A stretch of DNA of 64,000 nt from a virus (Duplodnaviria > Caudoviricetes). Made by a program: the position numbers and the translations under genes. Each line of letters starts with the position of its first letter. The first letter of the stretch is position 1. This document shows, piece after piece, positions 1-64,000 of this stretch. The stretch covers positions 1-64,000 of the IMG/VR virus record IMGVR_UViG_3300047160_002455. One strand, given 5' to 3'. The notes beneath the pieces are model-generated. The model searched no databases and had not been told where the DNA came from. It was given only the letters and a program-made list of their open reading frames with translations.

Positions 1-17
1 GCTCACCGCAGCACTGG

Positions 18-1568
18 ATGCGGTTACTGGCACCGGCAAAGGACACTTGGGAGGGAAGAGGACGGTACGACAGGACGCCACCGAAGTTACCGATACCGCC
101 TTTCAGACCAGCGCGGACTATCGCGGGCGCGGAGCAGTACGCTTGGAATCTGGGGGTGAATGCTACCTACACGACGCGCCCTTACGGGAGTAAGCGCGAG
201 AGCAAGAAAGACCTGTTCATTGCCAACACGGTCAATAGGGTGCTGGCAGAAGCAAAGGCGCGTGGCTGGGCGATCCCTAGAAACGTCGCTGTCACTACTA
301 CTGGCATCATGCCCCAAAGCGCGGTTGCCGGGTACGAGGAGCCGCATGACGATCATGTGGAGACGTTGTGGATCAACCGCGATAACGACAAGTGGGGCAA
401 GGATGGTGGCTCACTTGCGGAGAAATCCCATGCTAACCGTTGGATGGTAGCAGAAACCGTGCCTGAGTTGATCGTCCACGAGCTAGGTCACTGCAACCAT
501 TTGCATCAAGCGGGGTATGAGGACTACCACAAGTACGATGAATGGACAGACTATCTTGCGAAAGCACCGATTAGTCAGCTGCGCCGCGCCATTGCCGACG
601 TAGAGAGGAAGAGGCAGATCGCTGAGAAAGTCAGTCGTTATGCCAAAGCATCCCCTGGTGAGTTCGTAGCAGAGGTGTGGGTGGGACTGAGCAAGGGGAT
701 TAAGTACGACAAGGACATAATGGACCTGTACCATGAGATCAAGGGACCGGACCCCGGTAAAGTGAAAGTGGCAGCGAACGTGTTCTGTCCTACGGGGCAG
801 GGCGGCGGGGTTGATCCGAGTTGTGGTAAGAACGGTGCTGCCGTCGCTGCGCTAAAGTCACCTAGCGAACGGCAGGAAACGCTTGCCATGTACCGGGAAC
901 GTCACCTCAACGTCCCCGGTTACAAACCGGCAAAGACGTTAGAAGCGGCGGTACGTTACGCTAAGTCGCTTGGGTTGAAGGACATTAACTATCTGGCGCA
1001 CGGTTCGCGGCGCGGTTCTGATCCAGAATCGCAGAAGCTAGCACTGGACGCTGCGAATGTAGCGAACAAGGTGCTGACTTATGCCAAGCAACACCATTGG
1101 ACGCTGCCCAAAGGCATAAACCTCGTCCAGGGCGGGCGACCGTCTGATGAGATGGCTAACTACGACCCCAGAGATGACTCGCTGAATATAAACATGCCGA
1201 ACAAGGCATGGGGGGAGCACGGTGCAAACGCGCTGGAGAGGGCGGAGATGATTCTGTGGCTCGCGGTAGGATCACAGGAAGGGGTTATCTGTCATGAGCT
1301 AGGGCACTGCCAGTGGTCTCACAATCAACAGCTAAGAAAGCAGCTGATGGCTAGACAGTGGGTGACAAGCATCGACCCGTATGAGTATTCCGACCCGAAC
1401 CGTGAGATACTGGAGAGAGAAGATACAGCAAGGGAAGTCAGTCGCTATGCCAGTCAGAGACCAGGTGAGTTCGTAGCGGAGACATTTTCAGGTCTGGTAT
1501 TCCACAGGCACTACTCCGATGCCGTCATGAAGCTATATCACAGTCTGGGAGGTCAAGACCCAACATGA
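18..1568 (+). CDS. Head-associated (MuF-type effector) protein with two HEXXH zinc-metallopeptidase domains; probably 5'-partial
   Basis: VHELGH...SRYAKASPGEFVAE and CHELGH...SRYASQRPGEFVAE, separated by NVFCPTGQGGGVDPSC; frame is open back to the window edge. Confidence 0.75.
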   Translation: MRLLAPAKDTWEGRGRYDRTPPKLPIPPFRPARTIAGAEQYAWNLGVNATYTTRPYGSKRESKKDLFIANTVNRVLAEAKARGWAIPRNVAVTTTGIMPQSAVAGYEEPHDDHVETLWINRDNDKWGKDGGSLAEKSHANRWMVAETVPELIVHELGHCNHLHQAGYEDYHKYDEWTDYLAKAPISQLRRAIADVERKRQIAEKVSRYAKASPGEFVAEVWVGLSKGIKYDKDIMDLYHEIKGPDPGKVKVAANVFCPTGQGGGVDPSCGKNGAAVAALKSPSERQETLAMYRERHLNVPGYKPAKTLEAAVRYAKSLGLKDINYLAHGSRRGSDPESQKLALDAANVANKVLTYAKQHHWTLPKGINLVQGGRPSDEMANYDPRDDSLNINMPNKAWGEHGANALERAEMILWLAVGSQEGVICHELGHCQWSHNQQLRKQLMARQWVTSIDPYEYSDPNREILEREDTAREVSRYASQRPGEFVAETFSGLVFHRHYSDAVMKLYHSLGGQDPT

Positions 1569-3133
1569 TTAGGTTACCTATGTGCGCTTACTGCCAGCGC
1601 TTCGCGACACAGCGGCGCGACGGTGAGTTCTGTACTGCCTATCCAGACGGCACCGGCATTCCGCGCGAGATTCTGGATAGCAAGGTGGACCATCGCAAAC
1701 CCTATCCTGGGGATCATGGTTTGCAGTTCAAGCAGCGCAGCGACATGCCGGATTTTTTCGCGGGCGGGTGGACACCGGCTACGACACCAACGGAAAACCA
1801 CCTGTCGAATGAATGGACTCCTATTGGTGTCAACGTCTACTGTGCCACGGGACCGGGCGGCGGCAAAGATCCCACCTGCTCACCGGGGAAGTTTCACGAG
1901 ACTAGAATCTTCGGTGGTAAGGCGCGCGTGCGCGAGTTAGACCAGAGTTTGCCCAAGCTGGATGTGCCTGAACAGTGGAAGTCCGTACCGGGTCAGCAGC
2001 ACTTACCCTTCCCCGGTGGGCAAACGACGCAAGTGGCGCAGCGGGTTGTTTACCGCAAACTGAAGGCACGCGAACGCGCTGAGAAACTGGCGCAGATGAG
2101 TACGACCGCCAAGCAGAAGCGTGAAGAGAAACTTGCCCAACGGCGCGAGAAGGCACGTATCAAGCGCGAAGCTAGACCTCCGGAGGAAGCAGAGGCATCG
2201 CGAGTTAAGAGAGAGGCGCGCCGTGCTAAGTATAAAGCAGGACAGGAAGCGTTGAAACGGGTGGGTGGTGGGCAGGCACCGCCCACACCGCCACCGGCAG
2301 GAACCCATGAACAGGCGGGTACGCTCCCCGACAGTGACCAGCGCACGGAACTGGAACACCAGACGTTCAAGTCTCGGAAAGACCACGGGGGCGGTATCGA
2401 AAAGACGGAGACGGTTGTATTGGGAGATGGCACTAAGGGTCTATACAAACCAGAGTCTGGAGAGAACACGGACCCGGAAGGACGCCGCTTCATCCACGGT
2501 TACAAGTGGGCGCGAGAGGTTATGACTTCAGTAGCAGCGTCTCTCTTCGGTATGGATGATCTAGTGCCGGTGACCGTCGATCATGACGACGGGCACGGTG
2601 GGCACGGAGCGTTGCGTCGCTATGTGGACAATGCCGATGCTGCAGCAGACATGGGGATCGCGGCACAAATGATAGGCAAGATATTCGACGGTAAGAAGGA
2701 CTTGGCGCGGGCGGCTGCCTTTGACTTTGCCATAGGTAACGAGGACCGGCATACGGGCAACTGGTTGGTGACGAAAGGTACGGACCCCAAGCTGGTGCTA
2801 ATTGACCACGGTTACACTTTCCCGTCGCGTAACGAGAAAGAGTGGGGCAACTATATGATCGGGCACGAAGCTAAGGACTTGGAGATTCCAGAGGAAGCGC
2901 GGCACTGGATCGACAAGTGGTCCCAGGTGGAGAGGCACATGAAAGCACTTGGGTTCCGTAAGGTCGAAATTGAGGCAGCGCACGATAGAATCAAAGCGTT
3001 GTCGAACAAGAAGTACAAGAAGTTCAGTGACCTAAAGAACGTGTGGGATAACGGGCGCGGGTACAAAGCGGCAGCGGAAGTCGGTTACAGCACCGGCTAT
3101 AAACACAGAGGTTCCTCTGCTTTGAAAGCGTGA
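1565..3133 (+). CDS. Fusion: Cys-rich small module + linker tag + PI3/PI4-kinase-like (HipA/CtkA-like) domain
   Basis: N-terminal CAYC...CTAYPDGTGIPREI...DHRKPYPGDHGLQF; C-terminal GLYKP...REV...GNEDRHTGNWL...LIDHG kinase motifs. Confidence 0.75.
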   Translation: MIRLPMCAYCQRFATQRRDGEFCTAYPDGTGIPREILDSKVDHRKPYPGDHGLQFKQRSDMPDFFAGGWTPATTPTENHLSNEWTPIGVNVYCATGPGGGKDPTCSPGKFHETRIFGGKARVRELDQSLPKLDVPEQWKSVPGQQHLPFPGGQTTQVAQRVVYRKLKARERAEKLAQMSTTAKQKREEKLAQRREKARIKREARPPEEAEASRVKREARRAKYKAGQEALKRVGGGQAPPTPPPAGTHEQAGTLPDSDQRTELEHQTFKSRKDHGGGIEKTETVVLGDGTKGLYKPESGENTDPEGRRFIHGYKWAREVMTSVAASLFGMDDLVPVTVDHDDGHGGHGALRRYVDNADAAADMGIAAQMIGKIFDGKKDLARAAAFDFAIGNEDRHTGNWLVTKGTDPKLVLIDHGYTFPSRNEKEWGNYMIGHEAKDLEIPEEARHWIDKWSQVERHMKALGFRKVEIEAAHDRIKALSNKKYKKFSDLKNVWDNGRGYKAAAEVGYSTGYKHRGSSALKA

Positions 3134-3137
3134 TGAA

Positions 3138-4862
3138 ATGCCTACAATTGCGGTCGATGTTTATAGGCTGGGTAAGGATGCTGAGCCCGAAGTTGCAGGA
3201 ACAATCACCTGGAACGGCGCGGAGTTTGTCTGTTCACCAGCGGACAGTGACCTGCTACACCACATGCTCGGTGACGAAATTTTGGGCAACAGTGGACCGG
3301 TCACTGCCAAGGACGGCGCGGAGTTCATCAACAACCTTTGCCGCCAGTACCACGGTTCCTACATCTGGGTGTCGAAACCGCGCACGTCGGACGATGGAGG
3401 TTGGACACCGGTCGGCAACAGCGCGCCAGTGGGCAAGTCACCGAACAACGGATGGACGCCCATTGGGGTGAATGTTTACTGCCCTACTGGTAAAGGGGGC
3501 GGTAAAGACCCAACCTGCTCACCTGGGGGGCAGGCAGCGCTTGACACCCCATCAACAGCTCGCAAGCCGTGGGATGGAATGCCATCACCGGGGGTGATGG
3601 GATCGTCGGCAGGGAAAGGGGAACCTCGTGCGTCGGAACTGAAAGTGGTAGGGCAGACAACAGCGCTGGCGCAGGAACGTGCCAGGCTCGAACAGAAGGC
3701 ACGAGAAATTGCCGCCGCTGGGTGGGTTGCCCCAGGAGAAACAACGAAGCTGGCAGGGGAAGCGATTCATCTCAAGCAGAAGCAAGCTAAAGCTGCTGAG
3801 AAGGCGGCGGAGATGGGCGCAGCTACGAGGGCGCAGCATGAGGAGAAACTTGCCAAGCGGCGCGAGAAAGCGCTACTGAAGCGACAACAGAGAGGTCCAG
3901 AGGAGGCAGAAGCATCGCGAGTCAAAAGAGAAGCGCGACGTGTGAAGTACAAAGCACGGCAGGCAGCGCTAGAAAAGGCAGGTGGAGGAGAGGCAGTCCC
4001 ACCAGTACCGCGAGCACCGCGCCAGAAAAAGCAGCTGCAACCACCTCCAGCTGGGGGACATGACCAGGCAGGGACGCTCCCTGACACCCCGGAACGGACG
4101 GACCTGGAACATCAGGCATTCACCGATGTGAAGGTGAAACCAAAGGGCGGTATCGAGAAAACGGAAGATGTCAAACTCGGAGATGGTACGCAAGGTTTCT
4201 ACAAACCCGAAGACGGTGAGGACAAGAGAAAGGATACACGACGGTTTGTTCACGGTTACCACTGGGCAAGAGAGGTCATGTCCTCAGTGGCGGCATCGTT
4301 ATTCGGCATGGATGATATGGTGCCGGTCACCGTCGATCACGATGATGGACATGGCGGGCACGGTGCGCTTCGTCGCTGGATAGAACATGCTGACGTCGGT
4401 GCCAATAAGTATACCGATGCCGAGAAGTTTGACGGTGAGAAAGACGTGGCGCGAGCAGCTGCTTTTGATTTCGCTACTGGCAACACGGATCGACACGGTA
4501 GGAACTGGATGGTCAAGGATGGTACCGGCAAGTTAGTCTTGATTGACCACGGTCTGGGCTTCCCCTCCAGCAACACACCAGCATGGGGCAATGCTCAGAT
4601 CATGGAACACTGTAGGAAGATGAAGATTCCGGAGGAGTGCCGTCACTGGATCGACCAATGGGACAAGATGGAAAAGCACATGAAAGCGCTGGGGTTTCGA
4701 GACGTGGAAATCAAAGCGACACATGAAAGAGTCGCAGCGCTGGCAGACCCAAAGTACAAGAAGTTTGAAGACCTGAGGGGAGTGTGGGATACAGGTTATG
4801 GTTATCCAGGTCATGAAGCGGGCATGAGTCCGGCAGCACATTGGAAACGGCAAGCATGGTAA
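3138..4862 (+). CDS. Fusion: ~95-aa putative immunity module + linker tag + second PI3/PI4-kinase-like domain
   Basis: GFYKP...REV...GNTDRHGRNWM...LIDHG; clear paralog of 1565..3133; N-terminus homologous to 4872..5162. Confidence 0.75.
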   Translation: MPTIAVDVYRLGKDAEPEVAGTITWNGAEFVCSPADSDLLHHMLGDEILGNSGPVTAKDGAEFINNLCRQYHGSYIWVSKPRTSDDGGWTPVGNSAPVGKSPNNGWTPIGVNVYCPTGKGGGKDPTCSPGGQAALDTPSTARKPWDGMPSPGVMGSSAGKGEPRASELKVVGQTTALAQERARLEQKAREIAAAGWVAPGETTKLAGEAIHLKQKQAKAAEKAAEMGAATRAQHEEKLAKRREKALLKRQQRGPEEAEASRVKREARRVKYKARQAALEKAGGGEAVPPVPRAPRQKKQLQPPPAGGHDQAGTLPDTPERTDLEHQAFTDVKVKPKGGIEKTEDVKLGDGTQGFYKPEDGEDKRKDTRRFVHGYHWAREVMSSVAASLFGMDDMVPVTVDHDDGHGGHGALRRWIEHADVGANKYTDAEKFDGEKDVARAAAFDFATGNTDRHGRNWMVKDGTGKLVLIDHGLGFPSSNTPAWGNAQIMEHCRKMKIPEECRHWIDQWDKMEKHMKALGFRDVEIKATHERVAALADPKYKKFEDLRGVWDTGYGYPGHEAGMSPAAHWKRQAW

Positions 4863-4871
4863 GGAGGGTAT

Positions 4872-5162
4872 ATGCCTACCATCACGGTTGAAGTATGGGG
4901 TCGGAACAAGGTAATGGACCCCGTGCGCTTGGGGTCGATCACCTGGAACGGTAGCAAGTTCACCTGCGATCCCGACACTCGGTTGTTGCAGAGCATCGTC
5001 AACGACACGATCCTGGGGGAAGTCAACGGGCAGATGCAGAGTGTAACCGCGAACGACGGCGCGGTGTTCATCAACAGTCTGTGTCGCAACTACAACGGTT
5101 CCGCGCTGTGGGTGTCGGAACCGGTTGCGGACAACGAAGGCTGGACCCCGGTTGGCAAGTAG
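4872..5162 (+). CDS. Stand-alone putative immunity/partner protein for the upstream kinase
   Basis: Aligns with the N-terminus of 3138..4862 (ITWNG.F.C; VTA.DGA.FIN.LCR.Y.GS..WVS.P); SD aaggagg upstream. Confidence 0.6.
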   Translation: MPTITVEVWGRNKVMDPVRLGSITWNGSKFTCDPDTRLLQSIVNDTILGEVNGQMQSVTANDGAVFINSLCRNYNGSALWVSEPVADNEGWTPVGK

Positions 5163-5171
5163 GAGCACCTT

Positions 5172-5432
5172 ATGGGGAGTTCCACGGTGAACGGCAGTCT
5201 GACCCCGATTCAGCAGAAGATGCTTGATATGCTCAGCGACGGTGCGCCGCACAGTCGCGAGGAACTATGTACCTGCCTGTTCGATGATCTTGGGAACCCG
5301 ACCAACATCCACGCTCATCTCACCCTCATTCGGCAGTTCTGCCGCCCGCGCGGTGAGGACATTGTCAGCAACTATGACGGTCGCTGGACCTATCGACTGG
5401 TGCGCTTAATGGGCAACCCATATCGCGGATGA
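5172..5432 (+). CDS. Small winged-HTH-like protein
   Basis: LTPIQQKMLDMLSDGAPHSREEL...NIHAHLTLIRQ resembles an OmpR-type wHTH; SD aaggag. Confidence 0.5.
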   Translation: MGSSTVNGSLTPIQQKMLDMLSDGAPHSREELCTCLFDDLGNPTNIHAHLTLIRQFCRPRGEDIVSNYDGRWTYRLVRLMGNPYRG

Positions 5433-5451
5433 ATCCTTTTCCGTCGGCGCG

Positions 5452-5478
5452 CATCTAACTATGGGTGAGAGTTAGATG
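5452..5478. promoter_or_regulatory. Inverted repeat CATCTAACT-N9-AGTTAGATG (operator or hairpin)
   Basis: Perfect 9-bp arms in the intergenic spacer upstream of 5502. Confidence 0.45.
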
Positions 5479-5501
5479 TGACTTGTAAAAAGGAGGAGCA
5501 C

Positions 5502-6074
5502 ATGCGACGGAAGATCGTGATTAAGAATCACACCCACTGGCGCACGGACCACATCCGTGCATTCATCCACCGCGCCGCTGACATGGTACTCGACCCGGAG
5601 CAGAAGCCACGACTGCACGCGACGGTGACCTACACCCGCGTGGCAGGGCAAGGTTGGGCGTCGGGTTGTGCCTGGGTGGGCGGTAACAGCTTCACCGTTC
5701 GTCTCGACCATACGGTGGTTGACAAGGTAGACTTTGCCGGTGTCATTGGTCACGAGATCGGGCACTGCAAGGGACTGCACCACCGCGATATGCGGGGTAA
5801 CGCTTACTACAAACGGGGCGGTAAGCACCGTGAGTTGTACGCTTGGGCAAAGGAACTGCCTTTGGAGAAGCGCGCCATCAAGGTCAAGGTGCCCGTCACC
5901 GGTGTTGCGCTTGTCGAGAAGAAACTGGAGCATGCTCAGAAGATGGCAGCGAAGTGGCAGGTTATGACCAAGCGTGCGCAAGCGCGCGCGAAGCGCTGGC
6001 AGCGCAAAGTCAAGTATCACGAAGCGCGCTTAGCACGACTCAAAGCTGCCGAAAACGTATCGACAAATAAGTAG
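5502..6074 (+). CDS. SprT-like/HEXXH metalloprotein with basic coiled-coil C-terminus
   Basis: GHEIGHCKGLHH; strong SD aaggagg before ATG 5502. Confidence 0.55.
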   Translation: MRRKIVIKNHTHWRTDHIRAFIHRAADMVLDPEQKPRLHATVTYTRVAGQGWASGCAWVGGNSFTVRLDHTVVDKVDFAGVIGHEIGHCKGLHHRDMRGNAYYKRGGKHRELYAWAKELPLEKRAIKVKVPVTGVALVEKKLEHAQKMAAKWQVMTKRAQARAKRWQRKVKYHEARLARLKAAENVSTNK

Positions 6075-6081
6075 CTGTTGC

Positions 6082-6095
6082 TAAATAGCTATTTA
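6082..6095. promoter_or_regulatory. Perfect 14-bp palindrome TAAATAGCTATTTA
   Basis: AT-rich palindrome in the spacer before the protease gene. Confidence 0.45.
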
Positions 6096-6133
6096 TTATT
6101 CCGCTCTACACTTCACAACTCTCCATACCCGCT

Positions 6134-9100
6134 GTGATAATTCCAGCAGGTATGGAGATTATCACAACCAACCTCAAAAGCGCGGGCGTCCGTCGTGCTA
6201 TTCGCAATGGACGCGAATACTACGTCTGCAGTGCGTCCATCATCAACCCTGGTGTCCTCGCGGGCAGCAAGGGCGCGCTCTACTATCCCCCCGATGAATG
6301 TCAGCGCAACGCTAGAGATTGGGAAGGGACACCGCTAGTCCTCTATCATCCGACTCGCAACGGGCAATACGTTTCGATTCGTGACGATCCTTCCGCAATT
6401 GATCGTCAGGGACTGGGGGAGTTCCTGAAACCGCGCTTCAAATCAAAGCTGGGCGGTGAAATGTGGTTCGACGCCCAGAAGGTTGCCAATGCCGACAAGT
6501 ACCTGGTCAAGAATGGCGTCGAACCCATCCTGCCGCGCTTGCGCAAAGGCATCCCGGTTGAACTGAGCACCGGACTGTTTACTGAGAACATACCAGCGGA
6601 ACAGGGCGCGATGTTCAACGGCAGACCGTACACGCACGTTGCCCGCAACTACCGCCCCGACCATATCGCGATCCTACCGAATCAGATTGGCGCGTGCATT
6701 CTACCGGGACAGGAGATACAGGGACGTATCACCAAGGCTTCAAAAGCCTGGTACACGGGGGAAGCCATTCGGATTGAGACTCTTTCTGGAGAACTTCTTT
6801 CCGTCACTCCGAATCACCCCATACTTACCGATATGGGGTTTGTTCCTGCCAGCGATCTCACAGAAGGTCAAAATCTTTTGCACTATGTCCGGGAAGACAA
6901 AGCCACTACCACCGATACGAACGAAAAGTATGCTCCAGCCTTGGCTGAGGATGTATTTGATGCGCTGGCGAGCCTCTCTACGCATGAGGAAGCTGTAAGG
7001 ACCAGAGCTACGACATTGGACTTCCACGGCGATGCGGGGTTCTTCCAAGGCGATGTCCAAATTGTAAGTCCCCAGAGCGCGCTGTCGAGTGGTAGTGTAC
7101 CCAAGACCGCGAAGAGATTCATACAAGGCGGTTTCGGTGGGAGAGGCAACTGTCAATCGTCTCTGTCTAGTCGCAGCCATACGCAACAGTTCACCAGGTT
7201 GGTGGACGCGACCGACGTTCGCCAAGTTAGCTTTGGCAGTGAATCTCTTACGCTGCTTGAACGTCAGCCCGGAGTACATGAGGCGAGAGGCGGAGGAAGC
7301 GTCTCGCGTGATACCGCGCTCCTTGAGCCAGGCGTAGATGACGCCCTGGTTGATACCCAATTCTCTCTTAATTTCATAAGCGTTTTTCCCAGCGCGGTAG
7401 GCTGCGACAACTTCTCGAACAAGTTGGGGTGGGAAGCGGGCTTCGGAAACCAACCTCTTACCGGATTTTGTGTATTCGGACCTGGAGCGGAACTGAACAT
7501 TTCTCTTCCTAAGACGGTCTCGAACCGTCGAGTTATGGAGGCAAAACTCTTTAGACAACTGCTTCATACTTTTCCCAGCAAGATAACCACGGACAAGATC
7601 GTCCACTTGGACAGATTTTTTCATAATGGTCCCGTATACGATTTTGAATCTTCGCTTGGATACATTATCGCACAGAAACTTCTCGTAAGCAACTGCTCCA
7701 TCAACGATGGTTGTGGAGTGCTGGTCAACGCACGAGGGGGCGACGGTGCAGCATGGTACCCCGTGGTGGGGAACGAAGCGCGGGACGTGCGCTTAGTGCC
7801 GGTTCAAAATGTTTGGACGGATGCAGCTAGGCAGGCATCTGCGGAAGCCCGCAGCGCTTCCAAAAAGGCACATGAGGCATCCGCGAAGATCGGTCACCGT
7901 ACCATCCTCGACCCCAGCTATGCCAGCACGGGGATGTCTGGACCATCTGACATCCACTACCATGCCGCCCACTTGCACATGGGCGCTGCTGCTGAACTGC
8001 TGAACGAAGCGAACAGAGACGATAACGCTGGTTACTTCGATAAGGCAAACATGAAGCGCGATGTTGCCCAGATGCACGAAGATGCTGCCTTGTCCAACTT
8101 CAACGCTGCACGAGAAATCGAGGGATCTGTCCATCGACCAAGTCAACCAAAGCTAGGTTGGCAGCAGAACCAACGAAACCCGACCGCCAATATGTGGTCG
8201 GAGGAAGCGCGTCAGGCAGCACTGGAGGCACGTCGCGCAAGCGCCACTGCCGGTGCCAAGTCCCGCGAAGCGGCTGCCTACCACGGCAGCTTCGAGGAAT
8301 CGGAGATGTACAAGGCAGGGCAGCGCGGTCAGAAAGCTGACTCCGTCAAGCAACATCTACAGGCAGCGGAGATGCACCGTATCGCTGCTGAAAAGCACGA
8401 GCGCACAGCGGACTATCTGGGCAGCGGCGATGCTGGTAGAGGGGAGCACTATCGCGCTGCCAAGTTGAACATGGACGCTGCCGATGCTCACGAGCGCGCC
8501 GCTGGGATCAAGAGCGGTGGCGGGATGCACGGTGGTGGAGGGTTCGGTGCCATGAATCCACAGGGACCGCCTAAACCAGTACAGGCACAGCTATCGCGCG
8601 GCTCCGGTGTTGCCGGTGAGTCTCTGGAAATGTCGCGTGAAGCAGCGCAGCGCGTCTCCAACCAGTGGCAGGCAATCCGCAATGTCTGGACTGAGGAAGC
8701 CCGTGCTGCCGCTGCCGCCTCGAAGCGTGCTAAAGCAATCAGTGACAAGCACCCGGAGCAATCCGAAGAATCAAAAAAGGCAGGAGAGAGGGCATTCAGT
8801 GATGCTAAGTATGCCGGTGGTAAGGGCGGACCGTACTTGCATATTCAAGCGCGGCAATCGCATAACAACGCTGCTGAGATAGCGGAGCGCGAAGGACACC
8901 CCGACCTTGCTGCTGCCCATCGTGAAGCGGGTATTGCCCACGAGACCGCTAGACGGCAGACGGAGGCAGTTCAGTACGTCCACGGCAAAGCGGTGGACCC
9001 GTATGTCAAACCAACCAGCAACGATAAGAAGCAACCGTCTGAGGAACTGGACATCTCCAGTGAGAAGGCATGTCAGATACTGCACGATAAGGAAGTGCGC

Positions 9101-11578
9101 GGGCATCCGCTGACGGACGATCAACGCAAGATGTTTGGCGCGAAGTGCAGTGAATCGCGCAACCAGTGGCACCCGGTAAACAACCAGAGTGACCAGCAGA
9201 GCGCTCCGGCGCAGGTCGTGTCCGGCAGTCAGTCCGCGCTTGCGAGAACGTACCTATCGGCAGGCAGCCGCAACCGCCACCCCGCATCGGGCAAGTTTCA
9301 GAAGGGCAACGCGGGCAGTGGCAATGGTCCAGCGCACGATGCTGCCAAGCAAGGTAAGAACGCTGGGGACTGTGGCTGGGAACCGATTCAGGCAAACTTT
9401 CGGTCACCCGCGTCTCTGTTCAACTTCAACCCATCGGACACAGCATCGTTGCAAGGGGATGCTAAGGACACGTCCGATTCGACCTCGAACTATCGTAGTC
9501 CGGCATCCCTGTTCAACTTCAGCCCATCGGATACGGCAGAAGTCTCTGGAAATAAGGGTGACGGAAGCGTGTTTGGAGACGATCAATTTCTGGACTCGAC
9601 ACCTGGCGGACCCGGCAGCGGCGGTCGCGATGTAGTCGCCAAGCATACGCACAATAAGGACCGATCCCCTGCCGCGATGATGATGCGCCTGGATAAGCAA
9701 GCAGATCCCGGTCGCACCTATGCCCATGATGACACCTACGGGGATAGCAAGACCATGAACAACTTCGTCAACAACTACTGGACGGAGGAAGCTAGGGAAG
9801 CAGCAGCACAGGCGCGACGTGCGAAACTTGGAGGACTGGCAAAGAAAGGTTGGAGCGCACTCAAGACTGCTGGCAACAAGATTGCGTCTACTACTAAGGA
9901 CGTTTATGAGGAAATCGGCGGTCTCGGAAGTGACATCCTCGACCACGGAATCGGCGCGATTCTGGATAACGCAAGCGCTATCCGTCACGCTGCTTCAGAG
10001 GCAGCTGCCTGGAATGCCAACCCGGAGGGCGGCAACTACGACAAGACAGCAACGCAGCGCATCTTCGGTACTCCGAACAAACCCGGTTACGACGGTCGCG
10101 ATTTGTGCGAAGGCATCCACCAGAGTGCTCACCGACTCGCGGGTGACCAGGATGACGATGATGACATTGACGCGGACGATCACCACGTAGGGCAGCTGTT
10201 CGGTTGGTTCGATCCGCGCCAGCAGTGGCAACCTCAGGAGGTGGTTGGTTGGGCGGATACCAAGGGTGGCAGGGAAATCACCATTGAGAGGGAGGCAGGG
10301 GGCGGTCCTGCAAAAGTCAGCAACTGTCATTGCGGTGGAACGTGCAAGAGATGCAGTGACGTTGCCAATCAGGACGATGATGATGACTACGACGATGACT
10401 GTGATGACGATGAACGGGATGATGAGGGCAACTGCCCAGACGATGATGATAACGATGATACCTACAACGCATGGAGCGAAGCAGCGCGGCGGGCAGCTAT
10501 CGAGGCGCGAACGGCATCGCAGAAGGCACACGACGCTACGGTCAAGATCGGTCACGCGGCACAGGGAGTATCCGGTAACGCCCTCAAGTGGGCGGATGAG
10601 GCAGTGCATGGTCACGGTTGGGCGCAGGCAACAGAGGGGGCTGCCAACGCACACATGCAAGCACACGATGCCCTACGGAGGACAGCGGACCAGAAAGCTG
10701 CGATGGGTGACATGCTTGGTGCTAGGGGAGACGTGCGCGCGGCAGGGTTGCACGCGGACGCTGCCAGCGCTCACCGCAGAGCGCTTGTCGGTGTTACCGG
10801 TAATGTCGTGAGAATGACTGCGATTGCCTTGAACGCGGGAGGTTGCGGTTGTGACTGCGACGGTTGCAAGGACTGCAAAGGCAAGATGACGGGTAACGCT
10901 TGGACCGAGGAAGCACGGGCAGCGGCTGCGGAAGTGCGCCGCGCTCATGGGGCTGTAAAAGGCACGAAGCCCGTACCCGGTTGGGCAAAGGGCAGAACGT
11001 CCAAGATGAAGCCCGGTCTGTTCGGCGCGGACGATGAAGCGGAAGGTCACAACGAGCAAGGGTGGAAACCCAAGGCACCGGTGGACACGCGCGGCAAGCA
11101 GGGCGGTTGGACGGAGAAACCGGAGGCACCGAGACAGCAGTGGACGGGGCAACCATCGGAACGCAAGGGCGGCGGTGGTGGTTGGACTGCTGAAACGGAA
11201 GGACCGCGTCCGAGTTGGCATCCCGTCAAGCAGCCGAAAGTGGGCATGTACAACCAGGATCTAGCTGGACCTAGCGTGCCCGCGCCCCCGTCTCCGCCCC
11301 CGCGCGGGGTTATCAGCGCACCCAGCAAGAAAAAGAAAAACACGATGAACCGGGAATGGTCCAGCAAGAAGCGCGAGGAGCATCCCGCTAAGGATTTCGC
11401 GGGTCCGGATCGGTCGTTCCCGATTGAGACCCAGGAGGATGTGGACGCTGCCATCCGTTCCATCGGTCGCACGAAGCACGATCCCGACGTAGTCAAGGCT
11501 GGCATCAAACGGATTGCCAAGCGCAAGGGATTGGATCTACCGCCCTCACTAGCGGAGGACGGTGACGATGGTGACTAA
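6134..11578 (+). CDS. DUF2213-like capsid maturation protease (intein-containing) fused to a long multi-module polyprotein
   Basis: ELSTGLF...YRPDHIAILPNQIGA|CSINDGCG protease motifs; position before scaffold/MCP; C-terminal DFAGPDRSFPI module. Confidence 0.8.
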   Translation: MIIPAGMEIITTNLKSAGVRRAIRNGREYYVCSASIINPGVLAGSKGALYYPPDECQRNARDWEGTPLVLYHPTRNGQYVSIRDDPSAIDRQGLGEFLKPRFKSKLGGEMWFDAQKVANADKYLVKNGVEPILPRLRKGIPVELSTGLFTENIPAEQGAMFNGRPYTHVARNYRPDHIAILPNQIGACILPGQEIQGRITKASKAWYTGEAIRIETLSGELLSVTPNHPILTDMGFVPASDLTEGQNLLHYVREDKATTTDTNEKYAPALAEDVFDALASLSTHEEAVRTRATTLDFHGDAGFFQGDVQIVSPQSALSSGSVPKTAKRFIQGGFGGRGNCQSSLSSRSHTQQFTRLVDATDVRQVSFGSESLTLLERQPGVHEARGGGSVSRDTALLEPGVDDALVDTQFSLNFISVFPSAVGCDNFSNKLGWEAGFGNQPLTGFCVFGPGAELNISLPKTVSNRRVMEAKLFRQLLHTFPSKITTDKIVHLDRFFHNGPVYDFESSLGYIIAQKLLVSNCSINDGCGVLVNARGGDGAAWYPVVGNEARDVRLVPVQNVWTDAARQASAEARSASKKAHEASAKIGHRTILDPSYASTGMSGPSDIHYHAAHLHMGAAAELLNEANRDDNAGYFDKANMKRDVAQMHEDAALSNFNAAREIEGSVHRPSQPKLGWQQNQRNPTANMWSEEARQAALEARRASATAGAKSREAAAYHGSFEESEMYKAGQRGQKADSVKQHLQAAEMHRIAAEKHERTADYLGSGDAGRGEHYRAAKLNMDAADAHERAAGIKSGGGMHGGGGFGAMNPQGPPKPVQAQLSRGSGVAGESLEMSREAAQRVSNQWQAIRNVWTEEARAAAAASKRAKAISDKHPEQSEESKKAGERAFSDAKYAGGKGGPYLHIQARQSHNNAAEIAEREGHPDLAAAHREAGIAHETARRQTEAVQYVHGKAVDPYVKPTSNDKKQPSEELDISSEKACQILHDKEVRGHPLTDDQRKMFGAKCSESRNQWHPVNNQSDQQSAPAQVVSGSQSALARTYLSAGSRNRHPASGKFQKGNAGSGNGPAHDAAKQGKNAGDCGWEPIQANFRSPASLFNFNPSDTASLQGDAKDTSDSTSNYRSPASLFNFSPSDTAEVSGNKGDGSVFGDDQFLDSTPGGPGSGGRDVVAKHTHNKDRSPAAMMMRLDKQADPGRTYAHDDTYGDSKTMNNFVNNYWTEEAREAAAQARRAKLGGLAKKGWSALKTAGNKIASTTKDVYEEIGGLGSDILDHGIGAILDNASAIRHAASEAAAWNANPEGGNYDKTATQRIFGTPNKPGYDGRDLCEGIHQSAHRLAGDQDDDDDIDADDHHVGQLFGWFDPRQQWQPQEVVGWADTKGGREITIEREAGGGPAKVSNCHCGGTCKRCSDVANQDDDDDYDDDCDDDERDDEGNCPDDDDNDDTYNAWSEAARRAAIEARTASQKAHDATVKIGHAAQGVSGNALKWADEAVHGHGWAQATEGAANAHMQAHDALRRTADQKAAMGDMLGARGDVRAAGLHADAASAHRRALVGVTGNVVRMTAIALNAGGCGCDCDGCKDCKGKMTGNAWTEEARAAAAEVRRAHGAVKGTKPVPGWAKGRTSKMKPGLFGADDEAEGHNEQGWKPKAPVDTRGKQGGWTEKPEAPRQQWTGQPSERKGGGGGWTAETEGPRPSWHPVKQPKVGMYNQDLAGPSVPAPPSPPPRGVISAPSKKKKNTMNREWSSKKREEHPAKDFAGPDRSFPIETQEDVDAAIRSIGRTKHDPDVVKAGIKRIAKRKGLDLPPSLAEDGDDGD
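6740..7624 (-). CDS. Putative homing endonuclease: two HTH repeats + Vsr/DUF559-like nuclease, antisense inside the intein
   Basis: YLAGKSMKQLSKEF...TVRDRL and YRAGKNAYEIKRELG...VIYAWL; SPTETALYESL...QRALGTYNLDIA...IAVEV...ILSQGWSILFV. Confidence 0.75.
   Translation of the reverse strand: MKKSVQVDDLVRGYLAGKSMKQLSKEFCLHNSTVRDRLRKRNVQFRSRSEYTKSGKRLVSEARFPPQLVREVVAAYRAGKNAYEIKRELGINQGVIYAWLKERGITRDASSASRLMYSGLTFKQRKRFTAKANLANVGRVHQPGELLRMAATRQRRLTVASPTETALYESLRGLGYTTTRQRALGTYNLDIALEEPRIAVEVQCRSSGPYSFLMRREARQRIKYILSQGWSILFVRIGGSGFVFPDIVQKILTFCEIAGRNKPHIGKYGVIRSDGKKFSRKSLNPNGFPRVPGF
7664..7692 (-). promoter_or_regulatory. Sigma70-like promoter TTGCTT-N17-GATAAT with TGn extension, upstream of the antisense endonuclease
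   Basis: -35 at 7692-7687, -10 at 7669-7664, 17-nt spacer, ~40 nt upstream of ATG 7624. Confidence 0.55.
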
Positions 11579-11627
11579 ACAAAACTGGCGAGTCCTGAAC
11601 AGAGAAGTCAGTTAGGGAGAACAACAA

Positions 11628-12770
11628 ATGACTCCGCAAGATAGGGCAGGTGCCATTCAATGGCTCGCTGCTAATGTCGAAACGTGGAGGGGGGAGCATC
11701 AGTTGCTCTCCAGCTTTAGTGACGGCAAGTTGGCACAGCTGATTCGCGGTGCCAAGCGTGAGGCACACGCGGTTGCCGTTGCTAATGCCGCTGTCTCCGG
11801 TTTCGACGGTGGACGTGGCATTGCTTACCGTCTCAATCCAGAAACGGGAGATTGGGAGCAGCGCGCCACACACAACGCACAGGCGGACGGTTCGTTTATG
11901 GATGTCACGGAAGATCCGGCAACCAAGACGCGCGAAGATCAAAAGGATGATGAGGAAGATGGAGAAGGGGAGAGCTTCGCGGACAAGGCGGAAGGGAGCA
12001 TCCACAACCGCCGCCGCCGCCCTCAGACTACTGAGGATTGGTTCCGCTTTGCGCCACCGGAAGTACAGCAGACGTTCAACAATGCCCGGCAGGTGGAACT
12101 GCGCGAGAAGGACAAGATCGTCCAGCAGCTGTTGGTCAACGTGGCGGAAAGCGAACGCCCGGCACACCGGCAGCGCTTGATGAATCGCACGCTGGAGGAA
12201 TTGCAGAACGACCGCGCTTTGGTTCCAACTGCCAACCTGCAGCAGTTTAGCGAAGAAAATCCTTCGCTGAATATCGCTACGTCCTATCGGCGCGCTCATT
12301 CGGGCGACGATATGCTGACCGCCCCGACGATGGAGTGGGATGCGCAGTCCAAGGGACCGGCAGTGCCGCGCACGGATTTGCCCACCACGAGCATCGGGGT
12401 GAATACCAGCTACGACGATCTGCCTTTGGATGAGCAGCTGCAGGGTCTGACTCCGCAGGCACGGGCAACCGTCATGAACGCGCTTGCTATCGAGGCGCGC
12501 GAGAAGCGCAAGCTGGTCGAGGAAATCATCGCTGCGAACGCTTCGCTGGAGGATGATGCGGAGCGACGTTTGCGCAATCGACTGTCCTCAAAGTCGATGG
12601 ACGAATTGCGCGATTACCAGCTGCTCACCGGGTCGGTGCCGCAGCGTCGTCCTGTCAACTACTTCGGTTCGGGCGGCGGTCCCGTAGGAATGCCCGCGCC
12701 GACCAACAACGTCAACGAAGATTTGCTACCACCTCCGGTTATGGACTTCAAAGCGAAGGTGGAAGCGTAA
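11628..12770 (+). CDS. Capsid scaffolding protein
   Basis: Acidic/helical, internally duplicated, lies between protease and decoration/MCP genes. Confidence 0.65.
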   Translation: MTPQDRAGAIQWLAANVETWRGEHQLLSSFSDGKLAQLIRGAKREAHAVAVANAAVSGFDGGRGIAYRLNPETGDWEQRATHNAQADGSFMDVTEDPATKTREDQKDDEEDGEGESFADKAEGSIHNRRRRPQTTEDWFRFAPPEVQQTFNNARQVELREKDKIVQQLLVNVAESERPAHRQRLMNRTLEELQNDRALVPTANLQQFSEENPSLNIATSYRRAHSGDDMLTAPTMEWDAQSKGPAVPRTDLPTTSIGVNTSYDDLPLDEQLQGLTPQARATVMNALAIEAREKRKLVEEIIAANASLEDDAERRLRNRLSSKSMDELRDYQLLTGSVPQRRPVNYFGSGGGPVGMPAPTNNVNEDLLPPPVMDFKAKVEA

Positions 12771-12851
12771 GCAGTCGCGAGCGCGGGGCTGGAACAGAGA
12801 GATCATTCTGGCGAGAAGACTGACCAGAACTTCGATATCAGGAGTTTTGTA

Positions 12852-13322
12852 ATGGCTAAGGGTCAAGACATCGTTGTAAGCGCTAACCCTCAGGGGCGCT
12901 TCATCGAAGGAATCGTGGGTGACACTTCTGCACCCGGCACGATTATGCAGATTTCCGCAACTGTCGCCCCTGTCGAGGGGCGGCATACGTGGATTGCTGC
13001 TGCGACGGGTACGGACGGTAAGGAGGTGCTCAAGGTAGTGTTGCTACCTGACCGCCTCCAGGGTCGCTTGGCAACAGACGCTTACGTGGCGAACACGCGC
13101 GGGTTTCTGTACTGCTGGTTGCCTGGTGACGAAGTCAACTTCCTAGCTGGTGAAGGTGCCGGTACGTCCAACACCTTCAACATCGGTGACCGCTTCATTG
13201 TGGACGCCGAAAACGGCATTCTCGTGCCGGACACTGGCTCTCCACAGGAGTGTGTCGCTATCGCTATGGAGAAGCTAACGCAGCAAGTAGGCTCCGTCCT
13301 TGTATGGTGCATGGCAACGTAA
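12852..13322 (+). CDS. Head decoration/cement protein
   Basis: 156 aa, beta-rich, immediately upstream of MCP. Confidence 0.6.
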   Translation: MAKGQDIVVSANPQGRFIEGIVGDTSAPGTIMQISATVAPVEGRHTWIAAATGTDGKEVLKVVLLPDRLQGRLATDAYVANTRGFLYCWLPGDEVNFLAGEGAGTSNTFNIGDRFIVDAENGILVPDTGSPQECVAIAMEKLTQQVGSVLVWCMAT

Positions 13323-13382
13323 ACCATCATCCTCTGGCGTTCCAAGAGTTTCGAGAGAAGAGACAACGGAGGATGAACTGAG

Positions 13383-14579
13383 ATGTTCACTGACTTCATT
13401 CTGAACGGGCAAGCCCACGGTTCCGTGGGCGAGCACCTGGCAGGTTGCCGCTTCGACCCCGGTTTGCTGCGCCCGTACATCGACCGCTCCAATCAGCGCT
13501 GCGTCACGATCAATTCGGGACGCACGGATTCCAGCGGGAAACCCATTTACGAGAAGCGACTGGTCGCAGAGATGATTAACAACGGTGTGAGTTCACCGGT
13601 GTTCAATGCTACGTCGCTGCGCAAGGAAGAGTGGATCGAACTCGATAAGGTCGTCATTCGTGAAGCTCGTTTCCGGCTCCGCGCTTGGGCAGACCTTGCT
13701 GCCGCCAATACGTTTGGTGGTTTCAACGGTATGTCCAAGACGATCCTCGAATACGAGTCCATGAGTGACCCCGGTGAGGCAATCGTAGACATGGATGGTC
13801 TTTCGGAAGGTCGTACTGACCGCCCGAAGTTCCAGCTTGAAGGTTTGCCTCTGCCGATCACCCACTCGGACTTCTATTTCAGCGCGCGCCAGCTGGCGGC
13901 ATCGCGTAACAGTGGTACCCCGCTGGATACGACGATGGCAGAAGCGGCTGGGCGTCGTGTGGCTGAATCCATCGAGAAGGTTCTCATCGGTGTTGACACC
14001 GGTGTTACCTACGGTGGGCAGAACACGGCAACCTCCTACGGACGCACCGCGCAGGTCTACGGTTACCTGAACTTCCCGCAGCGCTTGACCAAGCACAACC
14101 TCAACACCCCGACAGGCAACAATGCCTCGTCTACGTTGTCGGACGTGCTGGCAATGCGCAACCAGTTGTACAACAACAAATTTTACGGTCCCTTCATGCT
14201 TTACCACTCGAATGATTGGGACACGTTCCTTGATAATGACTATATCCTCACGGGCGGTAACGTAGCGACCCAGACGCTGCGCGAACGTCTGAAGTCGATT
14301 GACGGGATCATCGACGTGCGCCGTCTCGACTTCTTGACCTCGACCATCCCCGTCTCGACGGATGCAGCGCAGATCCTAACCGCTAACCCATTCACCCTCA
14401 TCATGGTCCAGATGACCAGCGATGTGTGCCGCGCTATCAATGGTATGGACATCACGACGGTGCAGTGGGAATCGGTCGGTGGGATGCGTCTGAACTTCAA
14501 AGTCATGGCAATCCAGGTGCCACAGATTCGCGCTACGTTCGCTGGCAACAGCGGACTCCTGGTCGGGACCACCACGTAA
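13383..14579 (+). CDS. Major capsid protein (HK97 fold, Linocin-M18/encapsulin-like clade)
   Basis: NATSLRKEEWIELD...PLPITHSDF...RQLAASR...PLDTTMAEAAGRRVAE...GPFMLY...FKVMAIQVPQIR. Confidence 0.9.
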   Translation: MFTDFILNGQAHGSVGEHLAGCRFDPGLLRPYIDRSNQRCVTINSGRTDSSGKPIYEKRLVAEMINNGVSSPVFNATSLRKEEWIELDKVVIREARFRLRAWADLAAANTFGGFNGMSKTILEYESMSDPGEAIVDMDGLSEGRTDRPKFQLEGLPLPITHSDFYFSARQLAASRNSGTPLDTTMAEAAGRRVAESIEKVLIGVDTGVTYGGQNTATSYGRTAQVYGYLNFPQRLTKHNLNTPTGNNASSTLSDVLAMRNQLYNNKFYGPFMLYHSNDWDTFLDNDYILTGGNVATQTLRERLKSIDGIIDVRRLDFLTSTIPVSTDAAQILTANPFTLIMVQMTSDVCRAINGMDITTVQWESVGGMRLNFKVMAIQVPQIRATFAGNSGLLVGTTT

Positions 14580-14676
14580 TCCAACGGACTGGCTCGCGGA
14601 CGTAGGGAACCGTGCTCAGTGCCGGACACTGGGCATGGTACGCCCTTTGACATCTTTTACTTCTCTGGAGCAACTT

Positions 14677-15165
14677 ATGGGAGAGACTCTCTACTACTGG
14701 AAGTGCCTGAGCGGGCAGACGGTCGATGATGACCCGGACCCGACGCACACCATTCCGGACCCCACCGATCCCACAGGGCAGCGGCGCAAGCCAGCGGATA
14801 AGACTTATTACGCTGGTGACATCATCGGTCCGACCCCCAAGTATTACGGGATGTGGAACCGGAATGGTCTTACTCCGCGCTACGAGTTGGTTAATAAGGT
14901 GGAAGCTGCCCCCACTGTCGATGCTGCTGTGGCACCTCCACCGGCACCGCCGAAGACGACGCCCAAGGCAGCACCGCCACCAACACCGGTGAAACCCGCT
15001 TGGAGCAAACCCGCGCCCAAGCAGACAAGCAAACCCTCCTTTGACAACGTGCCCCTAGAGCAGATGTCAATGGAGCAGCTGAAACGGTTAGCGGAGGATG
15101 AAGAGATCGACCTGAAGGACGCTAAAGACAAGGAGGAGATCATCAAAATCTTTCGAGGCAAGTAA
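14677..15165 (+). CDS. Post-capsid protein with Pro-rich linker and C-terminal HeH/Rho-N-like domain
   Basis: LEQMSMEQLKRLAEDEEIDLKDAKDKEEII; SD ggag before ATG 14677. Confidence 0.6.
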   Translation: MGETLYYWKCLSGQTVDDDPDPTHTIPDPTDPTGQRRKPADKTYYAGDIIGPTPKYYGMWNRNGLTPRYELVNKVEAAPTVDAAVAPPPAPPKTTPKAAPPPTPVKPAWSKPAPKQTSKPSFDNVPLEQMSMEQLKRLAEDEEIDLKDAKDKEEIIKIFRGK

Positions 15166-15639
15166 ATGCTTCACCTTGTAGCTTTCCTCCTATTGTGGGC
15201 TGGTCTCCCTAATTCCGTGGTGTCCCTCCTCACAGCAGGGGACCAGCCCACCTTGCGCTGTTCTGTGTGTTCTTGTGTCAGCTGCGCTTGCGACCCGTGC
15301 TTGTGTGGTGTGTGCAATGTGGAGGATGAGGATGAAGTCGTTGCTGTTGGGGATACAGTCGAGCAAACCTGTTGGGTGCCCTACGGCAACAACAACTGCT
15401 GCCTCGTCTGCAACTGTGGCGGCAATCTACAGTTTCTGGAGGAACCCATCGTTATTGAGGAGCGCGGCAGGGGCACACGCGACCACCGGGTCAGACTGCG
15501 CTTCCGTTTTCGCGCGCGCGAGATAGGTAGAGCGCACATCGACGTACACCATTTCAGGGACTTCAACAAACGACCGGAACGCATCATCCACAAGAACGTC
15601 CGCGTCCGGAGTAGGACTCCCTCCATGCGGCGCAGATAA
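15166..15639 (+). CDS. Secreted Cys-rich hypothetical protein
   Basis: Hydrophobic N-terminus; CSVCSCVSCACDPCLCGVC. Confidence 0.5.
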   Translation: MLHLVAFLLLWAGLPNSVVSLLTAGDQPTLRCSVCSCVSCACDPCLCGVCNVEDEDEVVAVGDTVEQTCWVPYGNNNCCLVCNCGGNLQFLEEPIVIEERGRGTRDHRVRLRFRFRAREIGRAHIDVHHFRDFNKRPERIIHKNVRVRSRTPSMRRR

Positions 15640-15649
15640 GGGGGTCAAC

Positions 15650-16597
15650 ATGGCAAAGAGTCTCGCTATCGCTCCCGCAGTGGGCAGCGACTGGTTGCGC
15701 TTGTTCGACAGTCCCGACCAGTGGAAGAACTGCCGCTCGCAGCTGAGTATGCTGCAGGTCTCGTATCAATCGCTTTGGAACGAAGCATCAGTACCGTGGT
15801 TCAACGATAACATCTGGCCCAATGTTCAAGCGGCAGGTGTAGTGGATAAGTGCCAAAAATGGAGTATCGACTTCGGATTTTATATGGGGGTGTGGAAGCC
15901 TCAGTATCTCACATCGGCGCAACTCGCTGTCGTCCATGCGCGGCAGTGTTGCGATAACCTGTTCAACGCGGGCGCATTCAGCACAATCATCGACCTGGAC
16001 GAACCTTTCTACGATGCCAAGTTCTTAGGGGTCACCGATCTAGCGACCGCCGCTGGGCGCGTCGCTGACTTCTATGGGGATCTCAAGACCATCTACGGTG
16101 ACCGGGTTGGTGTCGCGCTGACGGAACCGTACCCACCGCCCGCGCTTACTTGTGACGAAATCATCGACTCGATGGCACACCTCATGGGTTTGGGGGTGAC
16201 CCTGGAATGGTTCGACATTGACGTGAACCATGTCTGGGTCAACCAGAATCCCGTCAGGCTGGCGCAGATGGAAGTGGACCTGCCCCGCCTGGCGGACTGG
16301 TTGAAAGCAGCGGACATCCCGTTTGGGATTATATTCTGGCCCGGCTTGGAAAAGCGGACCACGAATCAGATGTATTGCGAAGGGGTGCTGCCGTGGGTCG
16401 ATCAAGTTGCCGCTATGACAGGACTGGAGACACCGGGGCGGTTGGTCAGCGAAAGCTGGATATTCACGGATGAGAACAGGACACAGAAAGCGCTTCCGAC
16501 GAATCTGCCGGAAAGCGAACGCTACACACATACGTGGCTTATCCGAGAGATCGCTGAACGGTTTGGTTGGGGTCAGTCTACTTTGAGGGGGGCATAA
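15650..16597 (+). CDS. Hypothetical protein (possible TIM-barrel/glycoside-hydrolase-like)
   Basis: 315-aa globular ORF with SD; DLDEPF, ESW motifs; fold assignment weak. Confidence 0.4.
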   Translation: MAKSLAIAPAVGSDWLRLFDSPDQWKNCRSQLSMLQVSYQSLWNEASVPWFNDNIWPNVQAAGVVDKCQKWSIDFGFYMGVWKPQYLTSAQLAVVHARQCCDNLFNAGAFSTIIDLDEPFYDAKFLGVTDLATAAGRVADFYGDLKTIYGDRVGVALTEPYPPPALTCDEIIDSMAHLMGLGVTLEWFDIDVNHVWVNQNPVRLAQMEVDLPRLADWLKAADIPFGIIFWPGLEKRTTNQMYCEGVLPWVDQVAAMTGLETPGRLVSESWIFTDENRTQKALPTNLPESERYTHTWLIREIAERFGWGQSTLRGA

Positions 16598-16599
16598 CC

Positions 16600-16743
16600 A
16601 TGAACGTAGAAGTAACCGTCGTATCGTTTCTCGGATGGATCGTTGCCGGTGCTGGGTTCCGCGTGGGATGGGGAATCATCGGCATCCTGATTGACCTACT
16701 CTCTAGCGCAGTAGGTCGCACGGGGAAGATTCCTCGTGAGTAG
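16600..16743 (+). CDS. Small membrane protein (47 aa)
   Basis: MNVEVTVVSFLGWIVAGAGFRVGWGIIGILIDLL; below ORF-track cutoff. Confidence 0.55.
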   Translation: MNVEVTVVSFLGWIVAGAGFRVGWGIIGILIDLLSSAVGRTGKIPRE

Positions 16744-16954
16744 CTGTAACAACAGACTGCAGTACCCGATTGTGGCGCACGGCAACCGCCGCCCTAGCGA
16801 TGCGGAGCGTGCCCACAAAGGGTACAAGCAGCGCAGACATGAAATGAACTGGCATAACCGCGAGCGGTCGAGTGACGATCAAATCGACGCTTACCTGAGA
16901 CGCAAGCTGCTCAAGCAGCACGCAGCACAGAAGCCATCGGTGGTGGAGGGTTGA
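16736..16954 (+). CDS. Small hypothetical protein
   Basis: Fills the operon gap, overlapping both neighbours. Confidence 0.4.
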   Translation: MSSCNNRLQYPIVAHGNRRPSDAERAHKGYKQRRHEMNWHNRERSSDDQIDAYLRRKLLKQHAAQKPSVVEG

Positions 16955-16959
16955 TATGT

Positions 16960-17712
16960 ATGACCTTCAGCCTAGAGACCGCGATCTATACGGCAGCGCT
17001 GTGCCGCGTCGCGGCGGACGGGGATCAAGACGGGTTTGCGGACCTGTTTGAGAAGTACACGATCAACAGCCGGTCGGCTGGACAGATGTGGGCTGTAACG
17101 GGAACGATTGCCAACACCGAAAGTCTATCCGGCGTGCAAGCCGTAATCTTTCGCGGGACGGCAACGCTTGGTGATTGGTTGGATGATGAGGAGTCCGCGC
17201 TTGCCTACTTCCCGGAATTTGACGGCAAGGTGCATACCGGGTTCTACCGCTGTTTCGACGAAGTGCGGGACTGGTTGCAAAGTAGGTTGCTGAAAACCAA
17301 GCTGGTGCTCATAACCGGGCACAGTTTGGGCGGCGCGATGGTGACCTTGGCAGCGCAGTGGTTATGGAGTCGCGACTATATGGTGCTGCCGACGTACACG
17401 TTCGGCAGTCCTAAAGTCGGCAATGAGACCTTCACCACTAACTACGCTCCAGCGCAGTACCGCGTGGTCAACGATGTGGATATTGTGACCTACCTACCGC
17501 GCATCAGTGGTTACTGCCATGTAGGTGAGGAATACCACCTGCCTTATAGCACCGTGGGACTGGGGCGGCGGTTAGGGTTGATGGCATCGCATCTGTGGTA
17601 TGGACCGGGCAAGCTGTTTGTGGACAGCGTCAAGTGCCATCCGATTAGCGCGTACATGGAAGCGCTCAAACGTGAATGGGAAGCGGATCATGCTGAAACT
17701 GGAACCGCTTGA
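16960..17712 (+). CDS. Class 3 lipase (alpha/beta hydrolase)
   Basis: IFRGT, VHTGFY, TGHSLGGA, TFGSPKVGN, VVNDVDIVTYLP, C-terminal His. Confidence 0.9.
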   Translation: MTFSLETAIYTAALCRVAADGDQDGFADLFEKYTINSRSAGQMWAVTGTIANTESLSGVQAVIFRGTATLGDWLDDEESALAYFPEFDGKVHTGFYRCFDEVRDWLQSRLLKTKLVLITGHSLGGAMVTLAAQWLWSRDYMVLPTYTFGSPKVGNETFTTNYAPAQYRVVNDVDIVTYLPRISGYCHVGEEYHLPYSTVGLGRRLGLMASHLWYGPGKLFVDSVKCHPISAYMEALKREWEADHAETGTA

Positions 17713-18316
17713 AGAGCGCAACCTTCTGAGCACCTACGTCCCGTCAGTGCAGACGGTCGGAGGGGCGGTGCTGCAGCCCAGTGGCGTGCTGCAGCTTATT
17801 CCGCAAGATGCTTTCCCGGTTTATTACATGATCGAACCGGGTGAGGTCTACTACCGCGATACGTACATCCTCACACACCCCGCGCTATTCCCCGATCATT
17901 GGGCGCATACGGACTTTAATCAGGCGCAGGTGCGGGGCATCGTCTATATCGGCAACGGAGTACAAACGAATTACAGCAACTGGACTACCATCCCTGACCT
18001 GGACATCGTCGTTTCCAGCGGCAGCTTTGTATTGGGCGGCATCGGCAGCTACAGCAACTTGGTGCTCACGGACGGTTACCCAACGGCGCGGGTACCATCG
18101 GGCGGTGGGGATTTGATCGGACGCGCCACCTACAACGATCTGACCGCTGGACCGGGGCAGAACATTGCCGTGGGCAGCTGGAATCCTCACTCCATCATGG
18201 TCTACAACATTTTCCACGGCACCACGATCTACGACGATAACGCACCGGAGACGATTAACTACTTGGATGCCGCCTTTGCCCAATTGGCGCAGGAGGGCAA
18301 ACCGTGGATGGCATGA
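17690..18316 (+). CDS. Hypothetical protein with N-terminal LEPRxLL-like motif
   Basis: Starts MLKLEPLEERNLLS, typical of planctomycete exported proteins. Confidence 0.6.
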   Translation: MLKLEPLEERNLLSTYVPSVQTVGGAVLQPSGVLQLIPQDAFPVYYMIEPGEVYYRDTYILTHPALFPDHWAHTDFNQAQVRGIVYIGNGVQTNYSNWTTIPDLDIVVSSGSFVLGGIGSYSNLVLTDGYPTARVPSGGGDLIGRATYNDLTAGPGQNIAVGSWNPHSIMVYNIFHGTTIYDDNAPETINYLDAAFAQLAQEGKPWMA

Positions 18317-18399
18317 TGGTGTTCATCCTGCTTGGTATCCCGTTGCTAGTTCTGGCGGTGATATTCATTGCTGAATATTTCCTGACCAAACGTGATTGA
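18313..18399 (+). CDS. Single-TM peptide (28 aa)
   Basis: MMVFILLGIPLLVLAVIFIAEYFLTKRD; ATGA overlap with upstream gene. Confidence 0.5.
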   Translation: MMVFILLGIPLLVLAVIFIAEYFLTKRD

Positions 18400-18943
18400 G
18401 ACAACCTGGACCCGATGGCTGACCGCTTTATGGTTGCTGACTTTGCCGGTGGATTCGGAGAAGCTGCCCGCGCCGAACTTATTCACGGAGGTGCAGAATG
18501 CTGCGGTTCAGCTGCAGCTAATGGATTGGCACCAGCGCAGCATGATACTGTACCGCTTCGGGGACGTTGTCGGTGACATGCGTTTGTTGCGCGTGTATTA
18601 CCGAGACCTACGTGGCGCGCCATTGGTGCAGGACGCAGACGAGTTTCCCGACTGTAAACAGACCGATGAAGCGCTGAACTTCAATCGGAACTTTCGGACA
18701 TGGTTGACACGTAGACGGGACATGGACCTGACGCGCTACGACTATTACAAGGAGATCATCAAGGAGACTGACAGGCTGTACGACTTTTGGGACACGCTGC
18801 GGGATGCCAACCGCGAATACTACTATGTCGGCACCCGTCGTAGCGCGCTGAAAAGGTTGCGAGGTTTGCTTGGAGACGAATGCTACTACCGAAGAGAAAT
18901 GCCGCCCCCTGCACCGTACTGGAGATTCCAACGGATCGACTGA
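18392..18943 (+). CDS. Hypothetical exported protein
   Basis: Signal-like N-terminus; operon continuity. Confidence 0.5.
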   Translation: MIETTWTRWLTALWLLTLPVDSEKLPAPNLFTEVQNAAVQLQLMDWHQRSMILYRFGDVVGDMRLLRVYYRDLRGAPLVQDADEFPDCKQTDEALNFNRNFRTWLTRRRDMDLTRYDYYKEIIKETDRLYDFWDTLRDANREYYYVGTRRSALKRLRGLLGDECYYRREMPPPAPYWRFQRID

Positions 18944-18944
18944 A

Positions 18945-19121
18945 GTGGTCAGACCGCGCTTTTGGGTGTTCAAGGGTTTGGACGTTGCGATTGCTCTTGT
19001 AGTGTTCGGATTCATCCACGTATATTGTTCTGTGGATGCGTTTACAAGCGCGCTTCTGACCTTCGCTGTCTTGCTGCTCTGTTGGGCACTGGAACTTGTC
19101 TACGAGGGTCTAGGACCATGA
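18945..19121 (+). CDS. Two-TM small protein (holin candidate)
   Basis: Two hydrophobic segments in 58 aa; GTG just after the upstream stop. Confidence 0.4.
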   Translation: MVRPRFWVFKGLDVAIALVVFGFIHVYCSVDAFTSALLTFAVLLLCWALELVYEGLGP

Positions 19122-19378
19122 CCATGCGAGTCAGGGAAGTGAAGGGAATCTCCAGCACCGTGCAGATGCTGGACAGCGACCATGAACTCTACATCCTTGA
19201 GTTCCAGGTCGGCACGGAAAAGGTTGGCATTCCCCTATCGCTCCACTGTGAACAGAAGCCCAGCGAAGAATGGGTCCGCAAATCGGAAGGGTGGCTCGAT
19301 TGCTTGGTGCATTTGGCAAACAAGGGTCTTGAGGTGGTAGCCCCATCCCAAAACCCGTTTTACAAGATTCGCTCATGA
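19118..19378 (+). CDS. Hypothetical protein
   Basis: ATGA overlaps at both ends. Confidence 0.5.
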   Translation: MTMRVREVKGISSTVQMLDSDHELYILEFQVGTEKVGIPLSLHCEQKPSEEWVRKSEGWLDCLVHLANKGLEVVAPSQNPFYKIRS

Positions 19379-19770
19379 ACACGATTGTACTTTGCGCTGC
19401 CTTAACTCTGGGGATGCTTCATCCCGCGCAGTGACACGGCGGCGGTTGCGCCCCCAGTTTCGGGGGCGGCGGTGGGTTTGGCGGTGGGGGTGGGTTTGGC
19501 ATCGGCATCGGCGCGGGTCCGCAGTTCGGGGGCGGCTACGCTGCTCCGCAGTTTGGTGGTGGTTACTACGATGGAGGGAGCATCCCGTATTTCCCCCCTC
19601 CGGTGCAACAGTGTTACCCGCGCTGGGTGCAGATCAACACGTACTGTTGGTACTGGATCAACGGCAATGATTTGATCGCTGCCTACTATCCGGGTCTCGA
19701 CGCTTACTACCAATACGACCGATATTACCGGCGCTGGGGACCGAGAATGGGGCATCCGTGGGGAAGATAA
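19375..19770 (+). pseudogene. Secreted Gly/Tyr-rich protein interrupted by in-frame TGA at codon 20 (pseudogene, readthrough or Sec)
   Basis: MNTIVLCAALTLGMLHPAQ-TGA(19432-34)-HGGGCAPSFGGGGGF...RWGPRMGHPWGR-TAA; coupled to both neighbours. Confidence 0.65.
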
Positions 19771-20420
19771 TCGCAGCACTAATCGCGGCACTTGTTGCCT
19801 TTGCGTTGGCAAGAGGTCAGGGACCAAAGGACGCGGTTGTCCGGATGCCCAGCCATGGCTGCAGCGCTACGGTGATTTACTCCGCGCCGGGAATGACTTA
19901 CCTACTCGGATGTGGGCACGCTTACGACGCGGAGCATGGACAGAGCATGAGGAGCAAGAGGATGACTTTCGACATTCCGACCACCGCGCAGCTAGGCGCG
20001 GGGCAGACGGCGCGTCCTCCCCAGTACCTGATTGCCAGAGACCCTCGATGGGACTTGGCACTGGTGCGCGTCGATGCCGGTCCGTTTCCCTACGTCTGTC
20101 CAGTGGTCGGTGCCGGTTACAACCCCGTGGGGCGGAGAATCGTTTCCGTGGGGTATGACGAGATGCGTCTACCGGTGACCGTGCGCACGGCAACGGTCAC
20201 GCGCCTATCCGGGGGGCAGGTGTTTACCAGGGAACCACCGTGGCACGGTCGCTCAGGGGGCAGTTTAATCGACGTGGACCTGGGATGCCTCGTGGGTGTG
20301 TGTAGCGGTTACGCGGGCAATCCAGGGATGGCAGCGCGGGAGAGTCCCTTGGGCGGACCGGGTATCTACGTCAGCCACACGGCAGTGCGCTCCTTTCTGT
20401 CCCATTATGGTTGGAGGTAG
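19758..20420 (+). CDS. Secreted trypsin-like serine protease
   Basis: Signal peptide; catalytic triad GCGH / WDLAL / GRSGGSL. Confidence 0.85.
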   Translation: MGKIIAALIAALVAFALARGQGPKDAVVRMPSHGCSATVIYSAPGMTYLLGCGHAYDAEHGQSMRSKRMTFDIPTTAQLGAGQTARPPQYLIARDPRWDLALVRVDAGPFPYVCPVVGAGYNPVGRRIVSVGYDEMRLPVTVRTATVTRLSGGQVFTREPPWHGRSGGSLIDVDLGCLVGVCSGYAGNPGMAARESPLGGPGIYVSHTAVRSFLSHYGWR

Positions 20421-20422
20421 CA

Positions 20423-20680
20423 ATGACAGAGAACGAACTGAGCTATGCCGATCTGCAGCTGCTGCAGAGGTTGCGGCAGATGGTCGGAGAAAACAAGGAT
20501 GCGGTCGAGGTGGGCGCGCCGCCACAAGAGGATATCCCGCTACACGCGCGCCACGCGCGCTACCTGCGCGAGAAGCAGAAAGAGCTAGAAGCTGAGTATG
20601 AGATGTTGGATAGGGGCGGCAACGATTCCAAGGGCACGGAATCGTGGACCGCGCTAATGCGCGTCTTAGGTAGACGCTAA
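20423..20680 (+). CDS. Hypothetical protein
   Basis: SD ggaggt before ATG. Confidence 0.55.
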   Translation: MTENELSYADLQLLQRLRQMVGENKDAVEVGAPPQEDIPLHARHARYLREKQKELEAEYEMLDRGGNDSKGTESWTALMRVLGRR

Positions 20681-20696
20681 ACCAAAGGGGCACACC

Positions 20697-21362
20697 ATGA
20701 AGTTCTATCTGTACGCGGGTCTGCTGATTCTTGGTTTCGCTGGAGGCATGGCAACGTGCCTATTGCAAGCGACTGCGCAGGGACAGCACAGGGACTACGA
20801 CCGCTACTATCCTCCAGTGGCGGCAGTGTCTGAGAGTCGGCAACGCGATTGTCCATGTGGGCAGAGTTGCTTGTGCGCAAACTGCCAGTGTCTTAGCAAG
20901 TCAACCAAAGCGAACTACGTGCCCGCGCCGGGTGTGACGGCACTGCGCACGGCAAGCGGCATCGTTGTTAGTGTTCCTCCTGATTCGTTTCCCTTAACCA
21001 TTGTTATTGGACCACCATCAACCTTAGTTGGAGTACAACCAATGGCACCACAGCCAGGACAACTACCAAGCGGTCCGCCACCGGGACAGCCAGGTCAACT
21101 ACCTAGCACTCCCCCACCGGCGCAGCCTGGGCAGCTACCTAGTGGTCCTCCAGGGGAGCCGACGCAACCGATTGCGCCTCCTCCGGGTGGGACACCAGAG
21201 CATCCGATTGCACCTACTCCTCCGGGATCACCGTCGCAGCCGATTGCGCCGCCCCCACAACCAGGACAACTACCGAGTGGTCCTCCAACGCCCGCGCCGA
21301 AGCAGGGGATGGCACCGCCCGTGCGCTGGGCACCGGATATGGGTTACCAACGCAAGTATTAA
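20697..21362 (+). CDS. Secreted Pro-rich repeat protein
   Basis: Signal peptide, CPCGQSCLCANCQC, PGQLPSGPP and QPIAPP repeats. Confidence 0.7.
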   Translation: MKFYLYAGLLILGFAGGMATCLLQATAQGQHRDYDRYYPPVAAVSESRQRDCPCGQSCLCANCQCLSKSTKANYVPAPGVTALRTASGIVVSVPPDSFPLTIVIGPPSTLVGVQPMAPQPGQLPSGPPPGQPGQLPSTPPPAQPGQLPSGPPGEPTQPIAPPPGGTPEHPIAPTPPGSPSQPIAPPPQPGQLPSGPPTPAPKQGMAPPVRWAPDMGYQRKY

Positions 21363-21367
21363 GTGAG

Positions 21368-22135
21368 GTGAACCAAATGAGAATGATTTTGTGTGCAAGT
21401 CTATTGCTAGCGCTGCCTATGCCCGCGTTAGCGGACACACCGACATGCGGTTTGTTCGGTGGCTGGCGCGATAGGATCGAGTTCCGACTGGATCGACAGG
21501 ACCGCCGCATCGACCGCCTGGAGGACCGCTTCGGATGGGGCGGACCGGGTATCAACTTCGGTGGAGGCTATGGTGGTCCGGGTATCGGGTTCGGTGGAGG
21601 AGGACCACCGCTCATCAACCAGCCGATTATCGAGAACCCGATTACCAATCCGGGACCGTCGCAGCCGATCTTTCAACCGCCTGCGTTTCCGTCGCAGCCG
21701 ATTTATCAGCCACCGGTCGCACCAGTGCAGCCGATCTATCAGCCACCGGTACCGATCCAGCTACCAGCGCAGCCGATCTATGAGCAACCAGTCGCGCCGG
21801 TGCAGCCGATCTACACACCACCGGTCGGTGTGCAGCCTATATGGGCACCACCTGCTATCCCCCAGTGGCAGGGATTCTCCCCGTTTGTTCCTCCGGGGAT
21901 AGGTGCCCAACCCTTTAGCCTGGATTTGTCTCTCAGGAACAACCAAGGATGGGGCGGATGGGGCGGCAGGATGTGGGAGGATACGCGCCGGGCACCTCCA
22001 GCGCGCCCAGCCGGTGGGACAATGCCACCAGCGCCGGGTGCAAGACTGTCTCCACCTGTAGCGCTGCAAGCCGCTGGAGGTCGCTACGGCGCGCCGCCCA
22101 ACGGGTACATGCGCCTAACCAACCAGTGGAGATGA
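21368..22135 (+). CDS. Secreted Gly/Pro-rich repeat protein
   Basis: Signal peptide; repeated QPIYQPP; SD gaggtg. Confidence 0.7.
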   Translation: MNQMRMILCASLLLALPMPALADTPTCGLFGGWRDRIEFRLDRQDRRIDRLEDRFGWGGPGINFGGGYGGPGIGFGGGGPPLINQPIIENPITNPGPSQPIFQPPAFPSQPIYQPPVAPVQPIYQPPVPIQLPAQPIYEQPVAPVQPIYTPPVGVQPIWAPPAIPQWQGFSPFVPPGIGAQPFSLDLSLRNNQGWGGWGGRMWEDTRRAPPARPAGGTMPPAPGARLSPPVALQAAGGRYGAPPNGYMRLTNQWR

Positions 22136-22443
22136 TACGAGCGCTGCTGTGGCTCTTTATTGTTGCCGTAGCGGTCTTGGACACCGGGTTTTCATGGAGG
22201 CACGCAAAGGAATGTTACGAGATGCCGTATGAGATATCGCTGGAGGACAACCCGGTGCCGCGCTGGGCATTTGCACTGGCAGGGATGCCGGGGGTGACCC
22301 TCTACCGCTGGGCATGGTTGGGGTTCGCTTGGGTCATGAGCACTGCCAAGGTTCGGCAAGCGAAATACGTTCTTCCCGTTTGGACCGTAGGACATGGTCT
22401 GTTACTGGTGTTGCTAGTTTGGACAGTCATGATGCTGCGATGA
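22132..22443 (+). CDS. Multi-TM membrane protein
   Basis: MIRALLWLFIVAVAVLDT...; three hydrophobic segments. Confidence 0.55.
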   Translation: MIRALLWLFIVAVAVLDTGFSWRHAKECYEMPYEISLEDNPVPRWAFALAGMPGVTLYRWAWLGFAWVMSTAKVRQAKYVLPVWTVGHGLLLVLLVWTVMMLR

Positions 22444-22664
22444 AACCGTTGCCAGCTGCGCTTGCATCCATTCGCAAAGCGTATGAGCTAGGTGCTCACG
22501 TAGAGCAGATTACCGTTTACGGACTGACGGAGGAATCGGCGCGGTACCTCGTCGCATGGCTGGACCAGAACGGAATCGAGCACAAGGGAACCGCGAGTAG
22601 TCAGGGAAGGCGCTGCGTTCCCTTGTGCTTCCCTAAACCCAAGGATGTAGACAACGATATTTAA
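22440..22664 (+). CDS. Small hypothetical protein
   Basis: ATGA overlap with upstream gene. Confidence 0.45.
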   Translation: MKPLPAALASIRKAYELGAHVEQITVYGLTEESARYLVAWLDQNGIEHKGTASSQGRRCVPLCFPKPKDVDNDI

Positions 22665-22668
22665 GGAC

Positions 22669-22728
22669 GCTCAACTCGGTGTTGAGCCGCCAGAGAGGGG
22701 AGGGGGTTTTTGACTGCGCCCCCTCCCC
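22669..22728 (+). other. Two tandem hairpins in the spacer before the head-tail connector gene
   Basis: GCTCAAC-N5-GTTGAGC and GGGGAGGGGG-N12-CCCCCTCCCC. Confidence 0.55.
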
Positions 22729-22746
22729 AGTTGAACAGAGGTAGCG

Positions 22747-23193
22747 ATGGCGCAACGTACCACGCTTGCCCAAGTCCAGACGCGCTTGCAGCGGGATTAC
22801 GACTACAACCGTAATCCGGATTTGCAGCAAGCGATTGATATGGCAAGTCCAATGGTGGACGAGATTGCCAGCTACGCTAGTACGTTGGTCGCGTATCAGG
22901 TAATCCCGATGCCGACCTCGCGCCTGGAGCTAATCGAGCGGAATCTAGCTTGTCACTTCTACGTCATGAGTGACCAGCCCTATTCCAGCAACTCGACTTC
23001 GGGCGCGAGCGCGAGCTACCAGGGTCAGACGAAGATGTATTTGGAGGCAAGTAAGTATGGACAGATGGCAATAACGATGGACAGTAGCGGATGGCTCCGC
23101 GCTATGTACGCAACGGACACCCCGAAAGTTGCGAACGCGCTCTGGCTGGGTAAGAACCCCAGCGACCAAATCGACTACATCTATCGGAGGTGA
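22747..23193 (+). CDS. Head-tail connector/adaptor
   Basis: LELIERNLACHF...SGASASY...ASKYGQMAITMD pattern; position. Confidence 0.7.
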   Translation: MAQRTTLAQVQTRLQRDYDYNRNPDLQQAIDMASPMVDEIASYASTLVAYQVIPMPTSRLELIERNLACHFYVMSDQPYSSNSTSGASASYQGQTKMYLEASKYGQMAITMDSSGWLRAMYATDTPKVANALWLGKNPSDQIDYIYRR

Positions 23194-23196
23194 ACC

Positions 23197-23283
23197 ATGA
23201 CTTGGCTTACGAGTGTCGGGCTGCTCATTGTTCTATTGGTGCTTCTGCTTGCGTGCCTCTGGTACTGGGACCGGAAGGAATGA
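23197..23283 (+). CDS. Single-TM peptide (28 aa)
   Basis: MTWLTSVGLLIVLLVLLLACLWYWDRKE; SD ggaggtg. Confidence 0.55.
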   Translation: MTWLTSVGLLIVLLVLLLACLWYWDRKE

Positions 23284-23286
23284 TAA

Positions 23287-23712
23287 ATGCCGCCCCCAGA
23301 GGAAGCGGATCTGTTCCAAGACACGGTCGTGTTTCCGTCCATCATGGTTGGTCGGAAAATGCCGATGTCTGCGGGCTATCCGCAGACCAATATCGAGGGT
23401 GAGGTTGTAGTCGGACCGCCCTATCAAATTCAGTGCCGGTGGATATGGAAGCGCAGTCAAGCGATGGACAGTCAAGGAAACGTGCAGGCAATTGATGTGA
23501 CGGTGATTACCGCCCAAGAGGTTTTCGTCGGCAGCAAGCTGTTGTTGGGTGTGCTGGAGGATTGGGTCGGAACCGGGACGGGGACGGATGAGGACGGCAT
23601 GGAAATGATGGAGGTGGTCAGCTACGACGAAACCCCGGACGAAAAGCGGCAATGTGTACGTCGGCAGTTGGCATGTAAGAAGTTCCGTGGCAACTTACCC
23701 ACGATGCCCTAA
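23287..23712 (+). CDS. Head closure protein
   Basis: Position; PYQIQCRW pattern. Confidence 0.55.
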   Translation: MPPPEEADLFQDTVVFPSIMVGRKMPMSAGYPQTNIEGEVVVGPPYQIQCRWIWKRSQAMDSQGNVQAIDVTVITAQEVFVGSKLLLGVLEDWVGTGTGTDEDGMEMMEVVSYDETPDEKRQCVRRQLACKKFRGNLPTMP

Positions 23713-24122
23713 TGGCGCAGATACTCGGATTGAACCAAGTCCGCGCTAAACTAGGTGCTCTTATACAAGAGGCACATGCCGCGAACGTCTGTGTCGTTGT
23801 GGGCTACACCGCTGCCTATGCTTTGTACGTTCACGAGAACATTGAGATGAAGCTGCGCGGGCAACCGCGTCCGCGCCGTTTGGGAATGGAACATGGCAAG
23901 TATTGGGATCCACAGGGACAAGCGCAAGCAAAGTTCCTCGAACAACCGGCGCGGCAGTATGCCAGCCAGATCGGGCGAATTGTGATAACCGCATACGGAC
24001 GCACTAGGAACATGGCGCAGTCGCTGATTATGGGCGGTTTGTTCCTGCAGCGGGAAAGCATGAAGTTAGTCCCGGTGGACACCGGCAACCTGCGCGCTTC
24101 GGCATTCACGAGGGTGGAGTAA
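23712..24122 (+). CDS. HK97 gp10-like tail completion protein
   Basis: YALYVHE...QAKFLEQP...VPVDTGNLRASA. Confidence 0.8.
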   Translation: MAQILGLNQVRAKLGALIQEAHAANVCVVVGYTAAYALYVHENIEMKLRGQPRPRRLGMEHGKYWDPQGQAQAKFLEQPARQYASQIGRIVITAYGRTRNMAQSLIMGGLFLQRESMKLVPVDTGNLRASAFTRVE

Positions 24123-24832
24123 TGGACATTAACTGGGCAGTCGTTGGTCTATGTTTCAACGCGCCCCACTTCCTACTGCTGGCGCGGGGAACTGGAGAAG
24201 TGGAACCGCTCCTCCAAGTTGCCAACACGGAGAAGGAACACTACGAAACGGTGTCACTAAGGAAGGTCGCTGCAATCAAGGCATTTGCCGTCAACCAGAA
24301 TCTTGAGGCAGAAGCAAAGGACTGGCTGCAGCGCAAAGGTTGCCCCGCTGCCGATGCTGGCAATGGGGCGGTCATGATCTTAGACATGCTCACGCGCGCG
24401 GGCATGATAGACACCCCAGCGAAAAGTGTCCTCGACATTACGGGTAAGGATGTGCTGCCGGACAGTCGCTTGGGTAGCGACCTGGGGTCGATGATGATGG
24501 ACTGGACCAATCCCGTTACGGGTGAGGTCCACCGTATCGAGGTTGTGCCCACCTTCTGCGCCAACTGTGGCGTGCAAAATCCTTACTACGTTCCCAAAGA
24601 AAACTGTGTCTGGACATTCTGGTTATGTGAGAACTGCGCCGCGACTTACGGTGCCATCGCGGGCACTTACACGGAATCCGATAAAGCGTTTTGGGCAAAG
24701 GTCCAGGCGGAGATGATCGAACACTATGGTCACATCTTGAATCAAGAGGAGCTAGCGCGCTTACAAGATCAAGACTGGGGACCACTGGCGAGTCTCATAA
24801 AGGAGTCACCGATCAAGAGCGGTGACAAATAG
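24122..24832 (+). CDS. Hypothetical protein with CxxC...CxxC zinc ribbon
   Basis: FCANCG...LCENCA. Confidence 0.55.
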   Translation: MDINWAVVGLCFNAPHFLLLARGTGEVEPLLQVANTEKEHYETVSLRKVAAIKAFAVNQNLEAEAKDWLQRKGCPAADAGNGAVMILDMLTRAGMIDTPAKSVLDITGKDVLPDSRLGSDLGSMMMDWTNPVTGEVHRIEVVPTFCANCGVQNPYYVPKENCVWTFWLCENCAATYGAIAGTYTESDKAFWAKVQAEMIEHYGHILNQEELARLQDQDWGPLASLIKESPIKSGDK

Positions 24833-24834
24833 CT

Positions 24835-25647
24835 ATGCCAATACCAAGGAACAAGACTGGTGTGTACTGTTGGCTAAACGCTGCCAACGGGAAGCGCTAT
24901 ATCGGTTCTGGGGCGAAGTGCCTCCAAGGACGCAAGGAACATCATCTCAATGACCTAGCGTCCAATAGGCATTGGAATCGGCACTTACAAGCTGCCTGGA
25001 ACAAATACGGCGCGGACCGGTTCCAGTTCTGTGTCTTGGAATACTGCGAGTCCGACCTGTGCCTTGTTAGGGAGCAATACTGGATCGACCACTACCAAGC
25101 TGCGGACCAGCGCTTCGGTTACAACCTTTCACCGACAGCAGGCAGTCCGCTGGGGGTGAGGAGATCGGAGAAAACAAAGAAGCTGATATCGAAGGTCAAG
25201 AAAAAGCAGGGGCTGTCTCCGGAACTGAGACAGAAGATCGTAGCCGCTAATAGAAGGCGACGTGGCACTAAGCGCGGACCTAATAAAGTCCAATCGTCCC
25301 ACAAGGGCAGGAAGTTATCAGCATTGCACAAGGCAGCGCTGGCAGCGGCATGGGTGAGAAGGCGGCGAAAATTTGGCAACAGTGGTTGCGAGAACAGGGA
25401 AGCAGTTACTAGGAAGGCAATTCAGACTAGGTTAGCCAACCCAGCTGCTAGAGGTGAATCACATTGGAACAACCGCCTGAGTAACGAGCAAGTCTTAGAG
25501 ATACACAGGCGCGCGACTTCTGGCGAACCGAATAAAAATCTTGCCGAAGAGTTTGGAATTGATCCGAGCGCAGTAAGCAGGATTAAGTCTGGTAGGCGTC
25601 GGAGTTGGCTTACTGAGACTAAGGTAGAAGCTCCTATTAGAGAGTAA
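24835..25647 (+). CDS. Free-standing GIY-YIG homing endonuclease with NUMOD3-like and HTH domains
   Basis: GVYCWLN...RYIGS...R...H...HLQAAWNKYG...EQYWID...GYNLSPTAGS; C-terminal LAEEFGIDPSAVSRI. Confidence 0.9.
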   Translation: MPIPRNKTGVYCWLNAANGKRYIGSGAKCLQGRKEHHLNDLASNRHWNRHLQAAWNKYGADRFQFCVLEYCESDLCLVREQYWIDHYQAADQRFGYNLSPTAGSPLGVRRSEKTKKLISKVKKKQGLSPELRQKIVAANRRRRGTKRGPNKVQSSHKGRKLSALHKAALAAAWVRRRRKFGNSGCENREAVTRKAIQTRLANPAARGESHWNNRLSNEQVLEIHRRATSGEPNKNLAEEFGIDPSAVSRIKSGRRRSWLTETKVEAPIRE

Positions 25648-25660
25648 AGAGAGGTGACAT

Positions 25661-26167
25661 ATCCCTTACGTCTACAATTTTCAGTCAAAACAAGTCGCTG
25701 AGAACTACGCCACGTCCGGCAGCGGCAACACCGAGATCGACTTTCTGTTTGTCAAACCCGGTGCAACCCGCGCCGTGGGCTTGCTCGCACTGCGCACCCA
25801 AGGCAAGGGTGCTGGTTTGACCGCCCTATCGGGCATTGAAATCCGCATCAAGCAATGGATCAGCACGGCAAGCAGCGGCGGTACCGTCACCACCCCTGCG
25901 CCAGTCGATAAGCGCGCCCCTGCTGCTGCCGCGTCGATGGGGCAAGGCGCAGCGGGCGGTACCGGTGCGGTGACTTCGGGCACAGGCGGTCCCAACTATG
26001 TCGGTGGTACTGGCATGGGCGCAGCGGGTCCGGGTGGCTGGGTCGCGCCGAATGTGGACGCGCCGCCCTTCCTTGATGGCGGTGCCACTATGAGTCACGA
26101 TCTCTTTTCGAGTTCGCCCACAGCGTCGTTGAACTTTGCCTACAACGGAGAAATCACGGAGAGTTAA
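25661..26167 (+). CDS. Virion structural-type protein with apparent non-canonical ATC start
   Basis: SD GAGGTG at 25651-56, then ATC CCT TAC GTC TAC (PYVYNFQSKQ...) in frame with ORF 25775..26167. Confidence 0.6.
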   Translation: MPYVYNFQSKQVAENYATSGSGNTEIDFLFVKPGATRAVGLLALRTQGKGAGLTALSGIEIRIKQWISTASSGGTVTTPAPVDKRAPAAAASMGQGAAGGTGAVTSGTGGPNYVGGTGMGAAGPGGWVAPNVDAPPFLDGGATMSHDLFSSSPTASLNFAYNGEITES

Positions 26168-26169
26168 GC

Positions 26170-26436
26170 ATGGAACGAAACGGTAAATTCCGTCTGGAGG
26201 AAATCCCGGAAGGTTTCCGAGTTTTCCAGGGTGACCAGTTCGTCGCGAACGTGCAGACCAAGGAGCCCTACTACGAGGACATCCCTGTCAAGAATGACAG
26301 CGGCAAACTGGTAGTAAGTCACAACGTCACCCACTGGCGGCTGAAAGAAGGCGGCAGAGACGATTACCTAGTTCACTTGCACCATCCCGCCTTCACCATC
26401 GGGGAGATGACAGAGATATTCGCGCTGCTAGACTAG
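26170..26436 (+). CDS. Hypothetical protein
   Basis: 88 aa; SD ggag. Confidence 0.55.
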   Translation: MERNGKFRLEEIPEGFRVFQGDQFVANVQTKEPYYEDIPVKNDSGKLVVSHNVTHWRLKEGGRDDYLVHLHHPAFTIGEMTEIFALLD

Positions 26437-26437
26437 C

Positions 26438-26643
26438 ATGGCAATTGCGATTGTACAGAACGGTAGCGGCACACAATGTTTGCCGATGGCTCCCCAGGCT
26501 GTACTTGCGCTGACGGCGTTAGCGCGACTATGACCTACGACCCTACAGAAAGCTTAGGGCTTTGCTCAAGGCTTGGCACCCTCGTAAAGCAGACGAGCGT
26601 TCAAGCTTGCTGCTTCACCTGCCCCGATTACAAGGCTAGATAA
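26438..26643 (+). pseudogene. Chimeric remnant: MAIAIVQNGSGT start joined to a fragment of a Cys-rich tip gene
   Basis: First frame stops after 31 aa; second frame 26476..26643 has GCTCADGVSATMTY, similar to GCACCDGVNATMSW in 39429..40928. Confidence 0.5.
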
Positions 26644-27371
26644 TGCCCACCCAAGCTTTTTCATCGTCTGGAACGTGGACCTGTCCGACCGGAGTAACCT
26701 CTGTCCAGGCCGAATGTTGGGGCGGAGGGGGCAATGGCCATGCCGGGACTACCACCGTTAGAGGCGGAGGAGGGGGAGGAGGAGGGGCCTACGCCAAGAA
26801 GAATAGCATATCCGTAACCGCTGGAACCAATTACACGGTAACAGTCGGAGGCGCAGCCGGAGATACTTGGTTCGACACGAATACAACCGTATTGGCCAAG
26901 GGCGGGGGAAGCTCATCCGGAACTAACGGCGCGGCCGGAGGAAGCTCTGCATCTTGTATCGGTGATGTAGTCCAAACAGGAGGCGCTGGCGGGACGGGCT
27001 TAGGCACTAGTACGCCCTCCAGCGGTGGAGGTGGAGGTGGCGCGGCCGGCCCAACCGGGACAGGGAACGCTGGCGGCAGCGGCGCAAATAGCGGTACTGG
27101 TGGGTCAGGAGGTACCGGACCCTTTGGGAACAATCCGGATGGCTCAGGAGGAGATGGAGGCAGCGGTTCAGGCTCTGTTGGTAATGATGGATTCGGCTAC
27201 GGCGGAGGTGGCGGAGGTGGCGGTGATACGAGCGTAGGGGGAAGCGCCGGAGGCTCTGGACACGCTGGCGGCGTATTTCTCACCTGGACTAGCCCCGGCT
27301 CTTTCTTTCGGCCTACCACGATGGACGGTCTAGGCTCTGGCGGACCATTCTTTAATAACCCGTTGTCCTAA
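26643..27371 (+). CDS. Glycine-rich virion protein
   Basis: FSSSGTWTCPTGVT...ECWGGGG...GGGGGAYA...YTVTVGG glycine-rich phage domain. Confidence 0.75.
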   Translation: MPTQAFSSSGTWTCPTGVTSVQAECWGGGGNGHAGTTTVRGGGGGGGGAYAKKNSISVTAGTNYTVTVGGAAGDTWFDTNTTVLAKGGGSSSGTNGAAGGSSASCIGDVVQTGGAGGTGLGTSTPSSGGGGGGAAGPTGTGNAGGSGANSGTGGSGGTGPFGNNPDGSGGDGGSGSGSVGNDGFGYGGGGGGGGDTSVGGSAGGSGHAGGVFLTWTSPGSFFRPTTMDGLGSGGPFFNNPLS

Positions 27372-27397
27372 ATAACGAAATACGAGAAGATTAGGCC

Positions 27398-29080
27398 ATG
27401 AAACTTGCAATCCTCAAAGGCACGACCAGCTTTGTATCCCATATCTTCGTGCAGGATTCCGCGAGCACGACCGGCGCAGGTAAGACCGGACTTACCAACT
27501 CCAGCGTGACTTGCTATTACATGCGTAACGACAAGACTAGTAGCACATCCAGCACAGTAAGCGCCATTACCACGCTAGGAACCTACGCCGGGGACGCCAC
27601 GCATAGCGCATTCAAGGAAGTAGACTCCACCAATATGCCTGGCGTATACGAATTCCAGCCCGCAAACAACATGCTTGCTTCCGGCGCGCCCGCCGTTGTA
27701 ATCATCTTGACCGGAACAGGCATAGCGCCCGTATTGATAGAGTTTGAGCTTACCGGCGTAGACCTCACCGCCGCCCAGCTGCCCGCCAACGTGACGCAGT
27801 GGTCCGGTGGCGCAGTGCCCGCCCCTCTGGTAACCGGTGTGCCCAAGACGGACACAACCTACTGGGGAGGTGCATCGCCCAACGCCCTGAACGCGGGGCG
27901 CGTGGATGCCGCTTGCTCTGTCCGCAGTGGTACGTGTCAGACGGGCAGCACTTCCACCACGATAGTTTTGGATGCTGGCGCGTCGGCAACCAACAACCTT
28001 TATTTCGACCAAATCGTATTCCTGACTGGTGGAACCGGCGCGGGGCAAACCGCTTCTATTCAGACCTACACCGGCAGCAGCAAGACCGCCACCGTGTTCC
28101 CCGCTTGGAGAACCACCCCGGACACAACGACCACTTACACACTGTTGCCGATGTCGGAGACGGATGTCGGGAATTGGTTGAATGGCACACTGCTAACCCC
28201 GGATACTGTCGGCGCGCCGAAGCTGTCCGGTTACGACTCGGATGTACTCGCGTCGGGCACAGCGCAGGCAGGTTCTTCGCAGTATATCCAGCTGGCAGCG
28301 GGATCATCTGCGACTACCAACCTTTACCAACAGAACCGAGTCAAGATCATCGGCGGCACCGGTGTAGGTCAGTCCCGCGCCATCATTTGGTATGACGGTG
28401 TTGGAAAAGTTGCTTATATCAACGGCAACTGGACAACCGCGCCGGATGCAACCTCTGTCTACGTCATCATGAGCGATGTCGAGGGACAGACGAACATGAT
28501 GGGCGGTTTCGCTCAGTCCAGCACCTCGACTACGATCACACTGGCAGCGGCAGCGTCGGCAACAGACCACTTCTTTGAAGGTACCAAGATAAGCATTATC
28601 CACGGTACCGGACTCGGACAGACGCGCGTGGTTACTAACTACGTTGGCGCAACCAAGGTAGCGACCGTTGACCGCGCTTGGACCACTAACCCCGATACCA
28701 CGAGTGGTTACTATTTCGCGCAAGAAGATGCCAACGTCAACTACCTCGGTGGGCAGGCAGTGACTGCTGCCGGGGCGATCACAATTGGATCGTATGTTGG
28801 CAACACCAACAATCTGTTCAAAAACGCTGCCTTTAACAATTTCGAGTTCTACATGACCAGCAATGCCGACCATGCCAGCGGCGCAGTCGGGGCAGTGGTG
28901 ACGGCAACGCGCTCCTTGGACGGCGGCACCTTTGGTGCCTGCGCCAATGCCCCATTTGAAGTTGGGCAGGGAATCTACGCTATCAACTTGGCAGCTACTG
29001 ACTTGAACGCAAACTGTGTGACGCTGAACTTCACCGCTAGTGGTTGCGATGCCCGCTTGATAACACTTATCACGACATGA
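27398..29080 (+). CDS. Thr/Gly-rich virion (fiber-like) protein with three internal repeats
   Basis: Three copies of T.TI.L.A.ASAT..Y....I..GTG.GQ.R.I..Y.G..K.A.V...W.T.PD.T..Y. Confidence 0.7.
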   Translation: MKLAILKGTTSFVSHIFVQDSASTTGAGKTGLTNSSVTCYYMRNDKTSSTSSTVSAITTLGTYAGDATHSAFKEVDSTNMPGVYEFQPANNMLASGAPAVVIILTGTGIAPVLIEFELTGVDLTAAQLPANVTQWSGGAVPAPLVTGVPKTDTTYWGGASPNALNAGRVDAACSVRSGTCQTGSTSTTIVLDAGASATNNLYFDQIVFLTGGTGAGQTASIQTYTGSSKTATVFPAWRTTPDTTTTYTLLPMSETDVGNWLNGTLLTPDTVGAPKLSGYDSDVLASGTAQAGSSQYIQLAAGSSATTNLYQQNRVKIIGGTGVGQSRAIIWYDGVGKVAYINGNWTTAPDATSVYVIMSDVEGQTNMMGGFAQSSTSTTITLAAAASATDHFFEGTKISIIHGTGLGQTRVVTNYVGATKVATVDRAWTTNPDTTSGYYFAQEDANVNYLGGQAVTAAGAITIGSYVGNTNNLFKNAAFNNFEFYMTSNADHASGAVGAVVTATRSLDGGTFGACANAPFEVGQGIYAINLAATDLNANCVTLNFTASGCDARLITLITT

Positions 29081-29727
29081 TTCTCAATTGGCGAACGGTG
29101 AGTCCGAACTACATCCGCTATATGCAGGCGGGGGACTTTGTCTTCGTCAACACCCACGGTGCCTTCAATCCGTGGTTGGAGGAGCAGGGCGGTTACGTTC
29201 AGAACTTCGTGCAAATGGAGATACCGTGGACGTTCACCACGGTTCCGATCCCGGATGATCCCGTACAAGTTTTCCTACCGTTTCTGGAGGATGAAGGCGG
29301 CAATATCGACACCTACCGGCAGCAGCAGAAGGTGCCGTGGTACGCGCTCGCTTACACGGATGATGAAATATGGGTCAACTACTTTCCGACTCTTGACGAG
29401 GATTTGCCTTATGTAACGCGGGTCCAAGCGGTGCCGCCGCCCAGCTATCCACGGCAGCACATTGGTATCGAGGAGGACGGCACACAGCTAACGAATTTCT
29501 TCTTGGATGAGTTCTATCTGCCGCCCAGCTATGCCCAACAGAGGCAGGCACCGATGGTGTTCTATGCCGCGCTGCCGGTGGGCTTCACGCTTGACGATCA
29601 GATAGCGTCGATAACCTACGGTCCTCCGGGTCTATTCGGTGGTTGGGTGTACGGTCCCGGCATGTATGACGGCAACGCTTTCGCGCCGGGGTTGCAAGGA
29701 GTTGGTTATATCAGCACGAGGGGCTAA
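29077..29727 (+). CDS. Hypothetical virion protein
   Basis: ATGA overlap; internal acidic repeats. Confidence 0.5.
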   Translation: MILNWRTVSPNYIRYMQAGDFVFVNTHGAFNPWLEEQGGYVQNFVQMEIPWTFTTVPIPDDPVQVFLPFLEDEGGNIDTYRQQQKVPWYALAYTDDEIWVNYFPTLDEDLPYVTRVQAVPPPSYPRQHIGIEEDGTQLTNFFLDEFYLPPSYAQQRQAPMVFYAALPVGFTLDDQIASITYGPPGLFGGWVYGPGMYDGNAFAPGLQGVGYISTRG

Positions 29728-30149
29728 TGGCAGGCAGAACAGTCAGCGGAGCGTGTGACCAGGGGGGCGCTTGCACCGTCTATGGGCGGCTGGCAGCACT
29801 GGACGCTCACGGTAAGAACGTGAACCCCGGTGAGGGCAATTGCCTGTTGCAAGGGGATGTTGCCAGCCTCAGTTGGACGATCTCCAACACAACGGATATC
29901 CCCAAGACGATTGAGGCAACCGGCACGTTGAATCCGACTACAGTTATCTTTAACACTTTGCAGACTAGCGCGAATGACCCCGGTTACAAGGGGGATCTGA
30001 AAGGTTTCAACTTCAAATTCACGTTGCCAACGGGGGTGCTGATTAAGGGAGCGCGGACCTATTTGTTCCAACTGAAGATTGTCACGATGGGTAACTCCAC
30101 CGGATACGCGCGGTGGATGATTACCACCATTCCGTCAACGGTACCATGA
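29727..30149 (+). CDS. Hypothetical beta-rich virion protein
   Basis: Coupled TAATG start. Confidence 0.55.
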   Translation: MAGRTVSGACDQGGACTVYGRLAALDAHGKNVNPGEGNCLLQGDVASLSWTISNTTDIPKTIEATGTLNPTTVIFNTLQTSANDPGYKGDLKGFNFKFTLPTGVLIKGARTYLFQLKIVTMGNSTGYARWMITTIPSTVP

Positions 30150-30451
30150 GCGCAAACGTCGAAGCGATTGTTTCTATCGCTGGGTTTGTGATGGGTGCTA
30201 TGTGTGGCAGTCTCATTACCTGGATCTTCATGACCCTGCGCGTCAACACGCTGGAGGACACCATCCTGGGATTGCAACAGGAGTTATGGAAAGCGCGGCA
30301 GGGGGATATCGGCAGGGATATGTACCGTAATCAGACGGCACACGATCCGCCCCTTGATCCCGGTAGCGACATGAAAGAAGCGCGGCGTCGCTGGCAGGAG
30401 GAACAGGACAGGCAGCGCTGGGAAGATAACGGTGGCGGGCAAACTCAATGA
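30146..30451 (+). CDS. N-terminal TM + coiled-coil protein
   Basis: AIVSIAGFVMGAMCGSLITWIF then TLEDTILGLQQEL. Confidence 0.5.
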   Translation: MSANVEAIVSIAGFVMGAMCGSLITWIFMTLRVNTLEDTILGLQQELWKARQGDIGRDMYRNQTAHDPPLDPGSDMKEARRRWQEEQDRQRWEDNGGGQTQ

Positions 30452-30891
30452 GTAACCTACAACACTCACCGGCGCGCATCGTCGCCCAGCTGCTCACTAA
30501 TATGGGTGTGGGGGTTGCGCCACCGGCGCGCCCCTGGACGATCCAAGTAGACCAGGAACCGCCCGGACCGGACAACTGTATCACACTGTACAACACGCAA
30601 GGACAAGAAGATGGACGATCTATGTTGGACGGTGAAATCTTCCACCACTACGGATTCCAGGTGCGCTTGCGGACGGCAGACCCCAAGTCCGGTTGGGTGA
30701 AAGCGGAAGCGGTGCGGCAAACTTTCGCAAAGAACATTTACGGAAACACTGTTAAAATAGATGCAAGCATCTACACAGTTAGATGCGTAGTTAAGATCGG
30801 GCAGGTGCTATCTCTGGGCACCGAGACACCGAACAGCAAGCGACACATTTACACCATCAACGCGCTCGTCTTGTTGGATTCGGTAACGTGA
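30448..30891 (+). CDS. Tail terminator/minor capsid-like protein
   Basis: QEPPGPDNCITLYNT...FQVRLR...YTIN; immediately upstream of tail tube. Confidence 0.7.
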   Translation: MSNLQHSPARIVAQLLTNMGVGVAPPARPWTIQVDQEPPGPDNCITLYNTQGQEDGRSMLDGEIFHHYGFQVRLRTADPKSGWVKAEAVRQTFAKNIYGNTVKIDASIYTVRCVVKIGQVLSLGTETPNSKRHIYTINALVLLDSVT

Positions 30892-30936
30892 CAGGTTCCC
30901 CTCAGGTTCTCGCAGTCAGAGAGAAGAGGTTCAACG

Positions 30937-31413
30937 ATGGCTAACCCTCCTGCCTCAAAGCGGTCGGTGCCTACGGGGTTCAAGTTAGGAGATGGTTACC
31001 AAACCGAAATCTCCTTCAGTCGCAACAACGCTGTGAAGTTCTGGGAAAAAACCATTAAAGCCCCCGGACTGGACGGTGGTGACGGGATTGACACGACCAC
31101 GCAGCTGAACACCAAATGGCGCACCAAGGATACGCGCCACTTGCAAACGCTGACTGAGTGTACCTTCACCGCTGGTTACGACCCGGACTTTTACACCGAC
31201 ATCCTTGCGCTCATCAACTCACCGGGCGGCGTCACAATCCAGTTCCCGGATGACTCCACACTCACCTTCTGGGGTTACCTCCAGAAAATCGAGTTCGCGG
31301 AGTTGAAGGAAGGTGAGTTCCCGGAATGCACCGGGACGATCACCCCGACCAACTGGGATCCAGCCAACTACGTCGAATCTGCGCCGGTGTTTGTGGGAGC
31401 AACGCTCACCTAA
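30937..31413 (+). CDS. Major tail tube protein
   Basis: PGLDGGDGIDTTT...TFTAGYDP...TIQFPD.STLTFWGYL. Confidence 0.8.
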   Translation: MANPPASKRSVPTGFKLGDGYQTEISFSRNNAVKFWEKTIKAPGLDGGDGIDTTTQLNTKWRTKDTRHLQTLTECTFTAGYDPDFYTDILALINSPGGVTIQFPDDSTLTFWGYLQKIEFAELKEGEFPECTGTITPTNWDPANYVESAPVFVGATLT

Positions 31414-31495
31414 AACCATCGAGGCGTCCACCGGGGAATGATCTGGGGTGTTCCCAGACCCCGGTGGCATTGAACCTTTTCTCTCTGAGGAAGCA

Positions 31496-31966
31496 ATGGC
31501 TGATCTTGCGCTGGGGCTTGATCTGGATGATCTTACGCCCGTCGAAATTCCATTCTCGTATCAAAACAAACCCTACTTGCTCTGTGAGGCAACGGAGGCA
31601 GTTGCCGTTGCTTACAAGAACAAGCTGACCCGCGCCGTCAAACTGGGTCCGGATGGTAAACCCACATCGGTTGAGGACATTGCCAGTGTGGAACCGTTCC
31701 TGGTGGGCGGTTGCGTCTACACCGTCAAATCGGATGGTACTAAGGACAAGCAGGTTGGTGAGTCGGCAGTCCAGCAATGGTCCTACCGTCTCACGTCGCG
31801 CTTGTACGCGAAGGCGCAGGAAATCTCCAATCTCGAAGTCGGCGCGGATAGCAAGGATGCGCTGGTCAGACAGAGGGTAGAACTGGATCGCAGGATAGCC
31901 GCGCTGGAGTCCAACGGAGACGCGCTAAAAAACGTGTCCTCCGCTACGACGGACACCTCCGCGTAG
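31496..31966 (+). CDS. Tail assembly chaperone (gpG-like)
   Basis: Between tube and tape measure; slippery site near 3' end. Confidence 0.75.
   Translation: MADLALGLDLDDLTPVEIPFSYQNKPYLLCEATEAVAVAYKNKLTRAVKLGPDGKPTSVEDIASVEPFLVGGCVYTVKSDGTKDKQVGESAVQQWSYRLTSRLYAKAQEISNLEVGADSKDALVRQRVELDRRIAALESNGDALKNVSSATTDTSA
31927..31933 (+). other. -1 programmed frameshift heptamer A AAA AAC giving a gpGT-like fusion to 32484
   Basis: In-frame CTA AAA AAC; -1 frame reads KRVLRYDGHLRVAHSLGMSLSEY into ORF 31975..32484. Confidence 0.85.
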
Positions 31967-31974
31967 CGCACAGC

Positions 31975-32484
31975 TTGGGTATGTCCCTGAGCGAGTACCT
32001 CGGTTGGGGTCCGGTAACGCACCGCCAGCACGAAGTCTCGCTGCAGTGGTTACAGGATGAATGGAACCGTCCGACCAAGAGCGACTACTACATGATGCAG
32101 ATAGCTTGCGAAGCGCGGCGGGCAATCTGTAAGAACCCGCGCGATCCGAAGATTAGCGACTTCCGGATTCCGTTTGAACTGCAGGGACAGAGACCGAAGA
32201 AAAGGACGAACTTCAAAGCGCAGGGTCTCAAGGGTCCGTATGTGCCGATCACTGGGGATGAACCTAAGGATGGCGGTGAAGTAGGACGTTGGGCGCAACA
32301 GGTTTGGAAAGGGCGCGTTATGCACGGAAGCATTCCGGTGGAAGAAACAGAGGACGGGCAGTTCGAGGTTACCAAGGGTGCCAAGCGCGGCAAGGTGGAA
32401 CCAACACCGCCGCGCCGAACTGCCATGAGTGAACTGAAAGAGTGGGAAGAAAAGCAGCAACGGCAACGTGACGGTGAAGAGTAA
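31975..32484 (+). CDS. gpT-like C-terminal chaperone segment (expressed via frameshift)
   Basis: -1 frame relative to gpG, open from the slippery site. Confidence 0.7.
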   Translation: MGMSLSEYLGWGPVTHRQHEVSLQWLQDEWNRPTKSDYYMMQIACEARRAICKNPRDPKISDFRIPFELQGQRPKKRTNFKAQGLKGPYVPITGDEPKDGGEVGRWAQQVWKGRVMHGSIPVEETEDGQFEVTKGAKRGKVEPTPPRRTAMSELKEWEEKQQRQRDGEE

Positions 32485-35400
32485 TGCCTGCAGGCGCAAC
32501 TGAAGTTGGGAATCTGGTAGTCAGCCTGACCGGTGAAGGGAGCGCTTTCTACAAGATGCTCCAAGATGCGTCGCACGCTATCGACACAACAGCGGAGCAT
32601 GTGCGTCATGTCGGAGATCAAATCGAGGGTTTCGGCAAACGTCTTAGGGAATTTGGCAAAGGCATCGTCGAAACGGTGGAAGGTTTCGCGACGGCAAAGG
32701 AGTTCCTTGCCAAAGCGTTCGAGGCATTCTCGGAGCGCGAGAGCACGATGCTCCGCCTGAGCGCTACACTTGAAATAAATCAGCGCGCTGTCGCGGAGAC
32801 TTCGGAGGAATACGAGAAGTTTGCCAATACCATGATGGAGGTCAATGCCATCGGGGAGGAAACAACGATAGCGCTGCTGACCCAAGCCGAAAATTTCAAA
32901 ATGACCGGCGCGGCAGCGGAGTCTGCCACCCAAGCAGCTATCGGTTTAGCGGGTCTCAAGGGTGGCAGTCCGGAACGGTTCATGCGCTTGATCGGGATGC
33001 TCCAACAAGGAGGTGTGATGGGGATGAGAGCAACCCACATGATGCGATTTCTGCTCCCTGAACTAATGGGTGTGACTAACCAGAGCCAGTTGATGGCGCG
33101 GTTTCAGACGCTCGTTAATGCTGGTCTCGATTATCAAGCGAAGTACGCTAACACGGCACGCGGCGCGCTCCAGAAGCTGCATCTTACCTATACGCAGTTC
33201 CTGGGTGATCTTGGCAAAAATGTTGCGGAGGTATTGCAACCGTTTGCGATAACTATGCGGGAACTGGTGAACTGGTTTCGGAGCCTGCCGCCAGAGATAA
33301 AGCGCGTCATAGTTGTGATAACTGGCGTGTTCGCGTCGCTGAATATGCTTATGGGGGTCTTCCACATTTTCAAGTCTCTCGGAATCAACATCTTCAACCC
33401 AATTGTCATTGCTGTGACTATCCTCGCGGGCGTCATTGCATCCCTTGTGGAGAAGATGGGCGGTATCACCGTCGTATGGAAGTACATCGAAGGTAAGGTG
33501 ATTACAGCTATCGCTTACATCATCGTCTACACGGAGAAGTGGCGTCTCAAGCTGATTGTTTTCTGGAACTGGTTGAAGAACATAGCGGTGCTGACTTGGA
33601 ACTTTATCAAGACTTCATCGCTCGTCCTTTGGGAGTACCTCAAGAAAGCGGCAACCACAGTCGGGTTCGTCTTCTACAGCGCGTGGCAGTTGATTGAAGA
33701 GAACTGGGGATCGGTCGTAAACGCGATACTCGGTGGTGTTTCCTATATCAGCAACTCATGGACGCTATTTAAGACTGCTGTAGCAGAAGCAAAGGACGCG
33801 CTCTGGGGTCTAGCGAAGGCTGCGCTTAGTTGGGCGGGTGACTTTATTTCCAACAACATGAAGACAATAGCCACGATCATGTTAGTTGCGGGCGCGGTTG
33901 CTGCAGCTTATGGAGCCTATGTGGGATTGTCGTTCGTTATCCAAGGACTCATATCGGTATACAAGGCGCTTCAGATATCGGAGATCGCAAGCGCTGGCGC
34001 AACCGTTGCTTGGACCGTGGTAACTTGGATGGCGCAGGGGGCGGCGCTCGCCCTTCAAGGCGCAATTTGGTTGGTGAACGCCGCCTGGGCGTTCCTGTCT
34101 CCAATTCTCGCAGTAATCACCAATGAAAACGTCATTTGGCTCGCTCAGCAGGTAGCGTTCGGTATTGCGATGGGCATAGTCCATGCCCTTTTATGGGCAT
34201 GTGGGGCGGCTACGCTCGCCTGGAAGATCGCGCTTCTTGCCTGGGAGGGTGTCTTACTTGTAGGTACTGGTATTCAAGCTGCCTACAACGGTGTAATTGC
34301 TGCATACACCTTCCTGACAGGAGGGGCAGTTCTCGCTACTACTGCTAAGGCTGCAGCAACCGCTGCTGACGCAGTTGCTACCGGAATTGCAGCGGCAGCC
34401 ACGGCAGTGTGGACCGGTATCACTGGTGCTTTCGATCACGCAATGACGGGGGCGTCAGCTGCGATTGCATGGGCGACAGCCAACATTACCTTGCACAACA
34501 TTGCCCTAGTCATTTGCAAAATTGCGACATGGGCTTTAACTGTCGCAGTTATCGCGCTTAAGGTTGCCTTAGTCGCTACCTTTGCCGTGGCACTGATAGC
34601 ACCTTTCGTCGCTGCGATTGTCTTGGGATTCCTAACCATCAAGGCGGCAATCAGCGCAGTTACCGCTTTCATTAGCGCGTTCGTCAGTACACTCATGCAC
34701 TCCGTTGTCAGTATCGGCAGTTCCTTCGTGGGTCTGGGCACCATGCTAGGGACAGTAGTAACCGGACTCGCGCCGATGTTCGGGTCGCTCTTAGGTCAAT
34801 TGGGCAAGGTGATTCAGGCAGCGCAGATCGACATGCCGACCGCATTCAAACTTCTCAAGGCTGTCGGCAAGCTGGCAGTGGAGGAACTGAAAGCAGTGTG
34901 GTCCCCTTTATGGACGTTCCTCCAAGAAGGATTTGCCGCCTTTTGGAAAGACCTGACATTCCGAAGTAAGCGCGCGATGGCGGAGATCAAGGTCTCAATG
35001 CTGTCGGCGTTCGCGGACCTCCCCTGGTTTGTCCCCGGAGCTAAATCAGCGAAGATTGCCTATGCCAATGCTGTTCGGGATCTGATGAAGCTGCCCGCTA
35101 ACCCGTTCGACACGCTTGACGAGAACATGAAGAAAGCTGTCGCTAAGTTCATCATGGGGATCAACACCGAACTTGGCGGTAAAGCTGTTAAGGAAGCCCA
35201 AGACGCTGTTGACAAAATTGACAAAGAGCTAAACAAACTGGCGGCGCAGCAGTGGTCGCAAGCAATGTACGGTGGTAAGAAACCTGCCGGTGACTTGCAG
35301 ACGCGCGCTAAGGAATTGGAAGCGCAGCTGAAGGAACAATGGGAAAAGTTGAAAAAGAAAATGGGCATCGGTGACTGGAACAAGAACCAGGCAGCGATGT

Positions 35401-36656
35401 ACGACCAAGCTAACCAAAAGATGAATGCCCAGCTAGCAAAGAGTTCCGACATCGCGGGCATGATCGTAGAGATGAACCGGGACACGGCGCAACGCTTGAA
35501 AGCGATTAACGAGGACTCTGCGGAGAGTACGAAAGAGAGTGCTAAGGAGGGTGCCAAGGAGGGTGAGAAAGGAGGTTTCGTTGGACCATTCGGGGGTGTG
35601 TTTGCTAAAGGAGCGGCAGCGAAGGCAGCCGCAGATCAAAAGGCAGCGCTGGACATGGTGTCGCAGATGACGGGGTTGGACCTCGGCGGGAGAAAGCGCC
35701 CCCGATGGGGTGCCGTCGCAGAACGCGCTGAGGGGGGCGGTCTCGCATTTCCAGGCGAGGAACCGACAGAGGGGGAGACTCCGTTTCAGAAGTGGAAGCG
35801 TGAACAGAAAGAAAAGAGAAAGGACGAAAGCGACTTTGCCAAGTTCCGTAGGGAGAAGGCGGAGGAGGCAATCATCAGTCCTGAGGGCGTCGGTCCCAGC
35901 GACTTTGCCCAGTGGCGCGACCAGGAAAGAGCGAAGCAGAAGGTGCAAAGCGACTACTCCAAATGGCAGGACATGCAACTGGAGAAGCGCGCCAGGGCGG
36001 CGGCAGCAGGTTTAGAGGCAGGGATGCCAGAGGAACCGGCAGCGCAGCAGAAGCAACAGAGCGACTTTTCAAAGTGGTTGGATCAAAGGGCTGAAGAGCG
36101 CGCTAGGAAGGCAGCGGCGCAGGCAGCGCTGCAGGCGGGAGCACAAAAGGATGCGGTGGCAGCTGGTACGGAGGCAGAAAGACAGACTCAAACCCTGATC
36201 GACCTCAACCGCAACCAACTCTATCCGGAACAGCAGAAAGCGGGTGCGGACGCGGCAAAACAGACCAAAGACCTAATTGACCTCAACAGCAAACAACTCT
36301 ATCCGGAAATACAGCAGAAAGCAGCGGACGCAGCAGAAACAGCAGCAAAGGGTTTTGCTAGCTTTTCTGGTGACTTCTTTGTTCCGATGCAGAAAGCGGC
36401 AGAGACAGCTAGCAGCGCAGTCGAGGACTTGGGAGGCAGCGACTTCTTTGTCCCCAAGGGCGGCGCGATGGAAAAAGCACCGGAGATGCTGCCCGGTGAC
36501 TTCTTTATCCCAAAGGGCAAAGACATATCGGACATGCAAGGAGGTCAGGACACGTTGGTTGCGCTGTTCAGCAAGGTTGCCGATGGCATCGACAAGTTAG
36601 TGGACCAGGGGGAGGAGGACAGCGGCACGAGTATCGAAAGCGCGGGGTTGTTCTAA
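32484..36656 (+). CDS. Tape measure protein (1390 aa)
   Basis: EVGNLVVSLTG start, long helical Ala/hydrophobic body, follows the chaperone. Confidence 0.9.
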   Translation: MPAGATEVGNLVVSLTGEGSAFYKMLQDASHAIDTTAEHVRHVGDQIEGFGKRLREFGKGIVETVEGFATAKEFLAKAFEAFSERESTMLRLSATLEINQRAVAETSEEYEKFANTMMEVNAIGEETTIALLTQAENFKMTGAAAESATQAAIGLAGLKGGSPERFMRLIGMLQQGGVMGMRATHMMRFLLPELMGVTNQSQLMARFQTLVNAGLDYQAKYANTARGALQKLHLTYTQFLGDLGKNVAEVLQPFAITMRELVNWFRSLPPEIKRVIVVITGVFASLNMLMGVFHIFKSLGINIFNPIVIAVTILAGVIASLVEKMGGITVVWKYIEGKVITAIAYIIVYTEKWRLKLIVFWNWLKNIAVLTWNFIKTSSLVLWEYLKKAATTVGFVFYSAWQLIEENWGSVVNAILGGVSYISNSWTLFKTAVAEAKDALWGLAKAALSWAGDFISNNMKTIATIMLVAGAVAAAYGAYVGLSFVIQGLISVYKALQISEIASAGATVAWTVVTWMAQGAALALQGAIWLVNAAWAFLSPILAVITNENVIWLAQQVAFGIAMGIVHALLWACGAATLAWKIALLAWEGVLLVGTGIQAAYNGVIAAYTFLTGGAVLATTAKAAATAADAVATGIAAAATAVWTGITGAFDHAMTGASAAIAWATANITLHNIALVICKIATWALTVAVIALKVALVATFAVALIAPFVAAIVLGFLTIKAAISAVTAFISAFVSTLMHSVVSIGSSFVGLGTMLGTVVTGLAPMFGSLLGQLGKVIQAAQIDMPTAFKLLKAVGKLAVEELKAVWSPLWTFLQEGFAAFWKDLTFRSKRAMAEIKVSMLSAFADLPWFVPGAKSAKIAYANAVRDLMKLPANPFDTLDENMKKAVAKFIMGINTELGGKAVKEAQDAVDKIDKELNKLAAQQWSQAMYGGKKPAGDLQTRAKELEAQLKEQWEKLKKKMGIGDWNKNQAAMYDQANQKMNAQLAKSSDIAGMIVEMNRDTAQRLKAINEDSAESTKESAKEGAKEGEKGGFVGPFGGVFAKGAAAKAAADQKAALDMVSQMTGLDLGGRKRPRWGAVAERAEGGGLAFPGEEPTEGETPFQKWKREQKEKRKDESDFAKFRREKAEEAIISPEGVGPSDFAQWRDQERAKQKVQSDYSKWQDMQLEKRARAAAAGLEAGMPEEPAAQQKQQSDFSKWLDQRAEERARKAAAQAALQAGAQKDAVAAGTEAERQTQTLIDLNRNQLYPEQQKAGADAAKQTKDLIDLNSKQLYPEIQQKAADAAETAAKGFASFSGDFFVPMQKAAETASSAVEDLGGSDFFVPKGGAMEKAPEMLPGDFFIPKGKDISDMQGGQDTLVALFSKVADGIDKLVDQGEEDSGTSIESAGLF

Positions 36657-37663
36657 TGGCATCCGAGATGGCGGGATTGCTGGATTGGTCCGGGGAGCGG
36701 GACGAATACGGGTACCGTTCCTACACGATTACCTTCCGCGTAGTAACCAACAATGTACTTGACGGTCCCGCTGTCGTTATGCAGACACCGGGGTTGCCGC
36801 GCCCCGGCAGTTGGTACTTCCTTGGTAACGATATCGACATCTATGTTTGGACGCGCTTAAATCTCAAGGTCACACCCACCCTCAAGTCGGAACCGAATAC
36901 CTGGTGGGAAGTCGAGGTCCAGGTCAGCAACAAACCCCCCGACCGCAAAGAAGCGCACAATGCCTGCACCGGGCAAGAAATCCAAGACCCACTGTTGACA
37001 CCGCAGAAAGTTAGCGGGTCGATGGTGAAAAGGACGGAGGAATCGGTTTACGACCGATTCGGTAATCGCATTTCCAACAGCGCGCAGGAGCAGCTGCACG
37101 GTCCCAACGTCCAGTTCGACCAGTCGCAACCGCAGATCCGCATTGAGCAGAACGTGCCGTTTCTGGACTTAGCGAATGTGCAAAGCATGGTGAACTCTGT
37201 CAATGCTTTCCCTATGTGGGGTCTCGACGCGCGGATGATTAAGCTGAGCGAGTTCACTTGGGAGCGCAAGTTCTGGGGGCAGTGTCTCGTCTACTACACG
37301 CGCAACTTCACCTTTGATATTCGCTACGACACCTGGGATCGCATCATCGCGGACGAGGGCACGCAAGTCATCAAGGGTGAGTGGGACACAAAGAAAGGCA
37401 GTTCAACCAAAGGTCAGTACAAACCAGCTGGCGATGTAACCTATATCAACATCGGCGGTCAGAACATTCCGGACTATACGAATCTGGCGAACTTCCAACG
37501 GTACCAGGATGCGCAGGGACACCCGGCAAAAACGCTCCTGAACGGGGCGGGTATGCCCGCTAACTACCTCGGTGACCCGAACCAAAATCAGGTAGCGCAG
37601 CTGCTCCTCTCTGTGTACCAGGAAGCAGACTTCACGATCCTCGGCATCCCATTGGTATTTTGA
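36656..37663 (+). CDS. Tail/baseplate hub-type protein
   Basis: Directly after tape measure; beta-rich. Confidence 0.55.
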   Translation: MASEMAGLLDWSGERDEYGYRSYTITFRVVTNNVLDGPAVVMQTPGLPRPGSWYFLGNDIDIYVWTRLNLKVTPTLKSEPNTWWEVEVQVSNKPPDRKEAHNACTGQEIQDPLLTPQKVSGSMVKRTEESVYDRFGNRISNSAQEQLHGPNVQFDQSQPQIRIEQNVPFLDLANVQSMVNSVNAFPMWGLDARMIKLSEFTWERKFWGQCLVYYTRNFTFDIRYDTWDRIIADEGTQVIKGEWDTKKGSSTKGQYKPAGDVTYINIGGQNIPDYTNLANFQRYQDAQGHPAKTLLNGAGMPANYLGDPNQNQVAQLLLSVYQEADFTILGIPLVF

Positions 37664-37665
37664 CC

Positions 37666-38130
37666 ATGTCTGCTGAAATCCAGATTCGTCTGAGCATAAG
37701 CATCAACAAGGGCAACCTCCAATTCCAAAGCTACCCGCAAGGATTCCAGGCAGATATGGCGGGGCAGAAAGGACCGGTGCCTGGGGTTATCACCGTTGCC
37801 GTCACACACACGGAGGTCTACTTCACACAAGCGGGATCTGGTTGCAACGCGGGCATCGGCACTCTGGTGCAACCCGGTTACTGTTGGATACAGAACCTCG
37901 ACCAAACCAACTTCGTTATCTTCGGAATCTACGACGCGGACACTATCACATTCTTCCCGTTGGGTGAGCTACTGCCGGGGGAGCTAACGCTGTTCCGATT
38001 GTCGCGCTATTTGGGGCAAGAGTTAAAACCGGGCACGGGCACCGGCATCGCGGACATGGGCACGTCGTTCCTATCGTTCAAGGCAGACATTGCACCGTGC
38101 AACGTGATGGTACTGGCGTTTGATACCTAA
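37666..38130 (+). CDS. Hypothetical tail protein
   Basis: Operon position. Confidence 0.5.
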   Translation: MSAEIQIRLSISINKGNLQFQSYPQGFQADMAGQKGPVPGVITVAVTHTEVYFTQAGSGCNAGIGTLVQPGYCWIQNLDQTNFVIFGIYDADTITFFPLGELLPGELTLFRLSRYLGQELKPGTGTGIADMGTSFLSFKADIAPCNVMVLAFDT

Positions 38131-38139
38131 GGGGCAGTC

Positions 38140-38652
38140 ATGAAACCCAAACCAGATCCGAACCACCCCGAACGTGGGTTGAAGATTGTACACACTGACG
38201 AGGAACCGTGCATCCGCCCTGTCAACAAAGCGCGCTTAAGCATAGTCGAAACAGTCTACTACCAGCATCCGGAGGACCAACCCGTCACCCTGGATCATCG
38301 CTTTGGTAGATGGGTAGACAGTACCGATGAACCCTATCTGCGCAAGTTCAAAGTGGGTACGGAGTGGCAATCACTACCCAAGCTGGCAGGGGCGGTTTGG
38401 ATCGGCGCGACGGATGTAGGTTTGCTGTGCATCAAGAATGAGGAGGGGCGGTTCCTGATTGAACCGACACCAGCGCAGAAGGAGGAAGCGGCGCAGCGCA
38501 TTGTCTGTATCGAGTTTGGCACGCATGGGGTGGCGGACATCTTCATTCCACCGGGGGAGTCGGTTCACTTCCAACCGGTGGATCTAAACAACGTCTACGT
38601 CCGCTGTTGGAAAGGTGAAGCGAAGTTCACCCTGTCCCTATTCCCGAAGTAG
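38140..38652 (+). CDS. Hypothetical tail protein
   Basis: Operon position; similar jelly-roll-like pattern to 37666..38130. Confidence 0.5.
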   Translation: MKPKPDPNHPERGLKIVHTDEEPCIRPVNKARLSIVETVYYQHPEDQPVTLDHRFGRWVDSTDEPYLRKFKVGTEWQSLPKLAGAVWIGATDVGLLCIKNEEGRFLIEPTPAQKEEAAQRIVCIEFGTHGVADIFIPPGESVHFQPVDLNNVYVRCWKGEAKFTLSLFPK

Positions 38653-38653
38653 T

Positions 38654-39229
38654 ATGCCAAAGAGCCGCGGATACGTGCTGACTCAGGAAGATGTGGACTC
38701 GCTCCGTGACATGATAACGGAGTTTAAGAGTCGCTCTAAGCGCGGCGTCATGGAGACAGGTCGCGCGCTTGTAGAAAGCTACGACACGTTCACACCTCCG
38801 GACACGTATATTATCAAGGTGCCGGATGGCGGCATCCCGAAGGAGGACTCAGACACACCGGGGAATGTAGACTGCGATATCTACACCGTAGACAATAGCG
38901 GGGACACCCCAACCCTAACCCAAATCGACATAAACCAGAAGACGGTCTACAACGTCGGGACTGCGGACATACCAGCCGGGTACAATATAGCGGTCAAAGA
39001 TCGCTATGGTAGTTTCATAGCAGTATCACCGCCCCCGGCAACCGCCACTCCATTCACTACAGGAACGTCGGACAATATCGTGCTGACTATGCTTACCAGT
39101 CAGATAGATCCCAATACATGCGTCGCAACAACAAAAACTTTTCACTTTGAGACAGTCACCATCGCGGGGCTGACGTTCATTGCGCTGTTCGCGATTACCG
39201 ATGATGTACCAGGGACCGGGCACCCATGA
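38654..39229 (+). CDS. Hypothetical tail protein
   Basis: ATG one base after the upstream stop. Confidence 0.5.
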   Translation: MPKSRGYVLTQEDVDSLRDMITEFKSRSKRGVMETGRALVESYDTFTPPDTYIIKVPDGGIPKEDSDTPGNVDCDIYTVDNSGDTPTLTQIDINQKTVYNVGTADIPAGYNIAVKDRYGSFIAVSPPPATATPFTTGTSDNIVLTMLTSQIDPNTCVATTKTFHFETVTIAGLTFIALFAITDDVPGTGHP

Positions 39230-39429
39230 AGTTAGGAACGAACATCGAAGCTGCGCTGCGCATGATCGGGCTCACGAGTGAGCGTGTCGAGGCATGGTTG
39301 GGGCGTCCTTGCGGTTGCAAGGAAAGAGTCGAGAAGCTGGACCAACTGGGGATGTGGGCAAAGCGCGTACTCCGCGCTAAAACACAAAGTCCACATGACG
39401 AATTAGAAGGCATACTGAAGCAACCGTAA
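39226..39429 (+). CDS. Small CGC-motif protein
   Basis: PCGCKERVEKLDQL. Confidence 0.6.
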   Translation: MKLGTNIEAALRMIGLTSERVEAWLGRPCGCKERVEKLDQLGMWAKRVLRAKTQSPHDELEGILKQP

Positions 39430-40928
39430 TGGGAACAACACCAACTCTAAACTGCGGTTGCTGCAGCGAAGTGAAGAAAGGTTGCTGCAAACTCGACCCT
39501 CAGATACCGCTGTGCTACGGCATTAGCAGCGATGATGGTTGCAAGGATTGCTTTAACGGTAAGCAAGTTCAGATGACGTATGAGGGCGGCACTTGGTCCG
39601 GTGCCGTGTCTGCCAGCTGTGGCATCCTCACGCTGTCCATCAAGTGCAATACGAAGCGCGCCACCTGCTGTACTCCATCGGTGCTATTGCCGTCAGAGAT
39701 AAGCGTGACCATGCGCGACGAGGGCGGCTGCGCTTGTTGCGATGGTGTCAACGCAACCATGTCATGGAACGAAGGGTCGCAGACTTGGTCCGGTACTCTC
39801 AACCTCACTGCCTGTAATACATCCCTGACGGTGACGATGGATACCGCGTGCAACGTCCACCTCTCAGGCTGCGCCAGTAGCTACAGTTCCAAGAATGTCG
39901 ATAGCTGCTCACCGTTCCAGCTAAGCGTATTCGGTGGTAATGCGCCGTGCTGTAACGGTGTGGTGGGTAGTTGGAAGCTGGTTATCGAGGCACCGTCTCA
40001 AGACCCCGCTTCGGGCAGCTGTGAGAATTACCAGCTGACGGTTACTTGCGGCAAGGATACTGTCACGGTGCCGCCCTCTAACTGCCGTTGTGGGGACACG
40101 GGTACGGGCACCAGTTCTCAGTTTCTACTTGAGTTCGGACCGATCACACTAACGGATTGCTGCCAAGGAACCATAAGCGTAGACGTGCTGGAATGCCCAC
40201 AGGTCTATGTGGACTGTCCTGATTGCCTCACAGTACCGAAAGTATGGAAACTGTCCGCCTCTGGGTTTGAGGATGCCGACTGTAGCTTCTGCTCATCCCT
40301 TAACGGTGACCACACCCTCATAAGACCTATTGATTATAAGTATTTCCCAGAAGACGTTCCGTGGGACAGTGAGAGCAATTCGCCCATTTGTACGACACCA
40401 ATATATGGACCGGGGACTCCGATTCTCGGATTCCACCCTTGCCACTGTAACTTCACCCCAAACGATCCAAATGGACAAGCACCATTCGTAGCAACCAGCT
40501 GTACCTGGCTTTCGCTAAAGGTCTTCGACTTGTTCTGTCAATACCCGTATGCTTTCCCACCGCCAGATACATTCCCGTACAATTTCGGGCAAGCGTGGGC
40601 ATGGTGGTTGACCGGTTATAGTGGCAGCCTTCTGAACCCTTACGACGTAGGGTTCACCCTCAAAGGTGGTGTCGCTACATGCTTGTATCAACCGTGGTTC
40701 GCTACCTGCTTGCAGATTCCACCTGTTCCACCACCTCCACAAGGGACTGTCTCCTACTGTATTCCAGCGCGATACTTTGACTGTCTTGGCAAGAATGTGT
40801 TCGAGGTGGCTATGACCTACGGAGGAATCAGCATAGGTGGAGTCACTGTTCCTTTCTGCAACCCACCGGGCTATGCCAATCAGCAACCGGCACCGGTGAC
40901 CGTGCAAGTAAGCGTTGAACCCGCATGA
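39429..40928 (+). CDS. Very Cys-rich tail tip/receptor-binding-like protein
   Basis: About 40 Cys in 499 aa, with internal repeats. Confidence 0.6.
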   Translation: MGTTPTLNCGCCSEVKKGCCKLDPQIPLCYGISSDDGCKDCFNGKQVQMTYEGGTWSGAVSASCGILTLSIKCNTKRATCCTPSVLLPSEISVTMRDEGGCACCDGVNATMSWNEGSQTWSGTLNLTACNTSLTVTMDTACNVHLSGCASSYSSKNVDSCSPFQLSVFGGNAPCCNGVVGSWKLVIEAPSQDPASGSCENYQLTVTCGKDTVTVPPSNCRCGDTGTGTSSQFLLEFGPITLTDCCQGTISVDVLECPQVYVDCPDCLTVPKVWKLSASGFEDADCSFCSSLNGDHTLIRPIDYKYFPEDVPWDSESNSPICTTPIYGPGTPILGFHPCHCNFTPNDPNGQAPFVATSCTWLSLKVFDLFCQYPYAFPPPDTFPYNFGQAWAWWLTGYSGSLLNPYDVGFTLKGGVATCLYQPWFATCLQIPPVPPPPQGTVSYCIPARYFDCLGKNVFEVAMTYGGISIGGVTVPFCNPPGYANQQPAPVTVQVSVEPA

Positions 40929-41476
40929 ACGTACCGCCGTGTAAAGACCGTGGGCAAGAGGTCGCGCCGGATATTTACATCTGTAAGTCCAGCAAACTCG
41001 TTGGCACTCCGATGAACGTCACCGCGCAGACGTGCCTGCGCTGCCCGTACTCGGACGAAGGGTATAAGGTTCGCGAAAGCTGGAAGCAGATTGAGTTCCC
41101 GAAACCGCCGCCACAGTTAGCACCACAACCAGCGCCCCCGGAACTGGCAATACCACAGGACTTGACGAAGCTGACGGTGGAGCAGCGCAAAAGGTTCGGT
41201 TTCGATGATCCGGCTGGACCAGTGCTTCCGCAGCGCGGACCATCCATCTTCAAGAAAGCAATCAATCTCAGCTGGGCGGTTGCCAGTCACATCCTCGCGG
41301 GGTTGCCCACCGTGGATGATAAGGACTATGAGGCGCGCTTGAATGTCTGCAACAGCTGTGAGATGCGCAAGGGCAACACCTGTATGCACCCGCGCTGCGG
41401 TTGCAATCTCTCACTCAAGGCATGGTGGAAGGATCAAAAGTGCCCCTTGGATAAGTGGGCAAAACCCGAATCCTGA
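40925..41476 (+). CDS. Cys-rich protein (DUF6171-like C-terminus)
   Basis: RLNVCNSCE...CMHPRCGC...KA...KCPLDKW. Confidence 0.6.
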   Translation: MNVPPCKDRGQEVAPDIYICKSSKLVGTPMNVTAQTCLRCPYSDEGYKVRESWKQIEFPKPPPQLAPQPAPPELAIPQDLTKLTVEQRKRFGFDDPAGPVLPQRGPSIFKKAINLSWAVASHILAGLPTVDDKDYEARLNVCNSCEMRKGNTCMHPRCGCNLSLKAWWKDQKCPLDKWAKPES

Positions 41477-41506
41477 CTGACCTGGCATGGGGAGAACGTA
41501 GCAGAC

Positions 41507-42241
41507 GTGAACAAGACTCGCTGGGTTTATGGTGTAACCACTGTACCGGCGCGCGCGGGCACGCTCTTGCCGCGCACGCTCAAGTCATTGGCAGCTGCCG
41601 GATTCGACCAGCCTTGGCTGTTCATCGACGGTGTAACGCACACGGAGGCAGACCGATTCGAGCGCGAGTTCAAGCTGCCGGTGACGGGGCGCTGCCCGCC
41701 ACTGAAGGCATTTGGCAACTGGATACTAGCACTTGCAGAGTTGTATATCCGGCAACCGGTGTGCAACCGTTACGCGATTTTCCAAGACGATCTAGTGACC
41801 TATCGGAACCTGCGCTCCTACTTGTGTCATTGCCCGTTCCCGGAAAAGGGTTACTGGAACCTGTTCACCTTTCCCAACAACCAGTTGATTGCGCCTAGGG
41901 ATGGCAACGGTAAGCAGAAGATCGGATGGTATGAGTCGGACCAATGGGGCAAGGGCGCGGTTGGATTGATCTTCTCCCGCGAAGCAGTAATGACGGTGTT
42001 GCAAGCGGCACACATGATCGCTCGACCCGCAGATGCTTCGAGGCGCAGTACCATGAACATTGACGGCGGTGTCGTGACCGCCATGACGAAAGCAGGTTGG
42101 AAAGAGTTTGTCCACAATCCGTCTCTGATACAGCACACCGGGGACGTGAGCACGATGGACCACGGACCCCATCCCAAAGCGGCATTCCGTGGTGAGGACT
42201 TTGATGCTATGGAGCTACTCAATGAAGCTAAGCGAACTTGA
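41507..42241 (+). CDS. GT-A fold glycosyltransferase-like protein
   Basis: LFIDG, YAIFQDDL, PSLIQHTG. Confidence 0.65.
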   Translation: MNKTRWVYGVTTVPARAGTLLPRTLKSLAAAGFDQPWLFIDGVTHTEADRFEREFKLPVTGRCPPLKAFGNWILALAELYIRQPVCNRYAIFQDDLVTYRNLRSYLCHCPFPEKGYWNLFTFPNNQLIAPRDGNGKQKIGWYESDQWGKGAVGLIFSREAVMTVLQAAHMIARPADASRRSTMNIDGGVVTAMTKAGWKEFVHNPSLIQHTGDVSTMDHGPHPKAAFRGEDFDAMELLNEAKRT

Positions 42242-42560
42242 TCCGCGCTTTATCAAAAAGGCTGACGATTCGGAGAGTCAGGGCAAGTGTATGATTATCA
42301 TTGCCGCTGACATGAAGGAAGCGCATGGGGTAATGCTCAAGTGTCCCAAATGTGCGAGCGAAAGGATGCACAAGGACATCCACCGTATCATCATCTGGTT
42401 TGAGGGTACGGTTCCCGACGATACCGCACCGGGACCGGGACGGTGGGCGGCAAGCGGCACCGGATTGGAGGATTTGACTTTGCATCCGAGTGTCGAATTG
42501 GGGGATTTGTGTCGCTGTAAATGCACCATCATGGCAGGTTTTGTAACGGTAGATTTATGA
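42222..42560 (+). CDS. Small DUF6527-like protein
   Basis: CPKC...RWAASGTGLEDLTLHPSV. Confidence 0.5.
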   Translation: MKLSELDPRFIKKADDSESQGKCMIIIAADMKEAHGVMLKCPKCASERMHKDIHRIIIWFEGTVPDDTAPGPGRWAASGTGLEDLTLHPSVELGDLCRCKCTIMAGFVTVDL

Positions 42561-42629
42561 CTCCTCTCTGGCGCGGCAAGACGCCACCTCTTGAACGTCG
42601 CATCCCAGCCCGTACTAACGAGGTGACAG

Positions 42630-43652
42630 ATGCCCCCGCGCGAGGGAAACAAGACGCAGACGGTTCGCGATTTCATAAGGAGGTATCCGCACACACCAAG
42701 TAAAACCCTAGCACGAATGCTGGTTGCTGAGCACCCGACCCTGTGGCGGAATATCGAATCGTGTCGCTCCATGATTCGAGTCGTGCGCGGCAACTCAGGA
42801 TCGGAGAAGCAGAAGGCGGGGCGGCGGGACAAAACCTTGTTCCGACCGCATGGTAAGCAGGGTGTGTTTGCCAGCTTACCGCCCTCGATTAAGTATTTGG
42901 ACCCGTTCAACGCTTTTCTAGTTGACGGTCCTGGGGTGTGGTTGGTAATCGCGGATTTGCACTGCCCGTTCCACGACGATGCCGCGCTGACTGTGGCACT
43001 GGAACATGGTAAGAATGAGGGATGCACCGGGGTCTTGATTAACGGTGACTTGGTAGACTTCTACCAAATCTCGGACCACAAAAAAGACCCCACTCTGGTA
43101 GAGTTCAGAGAGGAGGTCGAAGCGTGCCAGCAGATGATTGTCGCGCTTCGACAGATATTTCCCAAGCAACGGATGATTTGGAAGTGGGGTAACCACGAGG
43201 ACCGCTACCAGCGGTGGCTCTGGGTTAAGGCACCGGAGTTGTTGGGGATACCGGAGTTCAGTTTCGATGCCGTCTTCCACCTGAAAGAGTTGAAGGTGGA
43301 GCAGGTCATTAACAAACAACCGATTCGGTTAGGGAAGCTATGGGTCGTACATGGTCACGAGTTCAGAAGTGGGTGGAGTGCGGACCCGGTCAATCCGGCG
43401 CGGAACCTGTTTCTGCGCTGCCACGAGAACGCGATGGAGGGGCATGTTCACCGCTCCAGCCACCACGGAGAACGGTTGCCACTGTCGAACCACATGATTT
43501 CGTGTTTCTCTACGGGCTGCCTTTGCCAGCTAGCAGCACCGTACAATCCCTTGAACCGTTGGAATGCTGGGTTTGCCATAGTGAGGATTGAAAAAGATGG
43601 CGCGTTCACCGTCGAAAACTATCGAATCGTCAACGGCAAAGCATACACCTGA
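42630..43652 (+). CDS. Calcineurin-like metallophosphoesterase with N-terminal HTH-like region
   Basis: ADLH, NGDLVD, GNHE, HGHE, GHVH motifs. Confidence 0.9.
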   Translation: MPPREGNKTQTVRDFIRRYPHTPSKTLARMLVAEHPTLWRNIESCRSMIRVVRGNSGSEKQKAGRRDKTLFRPHGKQGVFASLPPSIKYLDPFNAFLVDGPGVWLVIADLHCPFHDDAALTVALEHGKNEGCTGVLINGDLVDFYQISDHKKDPTLVEFREEVEACQQMIVALRQIFPKQRMIWKWGNHEDRYQRWLWVKAPELLGIPEFSFDAVFHLKELKVEQVINKQPIRLGKLWVVHGHEFRSGWSADPVNPARNLFLRCHENAMEGHVHRSSHHGERLPLSNHMISCFSTGCLCQLAAPYNPLNRWNAGFAIVRIEKDGAFTVENYRIVNGKAYT

Positions 43653-43653
43653 G

Positions 43654-43836
43654 ATGGACCTGCCCGCGAGCATGTGGACCGTGGGCTGCCACAGTTGCCA
43701 TCGGTTGCATGAGGAGGTGCGCGCTCTGAACAAGGAGATTGCGCGCCTCAAGGAACTGATGAAACGCGGACCGATTGCCACGGTGTTTGATGATGTAACA
43801 GGCAAAGCAACCCTGCTCTATGAGCTACCGAAGTGA
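43654..43836 (+). CDS. Small CxxC coiled-coil protein
   Basis: GCHSCHRLHEEVRALNKEI. Confidence 0.4.
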   Translation: MDLPASMWTVGCHSCHRLHEEVRALNKEIARLKELMKRGPIATVFDDVTGKATLLYELPK

Positions 43837-44885
43837 GAACGACCGCCCAGATTATCGCTGGATTGCCTCATCCGAGGGTGAGAGATTTGCCGTCTCCCGT
43901 GTACACCCCGGTCGAAAAGGATCGACCTAACAATATCGCGCTGGCAGTCGAGAGCATGAAGCAGCACATGAGCGATGAAGGTTGGCAGATCATGGCGGGA
44001 CTGGAAAGCGCGGGTTATCACCTATCCGGTTATGGTCTGGATGGGCAGGTGGACGTGGTGCAACTGATCCACAGCTACAACCCGCAGGTTGTTGTGGTTC
44101 AGGACAAGTGCGAATGGGACGTGGTGAAACCGGGTGACTTCCGTGAGCCACTGGCGCGGTTCCTGAACGTGGACAAGCTAGCGACCTGCCCCGATATATT
44201 CAAGGTGGCGGTAGCGAAAGATATTCACTACGATGTCGATTACCGCCGCGCTCACGCGGCTGAGATCGGTTGCCATGCCTGGATAATCTACTACCATCCT
44301 AAAGTGGTCATGCACCTGCTGCCGTTCATGCGTGAGCAGCATTTGATCCGGACAACCCATAGTGTGGACCCCAAGGTAGTGCCTCAGTTCACACCCGCTA
44401 GCCAACGGCACGGCTGTCTGTTATCCGGCGCGATCTCTGGGGCTTATCCCTTTCGCGCTGTCCTGCGCACCCATTTGGGCGACCTGCCCGATACAACCTA
44501 CTTGCGGCATCCAGGTTACAACCGTAACGGCTGTTGCACGCCGAAATACCTGCAGGAATTAAGCAAGCACAAGGTCGCGATTTGCACGAGTTCCAAGTGG
44601 GGGCACCTATTCCGGAAGATAATCGAAGCGACCGCTTGCGGTTGTATCGTGGTTACCGATCTGCCGGACGATGATATCGCGCCCTATATCGACGGCAACC
44701 TCGTGCGCGTCTCTCCCAACATCAAGCCCGCCGCGCTGGGAGACATGATCCGCAAATTGTATGACGTATACGACGAACAAGTCCAGCGCGACTATGCTGC
44801 AGTTGCCTGTCTGCGCTACGATTACAAAGTTGTGGGAGCCCGCCTGGCGCAAGACATCGAAGATTTACGACGGAGGTATCAATGA
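43833..44885 (+). CDS. GT-B glycosyltransferase (CgeB/Glyco_trans_1_2-like)
   Basis: KYLQELSKHKVAIC...RKIIEATACGC. Confidence 0.7.
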   Translation: MRTTAQIIAGLPHPRVRDLPSPVYTPVEKDRPNNIALAVESMKQHMSDEGWQIMAGLESAGYHLSGYGLDGQVDVVQLIHSYNPQVVVVQDKCEWDVVKPGDFREPLARFLNVDKLATCPDIFKVAVAKDIHYDVDYRRAHAAEIGCHAWIIYYHPKVVMHLLPFMREQHLIRTTHSVDPKVVPQFTPASQRHGCLLSGAISGAYPFRAVLRTHLGDLPDTTYLRHPGYNRNGCCTPKYLQELSKHKVAICTSSKWGHLFRKIIEATACGCIVVTDLPDDDIAPYIDGNLVRVSPNIKPAALGDMIRKLYDVYDEQVQRDYAAVACLRYDYKVVGARLAQDIEDLRRRYQ

Positions 44886-45484
44886 TCCTCTTAACCGCAG
44901 CGATTGATAGCCGCTATCGGTTTGGGGAGTTGCTGAATCAGAAGCGACTTCTGAGTAAAGCGGTCGAGATCGGCACCCACCGTGGTACTTTCGCGGAGAA
45001 GTTCCTGATGCAGTGGTCGGAGGGAACCTATTACGGCATCGACCCGTGGGACAACGTGCCCCCTGACTTCGTTGACCAGCTGCAGTATCTTGAGGGCGGC
45101 GGTAAGGATAGGGCGGGAGACTACACCAATGCCCGCATCGCGCTGCGCCCCTGGACTCTCCGCAGCCGCGCCGAACTAATCAAGGCAACCTCCGCCGAAG
45201 CAGTGACTAGATTCAAGGATGGTAGCCTCGACTTCGTTTACATCGACGGTGACCATTCCTACAAGCACGTTTGCGAAGACCTCGCCCTATACTATCCGAA
45301 GTTGCACTCAGGCGGCATCATGGCGGGGCATGATTTTATGTGCCCTTGGGAAATCAAGGGCGGTTGGGCGCAGTTCATTCAACCGGCAGTATTCGAGTTC
45401 TGCAACAAACACGCTATCCAGTTTGTGCAGCTGGTGGTCGAGCGGGACGGCAGCCCCTACTCCTTTTACTTCGAGAAACCATGA
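44882..45484 (+). CDS. Class I SAM-dependent methyltransferase (Methyltransf_24-like)
   Basis: VEIGTHRG, LDFVYIDGDHSY, GGIMAGHDF. Confidence 0.9.
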   Translation: MILLTAAIDSRYRFGELLNQKRLLSKAVEIGTHRGTFAEKFLMQWSEGTYYGIDPWDNVPPDFVDQLQYLEGGGKDRAGDYTNARIALRPWTLRSRAELIKATSAEAVTRFKDGSLDFVYIDGDHSYKHVCEDLALYYPKLHSGGIMAGHDFMCPWEIKGGWAQFIQPAVFEFCNKHAIQFVQLVVERDGSPYSFYFEKP

Positions 45485-46416
45485 ACAAGCAAGAAGCGCT
45501 AGCGAAGATGATTGCGCCGGGCACGCGCAGACCTGGGAAATATCTTGATGGGGTGTTGCAAATATGGATAACCAGAGCGTGTGACAAAGCATGTTACAAC
45601 TGCACTCAGGGGAGCAATCTGGGCGGCAAACCCCGGATGATGTCTCTGGAGCATTTCGAGCAAGCCTGCAAATCTCTGCGCAACTATTTCGGTGTCGTGG
45701 GTGTCTTTGGGGGCAATCCCGCAATCCATCCCCAATTCCCAGAAATATGCGAGATCATGCGCCGCCACATCCCCTGGCAACGGCGCGGGCTGTGGTGCAA
45801 CAACCCGCTGGGGCACGGCAAGGTAATGCGGCAGACGTTCAATCCGCGCTTTAGCAACTTAAACGTCCACATGGATCATGCTGCCTATAACGAGTTCAAA
45901 ATGGACTGGCCCGAATGTATCGTTATCGGACTGGACAGCGACAGCAGGCACTCACCGCCTTTCGTGGCAATCAAGGATGTAATCCCGGATGAAGGCAAGC
46001 GCTGGGAACTGATTAGTGGTTGCGACATCAACATCCATTGGTCCGCCCTAATCGGTGTGTTCCGTGGGCAACTCCGCGCTTGGTTCTGTGAAATAGCGGG
46101 CGCGCAGTCGATGCTCCACCAGGACGAACCCGACTACCCCGATACCGGACATCCGGTGACCGACGATTGGTGGTGCTACCCGATGTCGCACTATGAGAAG
46201 CAGGTGGAATGGCACTGTCACCGTTGCGGCATTCCCCTGAGGGGATACGGTGAGTTAGCGATGGCAAAGGACGGCAAGGAACAAGTAAGCGCGGAACACC
46301 AAAACATCTATCGCCCCAAAAAGCGCGACCGCAAGGTCGAACTGGTTACGACGCAAGAGCAGCTTGGCAAACCTCTGGAACTGATGGTTACCTACTTACA
46401 GAACTCCAAAAAGTAA
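45481..46416 (+). CDS. Radical SAM protein
   Basis: ITRACDKACYNC (CxxxCxxC), FGGNPAIHP. Confidence 0.85.
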   Translation: MNKQEALAKMIAPGTRRPGKYLDGVLQIWITRACDKACYNCTQGSNLGGKPRMMSLEHFEQACKSLRNYFGVVGVFGGNPAIHPQFPEICEIMRRHIPWQRRGLWCNNPLGHGKVMRQTFNPRFSNLNVHMDHAAYNEFKMDWPECIVIGLDSDSRHSPPFVAIKDVIPDEGKRWELISGCDINIHWSALIGVFRGQLRAWFCEIAGAQSMLHQDEPDYPDTGHPVTDDWWCYPMSHYEKQVEWHCHRCGIPLRGYGELAMAKDGKEQVSAEHQNIYRPKKRDRKVELVTTQEQLGKPLELMVTYLQNSKK

Positions 46417-47342
46417 TGGACGCAATGCTCATTACGGGCGCGACCGGTTCGCTCGGCAGCGAGCTAGTTGCCCGGTACTACGACGGGTACGAAGTCTACG
46501 CGCACGGGCGCGATGCGCAGCGTCTGCTCAGGCTGCAAATGCGCTACCCGCGTATTCACTTGGTCCTCGGTGACCTCCGCTGCCACAGTCTACAGGACGC
46601 AATCCGCGCATGTAGAATCGTGGTGCATTGCGCCGCGCAGAAATATGTCGATCTGGCCGAGCAGCATTGCCATTACACCGTCGATACCAACGTCGTGTGT
46701 ACCCATGAGCTGGCCGACTTGGCCGCACGCCAGGGAGTCGACCGGTTCGTGTTCATCAGCACCGACAAGAGCAGTGCCCCAACGAGTATCTACGGTATCA
46801 GCAAATACCTAGCGGAGCGCATCGTTTTGGAATTGAGCGATATTTACACGCAGACTTGCTTCGTCATTTGTCGCTTCGGAAACATCTTCGGGTCCAACGG
46901 CAGCGTCATACGACTGTGGCTGGATGCGGTACGTCGAAATGGCAAGATCAAGGTAACCGACCCCGAAATGACGCGGTTCATGTTCAGCCTGGAGGAAGCA
47001 GCGGCAACGGTGGACTTTGCCTTGAAGCGCGCCAAGACAGGAGACATCATCATCCGCAAGATGCAGAGCGTATGCCTGCGCGACATCATCGCGCTGTTCG
47101 ACGGTGACAAGGTGCAGATCGTCGGCAAACGCCCCGGTGAAAAGACGCACGAAACGCTGTATGTCAGAGGAGAAGTCAACACCGGATACGAGACTGACGA
47201 ATACTACGTGCTCAACCACCGCTCCACGAATCGCTTAAATATGGAAAACCTCGAATCCTCGCAAGTAAGCCGCGTCAGCCCGCAGCGTCTTTTCAGTTGG
47301 TTCGAGAAAGTTGTCCAACAATCCTGGGACAGACTCTTATGA
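46416..47342 (+). CDS. UDP-N-acetylhexosamine 4,6-dehydratase (PseB/CapD-like, Polysacc_synt_2)
   Basis: ITGATGSLG, HCAAQKYV, ISTDK, YGISK, RFGNIFGSNGSVI, TDPEMTRF, GKRPGEKTHE. Confidence 0.9.
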   Translation: MDAMLITGATGSLGSELVARYYDGYEVYAHGRDAQRLLRLQMRYPRIHLVLGDLRCHSLQDAIRACRIVVHCAAQKYVDLAEQHCHYTVDTNVVCTHELADLAARQGVDRFVFISTDKSSAPTSIYGISKYLAERIVLELSDIYTQTCFVICRFGNIFGSNGSVIRLWLDAVRRNGKIKVTDPEMTRFMFSLEEAAATVDFALKRAKTGDIIIRKMQSVCLRDIIALFDGDKVQIVGKRPGEKTHETLYVRGEVNTGYETDEYYVLNHRSTNRLNMENLESSQVSRVSPQRLFSWFEKVVQQSWDRLL

Positions 47343-48112
47343 TTAACCCCCCCGGACTGCACGCGATCATGGTATCCGTGGATTTCTCGGACATCCTCGC
47401 GCTGACCCTGCCCTACAACCGGCATCATTTCGAGAAGGTGACCCTGATTACCAGCAGCGCGGATTATAGGAGCGTGCAAGACATTGCTGATGTCTGCGAT
47501 GCCAGAGTGCTAGTCACCGATCTGTTCTACGCGAACGGCGCGATGTTCAACAAGTGGGCGGCACTGGAATGGGCGCTGGACCAAATCGGCAGGGAGGGGT
47601 GGCTAGTGTTCTTGGACGCGGATATACTCTGGCCCAAAGAAGTGCCCAGTATGCGGGAATACGTCTACATCCCCGGCAATCTCTACGTGCCCCATCGGAG
47701 GATTATGCTCACCGGCTGGAATGCATCGAATGTCTATGATGAATCCGCTTGGGAGCGCAACCATGTCGATCCCGTGAATGAGCACGCGGGGTATTCGCAA
47801 ATCTTCCACTGCAGCGACCCACACCTGGGGGCACCGCCCTGGCATCGGATGGACTACATCCACGCTGGGGTGGCGGACTCGATATTCCAGTTGAAGTGGA
47901 ACCCGATGAATAAGAAGCGACCGCCTTTTCTAGTGTTGCACATCGGTCCAAGCGGGGTGAACTGGTGCGGGCGGGCGATGCCCTATCTGAACGGTGACCC
48001 ACCCATTGAGGCGGCAGAGCGCTTAGCGAAGCTGCGGGACATGCTTTCGAGGCGGTCCAGTCTAGCGGGCAGCATTGACGAACGCTGCGCCCATGAAAGG
48101 ATCAAAAAGTGA
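47339..48112 (+). CDS. GT-A glycosyltransferase-like protein
   Basis: FNKWAALE...VFLDADIL. Confidence 0.7.
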   Translation: MINPPGLHAIMVSVDFSDILALTLPYNRHHFEKVTLITSSADYRSVQDIADVCDARVLVTDLFYANGAMFNKWAALEWALDQIGREGWLVFLDADILWPKEVPSMREYVYIPGNLYVPHRRIMLTGWNASNVYDESAWERNHVDPVNEHAGYSQIFHCSDPHLGAPPWHRMDYIHAGVADSIFQLKWNPMNKKRPPFLVLHIGPSGVNWCGRAMPYLNGDPPIEAAERLAKLRDMLSRRSSLAGSIDERCAHERIKK

Positions 48113-49101
48113 AAGTCGGCACGCTGACTTACGCGACCGATCAAGGTTTGTCGTATCTCGTGAGGGACTTCTACACGCATGGCATCGTCACCGATGTCTT
48201 GATTGTCCGGCATGGGCGGCGCGAAACCCACGAGGATTGGTACCCGCGCTCAACCGTTATCGCTTCGCTCAAGGGTCAGGTTGGAGACATGAGGGACTTC
48301 TGCACTTCGATGGATGCCATGTTATTCTTCGAGACTCCCTTCCGGTGGCGGCTGGTTGAACACTGCCGCCGCGCTGGGGTGCGCACCGTCCTAATGGTTA
48401 TGCACGAATGCTCAGCTGAGAAGCTGGATGAAACCCCCGATGTGATTCTGTGCCCGTCGATGCTAGACCATCGCTGTTTTCCCAACGGTGTGTACATGCC
48501 GGTGCCAGTCGAGGTGCCGTGGCGGTTGCGGACCCATGCCAAGGTGTTTGTCCACAACGCGGGGAACGGTGGTATATTGGGGCGTAACGGCACTAGAGAA
48601 CTCTACGAAGCGCTGCAATACGTCAAGAACCCGATTAAATTGATCTTCCGCGCTCAAGAACAAATCGACGGATTACCCAAGACCCCCGACTGCTGTATTG
48701 AGAACGTCCTGATTGATTACCGTTTCGGCACGCAACCTAAAGAGACGCTCTGGGATGAAGGGGACGTGTTTGTGTTTCCGGAGAAGTTCAACGGTCTGTC
48801 GCTGCCATTGCAGGAAGCCCGCGCCGCTGGAATGCTGGTCATGACAACGAACCGATTCCCGAATAACGAATGGTTGCCGAATGATCCGCTGATTCCAATG
48901 AACGGCACTCACCGCTACCGGATTGGCACTCGCTTCCGGGAATTTGATGTTGCCCGCGTGGACCCGAAGTCGATAGCACAGAGGATGGATGATTGGTATG
49001 GTCAGGATATCAGCGCTTATTCGGCGCAAGGTAGGGTTTGGGCGGAGACACGCTCGTGGGAAGTGCTGAAACCGAAGTATCTGGACGTACTCTGCGCCTA
49101 G
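48109..49101 (+). CDS. GT-B (GT4-like) glycosyltransferase
   Basis: DVFVFPEKFNGLSLPLQEARAAGMLVMTT. Confidence 0.85.
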   Translation: MKVGTLTYATDQGLSYLVRDFYTHGIVTDVLIVRHGRRETHEDWYPRSTVIASLKGQVGDMRDFCTSMDAMLFFETPFRWRLVEHCRRAGVRTVLMVMHECSAEKLDETPDVILCPSMLDHRCFPNGVYMPVPVEVPWRLRTHAKVFVHNAGNGGILGRNGTRELYEALQYVKNPIKLIFRAQEQIDGLPKTPDCCIENVLIDYRFGTQPKETLWDEGDVFVFPEKFNGLSLPLQEARAAGMLVMTTNRFPNNEWLPNDPLIPMNGTHRYRIGTRFREFDVARVDPKSIAQRMDDWYGQDISAYSAQGRVWAETRSWEVLKPKYLDVLCA

Positions 49102-49730
49102 ATGCTGCCTACTACATTAACCTGGACCGGCGCACGGATCGGCAGGCGGCAATGGAGAAGCGCTTGCAGGAATGGCACACTTACAAGGGACTGCCGCCTG
49201 TAGTGCGCGTCCCCGGTGTTGACGAATCCGCGCCGCCCGGTTGGATGAGCGATGGGGCATGGGGCTGTTTCGAGTCGCACCGTCGCTTATTCGGGCAGTT
49301 GGTGGACAAGGGATACCGCAAGGGGGTTCTGGTGTTGGAGGACGATGCCGATATACCCCCAGAATTTCCGGAAAAGGTAATCCGCCTTTTGGAAAACTTC
49401 TTTAAGCACAACCACCCTTGGTCGATGATTTATCTGGGCGGCATTCCCGAAAAGCGCGGGCGCATGGGTGGCACTCTGCTTGAATGGCTACCACGGCGGC
49501 ATTGGGCGCAGGACCAATGTGGAGCAGTAGGGCGGGCATTTCGCGTATCGCGGACCCATGCCTATATTATCCGTGAACCGATCCTGACCGAACTTTGGAA
49601 GCATCTAGCAAATTGTCATAACCTAGACGTGGATACGGCAATTGCGGACTTCACCGAGAGCAACCGCAAGTATCACGCTTACTTCGTGGACATGGTACGG
49701 CAGGACGGCAGCAAGTCGGATTTGAGGTGA
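49038..49730 (+). CDS. GT25-family glycosyltransferase (start uncertain)
   Basis: YYINLDRRTDR, GAWGCFESH, VLVLEDDA, THAYII. Confidence 0.85.
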   Translation: MGGDTLVGSAETEVSGRTLRLDAAYYINLDRRTDRQAAMEKRLQEWHTYKGLPPVVRVPGVDESAPPGWMSDGAWGCFESHRRLFGQLVDKGYRKGVLVLEDDADIPPEFPEKVIRLLENFFKHNHPWSMIYLGGIPEKRGRMGGTLLEWLPRRHWAQDQCGAVGRAFRVSRTHAYIIREPILTELWKHLANCHNLDVDTAIADFTESNRKYHAYFVDMVRQDGSKSDLR

Positions 49731-49733
49731 CCA

Positions 49734-50327
49734 ATGTCGCTGTTACTAGATCGCGCTTACTGCATCAACCTGGACGGGCAGCGAGACCGCTGGTGGGAAA
49801 TAGAGCCGAAGCTAGAGGAGTGGAATCGGAACGAGCGGCTGCCAGAGGTGCAGCGCTTCCCCGGAGTGGACGAGGAAGCACCGCCCGACTGGGAAAGGGG
49901 TGCTGCCTTGTGGGGATGCTTCGAGGCACACCGCCGCCTGCTTGGAAGTATGCGCGGTATTACCAGAGGTGTCTTAATCCTAGAAGACGATGCTGACATC
50001 AAACCGGGTTTTGCCGGTGAGGTCGTTGACATCCTGAGGGAGTTTAAGCGCGCAAGGAGGCAGGACTGGTCGCTAATCTACCTTGGGGGCAAACCACTCA
50101 AGGTATCCCTGGAGAACGTCGGTAAGGCGCAGCGGGCATTTGGTGTGATGCGTCGGCACGCTTACATAATTCGCGAACCGATACTGAGTGCCTTGTATGA
50201 GGATATGAGTACGGCGCGGAACATACCCGGTGACAGCCTGATGGCAACATTCACCGAGAGCCGCGAGAACTATAAGTGCTACTATGTAGACTTGGTCAAG
50301 CAATTAGGAAATGCGAGGGACCAATGA
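49734..50327 (+). CDS. GT25-family glycosyltransferase, paralog of upstream gene
   Basis: YCINLDGQRDR, WGCFEAH, LILEDDA, HAYIIREPIL. Confidence 0.85.
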   Translation: MSLLLDRAYCINLDGQRDRWWEIEPKLEEWNRNERLPEVQRFPGVDEEAPPDWERGAALWGCFEAHRRLLGSMRGITRGVLILEDDADIKPGFAGEVVDILREFKRARRQDWSLIYLGGKPLKVSLENVGKAQRAFGVMRRHAYIIREPILSALYEDMSTARNIPGDSLMATFTESRENYKCYYVDLVKQLGNARDQ

Positions 50328-51235
50328 GAGTGCTCTACATCGCGAAGCACAGTCAGAAGAACAGCAACGATGATGAGGGAGCTATCAGCGATGGATTCAT
50401 CCAGCAGACGCACCGCGTCTTTTCGATACTGGAGAAGGACGTGCGCAAGCACGCGCGCTTTATCCATGCCTGCGGCGCGGACTTCGTGCTGTTCCACAAG
50501 TGGCTGGACATTGCCTTCCTGAAAGAGATCAAAGCGAAGAAAGTTTTCTGGTTCTTCGACTTGGTGGATCAAGAGGACGTACCCGACCGTACCGCGTGGC
50601 GGAAGAATTGGATGGAACAGACGATCCCTCATGTGGACCTGGGATTTTGCACCGATGGGGATTGGGTGGCGAAGGATACCTCAGGGAAGCTAATCAAGCT
50701 GGAGCAAGGGGCGGACGGTCGAATTGCCGGACCTGGAGAGCACGAGGGTAAGACGATCCCGATTCTGTTCACTGGTACGGAAAAGAATTGCGGCACCAAG
50801 CGCGAAAGTTTCGTAGCGGAGATGAAACGCACCTACGGTGACAAATTCGTCCACATCGACAATGGTTGCTACGGCAAGGCATTGGCAAACAAAATCGCAT
50901 CGGCGCAGATTGTGGTCGCGCCGGATTCTCCGCTCAGCGAAGCGTACTGGTCGAACAGGGTTTACATGGCACTAGGATTCGGCGCGTTCATGCTTCACCC
51001 CTACTCTATGCAACTGTCCGATCACTACGAGGATGGGCGCGAGATTGTCTACTACCACAACCGCCCCCATTTGCACGAGCTAATTGCACACTACCTCGAT
51101 CTACCCAAGGAACGGGAGCGCATAGCGAAAGCGGGACTGCTACGAACGTATATTCAGCATCTGTACCTTCACCGGTGCATGACAATGACAAGGATAATCC
51201 GGCAGCGTCTTTATCCAGGCGGGCAAGCGATATGA
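50324..51235 (+). CDS. GT-B glycosyltransferase (CgeB-like)
   Basis: YWSNRVYMALGFGAFML...EIVYY...RERIAKAG. Confidence 0.8.
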   Translation: MRVLYIAKHSQKNSNDDEGAISDGFIQQTHRVFSILEKDVRKHARFIHACGADFVLFHKWLDIAFLKEIKAKKVFWFFDLVDQEDVPDRTAWRKNWMEQTIPHVDLGFCTDGDWVAKDTSGKLIKLEQGADGRIAGPGEHEGKTIPILFTGTEKNCGTKRESFVAEMKRTYGDKFVHIDNGCYGKALANKIASAQIVVAPDSPLSEAYWSNRVYMALGFGAFMLHPYSMQLSDHYEDGREIVYYHNRPHLHELIAHYLDLPKERERIAKAGLLRTYIQHLYLHRCMTMTRIIRQRLYPGGQAI

Positions 51236-51723
51236 ACGAACCGAACACTTATACCCGACCATGTAGCCCCGAAGCGATTGGGGTTGAACGTATCTACTCC
51301 AACTACGACGCGACGATGGAGCAAGTCCTACTCGCTATCGTGGTCCATGCGTGGCACCGTGGACCGGGCACTACGTTCTTCACTGATCCGGAGGAGCAGC
51401 TGCAGCTGGGGCAGATCAACCGCCGCACCGGCGCGGGCATCGACGCCCATTTCCACTGCGCTAAAGAGCGCAAGGTGACACACACTCAGGAGGTGCTGTT
51501 TGTCCGCAGTGGGCAGGTCAAGGTAAATTTCTACGACTACGAAGCGCGCTTCATTGCCAGTCGAGTGCTGGGCGCGGGGGACGTGGTTATGCTCTTAGCG
51601 GGCGGTCACGGTTTCCATGCCCTCGATGAACTGGACATGATTGAGGTGAAACAAGGTCCATACCTCGCAGATCAAGACAAGGTCTATCTCAACGTCAAGC
51701 ATGGTTGTACTGCAGGGGGCTAG
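51232..51723 (+). CDS. Cupin protein of polysaccharide-biosynthesis clusters
   Basis: FFTDPE.QLQLG...HFH...TQEVLFVRSG...GGHGF...IEVKQGPY. Confidence 0.75.
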   Translation: MNEPNTYTRPCSPEAIGVERIYSNYDATMEQVLLAIVVHAWHRGPGTTFFTDPEEQLQLGQINRRTGAGIDAHFHCAKERKVTHTQEVLFVRSGQVKVNFYDYEARFIASRVLGAGDVVMLLAGGHGFHALDELDMIEVKQGPYLADQDKVYLNVKHGCTAGG

Positions 51724-51725
51724 AC

Positions 51726-51824
51726 ATGACTTTGTTTTTGCTAATCGCGCTTGCTACGATTATGCTGGCTGCCTTGGTCCTAGTAATCGTGCTTGCTCTG
51801 TTTGGCAACGAACGGGACGATTAA
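51726..51824 (+). CDS. Single-TM peptide (32 aa)
   Basis: MTLFLLIALATIMLAALVLVIVLALFGNERDD. Confidence 0.5.
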   Translation: MTLFLLIALATIMLAALVLVIVLALFGNERDD

Positions 51825-52814
51825 ATGGAAGCGTACCAATTGCTAGAGCGGGAGTTCGCGGAGTTTAACCAAGTCAGCCCCGATCACATGGTTGTCTGTT
51901 CATCGGGGACTGCCGCCTTGCACTTGGCACTGGAGACAACCCGCGCCGTAATGCCTGACGCGCAGGTGCTGGTGCCCAGTTTTTCGATGATTGCCTGCGC
52001 GCGGGCGGTCTCATTAGCGGGCGGTGACCCAGCTTTCATGGACTGTGACGAACAGCTGCTAGTCACTCCAGATACGGCAATGCCCGCATACACGCAAGCG
52101 CTGCTGAGAAGCTACGTGTCGGCAATGATGCCCGTCCATGTCTACGGTCGGAAGTGCGACATGGAAGGCATCCATGAGTTTGCCAAGGCGCGGGCGCTGA
52201 CGGTAGTCGAGGATTTAGCGGAGGCACATGGCATCCGCCCACACCCTGAAAGTCAGGCAGCGTGCTGGAGTTTTTACAAAAACAAGATTGTTCACGGTGA
52301 AGAGGGCGGCGCGTGTTGGTTTGTGTCGAGGGTCGATGCCGACCGGGCGCGCTCACTCCGCAATCTGGGGTTCACCCCCGCGCACGATTTCCGGCATCTA
52401 CCGCGAGGTCACAACTACCGGCTGGCAAACCTGCTAGCCGAACCGATCCGCGCCAATTTGGGCAACTATGCCTACCATTTGCAATGCCGCCGCGAATGGG
52501 AAGCGGATTACGATGCCGCCTGCCCTGCCGATTGGAAAATGCCCGCGCGACAAGCACCGTGGGTTTATGACATTCGCATTCAAGGTATGACGGGGTCGGA
52601 ACAGGATAGTGTAGTAGCGGAGTTGAACAAGGCGGGCATCGCGGCGCGGCACAGCTTCAAACCGGGCACTTCCCAGTTAGAGTATCGAGGGTGCAAGGGG
52701 AACGGTGACGCGGCGCGTGCTGCCTCAAGGGAGGTGATTTACCTACCGTTGACGCTGGGACAAGTGGACCCGAAGAAAGCATTCGGGGTCATTCGCACGG
52801 TGCTAGGGAGATGA
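51825..52814 (+). CDS. DegT/DnrJ/EryC1/StrS sugar aminotransferase
   Basis: SSGTAALHLAL, VHVYG, VEDLAEAHG, SFYKNKIVHGEEGG. Confidence 0.92.
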   Translation: MEAYQLLEREFAEFNQVSPDHMVVCSSGTAALHLALETTRAVMPDAQVLVPSFSMIACARAVSLAGGDPAFMDCDEQLLVTPDTAMPAYTQALLRSYVSAMMPVHVYGRKCDMEGIHEFAKARALTVVEDLAEAHGIRPHPESQAACWSFYKNKIVHGEEGGACWFVSRVDADRARSLRNLGFTPAHDFRHLPRGHNYRLANLLAEPIRANLGNYAYHLQCRREWEADYDAACPADWKMPARQAPWVYDIRIQGMTGSEQDSVVAELNKAGIAARHSFKPGTSQLEYRGCKGNGDAARAASREVIYLPLTLGQVDPKKAFGVIRTVLGR

Positions 52815-52847
52815 AAAGACCGCGCTCTCGGATTGCGTTTTATTCCA

Positions 52848-53222
52848 TTAAAGGTGACCACAATTCCGAGGCGCGGTTCCCAGCGTCCTTACTGTCTTCC
52901 TTCTCCTTTTCACCGGGGCATACACACCAACGCGCACGCGCCGTATGCGCCCCTCTTGAGCCAGACCCTTGAGCGACTCCTGAACGGTTATCAACCGCCC
53001 CCTGGCAACCAGCTGGGAAATCGGTGGATAGGGCTGTCCTCTATCGGGACCGTAGCGCTTGCGGTCACAGCGGATTGCCCGCCGCGCCTTGATGACGCAG
53101 CGTGACGCTTCCAAGTATTTGCTGACTTTCGCTAGCACCGCAAACGTGGTGGCGACGCCCAGTTCCTCCACCGCCGCGACAATGCGACTCGAAAGTGATT
53201 CGGGGTTTATTATTGGCGGCAT
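52848..53222 (-). CDS. Basic wHTH-like protein (one module)
   Basis: Paralogous to both halves of 53372..54001; GRIRRVRVGVYAP. Confidence 0.6.
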   Translation of the reverse strand: MPPIINPESLSSRIVAAVEELGVATTFAVLAKVSKYLEASRCVIKARRAIRCDRKRYGPDRGQPYPPISQLVARGRLITVQESLKGLAQEGRIRRVRVGVYAPVKRRRKTVRTLGTAPRNCGHL

Positions 53223-53324
53223 GGTTCCTGTTTCCCCATTAAAAAACCCACCAGGGGACCGTTACCCGGATTGGGACGACGAACACTGCCTAAATAACGG
53301 TACACCCTGGTGGGCGGCAAGAGC

Positions 53325-53350
53325 GGGCGCACACACCATTGTGTGCGCCC
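53325..53350. other. Perfect 11-bp hairpin GGGCGCACACA-CCAT-TGTGTGCGCCC
   Basis: Intergenic between the two wHTH paralogs; no U-tract. Confidence 0.55.
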
Positions 53351-53371
53351 CGGCATGGCACGGCACGGACC

Positions 53372-54001
53372 CTAACTCACTTTTAGTCTGAACAAGCGCG
53401 GCAGCGGCGGTCCGTATACTCCGCGCCGCACTCTGCGAATTTTGCCTCTCAGAGCGAGACTCTTGAGCGCCGCGATCACTTTCACCCGGCGTCCATTTTG
53501 TACGAACCAAGCGGCGGTATGGACACCCCCCGCCTTGATATTGTGTCGCTTCAGATCATGCTTGTACTGAGTCCGCGCGTAGGCAGCAGCTTCCGCTGCC
53601 GGGATGCTCGAACCGACGAAACCGATAAGCCGCGTCGTGCTGCACTCCCCGTGGTCGAGGAGTGCCTGCACGAGACGCTTACTAAGGTTCTTCGGTCGAA
53701 TGGGAGCGTAGATTCCTCTACGGATACGCTTCACTCTGCCCCGCTGTTTCAGTGACATCAAAGTTAGTATCACCAGGAGGTACTTGCCCCTGGCAACCTG
53801 ACGGTCCAGGGGAATAGGACGCGGACGTTTCACCGGGCGTCTAGCGGCATCGTTGCGGCGGCAGCGCTGTGCCGCCTGCACCGCTCTGGACGCGGGGATG
53901 TATTTGGAAACCATGCTCAGCACTTGTGCTGGAGTCGATCTGCCCCTACATGCCACCGCGTCCAGAATCAACTGGTAGAGCGGTTTGGGTTTGGAGGTCA
54001 T
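53372..54001 (-). CDS. Basic wHTH-like protein (two modules)
   Basis: RGRVKRIRRGIYAP and RGKIRRVRRGVYGP. Confidence 0.6.
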   Translation of the reverse strand: MTSKPKPLYQLILDAVACRGRSTPAQVLSMVSKYIPASRAVQAAQRCRRNDAARRPVKRPRPIPLDRQVARGKYLLVILTLMSLKQRGRVKRIRRGIYAPIRPKNLSKRLVQALLDHGECSTTRLIGFVGSSIPAAEAAAYARTQYKHDLKRHNIKAGGVHTAAWFVQNGRRVKVIAALKSLALRGKIRRVRRGVYGPPLPRLFRLKVS

Positions 54002-54981
54002 ACTGCCTCCTGCTGCTTCGGCGGCACCCCCAATCCGAACAGGGATACTAAACGGGTTACAACGTCCTGAGCCATGTCCCGCGTCGAGGCATACTCTGCC
54101 TGCCCTTGCGGGCGAAGTGCCGACCGCTCCTTGTAATCCTCGAACAGATGCTGGAGCGCGCTCAGGTGCCGCAACAGTTGCATACGCGGACCCGCTGCCT
54201 GACGCAAGCGACCGCCCTTTGTGACGGCGCGACGGATGCGTACTGCTTCGCTCTCTGCGAAGTCATCAATTGCCTTCAGTTTCTTGGTACTGTCCCGCGC
54301 TGCTTGGACACGGTCAACCAGCGTCTTCACCACTTCGCTTGTAATGCCACTGTTGCTGACCAGCTTGCCCGCCTTAACCAAGACATCCTCTCCGAGATTC
54401 TGGAGGGGCGACAGTGCGAACAAGCAATGATCTGCCATTGCCGGATTGATGCGGACGTTGTTCTTGTTCAAGATGTCGCGGATCTCAGCAGTCTTGACGT
54501 GCCGCTGGAGATTGTGGACGTTGACGCCCCACTCCTTTGCCGCTTCCGTGAGAGGCAGCCCGTATTTCCTGACGAAACTCAGGGCATGTTCCATTGCCTC
54601 TGCGGGCGTCAAGCGACGCCCATTGACTGAGTTGTTAAACGTCCATGTCAGTCGATCCGCAACCTGCTGGTCTTTTGTGTCCAACAGGTACGCATCGGTG
54701 CGCTTCCAGTTGTTCTTGCGCTTGGCAGCCAAATTGTGATTCCCATCAACGGGAATCCACCTCCCCTTGCCGGGACGCCATAAGACGACCGGTGGGAATT
54801 GGTCCCCATCTTTCATCCTCAGCGCATAAGCGTTCACCAGGTCATCATCCAGGGGCATCTCCAAGCGCGCTTGGTTTTGAAGCCCCTTCTGATAGTCGAT
54901 CTCTGCCATGTCGAACTTCTCGACATACTCCCACTTCACTCCCTGATTCGCGAGCGCTTGCTCGTAAGTCGGGTTCCTCAT
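53998..54981 (-). CDS. ParB/Srx-like N-terminal domain protein
   Basis: FPPVVLW...IPVDGNHNLAA; strong SD aggagg. Confidence 0.75.
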   Translation of the reverse strand: MRNPTYEQALANQGVKWEYVEKFDMAEIDYQKGLQNQARLEMPLDDDLVNAYALRMKDGDQFPPVVLWRPGKGRWIPVDGNHNLAAKRKNNWKRTDAYLLDTKDQQVADRLTWTFNNSVNGRRLTPAEAMEHALSFVRKYGLPLTEAAKEWGVNVHNLQRHVKTAEIRDILNKNNVRINPAMADHCLFALSPLQNLGEDVLVKAGKLVSNSGITSEVVKTLVDRVQAARDSTKKLKAIDDFAESEAVRIRRAVTKGGRLRQAAGPRMQLLRHLSALQHLFEDYKERSALRPQGQAEYASTRDMAQDVVTRLVSLFGLGVPPKQQEAV

Positions 54982-55041
54982 AACTCCTCCTAACTAGGTT
55001 AAACGTCGGAACACTATTGTAAGCCCACCAGCCCACAAAAG

Positions 55042-55518
55042 CTAGTGGCTGAGTCTCAGTTTTCCATCGTACCCGGCATCGCGGGCAGCACGGCACGCGG
55101 CACAGCGACACCGATGCGTCACTAGGTTTAATTCGTAGCCGCTGCCAAGCGTGTCGATGCCGGTTTCCCCGGCGCGGTGCCGCACAAAATACTCCGTGTG
55201 TCGGTCGGCAGTTTGCCGCCACCATGCCGCAACATGCGCTGGTTGCACGGCAGCCATTGCCGCCACTGTCTCGTGGACTTTGGACCGATGGTCGATTACG
55301 CGCCGGTCCACTTGAGTAGGACCGCCCGCCACCCCGCGAAACCGTTGGGCACTTGCAAAAGTGAATTGCTCCCCAGTCTCGACATCGGTGACATCGTAGG
55401 CAATCGCGCCGCCACGCTCGCTATCCGTCGTGCGGATCGCATCCAAGCGGACAATAACGCGCCTGCCCAATGCCTTCGCTTGGTACCTGCCTCCGATTTC
55501 CAGGTCGCGCTTATTCAT
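55042..55518 (-). CDS. Hypothetical protein (SH3-like N-terminus)
   Basis: DLEIGGRYQAK...IAYDVTDVETG. Confidence 0.5.
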   Translation of the reverse strand: MNKRDLEIGGRYQAKALGRRVIVRLDAIRTTDSERGGAIAYDVTDVETGEQFTFASAQRFRGVAGGPTQVDRRVIDHRSKVHETVAAMAAVQPAHVAAWWRQTADRHTEYFVRHRAGETGIDTLGSGYELNLVTHRCRCAACRAARDAGYDGKLRLSH

Positions 55519-55640
55519 CCAATTCTTCTCCTACCCCACGAGCATCGCAACAGTCGACGCGAACCGATGAACTCGGATCGGCGACGGCACGTGGCAGTGC
55601 AAGGGTTGGCTGAACAAAGTTCGAGCCACTACCGGAAAGA

Positions 55641-56075
55641 CTATCTTCGTTCGCTTCGGGTGCGGCGTGTGACGGCAGCCCTCGCACGCTCAAGATTGTC
55701 GCTGATAGCTTCCTGCACAACGCGCGGGATGTCGACTACCTTAACTTGCAGCGTTGCACCCGGCTGGGAAACCGTCGCACCAGAGCTCAGCTGGACGGGC
55801 TCAGATTCGCGAGTTTCAATGGCCATGGTCTCATGTTCATACCATGCGCGCCACCCCGACAGGATTTTCTCGACACCAGTGAGACCCAGCGGACCCGCTA
55901 GCTTGAGGCACGGGTTCGGTGAGTCCGGTTCCAAGATGGCGGCGGTTCCCTTGAACGATGCACCGCAGTTCATGACGGCATCGACAACCACAGCGGGTGC
56001 CGGTTCTGTCCATGATTCGGGTACATCCGCTGCTTCTTTCAGACAGCGAACGAATCGAAACGTGTACTTGCCCAT
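55641..56075 (-). CDS. Hypothetical protein
   Basis: Operon continuity with SD. Confidence 0.45.
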   Translation of the reverse strand: MGKYTFRFVRCLKEAADVPESWTEPAPAVVVDAVMNCGASFKGTAAILEPDSPNPCLKLAGPLGLTGVEKILSGWRAWYEHETMAIETRESEPVQLSSGATVSQPGATLQVKVVDIPRVVQEAISDNLERARAAVTRRTRSERR

Positions 56076-57428
56076 TTAGGTTCTCCTTACCGAAGCGTCC
56101 ATCTGACGACCCCGTGCTTCGCGTGCCGCCGTGCGCTTCGTTTCCATTTCCTCTTCGGTCATAACAAGTATGCCGTCCCTCCTCTGCGCTTTTATTCTAT
56201 CGCCCTGGTCAATGCCTCCGACTACAGGGCATTGCGTCAAAACCGGGTGCCCGTTCTCGTCCAGTGTCCGTATGTCGGACAAATCCAGCGCACGCTTGGT
56301 CAGAATCTTGCCTCTGACAAACTCATTCCAAGCGCGGACTAGCACCGCCATTTTCTCCCGCGCCGATGGCGGCGGGAATTTGACCGCCCCTTCCTCTTCC
56401 TCGGTTCGGATGGAAGCGAGTGCTTCACGCAACCGCCCCGCTTCATCATCGGAGGAAGTGGTCACCATTTCCCAGAATTGCTCTGCACGCTCCCAACGCT
56501 CCCACTTCAAGTGCTGCTCCGCTCGCGGGGGGTTGCCCAGTCGGTATTCGTTCACGTTGCTTGTGGAGCAACCCATCAAGTAGAACAGACCGGCGCAGCG
56601 TCCAGCGGACAGCTTGAGCCGCGCTAATGCCCGATTCTGGTTCAACTTGAAAATGGATTTGACACACTTGAGTAAACGTGGATGCCGTTCTCGAAAATTG
56701 CTGGACTCGGAATGCGTTTGATAGCGATGGTGTTCATCCTCTGCGGCATTGGTGCGGAGCCATACTAAATCGAGTGCCCCAGCCAAGAGGCTAGAGCATT
56801 CTTTGCGGTCGATTGGCGCGAGGTCCGCGAAATCGGGCGACGTGTAGATCATGTCTGCCTGAGTCCGCGTCTTGGTGTTATCAAGTGTCCGAATCACTCT
56901 GGGATCTTCAGATGCCCCAAAGCAAATCAAAGTGTCGATGGTAGGTTCTGACTTCCAGAATTTTCGGTAGTAGCCTGACGTGCCGTCAATCTGCCATCGC
57001 TGCCCTGACAGCACCAGCCCGACCAGCCGATGCACCCCGGACTCGACCCGCCCGGTGCGGGAAATAATAATGTTCTCGCAATTCAAACTGAAGCATTTAG
57101 TGAGAATATCCTGCTGTAGACTGAGTGCCCACGCGGGATCGAACGGTCGGTTCCATTGGTCGTTTCTCCAGCAACGGATTTTGTTTCCGTAGTGGTCTTT
57201 GAGCAAGTATACGTCACCGTACAGGCATTCCTTTTCACTGAGGGACGAGTCCTCCTTTCTGCGCCTGGCGACGTATTCGCCCTCAGCTTCCCATCCGAGA
57301 TATTTCTTCGCTTCGGTGCAGGTCAGTGGACCTTGCCCCCCCTCCTTTTCCGCGAAATGGTACTCGACCCGCACTTTCGGGTGCAGTACCTTGTCGGTTG
57401 GTGTGCTCGCCTTTGGCATCTTCCCCAC
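56076..57428 (-). CDS. Divergent ParB/Srx (DGQHR-like) protein
   Basis: LNCENIIISRTGRVESGVHRLVGL...RTLDNTKTRT. Confidence 0.6.
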   Translation of the reverse strand: MGKMPKASTPTDKVLHPKVRVEYHFAEKEGGQGPLTCTEAKKYLGWEAEGEYVARRRKEDSSLSEKECLYGDVYLLKDHYGNKIRCWRNDQWNRPFDPAWALSLQQDILTKCFSLNCENIIISRTGRVESGVHRLVGLVLSGQRWQIDGTSGYYRKFWKSEPTIDTLICFGASEDPRVIRTLDNTKTRTQADMIYTSPDFADLAPIDRKECSSLLAGALDLVWLRTNAAEDEHHRYQTHSESSNFRERHPRLLKCVKSIFKLNQNRALARLKLSAGRCAGLFYLMGCSTSNVNEYRLGNPPRAEQHLKWERWERAEQFWEMVTTSSDDEAGRLREALASIRTEEEEGAVKFPPPSAREKMAVLVRAWNEFVRGKILTKRALDLSDIRTLDENGHPVLTQCPVVGGIDQGDRIKAQRRDGILVMTEEEMETKRTAAREARGRQMDASVRRT

Positions 57429-57433
57429 TCTCC

Positions 57434-57718
57434 TTATCGGCGGTTCTTGGCGCGGCGGTCCCGTGCCACGGTGGCGCGTACTACCTGCGCCGTAGGTTTG
57501 CTGGGTTTGGGCGGATGCTTGACCAGTTCCTCCAGGGTTTCCCCGGACTCAAGCAACTTCAGACACGACGGGCAGCACGGTACTTCGCGGGCAATCTCTT
57601 GCCGCAGACCGTTGGGCACACCGTTGACTTTTCTGACAACGGTGCGCTGGATAGTCCACTTCTGTAGTGCTTGCTTCGGTGCCGTAGTGCCGGTGCAGAC
57701 GCGACATTTGTAACACAT
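57434..57718 (-). CDS. Zinc-ribbon protein
   Basis: CRVC...CPSC. Confidence 0.55.
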   Translation of the reverse strand: MCYKCRVCTGTTAPKQALQKWTIQRTVVRKVNGVPNGLRQEIAREVPCCPSCLKLLESGETLEELVKHPPKPSKPTAQVVRATVARDRRAKNRR

Positions 57719-57993
57719 TAGCCTTGGTCTCCTTGATAGTCTATACCGTCGATGCGAACGCGGATTATTCCCTCAACCGGCACGCTACGGTAATCGCACT
57801 TCTCCATGTCAAAGACAGTCACCAGTCCCTTCTCAGCGGGGCGGTACGACATATCCCCGCCCTTGAGATAAGCGCGGACTCCAACCCGGCACTTCATGTA
57901 TCGGGTTGAACCGTCACCGCGCTTGATGAAGGTGACGCTGAACACGCGCCCCGACTTCACCAGCTTCCGAAACTGTCCAGGGGTAATGGGCAT
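57718..57993 (-). CDS. SH3/Sm-like beta-barrel (WYL_2-like) protein
   Basis: FSVTFIKRGDGSTR...VFDMEKCDYRSV. Confidence 0.75.
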   Translation of the reverse strand: MPITPGQFRKLVKSGRVFSVTFIKRGDGSTRYMKCRVGVRAYLKGGDMSYRPAEKGLVTVFDMEKCDYRSVPVEGIIRVRIDGIDYQGDQG

Positions 57994-58009
57994 CCGTGCT
58001 TCCTCCTGC

Positions 58010-58534
58010 TCAGCGTCGCAACAAAATCATTGCCGCTAAGAAAGCTACCGGCAGTATCACGAGCACGGTAGCGATCATTAGGTCAATCACCTCCTGAATG
58101 GTCTCGTTTATCACCTCGTCCGCCAGCTGCCGTGTCCGCAGCGCAATCGAGCGGTTGACTTCGGGCAGCAATGCCCGACGCATGACGCTCCGGCATTCAC
58201 CGTCAAACCAATTCCAGAATGGGGCGGTCTCTTCCCAGTGATCCATGTCATGCGACTTCGGGCACGGATTGAGGATCAGTAAAGTGCGATTGAACACTTC
58301 CTGAGTTGATACGTGCAGCCCGCGCCAGACGGCATAACCGATGGCACAGGCACCGACAATCCGCGCGCCATTGTATCGTTCCCGATTCGATGTCCGGAAT
58401 GATCCCAGCACATCATGAGAGTGCTGAGTTAAGCGCGGATCATCATGCAAGAGACCGTCCGCCAGTGCCCGCAATCCGCTCAGGGGCAGCTTGGGACCAA
58501 TCCACTCCCTCCAACATGCTCTCCACTTCTCCAT
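58010..58534 (-). CDS. Hypothetical protein resembling a conserved Gemmataceae family
   Basis: MEKWRACWRE...GLRAL...DDPRL...ACAIG...WFD...MRRALLPEV; SD aaaggagg; family link from recall only. Confidence 0.6.
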   Translation of the reverse strand: MEKWRACWREWIGPKLPLSGLRALADGLLHDDPRLTQHSHDVLGSFRTSNRERYNGARIVGACAIGYAVWRGLHVSTQEVFNRTLLILNPCPKSHDMDHWEETAPFWNWFDGECRSVMRRALLPEVNRSIALRTRQLADEVINETIQEVIDLMIATVLVILPVAFLAAMILLRR

Positions 58535-58545
58535 AGGTTCCTCCT

Positions 58546-59361
58546 TTAAGACGTTCGTTTTCCTGCGATGTTCTCTATTTCTCGACACCAGCGCCTCCAA
58601 GATTTCTCGCATTTCTTCTTTATCATCAGCGCACTTGAAGACTTCTTGCCACCACGCGCCATACGGTGTTGCAGCAAGTAAACCCTCAATCCAGCAACCG
58701 TGGCAGTTAGCGAACCGTCTCTGACCAGAGACCAGAACCTTGTTGCCTCATCTGGCGATTGGTTGAACGAAGTACACGCCGCTGCCGCTACAGGGGACCG
58801 TAGTAATAAGTCGCGCTGCACTGACCTCGTGTCTTTGCTGTCGGCAATCATGGCTGAGTACCATGCACAGAACGGAATGTTGTCTTTCATTAGATTAGCG
58901 CGCTCCATTGCGGGGCGGTTCTGGTTGTGGGTTTCACCAAACTCGTGCAAGCCCAAACCCGGTACTATTACGTTAAGGTGCTCATCAGGGATATTCGCCA
59001 ATCGAGTATCACACCCAGCGACTGAACGATAAATGTCACGGGCACTGCGGACGCGCCATTTAGAATCGACAGTGTTGTACAGGTCGGCTACGTCAGCCAT
59101 CGTGTCCCCCTCGAAATCCTTGAAAGTTATCGGGATAGGACCGGGTATGTCGTCCCAATTGTCCAGCATGTCCTTGGATGAGTGCTTGCCGTCTATACGG
59201 AGCCACTTACCGCCAATTCTAATCCGTATCCACTCAGCACCGTGGAACCTGCCTGCCAGCATTTCAGCCTTGTAGTGCCTCAGTCGCGCGTCCGAAATTT
59301 TCCGGTCACGGGGGGCAGGGGTCATCTCCGCATACTCCTGCGCCTTTTCCTTTGTTGCCAT
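58546..59361 (-). CDS. Divergent ParB/Srx (DGQHR-like) protein
   Basis: RDRKISDARLRHYKAEMLAGRF...RIDGKHS. Confidence 0.6.
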   Translation of the reverse strand: MATKEKAQEYAEMTPAPRDRKISDARLRHYKAEMLAGRFHGAEWIRIRIGGKWLRIDGKHSSKDMLDNWDDIPGPIPITFKDFEGDTMADVADLYNTVDSKWRVRSARDIYRSVAGCDTRLANIPDEHLNVIVPGLGLHEFGETHNQNRPAMERANLMKDNIPFCAWYSAMIADSKDTRSVQRDLLLRSPVAAAACTSFNQSPDEATRFWSLVRDGSLTATVAGLRVYLLQHRMARGGKKSSSALMIKKKCEKSWRRWCREIENIAGKRTS

Positions 59362-59394
59362 TTCCACCACGCATCTTGTTTGCCTCCACATTTC

Positions 59395-59565
59395 TCACTT
59401 CTCCTTTATTTTTCGTGTAGGAATCACCGGCAGCCCCGCCGTTTCATCGGCAACCGCGCTGCACTGCTCACAGCTAGGCACGGGGCGGTTGACGCTCCAG
59501 TATACCGTTTCGACACTGACCACGCCGCCACACTGGGAACACTTGCCGATGATACGACGGTTCAT
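59395..59565 (-). CDS. Small zinc-ribbon protein
   Basis: CSQCGG...CEQCSA. Confidence 0.55.
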   Translation of the reverse strand: MNRRIIGKCSQCGGVVSVETVYWSVNRPVPSCEQCSAVADETAGLPVIPTRKIKEK

Positions 59566-59596
59566 GTTCCCAGAGCAGTAGCAACCAGCGACCTTT

Positions 59597-59980
59597 TCAC
59601 ACACTTGACTTACTCACTTTCGGGCACTGCGGCGGATCGACAGCGCGGTTATCACGTCTAGCGTTAAGTTTCCACCCTAGCAAGTCCCTGTTGAAATAGT
59701 TACACGCCCTATCGGCATCGCGTTTTGTTTTGAATGTTGCGAAGTGGTGAAAAGCAGCACCGAACCCTTCCAGATAACCGCGCCGATATCCCTCCTCTTC
59801 CGTCTTGACGCCCAGTGCATCAGCAACCATGCGGATAACATCCCGCAACTCCTTTTCAATATCCCGCAACTCCTCCTCACTATGGGGCGCGTACTGCAGC
59901 GAGCACTCCAGCGAGAGCGTCAACCGCGTCAGTTCCCCCAAAGTCAATTCCATGAAGTGCTTCCAGTCAACGGTCGGCAT
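59597..59980 (-). CDS. Hypothetical protein
   Basis: SD gagga before ATG. Confidence 0.5.
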   Translation of the reverse strand: MPTVDWKHFMELTLGELTRLTLSLECSLQYAPHSEEELRDIEKELRDVIRMVADALGVKTEEEGYRRGYLEGFGAAFHHFATFKTKRDADRACNYFNRDLLGWKLNARRDNRAVDPPQCPKVSKSSV

Positions 59981-60341
59981 TGTTCCTCACTTGCTTCTCA
60001 AGAAACAAGAGATGCGTTACCGGGACATCGGCAAGAAGAACCTTGCCGTCGATAACGATACTTGCCTTTGCGGTACAGTTGGCAGCATCTTGAGTCGCCA
60101 CCACATCCAATAGATCACCCACCGCCGCCCGCACATCGCGGACTAGGTCCGCCACCTTCATCTGTGGCATGTGCTGCTCAGACGGCAGCGCGTCACCGCC
60201 CTCCTCTTTCGGAGCGTACTTCCGCGCTATCCCCTCGAACATCGCGGGTTTTTGGTAGATGTGGTACGTCCGCTCCATGACTTCCTTGCCACGGTTTTTC
60301 TTGCCCGGAATTAGCGCGATGATTTGGTTCAGCTTTGCCAT
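59967..60341 (-). pseudogene. Probably C-terminally truncated conserved phage/bacterial protein
   Basis: MAKLNQIIA...FEGIARKYAPK...VATQD.AN..AKA....DG...LADVPVTHLLFLEKQ, then abrupt stop; homologs recalled as about twice this length. Confidence 0.5.
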
Positions 60342-60407
60342 GTTCCTCTCCTTGCGAGTTGCTTCATTTGTCCGCTGTTATTATACCTACCCTTGTCAAC
60401 CCGTCCA

Positions 60408-60632
60408 TCAAAATTTTTCGCGATAGTGCCGCTTCCTGCCCACATAGCGAAAGCGCGCCTGCCAGTCGTAATAGCGTGACCCTCTGTGCTTGACTATCAA
60501 GCGCGGGTCCAGGGGGTGAAAGAGCGGATGCCGCCTCTGGTAGCGCTCAATCATGACTTCGACCTTTTCCGCGCTGCCGGGTTCGGCACTCGTGGGCACA
60601 AACGGGACATCGGCGGGAGGGGGTGGGAGCAT
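60408..60632 (-). CDS. Small protein with planctomycete-type PT.A.PGS.EK...LFHP.D motif
   Basis: PTSAEPGSAEKVEVMIERYQRRHPLFHPLD. Confidence 0.55.
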   Translation of the reverse strand: MLPPPPADVPFVPTSAEPGSAEKVEVMIERYQRRHPLFHPLDPRLIVKHRGSRYYDWQARFRYVGRKRHYREKF

Positions 60633-60653
60633 AAAAAACTTTTTCCTTTTTGT

Positions 60654-60682
60654 TTGACACAAACCGTTTTTGATTTTACAAT
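60654..60682 (+). promoter_or_regulatory. Near-consensus sigma70 promoter TTGACA-N17-TACAAT facing antisense to the methylase genes
   Basis: -35 at 60654-59, -10 at 60677-82 in an AT-rich spacer. Confidence 0.7.
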
Positions 60683-60746
60683 GACATCGGGATAGTGTGT
60701 TTGTGTGTGTGCTTGTATGTGTATTACTGTATAGTAAGGCGCGTTT

Positions 60747-61496
60747 TCAGTTCTTAACCCAGACCCTTTCGCAGTAGTTCATCTCTTTCCCCTTGTCCAC
60801 GTTGGAAGCGCAGCGACTCACTTGTTTAAGATGTTGGAACGGCAGCCAGGTATCTTTGATCGTGCCGCAGACGATAACCTGTCCCTTCCGTGCCCGGCAC
60901 CATGCCGCCAGTTGCTTGTAGTCGATCTCATGGTGGACGTAGTATACCCCTTGCGATTGATACGGCGGGTCGATTAGCCACGTCGCCGCCTGATTCGGGC
61001 ATTCCTCATAGCTCCCCTCACAGACGCGCCAATGCTTGATTTGGTTCACTTGAGAGGCAATCCTAGCACGAATGACACTACCCCAGACGCAATCCACGCG
61101 CGTCTTGAGGTGCATCCACGGCGACGGTTTATTGCGTGGATGCTGCGATCCCTTGGCGATCCACCAGCCGATTAGCCAGCGTGCCTCTTCGCATAAATGC
61201 GTTAGATCGTTGACGCGCCGAAACTTCAGAGGCAAAGCTAGGATCTCCGAAGGTTTGGCAGCGATTAGATACCGCCACAGCCCGACCACTTTCGGGTTCA
61301 CGTCGTAAAGCAGCACCTTGCGGTTCGCATAGCGCAGAGCATAGGACGCGCTGCCCGCAAACGGTTCCACAATGAGATTATGCTTCGGACGCGGATAGAA
61401 CGGCACTAGCCGCCACTTGCTGCCGTAGTAGCTGAACATCGGCAGCAGGTCCGCGCCGCCGCGCCGCTTGATGCTGGCTGTAGATTTAGGGAGCAT
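60747..61496 (-). CDS. DNA adenine methyltransferase (D12/Dam-like)
   Basis: YYGSK, VEPFAGSAS, DPPY. Confidence 0.85.
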   Translation of the reverse strand: MLPKSTASIKRRGGADLLPMFSYYGSKWRLVPFYPRPKHNLIVEPFAGSASYALRYANRKVLLYDVNPKVVGLWRYLIAAKPSEILALPLKFRRVNDLTHLCEEARWLIGWWIAKGSQHPRNKPSPWMHLKTRVDCVWGSVIRARIASQVNQIKHWRVCEGSYEECPNQAATWLIDPPYQSQGVYYVHHEIDYKQLAAWCRARKGQVIVCGTIKDTWLPFQHLKQVSRCASNVDKGKEMNYCERVWVKN

Positions 61497-62343
61497 AGAC
61501 GAATCCGTTGACCAGCAAGACCTCCGGTGCAACTTCCCGCGCCGATCCGCGCTCCGTGGTGTGCAGATGCTTGTGGCGCGGACACTTGATTTTGCGCCAC
61601 CCGCTATACAGATTGTTCAGTTGCGGCGCGTCGTAATAGCTGACCACCACCCGCGCCTTGTGGAACCGCGATAGGGCGGTTGCCAGCCGCGAATGCTGCT
61701 CAGACGTAAAATCATACTCGAAACGACCGCCGCTTGACGTTGTTTCCGGCAAATAGGGCGGGTCGATGTACATAGAGACTTCTTTACGATCTTCGATTGA
61801 AGCTAGACACTCGAACAGATCCCGCCGCAAGATATGGACGTTTTTCAAGCGGTCCACCCAGGCAGGGATGGAATCCACGGCGCGGCGGAATCGCAAGGGA
61901 CCACTGCCGCCGCCCGAAGTCCAGCGCGTCGCGATGCTATGCTTGACCTTATCCGTTCCGATGATGCCGTTGCGCCCCATCCATGAAACAACGAAGTAGT
62001 GATATGCCCAGACCGCGCTGGGCGCATTTTTCTCCATGCACTGCAATTCCTCGACAGAGCGCAAATAGAGATCGTCCTGATACATGGTCCGCTCCAGCAT
62101 GTCGAATAGCTCCACCGACAGCTTGCCATCCTGCAGCACCCAGCACAGATTGGTGAGCGCGCCGTGCAGATCGCAAGCCATCTCATGGTGAGACGGCGGT
62201 TTCGCGAGCAAGACGGCAAGCGATCCACAGCACCCCTCGAAATAGAATTGGTGCCGCCCCAGCTGCCGGATAATAAGAGGAGCCATCGTGCGCTTGGACC
62301 CGTACCAAGGCAGGATGGCTCCTAGCGGTCTTTTTCCAGGCAT
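61486..62343 (-). CDS. DNA adenine methyltransferase (Dam-like)
   Basis: PWYGSK, FEGCCGSLAV, YIDPPY, VVVSYYD. Confidence 0.88.
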   Translation of the reverse strand: MPGKRPLGAILPWYGSKRTMAPLIIRQLGRHQFYFEGCCGSLAVLLAKPPSHHEMACDLHGALTNLCWVLQDGKLSVELFDMLERTMYQDDLYLRSVEELQCMEKNAPSAVWAYHYFVVSWMGRNGIIGTDKVKHSIATRWTSGGGSGPLRFRRAVDSIPAWVDRLKNVHILRRDLFECLASIEDRKEVSMYIDPPYLPETTSSGGRFEYDFTSEQHSRLATALSRFHKARVVVSYYDAPQLNNLYSGWRKIKCPRHKHLHTTERGSAREVAPEVLLVNGFVYAP

Positions 62344-62774
62344 TACGCCCCAGCTTTCAGTACCTTCCGCTTGTAACGGCGGTTGATCGAGATATCCTTT
62401 TCCCGCAGTTTCGGCAGACGCTTGTGTGCCTCCGCGTAGACTGCCAGCGCTTTGCGTCCACGATCCGTAATCTCGTAGACGGTCTCGTTGATGCCGTCCT
62501 CCGGTACTTTCAACTCCTCCTTAGACACCAAGCCACCAGGGACAAGTCCCGTTACCGATGCACCGTAGGAATCGCGACCGTTCAGCGCGGCAGTAATCGT
62601 GCCGCTGATTGCACTAATCCCGATGCGTTCACACAGCTTGGCGCGAGTCAGTGCCGGGGCAGGCGTGCCCACCGATAATACCCGCAAAATGCGGATTTGG
62701 GGCAGGCGCAACTTCGTTTGGACAGCACCGTTCTTCTTAGGGTGCTTCCGCCCAGGCTTCGTGACTTTCGGCAT
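62343..62774 (-). CDS. Winged-HTH DNA-binding protein
   Basis: QIRILRVL...LTRAKLCERIG...VYEITDRGRKAL; SD aaaggag before ATG 62774. Confidence 0.65.
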   Translation of the reverse strand: MPKVTKPGRKHPKKNGAVQTKLRLPQIRILRVLSVGTPAPALTRAKLCERIGISAISGTITAALNGRDSYGASVTGLVPGGLVSKEELKVPEDGINETVYEITDRGRKALAVYAEAHKRLPKLREKDISINRRYKRKVLKAGA

Positions 62775-62811
62775 TGCAAAATGCTCCTTTCCTCGAAAAA
62801 GATAGTTGTCC

Positions 62812-62840
62812 TGAGGAACTTTCCTCACTGACAAATTATA
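62812..62840 (-). promoter_or_regulatory. 7-2-7 palindrome TGAGGAA-CT-TTCCTCA just downstream of a TATAAT -10 box
   Basis: Palindrome 62812-27; ATTATA at 62835-40 reads TATAAT on minus; -35 poor. Confidence 0.55.
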
Positions 62841-62882
62841 CGGCTGGGGTCGAGGCAAAGAAAGCAAAAAGTTAGTCCTCAC

Positions 62883-63386
62883 TTACGCGGAGAACGAAAA
62901 ACCGCACTTGGGACACTCAAACTGCCGCGCTTTGCCGTTTGCCGGGGTTTCCGCTGGGACATACTCCCGCCGCAGCCTGAGAAGATCGTCCTGAGACCAC
63001 CCCTGCTCAATCATCTGGGCATCCTCGACTAGCTCAGACACCCGTGCTACAGCGTCATAATCCCAACGCGCCAATTCGGCAGTCCGGTTGTCCGCGAGAC
63101 TGTAGCCGATTGCCTTTCCCGCGTGAAAATTGACCCAGGTGACCGCGATTTCGGTCCAACCCAGCTGACGTGCCGCCTCCAGCGTTCCATTGCCTGCAAT
63201 CACTATCCTAGTGCGACGTTGCACCACTAGGGGCTTAGTCTGCCCATAGGCAGCCAGCGAGCCCTTGATAGCGTCAATGTTCGCTTCGGGGTGCAAACGG
63301 GCGTTATTGGGGTTCAGCTGCAGGCGGTCGATAGCGACTACCTCGACTTTAGACTTCCTGCCTACCAGGATGTTTGACTTTGGCAT
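62883..63386 (-). CDS. ParB N-terminal domain protein (DNA-modification-associated type)
   Basis: LNPNNARLH...SLAAYGQTKPLVV...IAGNGTLEAA...LADNRTAELA...CPKCG. Confidence 0.85.
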   Translation of the reverse strand: MPKSNILVGRKSKVEVVAIDRLQLNPNNARLHPEANIDAIKGSLAAYGQTKPLVVQRRTRIVIAGNGTLEAARQLGWTEIAVTWVNFHAGKAIGYSLADNRTAELARWDYDAVARVSELVEDAQMIEQGWSQDDLLRLRREYVPAETPANGKARQFECPKCGFSFSA

Positions 63387-63411
63387 TCGATTGCCCCGAT
63401 TCTTGCCTGCG

Positions 63412-64000
63412 CTATCTGAAAGTATGGCTAAACGAACAATGCGGGCTAAACCAGATTCGCTCCCGTCTACAATTCGCCTTGCCTTGGCTCTCGCTCTTGG
63501 ACAGTGAAGCCATGCCCCCATTCGCCTTCCACGCCACGCATTTCCAAGATTGCGGCATAGTGTGCTCGCCTTCGTATCCGCATAGCGCTATGCGCAAGCG
63601 CGGGTCGTCCCCATGCTCAATCGCCCACTCGCGCACGTCGTGAGCGACGGACAGCGAATCGACGCGGTAGCAGCCGTCTTCTCGATTCGCCGTATCCGCA
63701 TATGGCGGGTCTAGGAAGATGCCGCAGGGCTTACCGCCAGCGAAAAAGTGCGATAGCGCATTGCCACTTCTGCCACCGCAAACCCGCCGCCAGTCACCGC
63801 AGCAGACGCGGACACGCCGCAGGCGTTCGCAGAGTGCCTGCATCCAGGCGTGTAAGCCTTGCTCGCCGCAGCCAGCGATACCATTTTCGCTCGGTGTATC
63901 GCGGCAGGATTTCTTGAGCACGCCCTCGCCCGCGTTGCTCAGGTGGACGCACCGCCGCGATACTCCATTGGTGCTCGTTATCTGGACTAATTGGCGCACT
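63412..64000 (-). CDS. DNA methyltransferase, 5'-partial
   Basis: IFLDPPY...RIALCGYEGEH...RERIWFSPHC. Confidence 0.8.
   Translation of the reverse strand, partial: VRQLVQITSTNGVSRRCVHLSNAGEGVLKKSCRDTPSENGIAGCGEQGLHAWMQALCERLRRVRVCCGDWRRVCGGRSGNALSHFFAGGKPCGIFLDPPYADTANREDGCYRVDSLSVAHDVREWAIEHGDDPRLRIALCGYEGEHTMPQSWKCVAWKANGGMASLSKSESQGKANCRRERIWFSPHCSFSHTFR

What the first reader, a model, noticed from the sequence alone, without database searches (positions are those of the whole stretch)
18..5162. Daisy-chained toxin/immunity polyprotein array in the head module
Each gene appears to open with the partner module for the PREVIOUS gene's enzyme and then carry a new enzyme: peptidase x2 -> [Cys-rich module + kinase 1] -> [module I + kinase 2] -> [module I alone]. 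Module I occurs exactly twice, each time immediately after a kinase, and the Cys-rich module follows the peptidase. The stand-alone copy ends NEGWTPVGK*, the stump of the linker that continues as GWTPVGN in the fused copy, as if the chain is extended and truncated by units. MuF-associated phage polymorphic toxins are established; this immunity-linker-next-toxin chaining is my inference.
Basis: partly seen in the sequence, partly recalled or inferred. Interest (0 to 1): 0.85.

Follow-up and report, generated by a model that had tools for sequence, protein, structure and literature searches.

The report
Phage kinase effectors with chained partner domains
At the start of this phage genome, two injected-effector-type kinases are each followed by a small partner domain. 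Sixteen other divergent viral stretches show the same pairing, so it looks like a toxin/antidote-style unit whose antidote is often fused to the next effector.

Summary
Gene 1 (18-1568) is not a whole gene. It is the last 521 residues of a 3177-aa MuF polyvalent protein seen intact in sister assemblies.

Module I is a genuine ~85-aa family with about 70 representatives at 50% identity. Its link to the kinase is the strongest result. Searches started from module I and from the kinase gave 16 loci with a close-clade kinase. In 15 of them the kinase domain ends its protein and module I opens the next gene, always after a stop codon. Kinase identity across these loci is only 31-62%.

Kinase carriers vary: MuF, three portal types, ART, a helicase. 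Module I stands alone or is fused to ART, zincin, topoisomerase IB, InPase-sigma, KTSC or, here, a second kinase.

The kinase folds like type II PI4-kinase (Z 20) and has HipT/HipA as structural neighbours (Z 10-12). The best, weak, PDB matches of module I are the HipS antitoxins and the HipA N-terminal subdomain (Z 4.3). No HipS sequence signal was found.

The peptidase-to-Cys-rich pairing is not supported. The Cys-bracketed tag is a generic polyvalent-protein linker, found in 73 viral stretches. Toxicity and neutralisation are untested. This is a new variant of known kinds.

The parts
3..1568 (+). C-terminal 521 aa of a giant MuF polyvalent protein, cut by the contig start. Zincin-like domain A is at about 18-767 (HELGHC), domain B at about 840-1565 (HELGHC).
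   Evidence: The frame is open to base 3. Sister assemblies have a 3177-aa Phage_Mu_F protein ending 12 nt before the alternative gene-2 start. The two halves are 34% identical, E 2e-35. Family hits are weak: WLM and phrog_28013.
777..824 (+). Cys-bracketed linker tag NVFCPTGQGGGVDPSC between the two zincin-like domains.
   Evidence: The same motif is found in 73 IMG/VR stretches.
1565..3133 (+). Gene 2. Cys-rich module (1565-1759), GGWTP (W at 1769) and NEWTPIG (W at 1814), Cys tag 1832-1879, charged coil, PI4KII-like kinase domain 2300-3109 at the C-terminus.
   Evidence: The catalytic Lys, DRHxxNW and LVLIDHG motifs are intact.
3138..4862 (+). Gene 3. Module I (3147-3392), GWTPVG (3399-3416), GWTPIG (3450-3467), Cys tag 3471-3518, charged coil, second kinase domain 4053-4847.
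   Evidence: The start is 4 nt after the gene-2 stop with no clear Shine-Dalgarno sequence.
4872..5162 (+). Gene 4. Free-standing module I (4881-5132) ending in GWTPVGK (5139-5159).
   Evidence: It has its own strong ribosome-binding site, AAGGAGGG, after the TAA stop of gene 3. The AF2 model has pLDDT 93 and pTM 0.81, with the GWTPVGK tail disordered.
5478..6074 (+). Neighbouring free-standing zincin-like gene (HEIGHC). It is possibly part of the same effector or processing set.
   Evidence: Weak hits to Peptidase_M48 and Reprolysin_3 around the HExxH motif. The motif region resembles gene 1.

Best explanation
The stretch is the tail of a phage effector array of the MuF / polyvalent-protein kind. 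These are proteins expected to be packed into the capsid and sent into the host with the DNA.

The array reads as follows:
- It ends a giant MuF polyvalent protein with two zincin-like domains.
- Two paralogous genes follow. Each finishes in a catalytically intact kinase domain of the PI3/4-kinase-like superfamily, closest to type II PI4-kinases.
- Each kinase forms a conserved two-part unit with module I, an ~85-aa domain that is always made as, or at the head of, the next separate polypeptide.

Most likely module I binds the kinase and holds it in check in the producing cell. HipS does this for HipT, and the HipS-like N-domain of HipN is proposed to do it for HipI. On this reading module I plays the immunity/antitoxin role of MuF polymorphic toxin loci.

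Module I tolerates C-terminal fusions and the arrays use a standard linker (GWTP motifs plus the N-[AV]-F-C-P-T-G-x-G-G-G-x-D-P-[ST]-C tag). The partner of one kinase can therefore become the head of the next effector. That gives the chain kinase1 | module I-kinase2 | module I seen here.

Shown: domain order, paralogy, conservation of the kinase-to-module I junction, and the folds. Inferred: physical binding, inhibition, packaging, and processing at the tags.
For: 1. Module I is a real family. A two-sequence profile found 72 proteins at E<=1e-3 among 1.84 billion representatives. Two of these were repetitive multi-stretch proteins that I treat as probably spurious. Most of the rest are 80-105 aa, and seven fusions of 263-1247 aa carry module I at their N-terminus.

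2. Adjacency holds in both search directions. In the window it occurs twice. It also occurs in L074, L077, L079, L081, L082, L084, L085, L086, L087, L089, L095, L096 and the P0028 locus. In every locus with readable DNA the kinase domain ends 2-58 aa before its stop and module I starts within about 35 aa of the next ORF's beginning.

3. These loci are deeply diverged. Kinase identity has a median of 40% (31-62%) and module I a median of 30%.

4. What precedes the kinase varies: MuF, Portal_Mu, Phage_portal+2H, ART-PolyVal, a weak C39 match, SNF2/ResIII, KTSC, the Cys-rich module, module I. What follows module I also varies: nothing, ART, ATLF-like zincin, Topo IB, InPase+sigma70, KTSC, a P-loop motif seen by eye, kinase.

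5. Domains fuse freely in these arrays, yet a stop codon separates kinase and module I at every junction read.

6. Folds. The kinase matches PI4KII-alpha at Z 20.4 (233 aa, rmsd 3.1). HipT scores Z 12.0 and HipA Z 11.3 and 10.4. Of 48,161 PDB representatives, the two best matches of module I are HipS of E. coli and a second kinase-complex chain that I take to be Legionella HipS. Both score Z 4.3 (rmsd 3.5-3.6 over 66-67 aa). HipA residues 8-109 and 2-107 rank 6 and 7. The ESM Atlas model also lists HipA-family and HIRAN-domain clusters among its ten nearest; the latter may be HipN-like.

7. Precedents.
- HipS neutralises HipT (PMC10627512).
- hipJS and hipIN have the HipS-like gene downstream of the kinase, and HipN is a HipS-like domain fused to a second domain (PMC8262856).
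- Kinase-bearing polyvalent proteins come with nearby cassette-like ORFs (PMC5512222).
Against: - No binding or inhibition was shown. The complex predictor was unavailable.
- The natural kinase2-stop-module I stretch, folded as one chain, gave an uninformative pTM of 0.66.
- The HipS likeness is weak. Z 4.3 is below the usual best background Z of 7-8. Foldseek found nothing, and a second look at Foldseek's list gave only Ig-like noise.
- There is no sequence signal to Couple_hipA.
- The kinase is closer to PI4KII than to Hip kinases.
- In HipA the equivalent subdomain is an integral, non-inhibitory part of the kinase.
- A lytic phage has no obvious need for immunity.
- If module I is fused to delivered effectors it would travel with them.
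- Two kinase loci lack a detectable module I: L083, and L088 where the kinase is internal.
- Only 6 of about 70 module I representatives had their neighbours examined.
Confidence: 0.55

Rival explanations
1. Module I binds the kinase but not as an inhibitor. It could be a docking or regulatory subunit. One version is an activating or substrate-selecting lid, like N-subdomain 1 of HipA. Another is a non-covalent coupler that hitches the next effector to the capsid-anchored kinase, so that a train of effectors is co-packaged and co-ejected.
For: The adjacency evidence is the same as for the main reading. Module I is often fused to further delivered-type effectors: ART, Topo IB, sigma factor. The kinase always sits at the free C-terminal end of MuF- or portal-anchored carriers. 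The HipA N-subdomain 1 matches are nearly as good as the HipS matches.
Against: Most family members are free-standing 80-100 aa proteins with no cargo. The obligatory stop codon would be unnecessary for a constitutive kinase subunit. No packaging data exist.
Confidence: 0.25
2. Every gene opens with the immunity module for the previous gene's enzyme, so the Cys-rich module is also the immunity for the zincin-like peptidase.
For: In the window the Cys-rich module does follow zincin domain B. In phage Jenst its homologue lies two genes after a virion protein whose C-terminus weakly resembles the gene-1 domain (E 5.8e-5 within the loci searched).
Against: The Jenst copy sits in a DNA-metabolism block and is not adjacent to the virion protein. 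In L022/L065 the related ORF has no peptidase upstream and directly precedes a tag+HExxH protein. Among the loci held, only these weak homologues of the Cys-rich module turned up.
Confidence: 0.08
3. There is no functional link. Module I would be a generic N-terminal leader or packaging signal of whatever follows, and it lies after kinases only because head-module gene order is inherited.
For: In all seven fusions of 263-1247 aa, module I is N-terminal. Phage head-module synteny is generally conserved.
Against: The upstream neighbour is the kinase in every module-I-first locus, although the carriers and downstream genes differ completely and identities fall to 31% for the kinase and 19% for module I. 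Free-standing copies lead nothing. None of the 73 tag-bearing loci without this kinase contains module I.
Confidence: 0.08
4. Genes 2-4 are one polyprotein made by stop-codon read-through or frameshifting.
For: Genes 3 and 4 are in the same frame, separated by one TAA and three codons. The same holds in L074, L095 and L096.
Against: Only 4 of 14 junctions are in frame, about the chance rate. Most junctions overlap in another frame. Gene 4 has its own strong Shine-Dalgarno sequence.
Confidence: 0.03

Closest known systems
MuF polymorphic toxins of temperate phages with downstream immunity ORFs (Jamet et al. 2017, PMC5576092)
   Same: A MuF carrier has a variable C-terminal effector domain followed at once by a small ORF. 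Relatives here are exactly MuF+kinase followed by an 83-95 aa module I (L081, L084, L089). The upstream gene of this phage carries Phage_Mu_F.
   Different: A search of that paper's text found no occurrence of 'kinase'. Here the carrier can also be a portal, ART or helicase polyvalent protein. The small ORF is one conserved family rather than a diverse set, and it is often fused to a further effector.
Polyvalent proteins of phages and conjugative elements (Iyer et al. 2017, PMC5512222)
   Same: There are many effector domains per polypeptide, zincin-like MPTases as the commonest domain, and kinases, ARTs, InPase, 2H and MuF/portal fusions. Small cassette-like ORFs lie beside the main gene. Segments delimited by the Cys tag carry this repertoire.
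   Different: Term searches of that paper found no mention of a dedicated partner or immunity domain for an effector, nor of 'linker' or 'cysteine'. Its kinase family is described as S/T/Y-type lacking the C-lobe. I could not establish whether it is the same family as this PI4KII-like one.
HipBST, hipJS and hipIN kinase toxin / HipS(-like) antitoxin modules (PMC10627512, PMC8262856)
   Same: A kinase of the same broad structural neighbourhood (Z 10-12) is paired with a ~100-aa partner whose fold is the best PDB match of module I. In hipJS and hipIN the partner gene is downstream of the kinase. HipN is a HipS-like domain fused to a second domain, as in module I-X.
   Different: There is no detectable sequence relation to Couple_hipA, and the structural match is weak (Z 4.3). 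The kinase is nearer type II PI4K (Z 20). There is no HipB-type regulator. The context is a virion effector array, not a chromosomal TA operon.
Orphan toxin-immunity cassette arrays of CDI/Rhs systems (general knowledge; alluded to in PMC5512222)
   Same: Toxin-partner units lie in tandem after a main gene. A conserved pre-toxin junction motif could serve recombination; here that would be GWTP plus the Cys tag.
   Different: Here the downstream 'orphan' is expressed as an in-frame fusion to the preceding partner domain. The DNA of the repeats is only 66-75% identical, so there is no sign of recent exchange.
Type II phosphatidylinositol 4-kinases (PDB 4pla, 4hnd)
   Same: This is the best fold match (Z 20.4 and 19.8) and the best sequence match in the PDB (E 1e-6) across the catalytic and Mg-binding loops.
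   Different: Identity is only 18-19%. The substrate is unknown. A bacterial target would more likely be a protein or small molecule than phosphatidylinositol (inference).

Membership tests
MuF polymorphic toxin system | Toxin protein carries an N-terminal MuF domain | tested here: inconclusive
   No MuF domain lies inside the window. Sister assemblies show PF04233 in the 3177-aa protein whose tail is gene 1. Genes 2 and 3 themselves lack MuF. Relatives L081, L084, L089 and P0084 are MuF+kinase fusions.
MuF polymorphic toxin system | Variable effector domain at the C-terminus, followed immediately by a small ORF (<150 aa) | tested here: met
   The kinase domains end 4-7 aa before the stop. Gene 4 is 96 aa. 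The same holds in 13 of the 15 other loci with readable DNA.
MuF polymorphic toxin system | Effector is toxic and the small ORF neutralises it | not testable with these tools
   This needs expression assays. The complex predictor was unavailable.
Polyvalent proteins (Iyer et al. 2017) | Several unrelated effector-type domains in one polypeptide, in a virion or transfer context, commonly with zincin-like MPTases | tested here: met
   Gene 1 has two HExxH domains at the end of a 3177-aa MuF protein. The major capsid gene is at 13383-14579. Tag-delimited segments elsewhere carry MuF, ART-PolyVal, Topo I, 2H, Zeta, RelA_SpoT and InPase.
PI3_PI4_kinase (PF00454) superfamily | Pfam score above the gathering cut-off and intact catalytic motifs | tested here: met
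   Scores are 31.4 and 34.0 bits against a cut-off of 27.1. The Lys, DRHxxNW and LVLID[HN]G motifs are invariant in six homologues. PI4KII-alpha scores Z 20.4.
HipA/HipT kinase family | Sequence membership (HipA_C) or closest structural neighbour | tested here: not met
   There was no HipA_C hit at E<=0.1. HipT (Z 12.0) and HipA (Z 11.3) rank below PI4KII, CtkA and Fam20.
HipS / HipA N-subdomain 1 (Couple_hipA, PF13657) | Sequence match to the family profile | tested here: not met
   None of 48 module I sequences matched at E<=10. There was no match in the whole phage genome, while the control genomes did match. The PDB profile search was negative.
HipS / HipA N-subdomain 1 (Couple_hipA, PF13657) | Same fold | tested here: inconclusive
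   It is the top match of 48,161 chains, but only at Z 4.3 with rmsd 3.5 over 66 aa. Foldseek found nothing.

The most novel reading that the evidence does not exclude
Module I is a coupling device. By gripping the C-terminal kinase of the preceding capsid-anchored protein it silences the kinase and also hitches its own C-terminal cargo to it. The cargo can be a second kinase, ART, topoisomerase or sigma factor. Phages would then assemble non-covalent 'trains' of effectors for co-packaging and co-ejection, and new wagons would be added by recombination at the GWTP / Cys-tag linkers.
Probability: 0.15. Interest if true: 0.8.

Novelty: new variant of a known kind. Interest (0 to 1): 0.6.

Why it matters
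Virion-delivered effectors of phages are mostly catalogued domain by domain. How they are kept harmless in the producing cell, sorted into capsids and diversified is largely unknown.

This locus and its relatives define three things:
- A testable enzyme-partner pair: a PI4KII-like kinase plus an ~85-aa domain of no named family.
- A recurrent architecture in which the partner of one effector is the head of the next.
- A widespread Cys-bracketed linker that marks domain boundaries in polyvalent proteins.

If module I is an inhibitor, this links phage MuF/polyvalent effectors to Hip-type kinase toxin-antitoxin logic. It also gives a handle for finding the kinase's host target.

Tried and rejected
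**Steps that gave no usable result**
- Complex prediction for kinase 2 with gene-4 module I was not available.
- As a substitute I folded the natural stretch 4050-5159 with the TAA read as Q, on a hand-checked composite alignment. It gave pLDDT 79.9 and pTM 0.66. No contact read-out was available, so it says nothing about docking.
- A first composite alignment on full-length gene 3 was discarded because MAFFT placed kinase rows on module I.
- The search for related loci with the module I alignment failed because no stretch was conserved enough.

**Searches with no match**
- A word-based search found no near-length relative of gene 4.
- GenBank phages gave no DNA match and no tblastn match for module I or the kinase.
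- IMG/VR holds no close relative of gene 3.

**Fold and sequence searches for module I**
- Foldseek against the PDB: nothing at E<=0.001.
- BFVD: only marginal hits, such as Bacillus phage G gp16 at E 0.06.
- The pdb_via second look gave Ig-like noise.
- The PDB profile search and two Couple_hipA searches were negative.

**Ideas rejected**
- Circular closure of the gene-1 frame: an in-frame stop lies 29 codons upstream across the contig ends, and the ends do not overlap.
- Recent gene conversion between the repeats: DNA identity is only 66-75%.
- Read-through polyprotein: see the rival explanations.

**Of little value**
- The mirror-tree correlation of kinase and module I distances (r 0.52, Mantel p about 8e-4) is expected for linked genes. 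It is inflated by the window's paralogues and is not used as evidence of interaction.
Full report
**What is there**

The window is the first 64 kb of a 77,047-bp viral contig. Four co-oriented genes fill bases 3-5162.

- **Gene 1** has two paralogous ~240-aa HExxH (HELGHC) domains, 34% identical with E 2e-35. The tag NVFCPTGQGGGVDPSC joins them.
- **Genes 2 and 3** are 53% identical over 479 aa. They share GWTP motifs, the same Cys tag, a charged coil and a C-terminal PI3_PI4_kinase match above Pfam's cut-off. Their N-termini differ. Gene 2 has a 65-aa Cys-rich module (phrog_33375). Gene 3 has 'module I'.
- **Gene 4** is module I alone, 52% identical to the gene-3 copy, and ends NEGWTPVGK.

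The tag occurs three times and GWTP-type motifs five times. Both are found only in this region of the genome.

**Correction to gene 1**

Its frame is open to the contig's first bases. Two other assemblies of the same phage (88 and 125 kb) carry identical genes 2-4. In these the preceding gene encodes 3177 aa with a Phage_Mu_F domain. The window therefore holds only the tail of a giant MuF polyvalent protein. The capsid gene lies at 13383-14579, so this is a head-module effector array.

**The linker tag is generic**

A back-translated tag pattern found 73 IMG/VR stretches. One frame holds up to 8 tags (L064, 2968 aa). The consensus is N-[AV]-F-C-P-T-G-x-G-G-G-[VI]-D-[PN]-[ST]-C-[SG]-P followed by a Gly/Ser-rich run. 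It also occurs 10-40 aa from the N-terminus of single-domain proteins.

Segments between tags carry Phage_Mu_F (17 segments), ART-PolyVal (7), ADPrib_exo_Tox (7), Topo I, 2H, HNH, sigma70, Zeta toxin, RelA_SpoT, InPase and Acb1. This is the polyvalent-protein repertoire of Iyer et al. 2017. Term searches of that paper did not find 'linker' or 'cysteine', and the library holds no paper with the motif. The tag's role is not resolved here. It could be a cleavage site, a targeting signal or a metal or disulfide loop.

**Module I and the kinase**

A profile of the two module I copies found 72 proteins at E<=1e-3 among 1.84 billion representatives. Two were repetitive multi-stretch proteins that I treat as probably spurious. 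Most of the rest are 80-105 aa. Seven fusions of 263-1247 aa carry module I at their N-terminus.

*Survey starting from module I (6 look-ups).* Every locus had a PI3/4K-like kinase protein directly upstream:

| Locus | Upstream protein | Module I protein |
|---|---|---|
| L074 | kinase | module I, 81 aa |
| L077 | weak C39 match + kinase | module I + ART |
| L079 | kinase fragment | module I + zincin |
| L095 | helicase + kinase | module I + InPase + sigma |
| P0028 locus | KTSC + kinase | module I + a P-loop motif read by eye |
| L096 | kinase | module I + KTSC |

*Survey starting from the kinase.*

| Locus | Kinase protein | Next ORF |
|---|---|---|
| L081 | MuF + kinase | module I |
| L082 | Portal_Mu + kinase | module I |
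| L084 | MuF + kinase | module I |
| L085 | kinase | module I + 1200 aa of unknown function |
| L086 | ART-PolyVal + kinase | module I |
| L087 | portal + 2H + kinase | module I + Topo IB |
| L089 | MuF + kinase | module I |
| P0081 locus | kinase | 106-aa ORF, not tested for lack of DNA |

Exceptions:
- L083, a divergent MuF + kinase, and L088, where the kinase is internal, have no detectable module I.
- The distant hits L090-L094 also have none.

At every positive junction with readable DNA the kinase domain ends 2-58 aa before a stop, and module I begins the next ORF. Only 4 of 14 junctions are in frame, about the chance rate. Gene 4 has its own strong Shine-Dalgarno sequence. These are therefore separate polypeptides.

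The pairs are old. Kinase identity has a median of 40% and module I a median of 30%. None of the 73 tag loci that lack this kinase contains module I. The junction is conserved while everything around it is shuffled, and kinase and module I are never fused to each other. Both point to a functional pair that must stay separable.

**Folds**

Module I models confidently (pLDDT 93, pTM 0.81), with the GWTPVGK tail disordered. Foldseek finds nothing in the PDB.

The exhaustive aligner ranks two chains first among 48,161. One is HipS of E. coli HipBST. The other (7vkb_B) is titled only 'a bacterial kinase complex', and I take it to be the Legionella HipS. Both score Z 4.3. HipA residues 8-109 and 2-107, which are N-subdomain 1, rank 6 and 7. 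The ESM Atlas model also lists HipA-family and HIRAN-domain clusters among its nearest; the latter may be HipN-like. These scores are below usual noise levels. Sequence tests for Couple_hipA are negative. I treat this as a suggestive lead only.

The kinase model matches PI4KII-alpha best (Z 20.4). CtkA, Fam20, HipT (Z 12.0) and HipA follow. The catalytic residues are invariant.

The precedents fit:
- HipS neutralises HipT by direct binding (PMC10627512).
- hipJS and hipIN place a HipS-like gene downstream of the kinase, and HipN carries a second domain after the HipS-like one (PMC8262856).
- MuF toxin genes are usually followed by a small ORF taken to be immunity (PMC5576092).

**What is not supported**

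The Cys-rich module shows no conserved tie to a preceding peptidase.
- In phage Jenst it is a free-standing gene in a DNA-metabolism block. A weakly zincin-like virion protein lies two genes upstream.
- In L022/L065 a related ORF directly precedes a tag+HExxH protein and has no peptidase upstream.

The chain rule therefore holds for kinase-to-module I, not for every junction.

**Verdict**

This is a real and conserved kinase-partner unit inside phage MuF/polyvalent effector arrays. The partner is often fused to the next effector. The immunity/antitoxin reading is the most likely (about 0.55) but is untested. A docking or regulatory role is the main rival. This is a new variant of known kinds: MuF toxin-immunity, polyvalent proteins and Hip-type kinase-HipS pairs. 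The scan had already noted the Cys tag and the Asn-ending boundaries on this same stretch.

Noticed in passing
window 777-824, 1832-1879, 3471-3518; loci L001-L073: The Cys-bracketed motif N-[AV]-F-C-P-T-G-x-G-G-G-[VI]-D-[PN]-[ST]-C-[SG]-P is a widespread boundary marker in viral polyproteins, with 149 instances in 73 IMG/VR stretches. It also sits 10-40 aa from the start of single-domain proteins. Its function is unknown: cleavage site, capsid-targeting signal, or metal/disulfide loop.
   Followed up: partly
L074:6837-7100; protein P0048 residues ~225-300: A different Cys-bracketed linker, P-C-K-Q-G-x(6-7)-G-C-[IV]-P, occupies the equivalent position before the kinase or ART domains in another phage lineage. 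Cys-bracketed loops may therefore be a general linker type in these arrays.
   Followed up: no
window 5172-5432: An 86-aa gene right after gene 4 looks like a small winged-helix DNA-binding protein by eye. It has no family hit in Pfam or PHROGs.
   Followed up: no
window 6134-11578: An 1814-aa 'head protein' (phrog_15127, phrog_760) has no Pfam hit. Another first-stage note proposes an intein at 6695-7693 with an antisense ORF. I did not examine this.
   Followed up: no
whole contig (G000): The record is rated 100% complete by CheckV and 'linear'. Sister assemblies of 88 and 125 kb show that about 8 kb of the MuF gene is missing upstream of base 1, so the contig is incomplete at this end.
   Followed up: partly
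L093 (Allokutzneria oryzae NZ_JBHLZU010000027.1, 227769-236941): A bacterial open frame of more than 3057 aa holds at least eight tandem copies of the same PI4KII-like kinase domain, with no module I nearby.
   Followed up: no
window 16951-17712: A class 3 lipase gene (Lipase_3, E 1.9e-24) lies among the structural genes just downstream of the capsid gene.
   Followed up: no
proteins P0032 and P0051: Some module I fusion proteins carry, right after module I, a short helical motif of the type ...FADWLDENG... that I recall from TIGR02996-type repeats of Planctomycetes. This is a possible hint to the host group and rests on memory only.
   Followed up: no

Follow-up and report, generated by a model that had tools for sequence, protein, structure and literature searches.

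An intein in a phage head-module gene with a putative Vsr-like homing endonuclease gene encoded in codon register on the opposite strand

A gene in the head module of a metagenomic phage is interrupted by a class-1 intein, and the opposite strand of the intein carries, in the same codon register, a second gene for a putative Vsr-like nuclease. We consider it quite probable that the two form a composite selfish element, in which the mobility nuclease is supplied by a separate gene on the other strand. The locus lies in the 64-kb window (the whole stretch of DNA analyzed here) of a 77-kb virus record rated complete. The host gene is an ORF of 1814 aa (6134..11578, plus strand), and its head-module context includes a virion structural protein gene further downstream (13383..14579). 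Its first 187 residues, the N-extein (6134..6694, plus strand), form a head-module domain with a strong match to phrog_760 (E 1e-18) and a weak one to DUF2213 (E 0.021), and end in ...DHIAILPNQIGA. Up to a common GA, the N-extein aligns with intein-less homologues from Erwinia phage Midgardsormr38, where the protein is annotated as prohead protease, and Brevundimonas phage MaInes. Both homologues lack the 333 residues of the intein and read contiguously ...DHxAIL..GA^(A/C)(T/S)xx(D/Q)G(C/V)G... (the caret marks the junction); the insertion is therefore exact and lies inside a conserved motif, which in the DUF2213-like protein of the window is GA^C(S)xxDGCG. The corresponding junction of the intein-less allele is ...ATTGGCGCG^TGCTCCATC... 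The C-extein (7694..11578, plus strand), delimited by alignment with the intein-less homologues, starts with CSINDGCG and continues into a long repeat-rich tail with six N-x-W-(T/S)-(E/D)-(E/A)-A-R repeats. GC content is 51% in the intein, compared with 58% in the host gene.

The intein (6695..7693, plus strand) comprises 333 residues (188-520 of the ORF), running from Cys1 (TGC, 6695-6697) to Ser-Asn, where Asn333 (AAC, 7691-7693) is followed by Cys+1 (7694-7696). The penultimate residue is Ser, not His, as in many family members. The T-x-x-H of block B is present as T-P-N-H (intein residues 38-41), the insert has the Hint fold, and its only Pfam match was Intein_splicing, obtained via both ends. 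The N-terminal splicing subdomain (residues 1-66; 6695..6892, plus strand; pLDDT 93-98) contains block A, the TPNH block B and an N4-like GQNLL, and its profile aligns to RecA intein residues 55-97. The C-terminal subdomain (residues 297-333; 7583..7693, plus strand; pLDDT 91-98) contains block F (GPVYDFE) and block G (LLVSN). The spacing from block A to block B is unusually short, with block B at residue 38, and the profile alignment to known inteins reaches only about residue 66-96. Further in, a sense hairpin is predicted at residues 101-124 (pLDDT 70-79), followed by a read-through linker (residues 130-276; 7082..7522, plus strand) that is predicted to be disordered (pLDDT <50) and shows no sense-frame constraint: sense identity in the linker is 0.11-0.20 vs 0.17-0.48 for the antisense frame, and the codons at conserved antisense residues follow background synonymous usage. 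According to the model, the splicing fold would thus consist roughly of residues ~1-66 and 297-333, possibly with the small hairpin at ~101-124. These results agree with the original prediction, which had described a 333-aa intein with intact splicing blocks and a central region that lacks a LAGLIDADG/HNH motif and resembles a shadow frame. From the intact motifs and the head-module context of the host gene, we infer that the intein splices itself out.

On the minus strand, the same DNA encodes a protein of 294 aa from an ATG start (6740..7624), a putative homing endonuclease with two helix-turn-helix (HTH) domains and a Vsr-like nuclease domain. Codons of both frames start at positions congruent to 2 mod 3, so that the two genes share their codon boundaries; both the exact register and the domain architecture had been anticipated. 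AlphaFold modelled the antisense protein with a mean pLDDT of 91.3 and a pTM of 0.70. Two tandem HTH DNA-binding domains (antisense residues 7-103; 7316..7606, minus strand) are apparent from the helices of the model, from a profile match of residues 10-103 to the two-HTH DNA-binding protein 2lvs_A (E 1.4e-10), and from sub-threshold Pfam matches, HTH_23, HTH_28 and HTH_Tnp_1 among them, at residues 14-41 and 62-103. The Vsr/DUF559-like nuclease domain (antisense residues 158-292; 6749..7153, minus strand) was recognized by its Vsr-type fold, together with Pfam matches to DUF559 (PF04480, 0.011) and REase_MTES_1575 (PF18741, 2.5e-5) that fell under the curated gathering cut-off. In the I-Bth0305I numbering of Taylor et al. 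(PMC3239194), the near-invariant E164 corresponds to E170, the invariant D190 to D196, and E201, also invariant in the family, to the acidic residue of I-Bth0305I at the Vsr Phe62 position; R221 and G229-W230 are present as well. The assignment to the EDxHD type was upheld in part: the model has the Vsr-like catalytic fold of these homing endonucleases, but the full E170/D196/H213/D222 composite motif is not found, as an equivalent of H213 is absent in the window and no Asp aligns to D222.

In about 40% of the wider family, W-H occupies the place of the general base H213. In the window, the active-site stretch reads A-V-E-V-Q-C (after E-V comes Q-C-R-S-S-G-P-Y), which is the EVQC that had been noted in place of the usual motif. 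The general-base His is also absent in the relatives P0001, P0002, P0006, P0009 and P0010; many relatives have E-x-E where the window has E-V-Q, and I-Bth0305I carries N208 at the corresponding position (PMC3239194). At least six His-less sequences, only 32-58% identical to the window, have intact ORFs that retain E164, Y187, N188, D190, E201, R221 and G229-W230, which suggests that the His-less site may be a working variant active site. Because the subclade of the window lacks the general-base histidine, the activity of the window nuclease is uncertain, as originally cautioned, and this particular copy may have lost its activity in part or in full, or may rely on a different residue.

Comparison with related loci indicates that the antisense ORF is a real gene and not a shadow frame. 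Both frames were open in 92 of 92 related loci examined, most of which had been fetched via a peptide pattern mirroring intein block B and are thus biased towards intein-embedded copies. Nine annotated phage loci each contain an uninterrupted antisense ORF with a start codon of its own, inside the annotated host gene. The 83 further loci have an in-register opposite frame without stops over 277 to about 1500 codons, or over 450-1500 if only contigs with a sufficient part of the host gene are counted; their remaining two frames are short. We then counted substitutions in 12 close pairs, using each sequence once (two pairs gave identical counts and are perhaps duplicates). In the exteins, 79/66/237 substitutions fell on sense codon positions 1/2/3, and 160 were synonymous only in the sense frame vs 7 only in the antisense frame. 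The splicing parts followed the same pattern (N-terminal, 31/12/81 and 69 vs 21; C-terminal, 7/7/35 and 25 vs 1), with substitutions mainly at sense position 3 and the sense frame better conserved than the antisense frame in both subdomains. The intein centre behaved in the opposite way, with 403/105/211 substitutions and 84 vs 277 synonymous changes. This per-strand check, which had been suggested together with the original prediction, shows purifying selection on the antisense frame in the centre and on the sense frame at the ends. A Gordonia trio by itself gave a similar substitution pattern. When 67 non-redundant loci are compared, the sense frame is the better conserved one up to about sense residue 59; beyond it the antisense frame takes over, until conservation shifts back at around residues 297-306. 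In the small clade of the window and the loci L012 and L013, antisense identities over sense residues 130-296 were 0.54/0.43/0.39, compared with sense identities of 0.32/0.28/0.26. Over the nuclease-domain region (sense residues 59-129), the antisense frame was not more conserved than the sense frame in the subclade of the window, perhaps owing to constraint on both frames, to saturation or to relaxed selection.

To keep the sense frame free of stops, the nuclease gene has to avoid the codons TTA, CTA and TCA. As expected from the original prediction, none of the 49 Leu/Ser codons in the antisense ORF of the window is one of these three, compared with 16 of 155 in the exteins of the window. 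A family-wide test on the sense frame, in which these same codons would create stops in the in-register antisense frame, found TTA, CTA or TCA at 0 of 15,204 central codons vs 1.5% per codon in the exteins. A different control, which included the flanks where the antisense ORF ends, was inflated by ascertainment and was dropped; the extein-only rate of 1.5% is the fair control.

Two stretches appear to be truly double-coding. The C-terminal tail of the antisense protein runs over the N-terminal splicing subdomain, including block B (6740..6892, both strands), an overlap that had been pointed out before and in which both frames are constrained. In 67 of 67 loci, the end of the antisense ORF falls within sense residues -3 to 27, always past block B, and antisense-stop-making codons account for 0 of 302 Leu/Ser codons at sense residues 28-58 of these loci. 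Divergence within the overlap was 0.058 at position 1 and 0.084 at position 3, vs 0.24-0.28 in sense-only parts. Opposite block B lies its mirror, the conserved antisense C-terminal motif Y-G-V-I-R, and since the structural alignment of the antisense model to Vsr extends to model residue 292, this tail seems to be part of the nuclease fold. The other stretch is the sense pentapeptide D-F-H-G-D (residues 109-113; 7019..7033, plus strand), opposite the antisense catalytic strand (V/I)-A-V-E-(V/I), where both frames are again constrained. In a synonymous-codon test on the 67 non-redundant loci, codon choice along the catalytic strand was near-fixed (A199, GCC in 62/65; V200, GTG in 52/55; E201, GAA in 62/67), and sense D113 was kept in 62/67, which makes it better conserved than the antisense residue opposite (V in 45, I in 19). 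Judging from this near-fixed codon choice, the sense D-F-H-G-D is kept; it may be conserved beyond the needs of the antisense protein, either as part of the splicing fold or as a nucleotide-level signal. Most invariant antisense residues show background codon usage, and the sense residue opposite is free to vary: E164 is encoded by GAA in 27 and GAG in 36 loci, with F in 27 and L in 36 on the sense side. It is possible, though somewhat less likely than not, that the splicing and nuclease domains partly share codons, that the intein has recruited the mirror of the nuclease core into its fold, and that the His-less lineage moved from a MuF to a DUF2213-like gene.

The start region of the antisense gene is itself embedded in a splicing block. 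The antisense ATG of most members is complementary to the His codon in front of V-Y-(D/N)-L in intein block F; ~10 nt upstream of it, a GGAG/GAGG motif complements Leu-Glu or Leu-Gln codons belonging to this block. Among the loci surveyed, an ATG was present in 55 of 65 and the GGAG/GAGG motif in 42 of 65. The start in the window lies three codons farther out, with only a weak ribosome-binding motif. No sigma-70-like promoter was found upstream of the antisense start in the window, although the sigma-70 consensus may not be the host's type. The antisense gene is presumably both transcribed and translated.

To find homologous inteins with the same antisense ORF, as had been proposed, we used tblastn and detected homologues in 39 phage records, always opposite a MuF-type head gene, some of them annotated 'with inserted intein'. 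These phages infect Gordonia, Rhodococcus, Pseudomonas, Vibrio, Idiomarinaceae, Cronobacter, Klebsiella and Escherichia; with the window ORF as query, Gordonia phages Malisha (5e-23) and Fosterous (5e-16) were matched opposite the minor capsid gene. The opposite-strand layout was also present in 80 IMG/VR loci, and a related-locus scan with the single antisense protein returned one locus only. When 1.84 billion cluster representatives were searched in full with HMMER, 1810 matched at E ≤ 1e-3, of which 813 also passed E ≤ 1e-10; the weaker matches are perhaps generic HTH or DUF559 proteins. Among the best 150 representatives, nearly all C-termini carry the block B mirror and no free-standing copy was recognized; all seven short contigs that we looked up were intein-embedded. 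MuF-type proteins (Pfam Phage_Mu_F or Phage_min_cap2) harbor most of the related inteins, predominantly at H-P-N^C-R-C, and a few host proteins had no family match. The inteins of the window, L012 and L013 are inserted at G-A^C-S in a DUF2213-like protein, while the closest His-less relatives, P0006, P0009 and P0010, are in MuF genes. The presence of the His-less subclade in two exteins indicates that this lineage has changed its extein, which implies past mobility.

As a composite element, the locus could work as follows. Translated within an essential-looking head-module protein, the intein would presumably self-splice and thereby render the insertion harmless to the phage, with residues 130-276 acting as a read-through linker whose sole requirement would be the absence of a stop codon. 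Read in reverse and in the same codon register, this DNA would supply the two-HTH, Vsr/DUF559-type nuclease of 294 aa, related to the EDxHD enzyme I-Bth0305I. If it acts like other enzymes of this type, the nuclease would, upon co-infection, cleave an intein-less allele close to ...ATTGGCGCG^TGCTCCATC..., whose repair would then bring in a copy of the complete element. Site-specific cleavage by the antisense protein, and with it a role in homing, is thus presumed in this scheme.

Alternatively, the antisense ORF could be a non-coding shadow frame, since GC-rich genes with much Ala, Asp and Gly readily keep their in-register antisense frames free of stops, and its conservation would merely mirror that of the sense domain, an explanation that we regard as scarcely credible. 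The same host gene does contain other in-register antisense open stretches of 225, 196 and 195 codons, so that the length of the ORF by itself is within chance, and the Y-G-V-I-R motif mirrors block B. Homology, fold and selection signature nevertheless exceed chance: none of the three control stretches had a Pfam match, central substitutions gather at the antisense wobble position, and opposite invariant antisense residues such as E164 there is free variation on the sense side. Furthermore, the antisense protein yields a confident, nuclease-like model while the sense centre is disordered, and the ORF is kept in the low-GC Vibrio, Idiomarinaceae and Escherichia phages. The refuting outcomes named with the original prediction that were checked, namely a poorly conserved antisense ORF, no DUF559/Vsr profile match, or a sense centre that is a conserved domain, all turned out in favor of that prediction.

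If the gene is real in the family, the copy in the window might still be an inactive or decaying nuclease within an intein that is inherited vertically only, its ORF remaining open because too little time has passed or because the DNA-binding part serves another use. We consider this unlikely, though it deserves more weight than the shadow frame. The missing general-base His, the lack of an antisense conservation excess over the nuclease-domain region in the subclade and the weak ribosome-binding motif are in its favor. However, the His-less state is common to divergent sequences with intact ORFs and conserved key residues, the frequent E-x-E or E-x-Q, compared with N208 of I-Bth0305I, speaks for a variant site that still works, antisense constraint is clear over the HTH region of the subclade, and the occurrence of the subclade in both MuF and DUF2213-like exteins implies mobility in the past. 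It is considerably less probable still that the antisense protein is an expressed DNA-binding nuclease with a role other than homing, for example a regulator, a nuclease directed against competitor phages or a free-riding endonuclease gene for which the intein is no more than a safe place to land. The tandem HTH domains do resemble the DNA-binding domains of regulators and transposases, the cleavage target is putative, and HTH-less versions exist, for example in Rhodococcus phage REQ3. Yet the best 150 representatives appear intein-embedded, with none recognized as free-standing, and the element occupies conserved motifs of two head genes, which is typical of homing sites; the distributions of two VSR-like groups, as reported in a recent preprint (10.1101/2025.01.02.630785), are likewise consistent with horizontal transfer. 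A composite element with a homing nuclease on the opposite strand remains our preferred reading.

This layout has already been described: anti-sense VSR-like endonuclease inteins were reported in actinophage minor capsid genes (Gosselin, Arsenault, Gogarten, bioRxiv 10.1101/2025.01.02.630785, version 2025-10-20). As in these inteins, the nuclease ORF of the window is complete on the antisense strand, the intein is contiguous and the sense frame is open; in the models, a Vsr-like antisense fold and an unstructured sense centre are also shared, and the antisense ORF is homologous to the actinophage examples (Malisha, Fosterous). The window differs in its extein, a DUF2213-like head-module protein instead of a minor capsid (MuF) protein, and in its phage, a 77-kb metagenomic virus that is not an actinophage. 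About 50 codons of its N-terminal splicing subdomain are shared with the antisense ORF, which starts in block F. The sections of the preprint consulted make no mention of codon register, a per-position selection test or family size. This case therefore contributes a new extein and a new phage group, together with the fixed codon register, the switch of the selected frame, an antisense gene that extends into the splicing domain, and the family size.

Other known systems are related more distantly. With I-Bth0305I and the EDxHD enzymes (PMC3239194, PMC2677866), the antisense protein has in common a Vsr-like catalytic fold behind modular N-terminal DNA-binding units, with E164 and D190 corresponding to E170 and D196, and E201 to the additional acidic residue at Vsr Phe62. 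However, EDxHD enzymes are found in group I introns or between split-intein halves on the same strand as the host gene (PMC2677866), whereas the gene in the window is on the opposite strand; I-Bth0305I has H213, for which the window protein has no equivalent, and its DNA-binding part consists of NUMOD motifs (PMC3239194) instead of two HTH like those of 2lvs. The fractured-gene arrangement of Dassa et al. 2009 (PMC2677866) was considered and is not the same thing, as the intein is split there and three genes lie on one strand. Antisense LAGLIDADG endonucleases have been described, according to the preprint, for inteins of Synechocystis DnaX (Gorbalenya 1998; Gogarten et al. 2002) and of a Chloroflexus SpoVR-like protein (cited there from the same two papers); as in the window, the endonuclease lies opposite the intein strand and the host frame is open, but the nuclease belongs to another family and the hosts are cellular, not phages. 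Canonical bifunctional inteins with an in-frame LAGLIDADG or HNH nuclease (PI-MtuI, PI-PfuI) share the Hint fold and a mobility module between the N- and C-terminal splicing parts; their nuclease is part of the same polypeptide, whereas in the window it is a separate gene product from the other strand.

The antisense-endonuclease intein, so far reported for a few dozen actinophage genes, thus belongs to a very large and widespread phage family, and to an element that is able to change its host gene. Its long natural sense/antisense double coding, with the selected frame switching along the element, makes it a useful test for methods that detect overlapping genes. It also bears on how inteins acquire nucleases: a free-standing endonuclease gene could insert in one orientation or the other, after which stops in the host frame would be selected against. 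The family is routinely missed by annotation, and intein-bearing MuF and other head genes should be checked for a second, antisense gene: in every annotated record that we examined, the head gene was the sole gene called at the site.

Long open frames opposite a coding sequence are not in themselves evidence of a gene, and the host gene of the intein offers its own negative controls for the antisense nuclease gene (6740-7624, minus strand). Three further long ORFs lie on the minus strand of this gene, at 9404-9988, 9995-10666 and 10673-11221, all in the same codon register. None of the three matched a Pfam family, and they therefore look like shadow frames driven by composition. Related loci illustrate the same effect: in five high-GC, Pseudomonas prophage-like IMG/VR records (L022, L025-L027 and L033), the strand carrying the nuclease ORF stays open for >1200 codons upstream, far past the nuclease gene itself, indicating that shadow frames arise easily at high GC. 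At 51.2%, the GC content of the intein (6695-7693) is below that of both its host gene (57.6%) and the window as a whole (56.3%), a difference consistent with its having been acquired from elsewhere.

A shorter relative occurs in Rhodococcus phage REQ3 (JN116824.1, locus 739-2517): here the antisense ORF consists of the nuclease domain only, without the two HTH domains. Its intein begins with Ala (H-P-N|A-V-L-E) and ends at the C-terminal junction V-V-S-N|C; Ala at the first intein position also occurs in several IMG/VR loci (L017, L038, L068 and L089). Edwardsiella phage MSW-3 (AB767244.1, locus 1-1617) was absent from the tblastn matches listed for the antisense protein of the window, yet the intein in its head gene has an antisense HTH-nuclease ORF that is divergent but intact and that starts, as usual, within block F, a motif of the C-terminal splicing subdomain. 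Similarity searches therefore undercount the antisense-nuclease family.

We also set the loci of the Gordonia phages Fosterous (L004) and Angelicage (L006) against the text of a preprint on anti-sense VSR-like endonuclease inteins of actinophages. In its discussion, cluster 47, including Angelicage, Affeca and others, is named in a sentence on endonuclease VII-like inteins (Gosselin, Arsenault and Gogarten, bioRxiv 10.1101/2025.01.02.630785), whereas in the loci compared here the inteins in the MuF head genes of Angelicage and Affeca carry an antisense Vsr-like ORF. The mismatch may mean that these phages have more than one intein, or that the sentence concerns something else.

Downstream of the intein, the C-extein contains six copies of a repeat with the consensus N-x-W-(T/S)-(E/D)-(E/A)-A-R-x-A-A-x-E-A-R (7808-10990, plus strand; residues 559, 686, 850, 1214, 1445 and 1588 of the 1814-aa ORF), scattered across ∼1000 residues. 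The tail that holds them is rich in Ala, Asp, Gly and Glu and had no Pfam match; the motif may be a repeat of scaffold-like or internal-protein type. In Brevundimonas phage vB_BpoS-MaInes (ON529866.1), an annotated recombination endonuclease VII gene (locus 890-1300) lies on the opposite strand directly upstream of an intein-less DUF2213-like homologue, and is a free-standing nuclease gene adjoining a homologue of the gene invaded in the window.
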